From Thermofilum adornatum (GTDB taxonomy: Archaea > Thermoproteota > Thermoprotei > Thermofilales > Thermofilaceae): a stretch of 32,000 bases of DNA. The stretch's first letter is position 1, and each line of letters begins with the position of its first letter. This document shows, piece by piece, positions 1 through 32,000 of the stretch. Under the pieces are notes generated by a model. The model did not search any database. It was not told where the DNA came from and saw only the letters and a program-made list of their open reading frames with translations. The stretch spans positions 840,001 through 872,000 of the forward strand of contig NC_022093.1 in the NCBI RefSeq assembly GCF_000446015.1, given 5' to 3'. The position numbers and the translations under genes are program-made.

Positions 1-1041
1 TCGTGGCTATCAAACAATGGCTACACCTATAAAGCTACGAGCAGACTGATAGAGTTGGCAAAGCAGGACGAGATGAATGGCTCGAGAGAAGCCCTCAAAA
101 CACTTCTCTACGAGAAAATCCAGCAACTCCGGCTGAACCTAGAAATTTTCAGCAAGAAATCTGAGACGCTAACGGAGATTTTCACACTTACCCTTTTAAC
201 GGCACCCATAATGCTCTACTCTTTGGGGATATTTCAGCCGTGGCTCCTCCCACAAATTACAATTGTACTCATGGCTCTTAACATGTTGATCCTCGTGCTT
301 TATAGTAATTTATACCCAAGAGAACTCCGCGTCATGAAGTTGCCGAGAAAAATGTTACCAATTATACTCTACCCAGCACTCGTAACGCCATTAACAAAAA
401 TTCTTTTTCTAGACATACCGCTCGAAAAACTCTTGCTAATCTTTCTGGCAACTTCTTTCCCTGCAAGCATACTAATATATCGGGAAACGAGACAAATAAC
501 AAAGGAACTCCAAGAAAACCTAGAAATCCTCGTAAAGGCCTCATCAAGCCCCTTCCACGTCTTCTCTCATTTAGACCTCAGTCTACTCAAGAAGGACACG
601 AAGACTGAGCTTTCAAAAACTGTCAGAATAGCTGTATACCTTCTTGGACTCTGGGGCTCGGAAAGGACGGGTCTAGCAGAACTCAAAAACATCTACGAAG
701 AAATACTCAAAACACTAAAAGCAATACGTGCCCGTGGAACAATTAGCGCACTAAGCAACCTGGTCTCTCTTTTCCTCCTCGGCTTCAGCTCAAGCCTAAT
801 AACACAGCTACTCTCAACGCTTGCCTCAAGAGACATGCTGGCATCACTAGGAATAATAATAGACCCTGCCCAACTATACACCTGGATAGAGCTCTACCTC
901 ATATATGCCTCTATCGTATATACACTTGGCCTAGCCCTACTATCCCTAGGCTCACCATCCTTCTACCCCCTCTGGTTGCCGCTAAGCATACTCACGACAC
1001 TTGCAGGTCTCATCTCCGGGAAAAAGCTTCTCGGGTGGTAA
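1..1041 (+). CDS. polytopic membrane protein, 5' end off-window (T2SS-F / FlaJ-TadC-like platform protein is only a guess)
   Basis: Frame 1 has no stop between nt 1 and the TTG at 55, so the ORF-track start is artificial and the gene continues upstream. The product alternates a soluble helical stretch (REALKTLLYEKIQQLRLNLEIF) with clusters of hydrophobic helices (LTLLTAPIMLYSLGIF, ITIVLMALNMLILVLY, LLLIFLATSFPASILIY, LGLALLSLG...LSILTTLAGLI). The family guess rests on architecture only. Confidence 0.55.
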   Translation, partial: SWLSNNGYTYKATSRLIELAKQDEMNGSREALKTLLYEKIQQLRLNLEIFSKKSETLTEIFTLTLLTAPIMLYSLGIFQPWLLPQITIVLMALNMLILVLYSNLYPRELRVMKLPRKMLPIILYPALVTPLTKILFLDIPLEKLLLIFLATSFPASILIYRETRQITKELQENLEILVKASSSPFHVFSHLDLSLLKKDTKTELSKTVRIAVYLLGLWGSERTGLAELKNIYEEILKTLKAIRARGTISALSNLVSLFLLGFSSSLITQLLSTLASRDMLASLGIIIDPAQLYTWIELYLIYASIVYTLGLALLSLGSPSFYPLWLPLSILTTLAGLISGKKLLGW

Positions 1042-1044
1042 CCA

Positions 1045-1185
1045 GTGGATAAAACACTATACGGCTTCATAGTTATCCTAGCTCTACTTGTCCTACTATT
1101 ACTATTCATTGAGACAACTGTCACCCGTGAAGCACCAACCATCTACATTAATTCTACCTGTCACCTCGTAATCGCTAAAGGATAG
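1045..1185 (+). CDS. possible 46-aa single-TM micro-protein (GTG start), below the ORF-track cutoff
   Basis: Hand translation gives gtg gat aaa aca ... gga tag = MDKTLYGFIVILALLVLLLLFIETTVTREAPTIYINSTCHLVIAKG. It starts 4 nt after the stop of the upstream membrane protein and has one strong hydrophobic helix. There is no other support. Confidence 0.2.
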   Translation: MDKTLYGFIVILALLVLLLLFIETTVTREAPTIYINSTCHLVIAKG

Positions 1186-1268
1186 CTAGCTATAAAATGG
1201 GTATATCTTTTACAAAATAAACCGAGAAAGAAATATATATCCACGATTTTTTCTACACTGCGGGAAGA

Positions 1269-1496
1269 ATGGTAAAGGGCTACATCTTAGTCACAACCAA
1301 GCCCGGAAAAGAATACGATGTTGCCGAGCAAGTCAAGAAGTTTCCATTCGTGAACGACGTTGACGTCACATATGGCCTATGGGACATAGTTATACGTGTC
1401 CAGCCACCTACACTCTCCGAGCTAGACAAAGTCATATCAATGATAAGGAGTCTAAAAGAAGTAGAGCAGACAGTTACCCTTGTCTCACACGAGTAG
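1269..1496 (+). CDS. stand-alone Lrp/AsnC-type ligand-binding (RAM) domain protein
   Basis: The 75 aa product (MVKGYILVTTKPGKEYDVAEQVKKFPFVNDVDVTYGLWDIVIRV...) matches the beta-alpha-beta-beta-alpha-beta RAM-domain pattern of small archaeal AsnC-C-terminal-only proteins. The A/T-rich element aaatatatat lies ~30 nt upstream of the ATG. Confidence 0.75.
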   Translation: MVKGYILVTTKPGKEYDVAEQVKKFPFVNDVDVTYGLWDIVIRVQPPTLSELDKVISMIRSLKEVEQTVTLVSHE

Positions 1497-1501
1497 CCTA
1501 A

Positions 1502-2647
1502 CTAGATTATCCACTCCTTGTTCGCTATTTTCTCGGGTATATAGACGTTGCTGAGGAACTTGAAGCCGTGGCCCGAAAGAGCCTCTATCTCTATCTTTTC
1601 GCCGCGCTCTATGAAGAGCTGAAGCTCCTCCATCCAGCGTTTTGACTCCTTGAACCACGGGTAGTTCATCAGCTCCTTTGCACGCTTTATGTCGCGCTCA
1701 GTCGCCTTGATAATATAGTTCTTCGGTATCTTGTAGCGCTCAATGTCAGACGTAGAGACGCCTAGAAACCTAGCCTCAGGCGTAGCAAGCCTCTCACTCT
1801 CGTAGCTCAAAGAGATAGACCCGCTCCTATAAACGCTGTAAATATAGTACCCATAGCTGTCAGCGTCCGTCAATATATACACCGGCAAGTCAAACTCCTC
1901 CCAAAGTCGACGAACCATTCTCCTAGTGCTGCGGTCAGGCTGGCCCTTACCCGTCACCAGTATACATTTGTTCTTCTTCCAGAATTCTTCCTCGTTCAAT
2001 CTCTCGAATATAGCGCCCTTTTCCACAACTAGGACATAGTCAGCTTCTACCTTTGTAATTTCTAGCTGGTCAACGTTGCTGGGTATTCCCCAGGCACCGC
2101 TACCCATTCTTGAGAGGTCGATCTCTGTCCCCTTACTCCTTATGATCATGTTTCCGACTATACGTCCCTTTGCGTCATGCATGATTCCCATATGTTCCCT
2201 TAGAAGTCCCGTTGCGACCTCTATGTCCTGGATTACGGCGTTGGATTCCCGTTGGTCGTCCCACGTTTCCTCGCTGACCTTCTTTCCGTATTCATTTACA
2301 TAGTAGATTGTGTGCTTGCCAGTGTAATATAGATCTCTGATTGTTGGGTAGTCGTTTTCTCTGCGAGCCCTGACAATGAGGGAGAGCATGAGGATCGTCT
2401 GCATGAAGCGTTTAGACTCCCCAATGTCGAAGAACTCTCTTTTTGCAGTCTTTGGTCCGAGGACGAGGAGTTTCCTCTTCTTGTCCCAAATTGTATTAGC
2501 GAGGGTTCTGACGGGTATGTCAAGGTAGGGCGGCTTGCCGGACTGTATCTGGTCGTAGATGGACTTGGCGAGCTGTTCCAGCCTTGCTAGGACTTCCTCT
2601 GAACTGGGAGAGATGGGTTTGCCGGCTTGTTGAGTATTCTTAGGCAT
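1502..2647 (-). CDS. top6A: DNA topoisomerase VI subunit A (Spo11-like)
   Basis: The catalytic-Tyr region YPTIRDLYYTG is present, with Toprim elements LVVEKGAIFERL and YILTDADSYGYYI (DxD). It overlaps top6B by 8 nt, the typical operon arrangement. Confidence 0.95.
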   Translation of the reverse strand: MPKNTQQAGKPISPSSEEVLARLEQLAKSIYDQIQSGKPPYLDIPVRTLANTIWDKKRKLLVLGPKTAKREFFDIGESKRFMQTILMLSLIVRARRENDYPTIRDLYYTGKHTIYYVNEYGKKVSEETWDDQRESNAVIQDIEVATGLLREHMGIMHDAKGRIVGNMIIRSKGTEIDLSRMGSGAWGIPSNVDQLEITKVEADYVLVVEKGAIFERLNEEEFWKKNKCILVTGKGQPDRSTRRMVRRLWEEFDLPVYILTDADSYGYYIYSVYRSGSISLSYESERLATPEARFLGVSTSDIERYKIPKNYIIKATERDIKRAKELMNYPWFKESKRWMEELQLFIERGEKIEIEALSGHGFKFLSNVYIPEKIANKEWII

Positions 2648-4175
2648 TCACCGTCACCTCTTTTTTCTCGAGCTCTTTCTTAAGTAGTTCCTCTAGAAGC
2701 GAGGAAATACTGTTTGGGTCCATGTTTAGGACATAGGCAAGGGATGACGAAACCTCCCCCATGTATTTCCTGATCGTTACCTCTTTCCTCTTGACCTCGT
2801 ACATTTTTTCCAGCTTTGATAGGTATATGCGTAGCCTCCTCGCAACGTCTCTAATAGCTATTTCTAGTTCGTGTTCAAGCTCGGGCACGTCTGCGATGGC
2901 CTCCTTGCCGACTCCCTTAAATGGTATCTTCGTGGAGCAGACATGTGTGACGACTGCCACTGGGGCTGGGAATTTTATCTTATAGATGCTCCAGTCTATT
3001 GAGTCGACGATTTTTCGCGATACGTCTACGCCTTCGTCGTATAGGAGGGGCATCTTATTGGCGAATCTAAGCAGGAGCACGTTGTCTTGGGGCGGTATCT
3101 CGCCGCCATACGCTATCGCTGCCTCAACGATAAACGCGTGTCCACCATATGAAGATGGAGGCCTAATCACTGCTGTTGCGAATTCGGGCTTCAGTATGCT
3201 TTTTACTCCCTTTTTGAGGAGTTCGGGTCCCAGGGGCGAAAGGGTAAGTGGTCTCGGCCTGCGCCACTTGGGGAAGTTTTTCATGGCTGTTGCCAGTTTC
3301 TCGAGATCTGCAAGTTTTAGCTCCTTGACCTTTGTGTCAGGCTGGAATCCAGCCCATGTGAGGAATTCTTGGGCTATTTTTTCGCCAACTCCCTCAAAGT
3401 ATTTTTCCAGGAATCCCGCCAGCGTCATGTCATTGTTGTTTGACCGTCTAATCAGGTCTTTTAGTATCTCGATGTCGACTCCTTTCGGGTGGTATTTGCC
3501 TATTTGTGGCGGCTCGGGCAGCTCTTTAGAGACTCTCTCGAAGAGAAGTTCACCGTCTGGAGAGCGGTACCGTATAGTGGCGTATGGAGAGATGAGGGCT
3601 GTACGCCTAATATAGTCCTCTATTCTTTTCTTTGACTGTAGCCATGCCCCCTCGAGGGTCAGCCTAACTATGGTCCCGTGCCAGTTCTTGTTTTTCTTCT
3701 TTATTCTCATCTTCTGGACATGTGGAATATTCCTGCTGATATCTATGTATAGCAAGTATTCTCCAACAACGTCCGAGTCCCTCGTCGAGCTTTTGACATA
3801 TATTGGTTTGCCCGTAGTCATCTGTGCATAGAGTACAGCCATTTTCACGCCTAGCCCAAACACGCCACGCGTCTGTCTGACAACGTACTTGGATCCATAA
3901 AAGACCCTACCAAAGACATTCGGTATCTCGTGCGCTGGAATGCCGATACCGTTGTCGGCGACCCTAAGTGTTACCCATTCTGGTCTGTCTTCGTGAAGCC
4001 GAACCTCAACATCTATATATGGCAAGATGCCGTGGGTCTCGGTTGCATCTAGCGAGTTCTCGACTAGCTCTCGGACGGTTTGGTAGAGAGCCCTAGAGGG
4101 ATTAGAAAAGCCGGCTATCTCCTTGTTTCTGTGGAAAAATTCTGCCGGGGAGAGTCCTCTATATTTTTCGCTCAT
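2640..4175 (-). CDS. top6B: DNA topoisomerase VI subunit B (GHKL ATPase)
   Basis: Bergerat-fold motifs are present: ELVENSLDA (N box), ADNGIGIP (G1 box) and GVFGLGVK (G2-like). The 511 aa length and position directly upstream of top6A fit. Confidence 0.95.
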   Translation of the reverse strand: MSEKYRGLSPAEFFHRNKEIAGFSNPSRALYQTVRELVENSLDATETHGILPYIDVEVRLHEDRPEWVTLRVADNGIGIPAHEIPNVFGRVFYGSKYVVRQTRGVFGLGVKMAVLYAQMTTGKPIYVKSSTRDSDVVGEYLLYIDISRNIPHVQKMRIKKKNKNWHGTIVRLTLEGAWLQSKKRIEDYIRRTALISPYATIRYRSPDGELLFERVSKELPEPPQIGKYHPKGVDIEILKDLIRRSNNNDMTLAGFLEKYFEGVGEKIAQEFLTWAGFQPDTKVKELKLADLEKLATAMKNFPKWRRPRPLTLSPLGPELLKKGVKSILKPEFATAVIRPPSSYGGHAFIVEAAIAYGGEIPPQDNVLLLRFANKMPLLYDEGVDVSRKIVDSIDWSIYKIKFPAPVAVVTHVCSTKIPFKGVGKEAIADVPELEHELEIAIRDVARRLRIYLSKLEKMYEVKRKEVTIRKYMGEVSSSLAYVLNMDPNSISSLLEELLKKELEKKEVTVNA

Positions 4176-4589
4176 ATATAGCCACCCCTCCTTTACATGC
4201 GGGGACGTATATGAGGATACTTGTAGCCTGCATTGCCATATTTAACCATTTAACAAAATAAAATAAACAAATAAATCTAAGTTCTAATTTTTTTAGGTTT
4301 AAAACAAAAAGTAAATCATTTTACAAACATCTACCAGGATTCTTTAAATAATATCTATTTTTTGTGTTTAAAGCCGCTCCAATGTGCTACAGAATTATTC
4401 TAGCAGGGTAGACACGGTACTTGACTTTCTTTTTGCTTTGCCGCCTCTTGTTAAACACGTATATAGATGCTGTTGCCGATAGGGCAACAATACCCTCCAC
4501 GATCATATTACGGGCGTAATACTTTTATCATATTTCCTTTTAAAACAAACCTTTAAAATACAAGGGGCAATTACTGGCTAGAAGCCGAA

Positions 4590-6419
4590 TTGACTGGCAG
4601 AAGCAAGTTTGAAGTCCTAAAGACTCATAGCGCTAGGCTTTGGTGGAGCCTTGAGAACAATTCCCCCTTTATCTCCAAGCCCTCAAGCGGCATGTTTACT
4701 GAGGTAAGACTAACCCCGCCTGGAGACGCTAGGCCTCTTGTAGGCTACTACTACAAGTTTGTATGGGAAATAATAGAGGGGTACTTTTACCCGTCAAAGC
4801 CTCCGCTACCCAAAAGGAAAACTATACTTCTTAACAAGGTCCCCTACCCAGACTACGCAGAAGAAGTGATACTTGACGGACAAGTTGTGGGTCACATTTT
4901 CTATGACCTGAAGCAAAGGAGGTTCAGGTTTAAGCCTCTCTATTTTCTCGTTGAAGAATCGGTCAAGAACAGACACGGCTACTATGCGGTTGTCGACCTC
5001 CCAAGGCTCTCGCGAGGCTTCACCATCAAGGAAGATTCTATTCTTTCATCTAATCTTCCGGCATCAGACAGGGACGAGTACATAATGCTTGGTACAGCGA
5101 ACGGGAGATACTATGGCATAGGCGTGAGGGTGAGATCCAACAGGATCTACACCCTGAAAAGCTGGCTTGCAAAGCCGTCTTCTTGGCTCGACAAAGACCC
5201 ATCTATGCTTGAGGTAGTCAAATTCAATGAAGCGGCTCTTAGAGAGAAAGAAGAAGAAGCAATAAGGTTTATCAGGAGCCTAAAGGAGAAGTACAACCTT
5301 CCAGTCTTTGTGTCCCTTTCAGGCGGGAAAGACAGCCTAGTCACGTTGCACCTTACAGTTAAAGCCCTCGGCCAAGAGAACGTGACAGCTATCTTCAACA
5401 ATACGGGTCTAGAATTCGATGAAACAGTCGAATTTGCAAGAAAAGTTGCCGAGCACTATGGCGTCGATTTCATCGAGGTCGATGCGGGCGACAATTTCTG
5501 GAGAGGGCTAGAAATAATGGGTCCACCGGCCCGCGACTACCGGTGGTGCTGTAAGGTAACAAAGTTCTCGGTTCTAGCCAGGACGCTCAAGTCAGCCTTT
5601 CCAGGGGGAGCAATAAGCTTGGTTGGGCAGAGAAAATATGAGTCAAGTGCCAGGGCCATGTCGCCGCGGATATGGAGAAATGAATGGCTTCCCAGCATAA
5701 TTGCCGCAAGCCCGATACAGGACTGGACTGCTCTAGACATCTGGCTTTACATTTTTCTCGAAAAGCTTCCCGTAAACAAGCTTTACTACGTGGGCTTTGA
5801 CAGGCTAGGCTGTTGGCTGTGCCCCGCAACAGAGCTTGGAGAAATAGAAATAGCAAAAAAGGCCAAGCCAGAGCTTTACAGGAAATGGGAAAACTATCTC
5901 AAGTCCTATGCAGAAAAACATGGTCTACCAAGCGAATGGGTCGATTGTGGTCTCTGGAGGTGGATACAGCCGCCAAAAGACATATTGAAAGAATGTCCAG
6001 CCAGCTACAAGGATCAGCGCGGTGCACAGTACCAAGTAAGCAAGAAAGAAGACAAGTTAGAATTTATACTCCTAGCTAGACCTACAACGAAACTCGTCCC
6101 AGAAAAACTTCTCAACTTGTCCATCTCGAGCCCCACAATAAAGCTAAAGAAAGTCCAAGTCGAAGACAACAAGCTGGTCATTGAGCCAGAGCGTGTGCTT
6201 ACTCCTAGGGACATGGAGACGCTAGAAAGGGTCTTCATGAGGGCCTATTACTGTGCTGGTTGCCTAGAATGTGCATCGAACTGCCCAGTTGGAGCCATCA
6301 GTATCGATGAAAAGAATGGCGGGGTAAAGATAAATAGTGATGCATGTAAACAGTGTTATCTTTGTAATCTCAAGTGCCCGGTCGCTGAATATACGTTGAA
6401 GACGCGCGGACAAAGCTAG
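4590..6419 (+). CDS. PAPS-reductase / PP-loop ATP-pyrophosphatase family protein with N-terminal extension and C-terminal 2x[4Fe-4S] ferredoxin domain
   Basis: The PP-loop SLSGGKDSLVTLHL sits in the middle. A C-terminal CAGCLECASNCPVGA ... CKQCYLCNLKCPV forms a dicluster ferredoxin pattern. The ~230 aa N-terminal region is of unknown type. The TTG start at 4590 is uncertain. Confidence 0.75.
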   Translation: MTGRSKFEVLKTHSARLWWSLENNSPFISKPSSGMFTEVRLTPPGDARPLVGYYYKFVWEIIEGYFYPSKPPLPKRKTILLNKVPYPDYAEEVILDGQVVGHIFYDLKQRRFRFKPLYFLVEESVKNRHGYYAVVDLPRLSRGFTIKEDSILSSNLPASDRDEYIMLGTANGRYYGIGVRVRSNRIYTLKSWLAKPSSWLDKDPSMLEVVKFNEAALREKEEEAIRFIRSLKEKYNLPVFVSLSGGKDSLVTLHLTVKALGQENVTAIFNNTGLEFDETVEFARKVAEHYGVDFIEVDAGDNFWRGLEIMGPPARDYRWCCKVTKFSVLARTLKSAFPGGAISLVGQRKYESSARAMSPRIWRNEWLPSIIAASPIQDWTALDIWLYIFLEKLPVNKLYYVGFDRLGCWLCPATELGEIEIAKKAKPELYRKWENYLKSYAEKHGLPSEWVDCGLWRWIQPPKDILKECPASYKDQRGAQYQVSKKEDKLEFILLARPTTKLVPEKLLNLSISSPTIKLKKVQVEDNKLVIEPERVLTPRDMETLERVFMRAYYCAGCLECASNCPVGAISIDEKNGGVKINSDACKQCYLCNLKCPVAEYTLKTRGQS

Positions 6420-6555
6420 GGGATAGCTGAAGCCTTAACCCCGTCATTATTTCTCATGGGAGGTGTTTTATGCGTGGGAAAATGTTTATAAACATCGTAT
6501 TTCACAAAGACAAAAGGCCTTGAGGTGAATCCATTTGGCATACATACCCAAAACA

Positions 6556-6714
6556 ATGGTGCTAGGGAGATGTGTCAGGTGCGGCAAGAAGATCTACAAA
6601 GGAGACGAGTATTACTACTGCCAGAACTGCGGAATAAGCTACTGCCCGGACTGCACTAGAAAGCTCCAGGGAAAATGTGCAGTGTGCGGGAAGCCACTAG
6701 TGAAAAAGCCATAA
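6556..6714 (+). CDS. 52-aa four-CxxC zinc-ribbon micro-protein (not in ORF track)
   Basis: Hand translation from ATG 6556 to TAA 6712-6714 gives MVLGRCVRCGKKIYKGDEYYYCQNCGISYCPDCTRKLQGKCAVCGKPLVKKP. Four CxxC pairs (CVRC, CQNC, CPDC, CAVC) in 52 residues are unlikely by chance. Confidence 0.5.
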   Translation: MVLGRCVRCGKKIYKGDEYYYCQNCGISYCPDCTRKLQGKCAVCGKPLVKKP

Positions 6715-6776
6715 GGGAACGTATTCTTCTAAGGTTCTTCTTCAATAATATCAAACAAAACCTGCTATGTGACTAG

Positions 6777-7202
6777 CTACATTTTGAAAAGGGAGTATCC
6801 TTTAGACTTTTGCCCCTCAATCTTTCGAACAAAGATCCCCATGACCACCATTTTCCCACTGTTACATTTTGGGCAGACTCCCTTTTCTTGGAATAAAGCA
6901 TCGCCCTCAGCATAGTTTCTCTCTTCCTCATAGCCACAGGTGTCGCATTTTAGGAGAGTGATGAGCTGTGTCGAGGCGGGCCTGATCTTTAATAGTCTTC
7001 CAAGAGACCAAGAAATATACGCTACGAGCATGGCTACTAGCAAGGCGCCAGACATATACTGGTCGTAGTTTGTCGAGAAATAGAGGTATAGTAGGGCTAC
7101 GAGAATAACTATAGAAGCAACAAGGGCAACCACGTAGATTGGTAGCCATTTCTTTTTCAGATTAACTATTGTCTCATCAACGCTAGACGTGTGTATCCCC
7201 AC
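6777..7202 (-). CDS. membrane protein with two TM helices and a C-terminal zinc ribbon
   Basis: TM helices are [24 protein letters not shown] and [19 protein letters not shown]. They are followed by CDTCGYEE...(18)...CPKCNSG. Confidence 0.6.
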
Positions 7203-7296
7203 TCCACTTGCAGGGGTTCACCTAATTAGTTTTTCTATGCTCACCGCGCGCGAAAAGTTTATTAAAAAAGATAAACGAAAAGCAAAAGGCGTCAAT

Positions 7297-7476
7297 ATGG
7301 CTACCACGATAGCTCTACCCAAATGTACATCTTGCGGGAGGCCAATAGCACCATCCATGAGGGCCACAAGCTTCCGTTGCCCTAACTGTGGAGAGGCCGT
7401 AATATGGAGATGCGAAAAATGCAGAAAACAGGGCAACAGATACGTTTGTCCAAAATGTGGCTTTGAAGGACCATAA
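7297..7476 (+). CDS. small Zn-ribbon RNA-binding protein (COG2888-type, usual neighbour of aEF-1beta)
   Basis: The start is re-set to the internal ATG at 7297 (M37 of the 95-aa track ORF). The product [59 protein letters not shown] has four CxxC pairs. A TATA-like aaagtttattaaaaaag lies ~30-40 nt upstream, and the gene sits directly upstream of EF-1beta. Confidence 0.75.
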
Positions 7477-7576
7477 ACCATTCTCCACGAATATTTTTTC
7501 TACGTTAGATGTTTAGAGAAAAAACTCTCCAAGCGAAAATATTATTACCCACCAATCTCACCACATCACGGTCAAT

Positions 7577-7852
7577 ATGGCCCGAGTAGCAGTATTAATA
7601 AGAGTGCTACCAGAAGACGCAGAACTGAAACCCGAAGAGCTAAAAAACAGAATAGCCGAAAAGCTACCGCAAAAATACCAAATAGCCCAATACCAGGCCG
7701 AACCCATAGCATTCGGCCTCGAGGCACTACGCATGGTAATCTTCATGCCAGAAGAAACCGAGGGAGGCACAGAGGAACTCGAAACAATAATACAGTCAGT
7801 GCCAGGGGTAAGCCAACTAGACGTCCTAAACGTAACCAGACTACAAGAATAA
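7577..7852 (+). CDS. ef1b: translation elongation factor 1-beta (aEF-1beta)
   Basis: The 91 aa product (MARVAVLIRVLPEDAE...AEPIAFGLEALRMVIFMPEETEGGTEELE) has the typical length and sequence pattern of archaeal EF-1beta. Confidence 0.9.
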   Translation: MARVAVLIRVLPEDAELKPEELKNRIAEKLPQKYQIAQYQAEPIAFGLEALRMVIFMPEETEGGTEELETIIQSVPGVSQLDVLNVTRLQE

Positions 7853-8086
7853 AGTTTCCCGGTTTTTATGGGTCATACAAATGCCTTCTCCTCACCCCTC
7901 AGAGCAACTCTGAACAATCATCCCCATATTTACACTCTATTTACTACTTTTAAACGCTTATTTTCCCTCCTCGATACAGAATTTTCCGTATGACAAAAAT
8001 AATACAAAGACTTTTCATTCGACAAACCCCAACATAAACAAACATACCCTTGATAAAAACCCACAAAGCAAAAATAAACGAAGTAT

Positions 8087-8683
8087 ATGAGAGGGCTACT
8101 TCTAAGCGAAATAAACGACAAGAAAATCCTCGAAAAAGTAGTAGGAAAACAACTCTACAACAGGAAAGGGGAAAACATAGGCATAATTTGGAAAATCTAC
8201 ATCTCCAAAAAAGACAAGCACCCACTCAAAGTTGTCATAAAGACGCATGGAAACCAAAAAATAACAACGTCCCCCGAGAGGATCAGGATCGAAAAGGGAA
8301 AAATATATCTACTAGACCAGACACACGAAGCGGCACGCGCCATAATAGACAGGCTATCAGAAATAGTAGCCGAACTCAGGAACCTGCGAGACACACTCCT
8401 CCTCCTCGACGAAAAATACATCTCCAGCGAAATCACGCCAGAAGAATACCAGTCAAAGCGGGGCAACATAGAAAGAAAAAGACTCCAGCTACGTATAGAA
8501 GCAACCACACTCCTAGAAACACTAAACCACCTCATCGAGCAAGACAACTTCCTAGACAAAGAAGAAGAAACAAAAATCTACGAAATCATCGACGCATTAA
8601 CACTAACATTCCCCACAATACACCTAAAAGAACTAGAAAAAATATTCACAAACAAAACACAAGCTACACAAATAGAAACCTAG
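8087..8683 (+). CDS. PRC-barrel-like N-terminal domain + long coiled-coil protein (CdvA-like architecture)
   Basis: The N-terminus VVGKQLYNRKGENIGIIWKIYISKKDKHPLKVVIKTHGNQKITTSPERIRIEKGKIYLLD fits the PRC-barrel pattern. The remainder is heptad-like and helical (AARAIIDRLSEIVAELRNLRDTLLLLDEKY..., RKRLQLRIEATTLLETLNHLIEQ). No cdvB or vps4 lies nearby. Confidence 0.6.
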   Translation: MRGLLLSEINDKKILEKVVGKQLYNRKGENIGIIWKIYISKKDKHPLKVVIKTHGNQKITTSPERIRIEKGKIYLLDQTHEAARAIIDRLSEIVAELRNLRDTLLLLDEKYISSEITPEEYQSKRGNIERKRLQLRIEATTLLETLNHLIEQDNFLDKEEETKIYEIIDALTLTFPTIHLKELEKIFTNKTQATQIET

Positions 8684-8685
8684 CA

Positions 8686-8762
8686 TGGCGGGCCCGCCGG
8701 GACTTGAACCCGGGACCAACGGCTCCGCAGGCCGCCACGCTTCCTAGCTACGCCACGGGCCC
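8686..8762 (-). tRNA. tRNA-Arg (anticodon GCG), CCA encoded, no intron
   Basis: The minus strand reads GGGCCCG TG GCGT AGCTAGGAA GCGT G GCGGC CTGCGGA GCCGT TGGTC CCGGG TTCAAGT CCCGG CGGGCCC G CCA. This gives a perfect 7-bp acceptor stem, a canonical T-loop, U33 and G37. Confidence 0.9.
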
Positions 8763-8788
8763 AACGAATCAAAAGAACTTTGCCTGTG

Positions 8789-8804
8789 TTTAAATTTTTT
8801 GGGG
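8789..8804 (-). promoter_or_regulatory. BRE/TATA promoter of tRNA-Arg
   Basis: The minus strand reads CCCCAAAAAATTTAAA, 27-42 nt upstream of tRNA position 1. The same block occurs upstream of the second tRNA at 10983-11000. Confidence 0.5.
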
Positions 8805-8961
8805 TGGGTCTTCCGCGGGGTCAAGTAGCCTTAAAGCTGTTTATTGCATTTTTGTGTTGCTTTTTCGACTGCCCTGTGACATTCTGGGCAGTTTTTCTAA
8901 GAATCTTAGTGTGTACTTTTACCGATATATATATATATGGGTTTGCTGATTATATATTTGT

Positions 8962-10491
8962 ATGGAGAGGGGGAATTGGGTACGGTTGGCTGTGGTCTTG
9001 TTTTTGGCTTTGCTTTGTGTGGCTGTGGCTTCTGTTGCATATATAAGTGTGTCGACTGTTAGGGAGGAAATATCTCGGGGGCTTGTTGTCTATTATAGGC
9101 CTAGTCTCCCGTTTACCTCTCCATATATGTTTGTAGGCTTCGTGAATGAGTCTGGACGCGGGCTGGACGTCTGTGTCAATGTTTATGGATTGATGCCTAA
9201 CGGCAGCGTGGGTTTTCTCGGCTATACTTGTGGCAGGGGCGGTGTAAGCCTGGACTATGGCTCCGTTAAGAGCTATGCCTCGTTGTGGCGGCGCGCGCTG
9301 GCGGCCAGGGGCAACAACCCGGACAACGTTGAGCCAGGCCTTATACTGCTGGGCACAGCCCTCGACTCGGAGGCCGCATACCCATTCATAAAAGGCATAC
9401 CCGTAGACACGGGCCTAGTACAGAGGGGCTACACAGTCACCACAGAGATAAAGCTAAACACGAGGAACATGCCGAAAATATCCAAAACACAGATACAGCA
9501 AATAGTAACGCAGGCAAAGCAAAATACAGCGAGCGAGCAGGGTTCTACCGTAGCTACACAGCAATGGCCTCCAGGCGGTATTACTGATTACTGTTGGAGT
9601 TTTTCTGATGGAAGCAGGGGATGTTTCGAGTGGAGACTAGACAAGGTTATATATTCTTCGACAAACAGAGGGATACCCCTCGCAATGGCATACGTTACAG
9701 GAAACCTCGCAAAGCTGGGAAGTGTTTTCTTAAAGGAGAAAGTTGTTGCCCAAACCAGCATTGGCTTATATGTGAACTTTGCTGCTGGCGCAGAGCTAGA
9801 AGTAAAAAGTGGCGCGACAATTTCACACGTCTTTAGTAGCGACGTCTATACCTTCACCCTTGGGGGCAATAATGTATATCTAGACTATTCTAATCTTATT
9901 TATCCTGAGCAGTTTAGCAATTTACCATTTATAACTGCTATTGGTTTCTGGGGCAACTATAGTATAAGCAGGTACAAGGAATACTACTGTATTTATTACT
10001 TATTTTTCGCTCAATGCTATCCTACAGGCAATAATGCCACAATGGCGCTTGCTGTTCCAGTGCTAAGCAACAATAAGATGCTTAGCTGGAGCTATACAGA
10101 TACATACCCATATGACGGATTCGGCTTAGACCCAGTCTTTAACGTGGTAGCCAATAGTTGGACTCCCACCGGCTATAGGACAAGTACGTCTTATCTAGAT
10201 TTTGACTCCTACGACATAGTGCGTGAGACAGGGGGCATAGACCTTCTCTCGGCATCCATACCATTATTAGTACAAGCCCCTGTTTCAACCAGTATTTCAG
10301 CCTCAGTAGGCCTCTCCACTCAGACAAGCTCTTTTACGATGACTGATGTTTTATTACAACTGAAGTACCAATATACCGATGGTAGCACTACGCTAAACGG
10401 CTACTACTACAAGACGCCTGTCAAGTACGAGTGGAATAACAACTACTACTATATACCTGCAAGCTATGTACGTGCGACGGTAGGTCCCTAA
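8962..10491 (+). CDS. secreted / cell-surface protein of unknown family (N-terminal signal-anchor, Tyr/Asn/Ser/Thr-rich)
   Basis: The N-terminus is MERGNWVRLAVVLFLALLCVAVASVAYISV, with no further TM helix. N-glycosylation sequons are NES, NGS, NYS and NAT, and the protein ends in the Tyr-rich NGYYYKTPVKYEWNNNYYYIPASY. An (AT)7 run at 8925-8938 is a likely TATA box. Confidence 0.7.
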   Translation: MERGNWVRLAVVLFLALLCVAVASVAYISVSTVREEISRGLVVYYRPSLPFTSPYMFVGFVNESGRGLDVCVNVYGLMPNGSVGFLGYTCGRGGVSLDYGSVKSYASLWRRALAARGNNPDNVEPGLILLGTALDSEAAYPFIKGIPVDTGLVQRGYTVTTEIKLNTRNMPKISKTQIQQIVTQAKQNTASEQGSTVATQQWPPGGITDYCWSFSDGSRGCFEWRLDKVIYSSTNRGIPLAMAYVTGNLAKLGSVFLKEKVVAQTSIGLYVNFAAGAELEVKSGATISHVFSSDVYTFTLGGNNVYLDYSNLIYPEQFSNLPFITAIGFWGNYSISRYKEYYCIYYLFFAQCYPTGNNATMALAVPVLSNNKMLSWSYTDTYPYDGFGLDPVFNVVANSWTPTGYRTSTSYLDFDSYDIVRETGGIDLLSASIPLLVQAPVSTSISASVGLSTQTSSFTMTDVLLQLKYQYTDGSTTLNGYYYKTPVKYEWNNNYYYIPASYVRATVGP

Positions 10492-10766
10492 AGAGGCTAA
10501 AGAAGAAATACACAGTAAATGAGACTTTTTCTAAATCTGCTGGCTCAACAAAATAGAAGATAAATCTTCCTGGAATATTAAATTTCTAAGCGGAGTCTAG
10601 AAGAGATAGAGGCTGTGAGATCATTTAATCTTCCAAAAATGTTTCTAAACATGAATGTCTGCAGATGGCTTAGCTGGATCATAAGCACAGCAACAATACC
10701 GCTCCAGGAATGTTGCGGCAACCGTGAACCTCGGAAAAGTGTGCAACAGCTAAACAAAACACAAAA

Positions 10767-10958
10767 TGGTGGGGCCGCCGGGATTTGAACCCGGGACCTT
10801 GCCGCACGGGCACAAGCCCGTGAACCAGCGCTCCAGTGCCGTTTACGGGGTACACCCCCAGGCTGGCATCCTTCCAAGCTAGACTACGGCCATCTTTACA
10901 GGGTTTTCGGTACCCCTGCTCCAAAGGCCTTTGCGCCTCTTGATTGCGCAACGGCCCC
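10767..10958 (-). tRNA. intron-rich tRNA, most likely tRNA-Pro (GGG), 192 nt locus giving a 77-nt mature tRNA with encoded CCA
   Basis: The contiguous 3' part ends AGGTC CCGGG TTCAAAT CCCGG CGGCCCC A CCA. The matching 5' acceptor strand GGGGCCG(T) sits at 10951-10958, 65 nt upstream of the D-arm (AGTCTAGCTTGGAAGGATG). Removing three segments restores a canonical cloverleaf: ~10886-10950 (junction ambiguous by 6 nt because GGCCGT is duplicated), 10831-10855 (25 nt after G37), and 10800-10824 (25 nt in the variable region, containing the hairpin CACGGGC-TTGT-GCCCGTG). That cloverleaf is GGGGCCG TA GTCT AGCTTGGAA GGAT G CCAGC CTGGGGC GCTGG AGGTC CCGGG TTCAAAT CCCGG CGGCCCC A CCA. A promoter block sits at the expected distance from 10958. 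Confidence 0.75.
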
Positions 10959-10975
10959 GAAAAGAATGAAACCTG

Positions 10976-12274
10976 TCAAGATATTAAATTTTTTGTGGGG
11001 AGGGGTGGGTTTTCCGCGAGCTCGAGTAGCCTGCGTAGGAGTGGGGTCTTTGGCTGTATGTTGTGTTTTTGTGCCAGCTCTTTGAGTGCTGGTCGTAGCT
11101 CTGGATAGAGTTGGGCGGCTCTAGCTATGTTTGTTCCGTTGAGCTGTACGACGTAATAATTTTTCCCCGTTTTTGGGTCGTACCAAGTGTATGTTTTTGC
11201 TTGGACACCTTGTTGTAGTAATGCTTGTATTAGTCTTTGTGCTTCTTCCAAGCTTTTTAGCACTGTGCGCGCCAATAGTTGCTGTGCTCTTGCGGAGTAA
11301 CTTAGCCAGAAGGTGTGGCCTAGAAGGGTTGCATAGACAGGGTCTCTTGTTGGTTGAAGTTTCTTTAGTATTTGCCACTTTTCGCTGTCTAGCAAGTCTA
11401 GCAATATACCATAGTTTGTCTGGTATGCGACTTGCAGGATTTGCTGTGCTAGGTGTTTCGGCTCGTATTTTTCATCGTTTTGAATCGCAAATCTAAGTAC
11501 TTCAGGATGTTTCTCGCCGTCTCCTAAATACCACGTCAACATGCCTAAGGGATGTTGCTCTGCTATCTTTTGTGCCAGTTTTTTGCCCTCACGCTTGGGC
11601 CATTGTTGATTCCAGCTTTTGCTTGTTATGGTCCAAGCGAAGGTTGGCTCAGTCATGTTTAGGTTTAATGCACTGAGATATATCCGTAGATAGCCGTAGC
11701 GCACGGCTGCCCATGCAAGTGCTTGCCATGGCTGTGTCGTCCCCATCCGGGGTTTGTTCTGGTCGCAACTTTCATCGCTAGCCCTCCATCCTGCCTGTAG
11801 ATAGTAGAGGTCTTGGTCGGACACGTTGAGTATGTCTGGGAACTCGGCGTCGGCGCTTACCCTGTAGATTGGTAGGCTTATTAGCCATGTTTCTCGGAAA
11901 TGTGCACTGACGTACCATTTTTCCCCTTCCGGCGTGATGTGTAGTGTCTTTTTGGCACGTGGTCCCAGCTCGACTTTGACGTTATTGCTTTCTAGGGCTG
12001 TCAATAGTTTCTGTAGCTTTGTTTCTGTTTGCTGGTATGCCTTGTCCAGCAGGTTGACGGCTTTCTCAGCAAAGTCTCGCAATGTGTCTGCCTTGTCTAG
12101 TGGGAGGTCTAATACGTCAATTATAGCCTCTGTCGACACGTAGAAGTACTTTTTCTGCCCGTCTACTAGGCTAGGTAGTTCCCTGTTTGCCAGCTGTGCT
12201 CTGGTGTATAGTTCTGCTAGTAGGTCGGTGGGGCCCGTCCGCCAGCCCTCGGGGCTAGCCGTCCCCATGTCCAT
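10976..12274 (-). CDS. hypothetical cytoplasmic protein, 432 aa, Q/W/L-rich, no family recognised
   Basis: This is a long uninterrupted ORF. A Shine-Dalgarno-like GGGGTGAGAGG ends 3 nt before the ATG at 12274. There is no hydrophobic helix. The composition (many Q, W, A, L; few K/E/I runs) differs from the housekeeping proteins in the window. Confidence 0.75.
   Translation of the reverse strand: MDMGTASPEGWRTGPTDLLAELYTRAQLANRELPSLVDGQKKYFYVSTEAIIDVLDLPLDKADTLRDFAEKAVNLLDKAYQQTETKLQKLLTALESNNVKVELGPRAKKTLHITPEGEKWYVSAHFRETWLISLPIYRVSADAEFPDILNVSDQDLYYLQAGWRASDESCDQNKPRMGTTQPWQALAWAAVRYGYLRIYLSALNLNMTEPTFAWTITSKSWNQQWPKREGKKLAQKIAEQHPLGMLTWYLGDGEKHPEVLRFAIQNDEKYEPKHLAQQILQVAYQTNYGILLDLLDSEKWQILKKLQPTRDPVYATLLGHTFWLSYSARAQQLLARTVLKSLEEAQRLIQALLQQGVQAKTYTWYDPKTGKNYYVVQLNGTNIARAAQLYPELRPALKELAQKHNIQPKTPLLRRLLELAENPPLPTKNLIS
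10981..11000 (-). promoter_or_regulatory. BRE/TATA promoter of the intron-rich tRNA, embedded in the last codons of the upstream CDS
   Basis: The minus strand reads CCCCACAAAAAATTTAATAT, with the TATA part 23-30 nt upstream of 10958. It overlaps codons ...KNLIS-stop of the 432-aa ORF. The core TTAAATTTTTTG is shared with the tRNA-Arg promoter. Confidence 0.5.
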
Positions 12275-13022
12275 AGCCTCTCACCCCGGATCCTTGGTTC
12301 CGGGGGCGCCCTGTTAGGGCGCGGAGGCATGGAGACGGCTAGGTCCCAGGGGCCGGCGGTACAGGCTATCCTTTGGGCATTGGGGGAGGCAGTGAAGAGT
12401 TGTGTATAAGCGTAGAATCCGTGGATTCACATGTGTCGTGGATCCTTTGTTAAGTGATGTATGGTTGTGTGGTTCATGGTCATCAGTGGCTGTTGTTGGC
12501 TGGCCCCTTTTCCCGCTCCCCCTAGCCGCGGCCCAGGCCTTCACATTTCCAGCCCAAGCCGCGACCCTCATCGCCCAAAGACCTGCCTCACAGCTCTGCA
12601 AAGCCCTAGGGCCTCGCACCACCCCCTCTTAGGGGGCGCCACCCGTCTAGGGTGGGGGATGGATTCGGGAAAGAGCGGGAGAAAGGGAACGAAAAAAAGA
12701 CTTGTTTTTCTGGCAGACGGGCACGCAGTCTATAGGCTACTCGGCCCTCTGCGGGTCCCACCCTTCCTCACCCTCCCTCCGTGACCTATGTCTGGGCTCA
12801 TCGTCATCGATCGGTCACGGAGTTCATCATAGTATAATGTAATGGGGTCGTTAAAAAACATTACTATGCTAGCGGAAAATACATAAATGTCGTTTATCTT
12901 TGAAACGTAAAGTCATCAAATTTTTTCGTTGAATTGTATAAACGAAACTTAGTCTGAAAACAGCGAAGCCTTGTAGATGGGAGAACCCTTTATGGGCATG
13001 CCAATAGTTAAGGCTAGTTAAG
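12275..13022 (-). other. ORF-poor, G+C-rich, hairpin-dense spacer (candidate long structured 5' leader or ncRNA; strand inferred)
   Basis: Only short Pro/Ala/Gly/Arg-rich shadow ORFs occur in any frame. Perfect hairpins lie at 12286-12303, 12306-12322, 12622-12636 and 12639-12655. An 11-bp helix at 12528-12562 has three G:U pairs on the minus-strand reading, which are C:A mismatches on the plus strand. Palindromes lie at 12415-12428 and 12603-12612. GGGGGCGCC is repeated at 12302 and 12632. Confidence 0.35.
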
Positions 13023-13175
13023 TCACGTTTCATGGAGAACTAGGTGACCCCTTCTACTGCTTTTTTTCACAGCACAACTGTTAGCATGACGTACGCGATG
13101 TTGAGCTGTGGGGGCTAGTGTACCTGTATATGGGTGTTGCGGAAGTCTTATGGGTGCGCGCCTAGTTTGCTTCAT
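13023..13175 (-). pseudogene. orphan 50-codon ORF behind the second copy of the junction cassette (probable gene remnant or non-coding transcript start)
   Basis: ATG AAG CAA ACT AGG (MKQTR) matches the first five codons of the 185-aa gene in all but one synonymous base. The continuation RAPIRLPQHPYTGTLAPTAQHRVRHANSCAVKKSSRRGHLVLHET-stop has no signal peptide and no similarity to that gene. Confidence 0.3.
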
Positions 13176-13220
13176 TAACCATGGTTAGGAGGGGATCCAT
13201 AGATAATTAACTCGCCTAGC
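13161..13220 (-). repeat. junction cassette copy B (stop context + TATA + ATG + 5 codons)
   Basis: An ungapped hand alignment with 13759-13818 gives 48 of 60 identical positions. The minus strand reads GCTAGGCGAGTTAATTATCTATGGATCCCCTCCTAACCATGGTTAATGAAGCAAACTAGG. Confidence 0.8.
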
Positions 13221-13773
13221 AGCCGCCCCCCACTGTAGCATAGCCACTGGTGAGGGCTGGATTGGCCGAGCCGCTGGCCGATATGCTGAACTCTACGCGT
13301 ACCTTGGCCGGGTAGTCGCCGCTACTGGGCAACGTCCAACTGTAATATTTGCGATACTCGACATCTTTGGTTGGCACATAGACCTGGAAATTAGAGGGGG
13401 CCTCTGAATAAGTGCTACCCGTCACGGTGTCGAGTACTCGCCAGGCGCCGAGGCCGGTGGAGGGGTTGATGTAGAGCACCTTGACCGTGATGGTGTAGTC
13501 CACGTTATCTATATACACTGAGATAGAGCCGTTCGCTTTCCAAGCCGGGGCGCCGGTTGCAGGCGCGACCTTGGCCTCGATGACGGCGCCGTAGCCGCCG
13601 TCGAGCTCGCCGCCGTCGCTTTTGCTGGCGCTAATGGAAAAATACCAGCCATTTTGTGAGGAGTAAACAGGTTGGTATTGTTCTGCTGTAAACGGCCAGG
13701 CCACGACTGCTCGCTGAGCAACCAGAAAGAGGAGTAGGAGTAGGAGGACTGCTAGGAGCCTGGTTTGCTTCAT
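13216..13773 (-). CDS. secreted beta-rich protein, 185 aa, unknown family
   Basis: The start is re-set to M29 of the track ORF (ATG at 13773), which yields a classic signal peptide MKQTRLLAVLLLLLLFLVAQRAVVA. A TATA-like ATAATTATTTAT lies ~27-38 nt upstream. The mature part is rich in G/S/T/A/V/Y, carries the motif FSISAS near both ends, and ends in GGGC. Confidence 0.75.
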   Translation of the reverse strand: MKQTRLLAVLLLLLLFLVAQRAVVAWPFTAEQYQPVYSSQNGWYFSISASKSDGGELDGGYGAVIEAKVAPATGAPAWKANGSISVYIDNVDYTITVKVLYINPSTGLGAWRVLDTVTGSTYSEAPSNFQVYVPTKDVEYRKYYSWTLPSSGDYPAKVRVEFSISASGSANPALTSGYATVGGGC

Positions 13774-13818
13774 CGGTGATGGTTGGGAGCGGGGCCATAA
13801 ATAATTATCTCGCCTAGC
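13759..13818 (-). repeat. junction cassette copy A (stop of 476-aa gene + promoter + start of 185-aa gene)
   Basis: The minus strand reads GCTAGGCGAGATAATTATTTATGGCCCCGCTCCCAACCATCACCGATGAAGCAAACCAGG. See copy B. Confidence 0.8.
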
Positions 13819-15178
13819 CTTCGACCTCCACCTGGATACGGACAATGGAGCCGTCACCGCTCACTACGATGAGGCGGCCCAGGTACTGCTGGTTTCCCTG
13901 GCCATAGTTCCATGGGCCCTGTGAGTAGTCTTGGCTGGGCGCAATCTTAGCGTCGCAGTAGTAGGAGAGGACGCGGGCAGAGGGCGGGTTCCTGACTACC
14001 TCGAACTCCGCGGTGAGTTTGGTGCATGCCCCGCGCTGGGCGCCGACACTTGCATAAACCCCGTCGTATATATTGCCGTCTTTGTTGTATGGGAACATTA
14101 TTACAGCGCCTAGACTAAAGCTGGCCTCTACCCTGACCCTTGCCTTGATCCAGTTTGGTGGCAGGATGATGTTGACGGTGTAGACATAGTATTTGTCGGG
14201 CTCGGCGACTATCGTGTTGCCCTCCACGTAGGCCTTGCCGTAGAGCGGGGTGACATATGTGTCTTTTCCGAGGCTGTAGTAGGGGTGGTAGTAGACCCTG
14301 ATGGTCTTCTCTGCCTCCTCGACGTGTATTGGTGTATGATCCGTGGCGAAGGTGACCCAGGTGAGCACGCCCCTTATATAGTCCTGTGCCTGGAACTCTG
14401 GGCTCCCCCACGCGAACGTGTCGTTGACCTTGATGAATGGGGGCGCCTGGATGGTCACAGTGAAGGGCCTAGCCCTCTGGATCTTGGCTGGCAGCGTGAC
14501 TTCTTGGCCGTCCACGAGGACCTTGACGCCGGGCGCGTTCGTCTCGATGAGGAGGACGTGGGTCTCGACCTTGTATACCGCGACGACGCTTAGGTTGCCC
14601 TGGACGCGGAGCTTCGTCTCCGTCCCTGGCATGGGGCTATCATTAATAATGAATCCGGACGGCGTGAAGCTGTGGGTCTCATTCGACCCGGGGAGCAGTG
14701 CCAGCCTGACTGTTGTGCCACAGGGAACCTCTGCCTCGAAGGGTAGCTTTGCGACGCTACCGTTCACTGCTAGGAGGCCCCAGCTAGCGTTGGACACAAC
14801 AGAAAGCCTGTAGCTGAACCGCTTGTATACCGCTTTGATAGTGGTGTTGCCTTTTATGGTTAGGCTCAGCATTTCACCCTCGAGCCTCGTGCCGTTCACG
14901 AGCCAGTGGTCAAAGACGTGGCACTCTCCAGGCTTGGCTTCTAGCTTGAGCGTGAACGGCCCAGTGGAGCTCCATGTAGCAGTCTCTGTGCCGTTTACTA
15001 TGACTCTTCCACCCTGGCCCGCCTCAATCCTTGCCGTAAACAGCGAGGGCTTTGGCTGTGAAAAGTTCTGTGCTAGCTGTGCCAGGCCCGGCAACTTGGG
15101 CTGGAGCACAAAGAAAAAGAGCGCCGATGCCAGAGCTCCAACGATTACTAGTGTAGCTAGAAGGATTTTCCACTGCAT
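13814..15178 (-). CDS. secreted / membrane-anchored glycoprotein with tandem ~75-aa beta repeats (InlB-B-repeat-like pattern); start at 15178 or 15244
   Basis: The signal-anchor is MQWKILLATLVIVGALASALFFFVL. Two clear repeats both end in AVYK (aa 69-141 and 143-225 of the track ORF), followed by a partial third. There are at least 10 N-x-S/T sequons (NFS, NGT, NGT, NTT, NAS, NGS, NET, NDS, NLS, NDT). Confidence 0.8.
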   Translation of the reverse strand: MQWKILLATLVIVGALASALFFFVLQPKLPGLAQLAQNFSQPKPSLFTARIEAGQGGRVIVNGTETATWSSTGPFTLKLEAKPGECHVFDHWLVNGTRLEGEMLSLTIKGNTTIKAVYKRFSYRLSVVSNASWGLLAVNGSVAKLPFEAEVPCGTTVRLALLPGSNETHSFTPSGFIINDSPMPGTETKLRVQGNLSVVAVYKVETHVLLIETNAPGVKVLVDGQEVTLPAKIQRARPFTVTIQAPPFIKVNDTFAWGSPEFQAQDYIRGVLTWVTFATDHTPIHVEEAEKTIRVYYHPYYSLGKDTYVTPLYGKAYVEGNTIVAEPDKYYVYTVNIILPPNWIKARVRVEASFSLGAVIMFPYNKDGNIYDGVYASVGAQRGACTKLTAEFEVVRNPPSARVLSYYCDAKIAPSQDYSQGPWNYGQGNQQYLGRLIVVSGDGSIVRIQVEVEG

Positions 15179-15648
15179 GTATAAAACGGCTTTCTGGCGA
15201 GCACAAAAAGTTAGCGTTACGAGATGTATCGATACTCCTCTCATAGAATGTGTAGCCTAGGAGAGCTAAGGCTAAGAGAAGGGCAATGGTTATCACAAGG
15301 AACATGTTGGGCTCCTGATTTTGGCTTATGTTTTGTTTTTTGGGCTGTGATGTTTTTGTATCAATTTTTAAGGTTTCTGCGTGATTCTGGGCATTCTTTA
15401 AACTATCATTCAATGTTTTACTACTAAGAAGAAAATAAGATAATATGTTAGTTGCCTTGCGTAGGGTGTATGTCATTGGTTGGACTACCTTGTGGCGAGA
15501 AAAAGATTCTTAGTTTGGTCTTTGTACATTTCCATAATTTTTAGAGCTACGAGTTTTATGGCGTCCTGTGTTTTTCGGGTGGGTTGTGTGGTGGATGTGT
15601 GCTAAAATTATATAAGGTGTGGTTTTAGGTGATTTGGGTTGATGGGTG

Positions 15649-16743
15649 ATGGATGGTAGCTCGTTTGACTTGGTGCTTTGGCTGATAATATTGACTTTGT
15701 TTTCTTACTTGTCGCAGGAGATGCAGATTCTTAGAGCTATAAGTGAGATTGAGACCTACATAGCGTTTTTTAAGAGTACTAGGGATAAGGCTGTGAATGT
15801 CCTTGTTTCGCAGTTTAAGAGGTATAGTGGTGATGGCTCGAAGGAGTTTGAGGCGCAACTTGAGAGGAGGCTGTCCTCGCTTATAGAGACCTATATTATT
15901 TTTCCGGTAGACCTGGATCCGTTTGGTATCGTGAAGAAGATAAAGCATGTATTGAGGACTGGCGAGGAGAGGATCGAGAAGGAGGTTGCTGCTTTAGCCA
16001 GGAATGCGTCTCCGGCGGATGTTCAGAACCTGGCTAATCTCGTGGAGGTTGCTAGGGAGTTGAACATAATTTACAAGCTTGTTAATCACTATTACCTGAT
16101 AGCTAGGAAGTTTAAGAGTCTATGGCTTATTCTCCAGCTGAATGCACAGATGCCCTTTGTGCTCGAGGAGGTGAAGGCTGTAGAGGGCGCCTTGGAGTCC
16201 TTTTCGAAGGGTTTGCCTATAGGCGACTCTGCTGGCCCCTTTGTGGCGTCGCTTCTTGTTAGGCGGTACAAGGGGACATATATCGAGCCCGTTAAGGACA
16301 CATATGTGTCAAAGATTAATGTAGAGAACAGGAATGTCTACGTGGTGAGGGCTAAGGGTCCAGGAGGCACCACTGGCAGACTTGAAGAAGCAGTTGCCTG
16401 GGTTCTGTCGCGGGAAAAAGCCTCCTTAATGATCTCTATTGACGCCGCGTTGAAGTATGAGGGCGAGGAGTCCGGCTTAGTTGCCCACGGCTTTGGTATA
16501 GCTATGGGCGGCGTTGGTGTGGAGAGGTTTGAGATTGAAGAGTTGGCGGCGAAGCATGGTATACCCACCTATGCTGTCCTGATAAAGATGTCTGAAGCAG
16601 AAGCTCTTTCAACAATGACAGAGAAGGTTTACAGGGGAACCTTGCAGGCAGTTGACATAGTTACCGATCTTATTAGACAATACCCTGAGAATTCAACGAT
16701 TATAGTGCTTGGGGTTGGCAACACTTTGGGCGTGCCCGCATAG
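15649..16743 (+). CDS. conserved archaeal N-terminally anchored protein (DUF1512-like is my recollection, unverified)
   Basis: The N-terminal TM helix is FDLVLWLIILTLFSYL, followed by a helical region and a C-terminal alpha/beta domain (GDSAGPFVA ... GFGIAMGGVG ... VLGVGNTLG). The TATA-like aaaattatataagg lies ~35 nt upstream. Confidence 0.65.
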   Translation: MDGSSFDLVLWLIILTLFSYLSQEMQILRAISEIETYIAFFKSTRDKAVNVLVSQFKRYSGDGSKEFEAQLERRLSSLIETYIIFPVDLDPFGIVKKIKHVLRTGEERIEKEVAALARNASPADVQNLANLVEVARELNIIYKLVNHYYLIARKFKSLWLILQLNAQMPFVLEEVKAVEGALESFSKGLPIGDSAGPFVASLLVRRYKGTYIEPVKDTYVSKINVENRNVYVVRAKGPGGTTGRLEEAVAWVLSREKASLMISIDAALKYEGEESGLVAHGFGIAMGGVGVERFEIEELAAKHGIPTYAVLIKMSEAEALSTMTEKVYRGTLQAVDIVTDLIRQYPENSTIIVLGVGNTLGVPA

Positions 16744-16854
16744 AAGAATAGGCTTTTGTTTTCTGTTTCCTTATTTTTATGACGGTGGAATATCGTAAGA
16801 AATATAAGTTTTTTCATGTTTTCAGAATTATCGTAAAATCATTAGTGATGCGTT

Positions 16855-18687
16855 ATGGCACAGAAAAATGTCTCTGTTGAAGAGGAATTCCATATTAATT
16901 ATTCTCGAATAGCTAACCTGGGTATAGAAGAAATATCCAAAATCGCAGAGGAGGCCCGAGCCAAACTGTTCCCGAAGCCAGGAGTAGACTACAAGATTTA
17001 CTTGTCTAAGAGGCCACCGCTAAGGGAAGGCGAAGAACTAATCACCTATACTCAGTCAGCCTGTCCAGAATGCAACTCGTTGCTTACAGCGGCTGTTTTC
17101 AAGAGAGATGGAAAGGTCTGGATCAGAAAGGTTTGCCCCGAGCATGGAGAATTCGAGGAGCTCTATTTTGGAAGCGTAGAGATGTATGAACGATACAGGA
17201 AGTATCAGGTAGACGGCAGGGGAAACATTATTGCCCATTTACCTGTTACAGCGCCATGCCCCTATAACTGTGGAGTTTGTACGCGTCACCGTTCACACGC
17301 AGCGCTAATCAACGTTGTACTAACTAATAGGTGCGACCTAAGCTGTTTCTACTGTTTCTTCTATGCCAAAAAGTCGGGCTATGTTTATGAGCCGTCCCTT
17401 GAACACTTACGCTACATGTTCAGGCAGGCCAGGCTAACCGAACCAGTCAAGCCCCCGGCTATCCAGCTAACAGGAGGAGAACCTACCCTGAGAGAGGATC
17501 TCCTAGACATAATTAGGATAGCCAAGGAAGAGGGATTTACACATATACAGCTAAACACGAACGGGATTAGGCTTGCCTTTGACCCAGATCTAGCTGTTAA
17601 AGTCAGACAGGCTGGAGTAAACACTGTTTATATGAGTTTTGACGGAGTGTCCCCCTTTACAAACCCGAAGAACCACTGGGAGGTTCCCTATGCATTGGAC
17701 AATCTTCGCAAGGCGAAGCTGGGCGTTGTACTTGTCCCAACAGTTATCAAGCACTACAACTTGTCGGAGGTAGGTAAAATAATAGAGTTCGGACTACAAA
17801 ACAACGACATTGTCCGCGGCGTGAATTTCCAGCCAGTATCTATCGTTGGCAGGATGCCCCGCAAGGAAAGAGACAAAGAAAGAGTAACCATCCCTGATGT
17901 TATTAAAAAGATAGAGGAGCAGACAAACGGGCAGATAAGGGAGGAGGACTGGTACCCAGTTCCAAGCGTTGCTCCAATCTCAAGATTTGTAGAAGCTCTA
18001 ACTGGTAAACCACAGTTAACTCTCACAACTCACTTTGCATGCGGAGCTGCTACATATGTTTTCCAAGACGACGGCGAAATAATACCCATAACCCGGTTCG
18101 TGCATGTTGATGAATTCTTCGACTATTTAGACAAGAAGGCTGAAGAGCTTGAGAAAGGAAAGAACAAATACATTGTCATGCTCGACTTGCTTGTAAACCT
18201 TAGAAAGTTTGTCGACATGTCTAAGGCTCCTCGGCGCCTACGCGAAGGGAACAAGCTAGTCAAGATGTTCTACAAGATATTCGCAAGACACGACTATAGC
18301 AGTCTAGGAGAGTTCCACTACAATGCACTGTTCCTTGGAATGATGCATTTCCAGGACCTGTACAACCACGATGTAGCTAGAGTAATGAGGTGCGACATAC
18401 ACTATATTATGCCGGACGGGAGACAGGTACCCTTCTGCTCATTCAACGTTATCCCGGACCTCTATAGAGACAGAGCCCAGAAAGCATTCTCATATTCATT
18501 TGAAGAGTGGGAGAAGATCACAGGAAAGAAGCTAATTGCAGACCACTACAAGAGAAATATAAAGAAACTTATATCAGGCGAGCCCTATAAGAGACACTAC
18601 TCCAAACTGATAGACATAGACTCTATTCCATACGAGCAACACGTCCTGGCAAGCCAGCGCTTCGGAATCCCCGTTATAGAGGAATAG
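16855..18687 (+). CDS. tes: radical SAM enzyme with N-terminal Cys-rich knuckle and auxiliary cluster motif; tetraether lipid synthase (Tes / GDGT-MAS)-like
   Basis: The radical SAM motif is NRCDLSCFYC (Cx3Cx2C). A second Cx3Cx2C (CPYNCGVC) lies just upstream, and CPECN...(22)...CPEHG sits at the N-terminus. The 610 aa size and multi-cluster layout agree with what is published for archaeal GDGT-MAS/Tes. The family call is from memory, not from a search. Confidence 0.6.
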   Translation: MAQKNVSVEEEFHINYSRIANLGIEEISKIAEEARAKLFPKPGVDYKIYLSKRPPLREGEELITYTQSACPECNSLLTAAVFKRDGKVWIRKVCPEHGEFEELYFGSVEMYERYRKYQVDGRGNIIAHLPVTAPCPYNCGVCTRHRSHAALINVVLTNRCDLSCFYCFFYAKKSGYVYEPSLEHLRYMFRQARLTEPVKPPAIQLTGGEPTLREDLLDIIRIAKEEGFTHIQLNTNGIRLAFDPDLAVKVRQAGVNTVYMSFDGVSPFTNPKNHWEVPYALDNLRKAKLGVVLVPTVIKHYNLSEVGKIIEFGLQNNDIVRGVNFQPVSIVGRMPRKERDKERVTIPDVIKKIEEQTNGQIREEDWYPVPSVAPISRFVEALTGKPQLTLTTHFACGAATYVFQDDGEIIPITRFVHVDEFFDYLDKKAEELEKGKNKYIVMLDLLVNLRKFVDMSKAPRRLREGNKLVKMFYKIFARHDYSSLGEFHYNALFLGMMHFQDLYNHDVARVMRCDIHYIMPDGRQVPFCSFNVIPDLYRDRAQKAFSYSFEEWEKITGKKLIADHYKRNIKKLISGEPYKRHYSKLIDIDSIPYEQHVLASQRFGIPVIEE

Positions 18688-18701
18688 CAGGGGGTCTCTT
18701 C

Positions 18702-19178
18702 ATGGAGACCTTTGCGCTCGAGCTAGAAGCTAGTGACCCAAAGCCTGTAAGTGTCAAGGTAGATTCGTATCTCTTTTGCTTGTCTCAGGGAAAACTTTCC
18801 AAACTAATGCCTGTCGAAGAAAAAGAGGTGTCTCCTGAAAGCTTTGAAGACATTACAAGTTTCGACAACGAGATGGGCACAATTGTTGGTTTAACGTATA
18901 ACGAGATTCTTCATGGTACAGGTTACGCGAAGAAATTATCTTTCAACATTTCACCCGAATGTAAGAAAGCGCTTAAAGTCTACAGAATCATAGACAAGAA
19001 AAATGGGAAAATAATCCTAAGGTTTATTGCCCTCGAAGTTTCCAATGGGAGGGTTAGCCTGCTGTATAGCGACCACTTTTCAAAGTCCGAGAAGATGGAA
19101 TCCATCATTAAAAACTTGTCGAGTAAACTGGGAATAGAATATAAACAGCTTGTAACTCTTGCTAGAGAGTTAGCTTAG
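18702..19178 (+). CDS. hypothetical protein, 158 aa, 14 nt downstream of the Tes-like gene
   Basis: The ORF has typical local codon and amino-acid composition and is probably co-transcribed with the Tes-like gene. No motif was recognised. Confidence 0.55.
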   Translation: METFALELEASDPKPVSVKVDSYLFCLSQGKLSKLMPVEEKEVSPESFEDITSFDNEMGTIVGLTYNEILHGTGYAKKLSFNISPECKKALKVYRIIDKKNGKIILRFIALEVSNGRVSLLYSDHFSKSEKMESIIKNLSSKLGIEYKQLVTLARELA

Positions 19179-19319
19179 CAAGAGGATCATCCTTTTGGGG
19201 TTTCTACCTTTTTGCAATGCCTGTTAGACAATTGTCGAGTAAAAAATCTTTATCATAGAAAAACATAAAAACTTTTCCACGTACTTATCATTAAGTATTT
19301 AAACCATGATAAAGGTGAG

Positions 19320-19658
19320 ATGACCCATATGTCCCATATACATGAGGAAAAACAAAAACTTTTAGATCATCTTGTGTCTGTTGTCGAAGAACTCTTGAAA
19401 AACACTAAATCAGCTCAGATATCCATAAAGTTGCGGACACTTCTCAGATACGCGTATGTCTCATATGTTAAAAAGACCTCCGACATCAATGTGATACGGG
19501 GGCTTGTCCCACGTGTTAGGCCTCCCGCGTGGCTGACAAATCAATACTACTATCGGGAAATCGAGATGTTATTGAGAAACAGGTTCAACGCAAAGATAGA
19601 GAATAGACGACAGTTTAGGTACGTAGTGTTCAATAAGCAACAAGTTTCTAGGAGATAA
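19320..19658 (+). CDS. hypothetical basic protein, 112 aa
   Basis: This is an ORF only. An A/T-rich region lies upstream (ttaagtatttaaacc). No motif was recognised. Confidence 0.45.
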   Translation: MTHMSHIHEEKQKLLDHLVSVVEELLKNTKSAQISIKLRTLLRYAYVSYVKKTSDINVIRGLVPRVRPPAWLTNQYYYREIEMLLRNRFNAKIENRRQFRYVVFNKQQVSRR

Positions 19659-19694
19659 AGCGCGTGAAAAGGCTGTCAACTCCTGTTAGGTAAT

Positions 19695-20189
19695 TTATTG
19701 TTTTTTCCCATGTCTTGTCTTTACAGCTTTTCCTCTCTTTATTTTTCCCATAGAAGAAGCCGGCAGAACTGCTTTACCGCTCCCGTAAACTTTGATCCCA
19801 GAATTTGACTTGGATGTTATGACGACTTCATCGCCTGGAAGAGTCTCCTCGTATACGCCTGTTACATGCTTAGAAAAAACCGTTTTTCCCTCAGCAATAA
19901 ACGATGCCACATCTTCCGGAACCTCTACAAAGTACTTTTTTCCTTGACTCACTAAGAGTTCCCATCCATGTAACGTAGGCACAAGAAAACCATCGGACAG
20001 CCTGATAGTGGCGAAAAGAACATTATCAAGGTAGATTTCTTTCAGCCTCCCAGTCTTCCGTGATCTAGAAACCATAACCCTGGAACGCAAAGAGTCTTCT
20101 TCAAATATGTAACCATAGAGATAGCTTAGGAGTGTCTTTATTACCTTTATATCCCACCCGTTTGGTTTTTCCCTTGTCTCAGACTTCAT
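19695..20189 (-). CDS. PUA-domain RNA-binding protein (pre-PUA + PUA, ArcTGT C-terminal-like)
   Basis: The C-terminal half (FIAEGKTVFSKHVTGVYEETLPGDEVVITSKSNSGIKVYGSGKAVLPASSMGKIKRGKAVKTRH) has the typical PUA pattern: a GD-hhhh segment followed by G.G.a..s..em......G.avk. Confidence 0.65.
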   Translation of the reverse strand: MKSETREKPNGWDIKVIKTLLSYLYGYIFEEDSLRSRVMVSRSRKTGRLKEIYLDNVLFATIRLSDGFLVPTLHGWELLVSQGKKYFVEVPEDVASFIAEGKTVFSKHVTGVYEETLPGDEVVITSKSNSGIKVYGSGKAVLPASSMGKIKRGKAVKTRHGKKQ

Positions 20190-20275
20190 ATTTTTCCTAG
20201 CGTGACATAGGCTTTTTAACTTTGTCTCTCATAAAATAGAAATGCTTTTAAACAAGGTAGCATTGTTAAGGCAGG

Positions 20276-20746
20276 ATGGCTAAGTGTGAGCTATGCGGAA
20301 GGGAGCTGCAAGGTTTAGCATATAGGATCCGTCTCGAAGGGGCAGAGCTAATCGTATGTCCTGCATGTGCGAGAGGAAAAACAATTGTAGGTACTATTAA
20401 TTTTTCAAGGACGCAGCCACCAAGACAAATTAAAACTGCACCTAAGCCTAAGAAACCTGTAGAGGTTGAACAAACAATAGTAGAAAACTATGGTGACATC
20501 ATTAGGAATGCTCGTGAAAAAATGGGTCTCACACGTGACATGCTAGCGGCCATGGTTGGTGAAAAAGAGTCAATTATAAGAAGGATAGAGGCGGGGCAAC
20601 TTGAGCCAACAATTGAACTTGCAAGGAAACTCGAGAAGGTGCTGAAAATCAAGCTTGTAGAGGAAATAATCGACTACGAAATGGAGAGTGGAGACCTGAA
20701 AAACTACGATATTACTCTCGGGGACATAGCGGAGTTTAAGGACTAG
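20276..20746 (+). CDS. mbf1: archaeal multiprotein-bridging factor 1 (aMBF1): Zn ribbon + XRE-type HTH
   Basis: The N-terminal zinc ribbon is CELCG...(20)...CPACA. The C-terminal HTH is IIRNAREKMGLTRDMLAAMVGEKESIIRRIEAGQLEPTIELARKLEKVL. Confidence 0.85.
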   Translation: MAKCELCGRELQGLAYRIRLEGAELIVCPACARGKTIVGTINFSRTQPPRQIKTAPKPKKPVEVEQTIVENYGDIIRNAREKMGLTRDMLAAMVGEKESIIRRIEAGQLEPTIELARKLEKVLKIKLVEEIIDYEMESGDLKNYDITLGDIAEFKD

Positions 20747-20748
20747 AA

Positions 20749-22047
20749 ATGTCTGATAGAAAAGCTTCTGACAAAAATTCAGTAGTTATCGCTGGAAGAA
20801 TAAATTCGCCAGGCGATTTAGCACTTTTTAGAGAACTAAGGGAACTAGCAAATGCGGCCGGCTACATTATTGTCGGTGAAATTATCCAGAAGAGAAAACG
20901 TGAGGACCCAAAATACAACATTGGCAGGGGAAAAATATCTGAACTAAAGAAGCTCGTGGAAGACAAGAAACCCCTCAAGATAATTTTTCTGAACAATCTA
21001 AAGCCCAGCCAGGCATACAATTTAGCCAAAGAGCTTGGCATAGAGGTAATAGACAGATATGAACTTATTCTTGAAATCTTCGCTAAAAGAGCAGGCAGCA
21101 AGGAATCATTACTCCAGATCGAGCTAGCAAAACTAAAGAGGGAACTTAGCTTCGCAAAGGAATATATCAATTTGTCTAAAAGAGGAGAACTACACGGCTT
21201 CCTAGGAGGCGGAAAATACGCAGTCGACTCGTACTACACCTATATTTCTTCGAGGATTACAAAGATAGAGGAAGAGCTAGACAAGATTAGGAAAATAAAG
21301 AACATGAGATATAACAAGAGAGTCGAAGTGGGTCTTTACACTGTATCTCTAGCGGGGTATACGGGGGCAGGCAAAACAACTCTCTTTAATACTCTCACAA
21401 ACGAGAAAGGCTATGTAGATGGAAAACCATTCGCTACACTATCTACTCTTTCTAGAAAGGTGAAGCTACAAGGCTATCCAGTCATAATCACGGACACAAT
21501 AGGCTTTATTGACAGTCTGCCGGAAAGCCTCCTCGACGCTTTTTATACGACTCTCAGAGAGACAATTATTTCCGACGTAATATTACTTGTCGTCGACTTA
21601 ACGGATCCTATTCCGGAAATCAGGCGAAAGCTTTCTACAAGTATAGATACGTTGCTTAGCCTCGGCATCAACATTTCTAAGGTTTTAGTCGTGGGAAACA
21701 AGATAGACAAGGCTACAGGAGAAGAACTCCGGGAAAAGGAAAAACTGCTACAAAATACAGGGCTTGAATACGTGCTTGTCTCTGCGACAAAAAGGATAGG
21801 GATACACAGTCTTGTGGAAAAAGTTGTGGAGATGCTTCCAGACAAGCTCCGCGAAAAAATCATAATCAGTGAAGATCAATCACGAGACCTACTTGAAGAA
21901 ATACTTGAAAAATGTAAGGTAATTAGTTTCACGGGACTAGCAGATAGAAGACTTTTACTAGAGATAGAAGGAAGGCGCCCCATAATCTCAAAAATAAAGG
22001 CGAGGAGCAACAACCCTCAGGACGCCTTAAGTGCTCGCGCCTTATAA
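20749..22047 (+). CDS. hflX: GTPase HflX
   Basis: An HflX-type N-terminal domain is present, with G1 GYTGAGKTTLFNTLT, G3 ITDTIGFI and G4 VGNKID. The gene starts 2 nt after the mbf1 stop. Confidence 0.9.
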   Translation: MSDRKASDKNSVVIAGRINSPGDLALFRELRELANAAGYIIVGEIIQKRKREDPKYNIGRGKISELKKLVEDKKPLKIIFLNNLKPSQAYNLAKELGIEVIDRYELILEIFAKRAGSKESLLQIELAKLKRELSFAKEYINLSKRGELHGFLGGGKYAVDSYYTYISSRITKIEEELDKIRKIKNMRYNKRVEVGLYTVSLAGYTGAGKTTLFNTLTNEKGYVDGKPFATLSTLSRKVKLQGYPVIITDTIGFIDSLPESLLDAFYTTLRETIISDVILLVVDLTDPIPEIRRKLSTSIDTLLSLGINISKVLVVGNKIDKATGEELREKEKLLQNTGLEYVLVSATKRIGIHSLVEKVVEMLPDKLREKIIISEDQSRDLLEEILEKCKVISFTGLADRRLLLEIEGRRPIISKIKARSNNPQDALSARAL

Positions 22048-22087
22048 AAATAATAATGTGTAAAACGAATTAGATATAGATAAGACG

Positions 22088-22642
22088 ATGTGGTGCCCGT
22101 CCTTAAACAGAAAAGTCTACGTGCTTAGGATAGGCCATAGACCTGTAAGAGACCACAGAGTAACAACCCACGTTGGGCTAGTTGCAAGGGCTTTCGGGGC
22201 AGACGGCATATTTTTAGAGAGACACGTCGAGGAGAGCATAATAAAGTCCCTCGAAAAAGTTGTAGAGACCTGGGGCGGACCCTTCGAGATAGTGAAAACG
22301 GTGAATCCTAGACATACAGTGAGAGAGTGGAAAAGAAACGGCGGAATTGTTGTACACCTGACAATGTATGGTGAAAACATTTCTGATGAATTGCTAAACC
22401 TTATATTGTTCCAAAACAAAGATATATTAGTGGTTGTGGGGGGCGAGAAAGTGCCGTCATGGCTCTACTACGAATCCGACTATAACATTGCAATAGGCAA
22501 TCAGCCTCACAGCGAAGTTGCAGCCCTAGCGATCTTTCTGGACAGGCTTTTCAAGGGAAAAGAGCTTACAAGAGAGTTCCACGACGCAAAACTAGTTGTT
22601 ATCCCCCAGAAGAGAGGCAAAAAAGTGGTGAAAAAAGAATGA
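22088..22642 (+). CDS. trm56: tRNA (cytidine56-2'-O)-methyltransferase aTrm56 (SPOUT)
   Basis: VLRIGHRPVRDHRVTTHVGLVARAFGADGIF matches the conserved aTrm56 N-terminus. The size is ~180 aa. Confidence 0.85.
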   Translation: MWCPSLNRKVYVLRIGHRPVRDHRVTTHVGLVARAFGADGIFLERHVEESIIKSLEKVVETWGGPFEIVKTVNPRHTVREWKRNGGIVVHLTMYGENISDELLNLILFQNKDILVVVGGEKVPSWLYYESDYNIAIGNQPHSEVAALAIFLDRLFKGKELTREFHDAKLVVIPQKRGKKVVKKE

Positions 22643-23154
22643 GCCAAAACGAGGTCTTAGCCGAACTCGCAGAAAAAATATTTGGAGAAAAAGCAAAAAA
22701 GATAATGATACTTCTCTCAAACCACGTCGAAATATCGGACGACGAAATAGCCAAAGAACTCGACATGGATCAGGCAGAGCTCAGGAAAATTTTAAACGAC
22801 CTATTCGAGGCAAGACTCGTAAAATACAGGCGTGCAAGGGACGAAAACATTGGATGGTACAAGTATTACTGGCGAATAACAGATGAACCCCTAGAAGTAC
22901 TACTCAATGATAGGAAAAGGCTTACTCTCACTATTCTAGAAAAGCTTCTCAGCCTCGAGGAACAGGCAGAAATCTATGTTTGCCCGAGCTGTGGGGCGCG
23001 CTACTCTGTAGTGGAGGCCGAGGACTATGGCTACACGTGTCCCAACTGTGGAGAAGTCCTGGAGCCATACGATAATTCGAAGAGGATAAGAAAGATCAGA
23101 GAAGCCATTCAGGCATTGAAGAACTACGAGCCAATAGCTAGTAGTGGAAGCTAA
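22639..23154 (+). CDS. tfe: transcription factor E (TFE alpha)
   Basis: The N-terminal winged helix is ISDDEIAKELDMDQAELRKILNDLFEARLVKYRRARDENIGWYKYYW. The Zn ribbon is CPSCGARY...(13)...CPNCGE. There is a 4-nt ATGA overlap with trm56. Confidence 0.85.
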   Translation: MSQNEVLAELAEKIFGEKAKKIMILLSNHVEISDDEIAKELDMDQAELRKILNDLFEARLVKYRRARDENIGWYKYYWRITDEPLEVLLNDRKRLTLTILEKLLSLEEQAEIYVCPSCGARYSVVEAEDYGYTCPNCGEVLEPYDNSKRIRKIREAIQALKNYEPIASSGS

Positions 23155-23234
23155 TTTTTCCGGGTGACAAGATAATTTATCCAACAATAGATGTTGATTT
23201 TACTTTCGGGCCATTGCGTAGATAATTTAACACC

Positions 23235-23252
23235 GTATTACATCTGTAATAC
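23235..23252. promoter_or_regulatory. perfect 8-bp-arm palindrome GTATTACA-TC-TGTAATAC between TATA box and ATG of the HTH gene (candidate operator)
   Basis: The palindrome is read directly from the sequence. The TATA-like AGATAATTTA at 23220-23229 lies 26-35 nt upstream of the ATG at 23255. An identical AGATAATTTA is present at 23170-23179. Confidence 0.35.
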
Positions 23253-23254
23253 GT

Positions 23255-23896
23255 ATGGCTGGTTATGACCTTAAGGAGATAATTTCCAACCTAACAGATA
23301 CGGAGAAAAGGATAATTGAGACATACATCCAGAAGGGTGGATCAGCAAAAGAGATCGCTAGCATGCTTAATGTTTCAGAGAGAACAGTATATAAGGCCCT
23401 CTACAAGTACAGGAAAGCCGCTCTCGAAATGGGAATTGATCCATCAAACTTCTATTTGAGGAAAACCGTTGTCTCAAGTGCCCCACAAAAACAGTCAATA
23501 TCGCCAGACGTCATAGAAGAGATGAAAGAACAATTACTAGCAGAGATCACCAGGATAATTGAGGAGAGTATTCAAAAATCGCTTAGGGGCGTTCTCGAAG
23601 AGATTCTCTCGGAACAAAAAGCGTCCCTATCACTGAGAAAAGATGAACCAAAGAACATGGCTTTGCAGGAAAGCCAGCTAGAATATGTTTTCCTAAGACT
23701 ATCAGAGACCCTTGAAAAACTAAATGCAAACATTGAGAAACTCAACCAGAAGATAGATAAATTAGACGTTCCTAGACAATCCAGTGGCAATTCTAGCGCA
23801 TGGAGCCAGGAAACATACACAGTTGAAACCTCGCTACCAAGTTTTGTTCAGGGAAATCCTTGGATCGATATACTGTCCCGCCCAAGAGTTCCCTAA
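23255..23896 (+). CDS. HTH (sigma-70 region 4 / LuxR-like) protein with long coiled-coil tail
   Basis: TDTEKRIIETYIQKGGSAKEIASMLNVSERTVYKALYKYRKAA is a typical three-helix HTH. The remainder is helical and heptad-like (LEKLNANIEKLNQKIDKL). Confidence 0.65.
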   Translation: MAGYDLKEIISNLTDTEKRIIETYIQKGGSAKEIASMLNVSERTVYKALYKYRKAALEMGIDPSNFYLRKTVVSSAPQKQSISPDVIEEMKEQLLAEITRIIEESIQKSLRGVLEEILSEQKASLSLRKDEPKNMALQESQLEYVFLRLSETLEKLNANIEKLNQKIDKLDVPRQSSGNSSAWSQETYTVETSLPSFVQGNPWIDILSRPRVP

Positions 23897-23920
23897 AGAT
23901 TCCATTCTCGAATCGTGTTT

Positions 23921-24652
23921 TTAAAGGAATCCGAAAGAATATAATAGAAATGTCCCCAGTAGTGCTAGCCCTATAGCCAAGTAGTCTTTCCACGTGAACT
24001 TTAGAGAAACAAGCCTCGTGGGCTTCACGTCTAGCCCGTATCCCCTTGCCTCGAGGGCCTCGGCAATCATCATGCTTCTCCTTACCTCGAAGATTATTAA
24101 GGGAACAAGTAGGTAAACATAGTTTTTTATCCTGTTATAGAGCCTGCCTTTTTCTAGTTCGAGACCCCGACTTCTCAAGGCATCCGAGACTATTTGTATG
24201 TCATTTGCTAGTGTGGGGACAAACCTGAAAGACATGTTTATGAGAAGGGAAAAATCTCTTGGAACACCAACCCCCTCGAGAGCTATTCCAATCTCTTCTG
24301 GCGAAGTAGAATTGAAGAAAAGTGCAAACGAGGTTATGAGCGTTGTGAAGCGAAGAGTCATTACGAGGGCATAGATTGCTCCCTGAAGATTAGGCGTGAA
24401 AACAAAGTTCAGCGTGAAGATTAGGACAAGTAAGAAAAGGGAGCCATAAAGGCCTCTAAGTATGACTCGTACACGTTTAGCCATAAAGGACAAGATAAGT
24501 ACACACGTTAGCACTATTAACTGTGTGTCCAGCCTAGAAGAGTATATGGCTAGGAAGGCGAGAACAGTGCTCAGGAAGAACCTTGTCCTAGGGTCAAGCC
24601 TGTCGTATGGAGAGTCCTTTTTTATCGTTTTAAATGCTCGAAGTGCCTCCAT
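23921..24652 (-). CDS. ecfT: ECF transporter transmembrane (T) component, EcfT/CbiQ family
   Basis: The 243 aa product has 5-6 TM helices, a conserved R-rich coupling region (ALRSRGLELE ... RRSMMIAEALEARG), and lies downstream of two ECF-type ATPases. Confidence 0.85.
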   Translation of the reverse strand: MEALRAFKTIKKDSPYDRLDPRTRFFLSTVLAFLAIYSSRLDTQLIVLTCVLILSFMAKRVRVILRGLYGSLFLLVLIFTLNFVFTPNLQGAIYALVMTLRFTTLITSFALFFNSTSPEEIGIALEGVGVPRDFSLLINMSFRFVPTLANDIQIVSDALRSRGLELEKGRLYNRIKNYVYLLVPLIIFEVRRSMMIAEALEARGYGLDVKPTRLVSLKFTWKDYLAIGLALLGTFLLYSFGFL

Positions 24653-25505
24653 TTGTCTCCCTCATTTTTGAGATGATTTCCCGAGACAAGTCTTCCACCG
24701 ACAAATAATCATATCTATCCAGCAGTGATTTCCCATAAAGAGCTCTCGATATCCTCACTAATTGAGGTGGGAGAAGATTACCTCTCCTAATAACGTTGTA
24801 GTCTGTCAGGACTCGATGCGGGGGGCCTTCGGCAATTATTTTTCCCTGCGACATAACAATTATTCTCTGAACGTACATCGTCACGAACTCGACGTCATGC
24901 GTTACGAGAACAATGGTCTTGCCCATTAGCTTTAGTAGCTTAATTATCTCGGAAATCTTCTCTTTTTGTAGATAGTCTTGTCCAGCTGTGGGCTCATCTA
25001 GCACGATGACTTCTGGATCATAAGCTAATACAGAGGCTATCGCCAGTCTCTTCCTCTCTCCAACGCTCAACATGAACGGGCTATTATCACGGTACTGGTA
25101 GAGCTCTAGAATGTTCAGTGCCCATTTTACTCTGTTCTCGATTGCGTCCTCTGGGAATCCAAAGTTTCTTAAAGGAAAGGCAACCTCGTCGAAAACAGTC
25201 TCGGCGAAGAGTTGATGGTCAGGATTCTGGAAAACAATCCCCACTATTCTAGACAATTCAGCGACGCTTGTCTCCCGTGTGTCTTTATCTTTTACCTTTA
25301 TTCTACCACGCGTAGGCTTAAGCAGTCCGTTGAAATGCTTGATTAATGTTGTTTTTCCTGCACCGTTTTCACCCATGATTGCTACAATTTCTCCCCTTAG
25401 CACATAGTTTGTTACGCCTCTGAGCGCCTGTATGCCTTCTGGATACTCGTAGTAAACGTTATCTATCTCTATTATCTTCTCTTCGCTTTCGCTCATCCAA
25501 GCCAC
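24630..25505 (-). CDS. ecfA: ECF transporter ATPase component (EcfA-type ABC ATPase)
   Basis: Walker A is GENGAGKTT, the signature is LSVGERKR, and Walker B is VIVLDEPT, with the H-loop VTHD. Confidence 0.9.
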   Translation of the reverse strand: MAWMSESEEKIIEIDNVYYEYPEGIQALRGVTNYVLRGEIVAIMGENGAGKTTLIKHFNGLLKPTRGRIKVKDKDTRETSVAELSRIVGIVFQNPDHQLFAETVFDEVAFPLRNFGFPEDAIENRVKWALNILELYQYRDNSPFMLSVGERKRLAIASVLAYDPEVIVLDEPTAGQDYLQKEKISEIIKLLKLMGKTIVLVTHDVEFVTMYVQRIIVMSQGKIIAEGPPHRVLTDYNVIRRGNLLPPQLVRISRALYGKSLLDRYDYLSVEDLSREIISKMRETNGGTSSI

Positions 25506-26346
25506 CTTTAGACAATTTACGGATAATTTCTAGAGCCATAGCTTCTGGAACAAGTTTATCAATATTTACGGGGAAACCGCTACTTTGCAACTTCTTGGAC
25601 AGTTGAACCATGGGCGGCACCCCCACGATGTAGTCAGTCTTGAGTACTGTTTCAAGAGGCGGACCGTCAGCTATTATTTGTCCCTCGTTCATCACGACGA
25701 CCCGGGTTGCGAACTGTAGTGCTATTTCGAGCCTGTGCTCGATAAGTATCGTGAGCATCCTGTGTTCCCTTGTCTTTTTTGCTATAAGTCCAAGCATCTT
25801 TAGCGCGGATAAGGGATCAAGGTTTGCTGTAGGCTCGTCTAGAATAAGTATCTGTGGCTCCATAATCATTACCGAGGCCAATGCAACTTTCTGTTGTTGC
25901 CCACTGCTAAGCTCAAATGGCGACCTTTGACGTAGATCTTCGATTCCATACTCCCTCAGAACCTGGTCTATCTTTTTTCTTATCTCGGCTGGCGGCACAC
26001 CGAGGTTTTCAAGCCCAAAAGCTAGTTCACGCTCCACTGTGTTGAAGAATAGCTGGTTTTCTGGGTTCTGAAAGACAAAGCCAACGGTTTTCGCGAATTT
26101 AGCTGTAGGGGTTTTTCTCGGGTCATAGCCTGCTATATCTATTTCGCCTTGAAGCTGGCCCCCATAGAAGTTTGGAATAAGCCCGTTAAATATTCTAGCA
26201 AGTGTACTTTTGCCACAACCGCTCGGGCCAATTAATAGTATGATTTCATCTCTGTATCCATCGAAGTTGATGTTTTTCAGGGTTTGAGTCTCTGAGTCTG
26301 GGTAGCGGTAGCTTACGTCCCTTAGATAGACGAGCTTTTCTCTCAT
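25459..26346 (-). CDS. ecfA: ECF transporter ATPase component (second EcfA-type ABC ATPase)
   Basis: Walker A is GPSGCGKST, the signature is LSSGQQQK, and Walker B is ILILDEPT, with the H-loop IEHR. Confidence 0.9.
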   Translation of the reverse strand: MREKLVYLRDVSYRYPDSETQTLKNINFDGYRDEIILLIGPSGCGKSTLARIFNGLIPNFYGGQLQGEIDIAGYDPRKTPTAKFAKTVGFVFQNPENQLFFNTVERELAFGLENLGVPPAEIRKKIDQVLREYGIEDLRQRSPFELSSGQQQKVALASVMIMEPQILILDEPTANLDPLSALKMLGLIAKKTREHRMLTILIEHRLEIALQFATRVVVMNEGQIIADGPPLETVLKTDYIVGVPPMVQLSKKLQSSGFPVNIDKLVPEAMALEIIRKLSKGGLDERKRREDNRDR

Positions 26347-26364
26347 ATCACGTTCTACTTTTTA

Positions 26365-27561
26365 TTAATGGGAGGTTACAATTTTTATTACCATTCTGTG
26401 CGTCAGTTTATCGTTGCTTGAAAGCCTTCTGCCTGTCCTAGCGTCAATGGCAAAGGCAAAGCGTTTTCCTATCTCTGTATGGATTTCGAAGGCGAGATCC
26501 CTCGGGGTAGCGTCTCCCTTTACGAGAAAAGCGTCGGGTAGCACATTTCCCTTAGAGTCAGAAAAGGTTTTTTCATTCTCAACTGGGAAGACAACTATCA
26601 TTCCGAGCTTCTCAAAGACGGCCTTGTTTATTGCTTCCTGGACACCCGTGGACCCCCAACGCTTGAGGACTTTTTCACGTATATACTCGAGTGCTTTCCT
26701 TTGATCGCTTGTTGGGTCGCCAGTTATCTCAAAGTCGCCGTCTCCAGGCAAGTATCGGATTAGTCCAGCCTTGTCCGCTTTTCTCAGAGCTAGTTCTGCT
26801 TCTGCAGATGTAGGCACCACAATGTATCTGTCTCCTAGCTCCTGTTGCATCCTTTTTATATTGTCAATGGAAACATCAATATCCGCCTTGTTCGCAGCTA
26901 TGACGATGGGTTTTGCTTTTTTAAGCAGAAACCTTACAAGGTCTAGCAAGTTTTCCTGCGACCAGCTAGTTGCCTTTTTACCTCTCAGCCCAAGCTCGTC
27001 TATTGCTTGGTCAACAATGCTTGCGCTTATCCCGAGGCCTGTAAACTTTGCATACAGCTCCTCATAGTTTTTCTGGAAATCTATGAGTTTAGATATTTTC
27101 TCCCAGTCCTTGCTGAGAATCTGGTAGACCCACATTTCGAGCTCTTTTTCAAGGAAAGCAACGTCCTTCAAGGGGTCATGTGTGCCGGGCGGGACGGGCT
27201 GTCCCTCCTCGTTGGTGGACCCACTTGCATCGACCACGTGGATGAGTACGGGTGCGCGTCTAAGGTGGTCTAGAAACATGTTACCTAGGCCTCTTCCCTG
27301 CCATGCTCCAGGAACAAGGCCGGCCACGTCGATGAGTTCGACTGGGACGAATCTCCACCCGTCGATGCATATAGAGTTGCGGGGGTTGTCTTTGACTCCT
27401 AGTTCCCGGCAGACGCATTGGGTTTTTACATAGCCAATGCCAATGTTTGGATTTATGGTAGTGAAGGGATAGGGTGCTCTCTTTACGTCTATCAGTGTAG
27501 CTGCCGCGAAAAATGTTGACTTACCAGTGTTGGGCTTCCCTACTATGCCAACTTGAATCAC
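26365..27561 (-). CDS. Obg-family P-loop NTPase, archaeal YchF/OLA1-like with C-terminal TGS-like domain
   Basis: G1 is GIVGKPNTGKSTFF, G3 is DVAGLVPGA and G4 is AANKAD. The length is 398 aa. Confidence 0.85.
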   Translation of the reverse strand: MIQVGIVGKPNTGKSTFFAAATLIDVKRAPYPFTTINPNIGIGYVKTQCVCRELGVKDNPRNSICIDGWRFVPVELIDVAGLVPGAWQGRGLGNMFLDHLRRAPVLIHVVDASGSTNEEGQPVPPGTHDPLKDVAFLEKELEMWVYQILSKDWEKISKLIDFQKNYEELYAKFTGLGISASIVDQAIDELGLRGKKATSWSQENLLDLVRFLLKKAKPIVIAANKADIDVSIDNIKRMQQELGDRYIVVPTSAEAELALRKADKAGLIRYLPGDGDFEITGDPTSDQRKALEYIREKVLKRWGSTGVQEAINKAVFEKLGMIVVFPVENEKTFSDSKGNVLPDAFLVKGDATPRDLAFEIHTEIGKRFAFAIDARTGRRLSSNDKLTHRMVIKIVTSH

Positions 27562-27602
27562 AATTTTTTAAAAAGAAAGTGACACAAATATCTTGTGGCT
27601 TT

Positions 27603-28595
27603 ATGTGGCCCTGCATAGCTATTTCAGGGTCTAGCTATTTTGCCTCGGTCTTCTCTTTTTGGTTGAGAAACCTTTCCCCCAGAATTGACATTGTAATCCA
27701 AGACGAGATAGGGAAAGAAATAACGAGCCCTCGAATGCTTAGATACATGGGTAAAAAGAGCATCCCAGCTATGTCACAAGAGGTCTTTAGCAGGCTCTAC
27801 TACCCGAGGATGAACATTGAAGAGCCAAACGAAGAGTGTTTCCGGATCAGGATAAAAGAACCAAGTCTCGAAAGAGTACACCTTTCTTCATGCCAAAAAT
27901 TATTGGAATTAATACAAAAAAGCGGGAGAGTCGTTCTTCCAGCGTGTATCCACACTGCACAGCTAGCTCTTTATGGCAACGAGATTGGCCTAGACCTAAA
28001 GATAAGTGGGTCATTAAACGAGGAGGCCCCGAAGGAATTTCTTGAACAAGTCAACCTGGTTCTCAACGAGAAAAAACTTATCGCAGATGAGCCTGTCAGC
28101 GTTGGACAGGAAGACATATGTAAGCCTGGACATGTAATTTTTGAAGCTCCCTATGGTTGGAAGACTGAGGCAAAAATTTATCCCTACTTCGACGAAAACA
28201 TAACTCAGTGGGCAGCCTATTTTTCCCTTCTTGTCGTAGGTATGAGAGAAAACATTGGTAGACCGGAAAGTCTTTGGGTAATTGAGGACCCTGGAGAAAG
28301 AATATTCCTCTATAAGGGGTCTCCACGCACCGAGTCCTCTGTAAAAGTTTCCTTGACGCGGGACAGCTACTGCCGGCTACTGCTTTCAAAAAGAACCAAG
28401 AGGATAGCAGGCATATTCTGTAGCATAGATGCCCGGGAACCCTCTCTTCTAGGAGATATTTACTCCAGCTTCGTAGAGAAAAGTGAGCCTTGCAAGATGA
28501 TGCCGGAGATAGCTGTTACAGAGTCAGAGCTTTTCAAAGAAAACAAATTGCTGAGGGCTCTAGTTGCCTCCTGGTTCAAGCTGTGCTGGGGCTAG
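27603..28595 (+). CDS. hypothetical protein (~330 aa; start uncertain: 27603 or 27735)
   Basis: The track ORF start at 27513 overlaps the divergent GTPase gene. The TATA-like ttttttaaaaag at ~27565-27577 favours ATG 27603. No motif was recognised. Confidence 0.55.
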   Translation: MWPCIAISGSSYFASVFSFWLRNLSPRIDIVIQDEIGKEITSPRMLRYMGKKSIPAMSQEVFSRLYYPRMNIEEPNEECFRIRIKEPSLERVHLSSCQKLLELIQKSGRVVLPACIHTAQLALYGNEIGLDLKISGSLNEEAPKEFLEQVNLVLNEKKLIADEPVSVGQEDICKPGHVIFEAPYGWKTEAKIYPYFDENITQWAAYFSLLVVGMRENIGRPESLWVIEDPGERIFLYKGSPRTESSVKVSLTRDSYCRLLLSKRTKRIAGIFCSIDAREPSLLGDIYSSFVEKSEPCKMMPEIAVTESELFKENKLLRALVASWFKLCWG

Positions 28596-28597
28596 CA

Positions 28598-29623
28598 CTA
28601 TAGGAATCGCTGTATATCGTTCCAATCTATTTTGACTATTTGTCCTTTCTCTGATGCCTCTAGAGCCTTCACTATGCACTTGAGTGCGACATAGCCTATT
28701 AAGCCGTCCACCTTTGGCTTTTTGTTATTCTTTACAGCTTCCAGAAAGTTTCTTAGCTCTGCCTTTAGAGGCTCCTCCTGCAAATATGAAATCTCAATGT
28801 AGCTGTTCTCAGAAAAAACAGAGGTTTCAAGCCCATCCCGTGGAATCTGCTCAACACCCTTGTCGACGATAATCCTCCTCAAGATGTAGTCTACCCTAAG
28901 CACTTTGTCTTCTGTTCTGATTGTGAGGCTTCTGTGCTTGTAGCTTGGCGCTGTTCTCCAGCTTGCAATAAGGGAGGCAAATTTTCCGTCTGGATAGCTG
29001 TAGAAAGCCGCTATCTCGACCTCGTAGGGGAAGTCCTCCTTGTGAAACTTGTATGAAAAAACACCTGTGGGGAGATTCTCCATAAACATATTTGAGACAT
29101 CTATGTCATGGACTAATAGGTCGTGGGCGACCCCTAGATTTAACGTATAGTTTGTCGCAGGTCCGGGACCAAGCCTTTTTGCATCTATGCTTAGTATATC
29201 TTTTCCCTTGACGAGACTGTATGTTGCCTCCACGATGGGGTTGAATCTCTCGATATGTCCGACTGCCAGCTTTCTACCTTGTTTCTCTGCTTTTTCAAGT
29301 AGACTATACCCCTCCTCAAGTGTTGCCGCCAATGGTTTCTCTACTATCACATTCGTGTATTCCAGGATTCTAGATGCAACTTTGAAGTGGTAAACAGTAG
29401 GGACAGCTACTACTGCCGCGTCAAGTTCCTTTTCATTTTTAAGGAAATCTTCTAGGGAAACATAGTATGTGTCTGCCTTAAACATGTTAGCTGTGTTTTT
29501 AGCACGCTCAGCGTCGGCATCAACTATGACGAGCCTGTCTACGAGATCCTTTAGAGAAGAAAGCACACGCACGTGGTTGCGCCCCCATCTCCCAACACCG
29601 ATAACTCCAACACTTAGGCTCAT
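28598..29623 (-). CDS. Gfo/Idh/MocA-family NAD(P)-dependent oxidoreductase
   Basis: The N-terminal Rossmann motif is VGVIGVGRWGRNHV and the EKP motif is VIVEKPLA. The length (341 aa) is typical. Confidence 0.85.
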   Translation of the reverse strand: MSLSVGVIGVGRWGRNHVRVLSSLKDLVDRLVIVDADAERAKNTANMFKADTYYVSLEDFLKNEKELDAAVVAVPTVYHFKVASRILEYTNVIVEKPLAATLEEGYSLLEKAEKQGRKLAVGHIERFNPIVEATYSLVKGKDILSIDAKRLGPGPATNYTLNLGVAHDLLVHDIDVSNMFMENLPTGVFSYKFHKEDFPYEVEIAAFYSYPDGKFASLIASWRTAPSYKHRSLTIRTEDKVLRVDYILRRIIVDKGVEQIPRDGLETSVFSENSYIEISYLQEEPLKAELRNFLEAVKNNKKPKVDGLIGYVALKCIVKALEASEKGQIVKIDWNDIQRFL

Positions 29624-29706
29624 GGGTCTTCCAGCCTCTAAGAAGAAAGAACAAAATAAACCTATCCTTGTTCTTATAAAGCGAAGACCTAAATAGATGG
29701 GCAGAA

Positions 29707-29828
29707 GCCGCGTACGCCACGCGCCGTTCGCGGGGCCGCAGACCCCACTACTTGGACGCGCGTGCCGAGCTTAACTTCGGAGTTCTGATGGGATCCGGTG
29801 TTGCCTCGGCACTATGAGCGTACGCGGC
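29707..29828 (-). rRNA. 5S ribosomal RNA (stand-alone gene)
   Basis: The minus strand reads GCCGCGTACGC TCATAGTGCCGAGGCAACACCGGATCCCATCAGAACTCCGAAGTTAAGCTCGGCACGCGCGTCCAAGTAGTGGGG...GCGTACGCGGC. The terminal helix I is perfectly complementary and the conserved CCCAT..GAAC.CCGAAGTTAAGC core is present. Confidence 0.9.
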
Positions 29829-29850
29829 GTTAAAAAGTATCGAATAAAGG

Positions 29851-29862
29851 CAAATATAAATT
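29851..29862 (-). promoter_or_regulatory. TATA box of the 5S rRNA gene
   Basis: TTTATATTTG on the minus strand is centred about 27 nt upstream of the first 5S nucleotide (29828). Confidence 0.45.
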
Positions 29863-29944
29863 TTTTCTTTGCCTTGTTTCAGTAAAAACAACATGGATTT
29901 TAAAAATGTTAATTGAAAAATAATGTTGAATAAATTTTAATGAT

Positions 29945-31105
29945 TTAGCTAAGCAAGGCTCGGGCCAGCTTTATACTGAATAGTGGATGCTTAAGTAGTT
30001 TCACAGCTACCGAGGCAACGTTTTCCCCATTTGCTAGGTTTACCACGTCCTCCGGTGACAATATTTCTGCTAGCTGGTTGAGCTCGTCGTCTGAAAGCTT
30101 CTCAATCGCGTGCAGGCCTTTAAGGCTGTCCTTTATTCGCTTACCCCAGTATTCATTATACTTGTCCTTGTACTCTGACAGCCTTTGTTTGGACAGGTTG
30201 CCTTCTTCAAGGGCCTTCGCTGTGACTTCGGCGGCTATTTTTCCTCCAGCGATAGAGGTATGAATGCCTCCACCGGTTAAAGGAATGACTTGTCCCGCGG
30301 CCTCACCTATTAGTATCGCGTGGTCTGTCACGATTTCGCTTAGCATCCCACCTATTGTCACGGCTGCGCCCCTGAACTCCAGTATGTCGACTTTCTTGAA
30401 GATCTCTGGATGCATTTTGATGAACTTGTCTAGATACGCCTTGGGCGCTGCCCCCTGGACGCCTATGCCAACGTTTGCTAGGCGTCCGTCCTTTGGAAAG
30501 ATCCACACGTAGCCCTTTGGTGCCACATCGTTGCCAAGGAAGAAATAGGTCATGTCTGGGTCGTGGACATCAACATTAGGCATCACGTACTGAATGGCTG
30601 GGATGACTTTTCTCTCGCCCGGCTTCTCCAGGCCCAAGGTCCGCGAGACGAAGGATAAATAGCCGTCTGCGCCCACCAAAAGCTTTGCTTCGAGCTCCAT
30701 TGTACGCGTCTTGACTAGCCAGTGGTCTTTTTGGAATGTGAGTTCTTTGACAGGCTCTTTCATGTATATTTCTGCTCCCGTAGAGGCTGAGTATTCGCCC
30801 ATCACTCTGAGAAAATTCTTTTTATCGATTACGTAGCCCATTTCCCCCTCTTCTTTTACAATGACCTCTTTTCCATTCGGAGCAACAATCACTGCCCCCT
30901 TAATTACATGAGAAATGAATCGGTTATAGTCAGATTTTTCTATCTCGGCAGTTTTGAGGACACGTGCGCTTATGCCCTCGCCGCAAGGCTTGACGGCTAG
31001 CTGTTCATTTTTCTCCACGACGGCAACCTTAAAACCCTTGGCGGCCAGTACACGGGAATACATGAGACCGGCTGGTCCAGCTCCAACCACTAATGCGTCG
31101 TACAT
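29945..31105 (-). CDS. geranylgeranyl reductase family FAD-dependent oxidoreductase (digeranylgeranylglycerophospholipid reductase-like)
   Basis: The N-terminal FAD fold is YDALVVGAGPAGLMYSRVLAAKGFKVAVVEK, followed by KPCGEG. Length and layout are typical of archaeal GGR-family proteins. Confidence 0.75.
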   Translation of the reverse strand: MYDALVVGAGPAGLMYSRVLAAKGFKVAVVEKNEQLAVKPCGEGISARVLKTAEIEKSDYNRFISHVIKGAVIVAPNGKEVIVKEEGEMGYVIDKKNFLRVMGEYSASTGAEIYMKEPVKELTFQKDHWLVKTRTMELEAKLLVGADGYLSFVSRTLGLEKPGERKVIPAIQYVMPNVDVHDPDMTYFFLGNDVAPKGYVWIFPKDGRLANVGIGVQGAAPKAYLDKFIKMHPEIFKKVDILEFRGAAVTIGGMLSEIVTDHAILIGEAAGQVIPLTGGGIHTSIAGGKIAAEVTAKALEEGNLSKQRLSEYKDKYNEYWGKRIKDSLKGLHAIEKLSDDELNQLAEILSPEDVVNLANGENVASVAVKLLKHPLFSIKLARALLS

Positions 31106-31166
31106 GTTAGTCCCCCTTGCAGGGTAATATTTAAAGGGGCGGTATAAAAATTATACTTCAAGGGAA

Positions 31167-31625
31167 ATGTACATGGATGTGGACATGTTCTGGGAAGACG
31201 TCGAGAAAAGAGTGAAAAAGGTCATCGATGGGGTAGAAGAGACACTCAAGGTCATGCTTGAAAACAAGAAGTTAACAGTTGAGGAGGCACAGGAAATCTT
31301 GGATTCTCTTGCTCCAAGTTTTTCCCTGCTTGCTAGAAAAGGTGTTCTGCAGATTCTATACACATTGTTGCTTCTGGGACCATGCACGTTTACAGAGCTT
31401 CTAGAATCCTCAAAGGTAAATCGCAGAACGCTCTCTTTTCGGCTGAAACAGCTTCAACGTGAAGCAATGATAACTAGATATATAGAGACGGTCGACAGGG
31501 AGAGGCAAGGAAAGACTCTCTATGTATTGACAGAGAAGGGGAGGTCTGCGGCGCTCCTTGCCATCCCCCTTATCTACTACATATCGAAGATGCATAAATC
31601 TTCTAGTCTCCATAACTCGCTATAG
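31167..31625 (+). CDS. winged-helix transcriptional regulator (HxlR/MarR-like); start may be at 31173 or 31185
   Basis: LARKGVLQILYTLLLLGPCTFTELLESSKVNRRTLSFRLKQLQREAMITRYIE is a wHTH pattern. The gene is divergent from the GGR-family gene. Confidence 0.65.
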   Translation: MYMDVDMFWEDVEKRVKKVIDGVEETLKVMLENKKLTVEEAQEILDSLAPSFSLLARKGVLQILYTLLLLGPCTFTELLESSKVNRRTLSFRLKQLQREAMITRYIETVDRERQGKTLYVLTEKGRSAALLAIPLIYYISKMHKSSSLHNSL

Positions 31626-32000
31626 AACAAAAGGATCTATTTCAAGAACTATTCTCCTAGGCCTTGGGTCTCCAGACCTAAAAAGAAGAGCGTTCCCCCT
31701 GGTTCCAAAAGCTATGTGGTCAAATTCTTCTCTGCCAAGCGAAAATAGGGAAGCTATGTCAGCAATGTAGCTCTCGGGTCCAGAGAGCGCCACCACGTAT
31801 CCTGCTAGCTGGAAGATCCTTGGGTCAAATTCTCGGGGGAGCTGTGTGACGGCAAGTATGCTCAGGCCGAACTTTCGTATCTCCTTGAATAGTCTTAGGA
31901 AGTAGTCTTTTAGCAGATGTGCCTCTTCTAGGACAACTATTAGGTCCACCCTATTTCTAGAACCAAGACTCCTCATATATCCTTCTAGTAGGAGAAGTAA
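31620..32000 (-). CDS. P-loop ATPase, C-terminal part only (HerA/FtsK-like, DUF87-type); 5' end off-window
   Basis: The frame stays open to nt 32000. The Walker-B-like motif is DLIVVLEEAHLL, followed by FGLSILAVTQLPREFDPRI, typical of HerA-like hexameric ATPases. Confidence 0.55.
   Translation of the reverse strand, partial: LLLLLEGYMRSLGSRNRVDLIVVLEEAHLLKDYFLRLFKEIRKFGLSILAVTQLPREFDPRIFQLAGYVVALSGPESYIADIASLFSLGREEFDHIAFGTRGNALLFRSGDPRPRRIVLEIDPFVL

Follow-up and report, generated by a model that had tools for sequence, protein, structure and literature searches.

A predicted structured RNA of around 600 nt, and candidate 5' leader, upstream of a LAGLIDADG-like gene in Thermofilum

Comparative analysis supports a predicted structured RNA of ~600 nt on the minus strand of Thermofilum adornatum, at positions 12225-12831 of the window (the whole 32,000 nt stretch of DNA that was analysed). 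On sequence evidence, we lean towards the region from 12831 to 12225 being cotranscribed with the adjoining gene, encoding a 432 aa protein, as a large structured 5' leader, the leader and gene together making up a compact unit. The original prediction, of a long structured leader or undescribed non-coding RNA, covered the entire spacer, 12275-13215; it stands for 12225-12831, which alone constitutes the conserved element and has ~50 nt inside coding sequence, but not for 12832-13215, which is A+T-rich and common to close relatives only. The features of the locus, in their order on the minus strand, are as follows.

12851-12858, minus strand: TATA-like box TTTTTTAA, the likely promoter
12777-12831, minus strand: 5' motif UAUGAUGAAC followed by hairpin 1, with covarying stems
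12730-12776, minus strand: IR-L, the 5' arm of a long-range helix, pairing with the 3' end of the gene
12710-12724, minus strand: segment A, GUGCCCGUCUGCCAG, which can pair with segment B (codons 10-14)
12690-12713, minus strand: A5/U7 hairpin, kept in most loci
12500-12689, minus strand: central domain (alignment A8)
12386-12499, minus strand: A/C-rich linker of variable length, with a TATA-like CUUAUAC at 12406-12411
12225-12372, minus strand: 3' domain, a three-way junction (alignments A4 and A10)
12280-12287, minus strand: Shine-Dalgarno (SD) sequence GGGGTGAG/GGGGUGAG, near-invariant in 27 sequences
10976-12274, minus strand: 432 aa gene, LAGLIDADG-like by predicted fold and possibly distant PaREP2b kin, with 66 homologues
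10995-11036, minus strand: IR-R, the 3' arm of the long-range helix, encoding the conserved C-terminal LRRLLELAENPP
10767-10958, minus strand: intron-containing tRNA, Pro-UGG according to ARAGORN, starting ~40 nt 3' of IR-R
12314-12622 (minus strand), 12402-12632 and 12461-12784 (both plus strand): shadow open reading frames with no Pfam match

The spacer had been judged to hold no credible open reading frame, and this is borne out by the three shadow frames, which lack Pfam matches and are not kept in homologous loci; in the equivalent region of locus L002, the only calls are of 56 and 65 aa. Insertions and deletions relative to the window leave remainders of 0, 1 and 2 modulo three in 23, 228 and 74 cases respectively, and no reading frame is kept open across the loci. 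Hence, as the indels do not come in multiples of three, the spacer is not coding, and these counts, together with the absence of Pfam matches, tell against a decayed gene. A 101 aa hypothetical protein annotated in GenBank within the RNA region (positions 4656-4961 of locus L001; CP007493) is probably spurious.

Known RNA families do not account for the spacer either. A scan of the window against Rfam 15 returned only the 5S rRNA and two tRNAs above the gathering threshold, a sensitive scan of 12100-13400 gave nothing near threshold and matches at chance level only, and scanning 12 related loci recovered tRNAs alone, such that the spacer RNA reaches the threshold of no family. Neither the window scan nor the sensitive scan matched HEARO, and the group I intron model RF00028 was unmatched in the latter even at E<=10; likewise, the lack of SRP RNA and RNase P RNA signatures remarked upon at the outset is mirrored by the Rfam 15 results. 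Searching the literature on PaREP2, on Thermofilum with LAGLIDADG and on structured non-coding RNAs found no prior description. A proposed repeat consisting of GGGGGCGCC plus a hairpin does exist, as two copies of 15 nt with an 87% match, but is weak on its own.

The minus strand folds with a predicted free energy of -289 kcal/mol (z = -8.3), relative to a z score of -4.5 for the plus strand. On the gene-sense strand, G·U pairs outnumber A·C mismatches by 99 to 14 in one module and 117 to 6 in another, and the sense strand remains ahead if a separate structure is predicted for each strand; this excess points to a gene-sense RNA. A functional minus-strand RNA had been proposed from G·U pairs in a helix at 12528-12562, and the idea is supported: the helix is real and extends over approximately 12522-12572, where its minus-strand G·U and U·G pairs are invariant.

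The central domain is closed by the pairing of a pyrimidine-rich strand (12661-12689) with a purine-rich strand (12504-12522). Inside it are two hairpins (12639-12655 and 12622-12636), a sub-domain that varies, and the 12522-12572 helix, formed by GGUCGCGG...CCGCGGCU. In alignment A8, 95.9% of cells are paired, compared with 45-60% in slid controls; both sides have changed at ten pairs, one of which is CG or GC in a ratio of 15:10. Within the 3' domain, a segment designated A' (12350-12364) pairs with segment B (12233-12245), a 12 bp helix between 12331-12342 and 12257-12268 buries a conserved AUG at 12266-12268, and there are hairpins at 12306-12322 and 12284-12305. The four perfect hairpins singled out in the original prediction are all present, at their predicted positions, and conserved. 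In this domain 94.7% of cells are paired (24-54% in slid controls) and ten pairs have changed on both sides, and none of 500 shuffles reached the observed covariation score, although many helices are near-invariant, and so uninformative, and the kinship of the sequences inflates such shuffle tests. Compensatory changes are found in orthologous and paralogous spacers alike. In a global consensus fold, the 5' and 3' parts belong to a single nested structure, with no predicted pairs within the linker at 12386-12499, which is shortened or replaced in six loci (L016, L034, L015, L017, L018 and L022).

When extended, the 3' domain comprises 41 consensus pairs and takes in the AUG and codons 3-14; at 11 of these pairs, both partners have changed. 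The SD sequence lies partly in the 3' arm of a hairpin. On comparative evidence, helices formed with the upstream leader take in the SD and AUG together with about the first 14 codons, such that the ribosome binding site and start codon are paired in a conserved helix on the same predicted transcript. It is because the conserved helices include these elements that we favour a leader over a separate non-coding RNA. The original alternatives, a long structured leader or an undescribed minus-strand non-coding RNA, are both in keeping with the lack of an Rfam family, the compensatory changes and the G·U bias.

A TATA-like hexamer is found 25-33 nt 5' of the motif (U)GAUGAAC in all promoter-proximal subfamilies (alignment A5), and its position at 12851-12858 would place the start of transcription near 12831. 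The start site, read-through past the U7 run at 12692-12698 and cotranscription with the gene are all putative. A moderately conserved TATA-like YTATMY sequence inside the leader, at 12406-12411, may act as an internal promoter. Further upstream, positions 13023-13222 carry a duplicated promoter and a truncated MKQTR open reading frame.

Hairpin 1 has a 10 bp stem (12822-12813 with 12786-12777) and a loop bearing GAUGAC or GAUGAG. At least eight different stem sequences are present among the loci, every one of them complementary; these were identified by searching each sequence individually, since the MAFFT alignment was out of register between subfamilies. A weak C/D box-like Rfam match to this region (sR14, 17.7 bits against a gathering score of 38) was considered, but a C/D box sRNA was rejected: a C-like AUGAUGA and the GAUGAC/GAUGAG motifs are present without CUGA, and the would-be guides pair with one another in the covarying 10 bp stem. 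Reading the GAUGA motifs as a K-turn was also abandoned, as the L002-type subfamily carries GUGUA instead. Downstream, the A5/U7 hairpin takes the form CCAGAAAAA/UUUUUCUGG in L014; its U7 run at 12692-12698 is a possible archaeal terminator or attenuator, and is absent from the most distant loci, L044 and L070.

Two further sets of pairings connect the leader to the coding sequence. Segments A and B form an inverted repeat (I9) of 13 nt with 92% complementarity, and segments A and A' are near-identical, each being able to pair with B. Cognate A:B duplexes have a mean predicted energy of -32 kcal/mol, relative to -21±5.7 kcal/mol for shuffles, with compensatory variants, and versions of ~25-30 bp are found in L028, L010 and L030. 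The second pairing involves IR-L, present in 36 loci at a distance of 1.4-1.8 kb from IR-R (1.7 kb in the window), with a duplex energy of -60 kcal/mol against -27.7±6.1 kcal/mol for shuffles. As IR-L can pair with the final codons of the gene, the open reading frame would be looped out between helices. The arms covary, a synonymous CUA-to-CUG change in the gene being matched by a U-to-C change in IR-L; this was established through duplex folding and pairwise comparison, since the MAFFT alignment of the joined arms (A6) had register shifts. At the centre of the duplex, CCGC at 12751-12754, followed by the bulge AGA, pairs with GCGG at 11014-11017, adjacent to the bulge AAAA at 11010-11013. This central helix and the 3 nt bulge on the IR-L strand are found in nearly all copies examined, whilst the IR-R side forms a 2x4 internal loop in the subfamily to which the window belongs and a 3 nt bulge in L044 and L051. 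In IR-L:IR-R, G·U changes are not favoured on the sense strand (13, relative to 52 opposite transitions, a good number of which are in loops), hence its conservation could act at the DNA level. Homologues with 30-43% identity also have G+C-rich upstream regions, in which the inverted repeat is not detectable by simple alignment.

All 66 homologues of the 432 aa protein come from Thermofilum or hot spring metagenomes. Several loci lack the first ATG, hence the likely conserved start is the second, at 12268. The AlphaFold2 model (pLDDT 88.6) has an alpha-beta-beta-alpha-beta-beta-alpha topology, repeated twice, in addition to a 145-residue N-terminal coiled-coil plus beta domain and a C-terminal domain; residues 1-13 are modelled as disordered, which fits with these codons being constrained by RNA rather than protein structure. 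Residues D167, E168, D252 and G253 are invariant, within the motifs AGWRASDE and YLGDG. The best Foldseek matches are LAGLIDADG enzymes, the archaeal intron endonuclease I-Tsp061I among them, with weak scores (E from 5.7e-4 to 1.7e-2, TM 0.17-0.31), and the Pfam family LAGLIDADG_3 matches one of 44 members (E = 0.008). Together with the motifs and topology, these weak matches make the protein look LAGLIDADG-like. A possible relationship to PaREP2b (PF07775) is suggested by homologue P0036, which exceeds the cut-off of 20.4 bits with a score of 31.6 along just 55 residues; among the 44 members in the alignment, which exclude P0036, one matches (E = 5e-5). The window protein itself matches no Pfam family, PF07775 included, nor any entry in the PADLOC and NCBIfam libraries; Pfam detected no RuvC or HNH domain in it or its relatives, and a profile search against PDB sequences yielded nothing beyond a coiled-coil. 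In a collection of genome contigs, 66 pattern matches to the window protein included no confirmed relative. The RNA motif TGAGGGTCGCG...GYGGCTAGGGG had four chance bacterial matches in genome contigs, which seemingly do not include Thermofilum, and none in viral contigs.

The leader lies directly upstream of homologues of the gene in 42 of the 57 loci with enough flanking sequence, always in the same orientation, and in 30 of those 42 all three RNA modules are found. Leader and protein are about equally conserved, with 76% nucleotide identity alongside 66-72% protein identity. Metagenomic copies amount to 547 loci confirmed by tblastn. In the window, the unit is followed by a tRNA gene (Rfam match at 10770-10893; ARAGORN was run in intron mode on L001), the TATA box of which overlaps the last codons of the 432 aa gene. 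Co-oriented tRNA genes start 34-70 nt past IR-R in 26 loci, and at 102 nt in two more, with at least ten different tRNA genes found directly downstream of the unit. Other copies, in L002-type loci, adjoin CRISPR leaders or arrays, of which the window contains no homologous repeat or leader. The original prediction mentioned neither this tRNA and CRISPR context, nor the LAGLIDADG-like nature of the gene, nor the pairing with the 3' end of the gene.

One locus, L090, represents an 'empty' allele, with flanks 98% identical but lacking 4.5 kb that contains the unit. Its junction falls inside IR-R, at 11013-11015, and the empty-site DNA of L090 reads …GTGGGGATGGGTGGGTTTACCTTGTGGCGAG…; the 4.5 kb indel is bordered by the two copies of an imperfect direct repeat, GGAAAACCCACCC and GGTAGTCCAACC, of which the empty allele has a hybrid. 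A remnant of the 3' end of the gene is also found upstream of a tRNA-Arg. An insertion sequence or transposon with terminal inverted repeats was rejected: IR-L is ~55-100 nt inside the conserved unit, no transposase domain was found using Pfam, PADLOC or NCBIfam, and the direct repeats around the indel are imperfect and enclose 4.5 kb rather than the unit alone.

The RNA is most likely a cis-acting leader of a selfish element, with a mode of action that we infer from its architecture. The leader would keep translation of the LAGLIDADG-like nuclease or maturase off by default, translation opening only in a particular fold, such as one in which A displaces A' from B. In full-length transcripts, the adjacent IR-L:IR-R helix might aid this opening, and the 432 aa protein may bind its own leader; both the switch between A:B and A':B and the protein binding are put forward as hypotheses. 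The unit as a whole would then be a selfish, indel-prone element, lodged immediately 5' of tRNA promoters or adjoining a CRISPR leader.

Alternatively, and this is a possibility that we take seriously but doubt, the upstream part may constitute one or two stand-alone non-coding RNAs. The TATA-like sequence at 12406-12411 could start the mRNA before the 3' domain, making the upstream 350 nt a separate RNA. One version is an sRNA of ~140 nt, from 12831 to the U7 run at 12692, in which IR-L and segment A would serve as antisense seeds for the 3' end and for codons 10-14, respectively, both in this mRNA and in its paralogues; the other is an RNA of ~350 nt, from 12831 to ~12480, forming a ribonucleoprotein with the 432 aa protein. 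The conserved promoter, hairpin, complementary segments and U7 run do give the 5' region a self-contained appearance, YTATMY is situated 37-45 nt upstream of segment A' in both linker types examined, the linker is variable and unstructured, and a nuclease-like gene beside a large structured RNA recalls RNA-protein systems. However, the U-run is absent from L044 and L070, the pyrimidine strand required to close the central domain comes immediately after this run, and the global consensus fold nests the 5' and 3' parts together.

It is unlikely, though less easily dismissed than a purely DNA-level role, that IR-L and IR-R form a relaxed bulge-helix-bulge (BHB) stem, cut by the archaeal splicing endonuclease to excise and circularise a 1.7 kb leader-plus-ORF RNA; the 5' hairpin would thereby be joined to the tRNA leader, similar to the ORF-bearing archaeal rRNA introns and pre-rRNA. 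A BHB is defined by a 4 bp helix and two 3 nt bulges (PMC4090602), and the pairing has an invariant 4 bp CCGC/GCGG helix, flanked on one strand by a purine bulge of 3 nt and on the other by an A-rich bulge of 2-4 nt; each bulge is 3' of that helix, and the arrangement is near canonical in L044 and L051. The genomic indel junction is exactly at the IR-R bulge, I-Tsp061I is among the best fold matches of the protein, and Thermofilum is rich in tRNA introns, having permuted tRNAs as well (PMC4090602). Set against this, the 2x4 internal loop that replaces one bulge in the main subfamily, including the window, is not a strict BHB, the stop codon is outside the would-be intron, the inverted repeat lacks the sense-strand G·U signal, and there is no recognisable host gene with exons, the flanks being a 5' hairpin that has a promoter of its own and the promoter or leader of a tRNA. 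We would give only an outside chance to the fullest form of the idea: a new class of archaeal selfish element, in which a LAGLIDADG-type nuclease gene is wrapped in its own ~600 nt structured RNA with a BHB-like IR-L/IR-R stem, its leader-plus-ORF being excised and circularised by the tRNA splicing machinery, and which homes to CRISPR leaders as well as to a conserved site ~40 nt 5' of tRNA genes.

That the repeats act mainly as DNA, serving as recombination, attachment or nuclease recognition sites with RNA folding being incidental, is very improbable. The absence of strand bias in the covariation of IR-L and IR-R, the imperfect direct repeat around the 4.5 kb indel with its hybrid copy in the empty allele, and the description of PaREP2b genes as putative transposons (PMC3558965) would all be compatible with such a role; however, it leaves unexplained the local helices, in each of which G·U pairs number ~100 and A·C mismatches are much rarer, as well as the covarying hairpin stems and AUG-containing helices, and IR-L is not terminal, with the promoter and conserved sequence lying beyond it. 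Finally, a decayed coding gene or missed housekeeping RNA (RNase P RNA, SRP RNA or a group I intron) is largely refuted, for although GenBank annotates the 101 aa frame inside the spacer, and G+C-rich non-coding islands in hyperthermophiles are often housekeeping RNAs, the indel pattern, lack of a shared open frame or Pfam match and chance-level Rfam scores all oppose it, and an RNA that is multi-copy and tied to one gene family fits poorly with housekeeping.

Returning to the unit as a leader and its gene, several known systems share some of its characteristics. The ORF-containing BHB rRNA introns of the Thermoproteales (I-Tsp061I, I-DmoI) are alike in combining a G+C-rich structured RNA with an ORF of LAGLIDADG type, putatively so in the unit, in having end segments that pair as bulge, 4 bp helix and bulge, in archaeal order and in presence/absence polymorphism. 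Unlike these, the unit is not inside an rRNA, tRNA or mRNA exon and has its own promoter, its BHB-like pairing is relaxed in most copies, its ORF extends beyond the 3' arm, and its protein has the extra N-terminal (145-residue) and C-terminal domains. Group I introns encoding LAGLIDADG maturases or endonucleases similarly have a large RNA from which the ORF for a LAGLIDADG-fold protein is looped out, with the ORF start overlapping structural helices, whereas the unit has neither a core detectable with RF00028 nor exons. The mRNA leaders of some transposases occlude the ribosome binding site, as in the fold-back inhibition of IS10 and the 5' stem-loop of IS200, in which the SD and AUG of a selfish element's gene are likewise sequestered by upstream sequence; the leader described here is ten times larger, multi-domain and also pairs with the 3' end of the ORF, and it belongs to an archaeal host, a protein that is no recognisable transposase and an IR-L that is not terminal. 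OMEGA systems (IscB with HEARO/omega RNA) resemble the unit in being multi-copy, with a structured RNA of several hundred nucleotides directly upstream of a nuclease-like gene of ~430 aa, but the unit lacks RuvC and HNH domains, a HEARO match and any sign of a guide segment. The tRNA-targeting mobile elements of eukaryotes, such as Ty3 and Dictyostelium TRE5, also have copies at a near-fixed short distance upstream of many different tRNA genes; by contrast, the unit is found in archaea, is no retroelement and encodes neither an integrase nor a reverse transcriptase.

To our knowledge, archaea have few described large structured RNAs other than those that are universal, and Rfam 15 does not contain this ~600 nt archaeal RNA, which has covariation support and dozens of diverged copies. 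The leader embraces both ends of its own ORF and, if it controls translation or processing, would represent a new way of gating a hyperthermophile nuclease. The fixed distance upstream of tRNA genes and the presence/absence allele make the unit a testable candidate for a tRNA-proximal mobile element in archaea, which may bear on the spread of tRNA introns in the Thermoproteales. Were the excision and homing reading true, the unit would amount to an 'intron without a host gene' that is free-living, and might be connected with the way in which tRNA introns have spread, so far without explanation, in this order.

Upstream of the gene encoding a 432-aa protein lies a spacer that had been predicted, from its sequence alone, to hold a long structured leader or an undescribed non-coding RNA (12275-13215). 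The hairpins, the Shine-Dalgarno (SD)-like GGGGTGAG and the G·U-containing helix cited in the original prediction are all present at the positions it gave, and the three spacer ORFs it considered not credible have no Pfam match and are not retained in relatives. The minus-strand RNA from 12230-12836 folds at -289 kcal/mol, with a z-score of -8.3 relative to dinucleotide shuffles, compared with -4.5 for the plus strand. The region is 99.9% identical to that of Thermofilum adornatum/carboxyditrophus 1505 (CP007493). The relevant features are:

13216-13773/13857, minus strand: secreted-protein gene, bounding the spacer on one side
12831-12690, minus strand: 5' module of the leader
12730-12776: IR-L, the leader arm of an inverted repeat, directly 5' of segment A
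12710-12724: segment A of the leader, complementary to segment B
12689-12500, minus strand: central module of the leader
12372-12225, minus strand: 3' module of the leader, a three-way junction
10976-12274, minus strand: 432-aa gene, bounding the spacer on the other side
12233-12245: segment B, codons 10-14 of the 432-aa gene
10995-11036: IR-R, the arm within the gene, encoding the nearly invariant C-terminal LRRLLELAENPP
10767-10958, co-oriented: intron-containing tRNA following the 432-aa gene

At gathering thresholds, the only Rfam matches in the whole 32 kb were one 5S rRNA and two tRNAs. The 5S rRNA gene (29709-29825, minus strand, 79.4 bits) is isolated, with no neighbouring 16S or 23S match in the window. 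A sensitive scan of 12100-13400 gave only chance-level matches, the best of them to a C/D-box model, scoring 17.7 bits where the gathering score is 38. Both the promoter and the beginning of the secreted-protein gene (…CTAGGCGAGATAATTATTTATGG…ATGAAGCAAAC, MKQTR…; 13773-13822, minus strand) have a second copy at 13175-13222, which leads into a truncated 50-aa ORF (region 13023-13222, minus strand). This copy, previously described as an 'orphan promoter cassette', looks like a decayed paralogue.

The search for homologues of the 432-aa protein yielded 66, each from either Thermofilum or a hot-spring metagenome and without a Pfam name; a metagenome scan returned 79 loci. Loci and contigs used for comparison are designated here by L numbers. 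The 5' flank of the homologues is conserved in the same orientation, adjoining the start codon. Using nhmmer with the window leader or module profiles, the leader was detected in 42 of the 57 loci whose upstream sequence is 650 nt or longer, and all three modules are present in 30 of the 42. Protein identity among leader-bearing loci falls as low as ~43%. The window leader is 76% identical to those of L002 and L006, the proteins of which are 72% and 66% identical, respectively. The great majority of indels relative to the window have lengths not divisible by three (remainders of 0, 1 and 2 numbering 23, 228 and 74) and no reading frame is open across loci, hence the leader is neither a gene nor a pseudogene. 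The public annotation places a 101-aa hypothetical protein wholly within the structured RNA (12314-12622, minus strand; L001:4656-4961 in the CP007493 locus); relatives do not conserve the ORF, and the gene call is probably false. The leader of L023 (region L023:1719-3421, compared with 11360-13053) is nearly identical to that of the window, scoring 459 bits where the window leader scores 536 against itself, whilst its protein is just 57% identical and the tRNA downstream of it is another one, Arg-TCG. A pattern of this kind suggests that leaders of paralogous copies have recombined or undergone gene conversion.

At the start of the 5' module are (U)GAUGAAC and a hairpin; across loci the hairpin's 10-bp stem takes at least eight distinct sequences, all fully complementary. 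A TATA-like box 25-33 nt upstream of (U)GAUGAAC would place the transcription start near 12831. The central module comprises 32 consensus pairs, with 95.9% of alignment cells paired, whereas sliding the partners lowers this to 45-60%; at ten pairs both sides have changed, and one pair alternates between CG and GC (15:10). In the 3' module, segment A' pairs with the coding segment B, and a 12-bp helix of AGCCGUNUCCAU with AUGGGNACGGCU buries the conserved start codon; they enclose two hairpins, the second of which contains part of the SD. The module has 41 pairs, 11 of them changed on both sides, and 94.7% of its alignment cells are paired (24-54% in slid controls). The first ATGGAN is missing from several loci, hence translation probably starts at the second ATG (12268). 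Within helices, G·U pairs outnumber A·C by 99:14 and 117:6, and folding each strand on a consensus of its own gives the sense strand the lower energy; on the antisense consensus of the 3' module, A·C is more frequent than G·U. The functional molecule therefore appears to be the gene-sense RNA, in agreement with the original prediction.

Segments A and A' are near-duplicates that would compete for B. Cognate A:B duplexes average -32 kcal/mol across loci, compared with -21±5.7 for shuffles, and have compensatory variants, with versions of ~25-30 bp in L028, L010 and L030. IR-L and IR-R occur as a pair in 36 loci, spaced by 1.4-1.8 kb, and form a duplex of -60 kcal/mol (-27.7±6.1 for shuffles). 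The arms vary jointly: L044, L051 and L070 have GAGCAGC in place of GAGUAGCC in each arm, a change synonymous in the gene. The sense-strand G·U bias is absent from this duplex, so selection on it may operate on the DNA, and one alternative explanation is that the conserved repeats work at that level. At the centre of the duplex is an invariant 4-bp CCGC/GCGG, with a bulge 3' of it on each strand, one of three purines and the other a 2-4-nt A-rich sequence. A bulge-helix-bulge (BHB) motif is defined by a 4-bp helix and a pair of 3-nt bulges (PMC4090602); the IR duplex, close to canonical in L044 and L051 but with a 2x4 loop in the window, thus resembles a relaxed form. A second alternative is accordingly BHB-type processing and circularisation of the RNA of the unit, meaning leader plus gene.

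The AlphaFold2 model of the 432-aa protein is confident (pLDDT 88.6) and predicts a long helical hairpin, a beta domain, two alpha-beta-beta-alpha-beta-beta-alpha repeats and a C-terminal domain. AGWRASDE and YLGDG terminate the interface helices, with D167, E168, D252 and G253 invariant. The top Foldseek matches in the PDB, for the full-length model as well as for its core at 146-360, are LAGLIDADG enzymes, including the TliVMA intein endonuclease, I-OnuI, I-DmoI and the archaeal intron enzyme I-Tsp061I. All score weakly (E = 6e-4 to 2e-2, TM 0.17-0.31), and the LAGLIDADG assignment is taken as probable rather than proven. One homologue passes the threshold for Pfam PaRep2b; PaREP2b genes have previously been termed putative transposons (PMC3558965). 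The model leaves residues 1-13 disordered, which fits with the codons there serving RNA pairing.

A co-oriented tRNA gene follows IR-R in 28 loci, at 34-70 nt in 26 and at 102 nt in L045 and L065. The tRNAs, of many different identities, include His, Leu, Arg, Met and Glu, calls that are confident because these genes are intron-less, plus several containing introns. The last codons and stop region of the 432-aa gene family overlap the tRNA TATA box. Just upstream of tRNA-Arg(GCG) (8689-8762) is a solo 3'-end remnant of a paralogous copy (8778-8858, minus strand), carrying an IR-R-like AGGCTACTTGACCCCGCGGAAGACCCACCC and an A-rich TTTAA box. Contig L090, matching the window at 97.7% and 98.2% identity on the two flanks, lacks ~11016-15489 (~4.5 kb), which holds the leader RNA with its 432-aa gene and two genes for secreted proteins of 185 and 476 aa; L090:7926-7989 is the comparison allele for this presence/absence (insertion or deletion) polymorphism. 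The L090 junction falls at the IR-R bulge. In the window, imperfect direct repeats mark the segment ends, read on the minus strand as GGAAAACCCACCC near 11003-11015 and GGTAGTCCAACC at 15478-15489, and L090 has a hybrid copy. The unit-adjacent tRNA has an extra ~66-nt insert near its 5' end (GGGGCCG/TTGCGCAATCAAGAGGCGCAAAGGCC...AAAGAT/GGCCGTAG, slashes marking the boundaries; 10894-10958), absent from L090:7928-7960, which may represent a non-canonical intron of the tRNA that came or went with the element.

In one subfamily, the L002 type, with at least 15 loci (L002:3850-4520, with equivalents in L003-L006, L011, L014, L016, L018, L022, L029, L031, L036, L037 and L056), the structured RNA is immediately preceded by a CRISPR leader (~490 nt, A+T-rich) and a divergently transcribed array with the repeat CTTCAATTCTTTCTGAGTTGCATC, the reverse complement of which ends ATTGAAGG. 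The RNA of these loci has three extra 5' hairpins (~110 nt) abutting the CRISPR leader; no array of this type was found in the window.

Comparison across loci shows a conserved, sense-strand, multi-domain RNA, covering the translation start and complementary to the ORF at both of its ends, for which we found no published description and no matching Rfam family. A third alternative is that it is a separate sRNA or ribonucleoprotein RNA, with the mRNA transcribed from an internal promoter. We infer instead that the RNA is the cis-acting leader of a selfish, tRNA-proximal unit. Such a leader would keep the nuclease-like gene silent by default, with a particular fold needed to release it, and the protein may bind its own leader.
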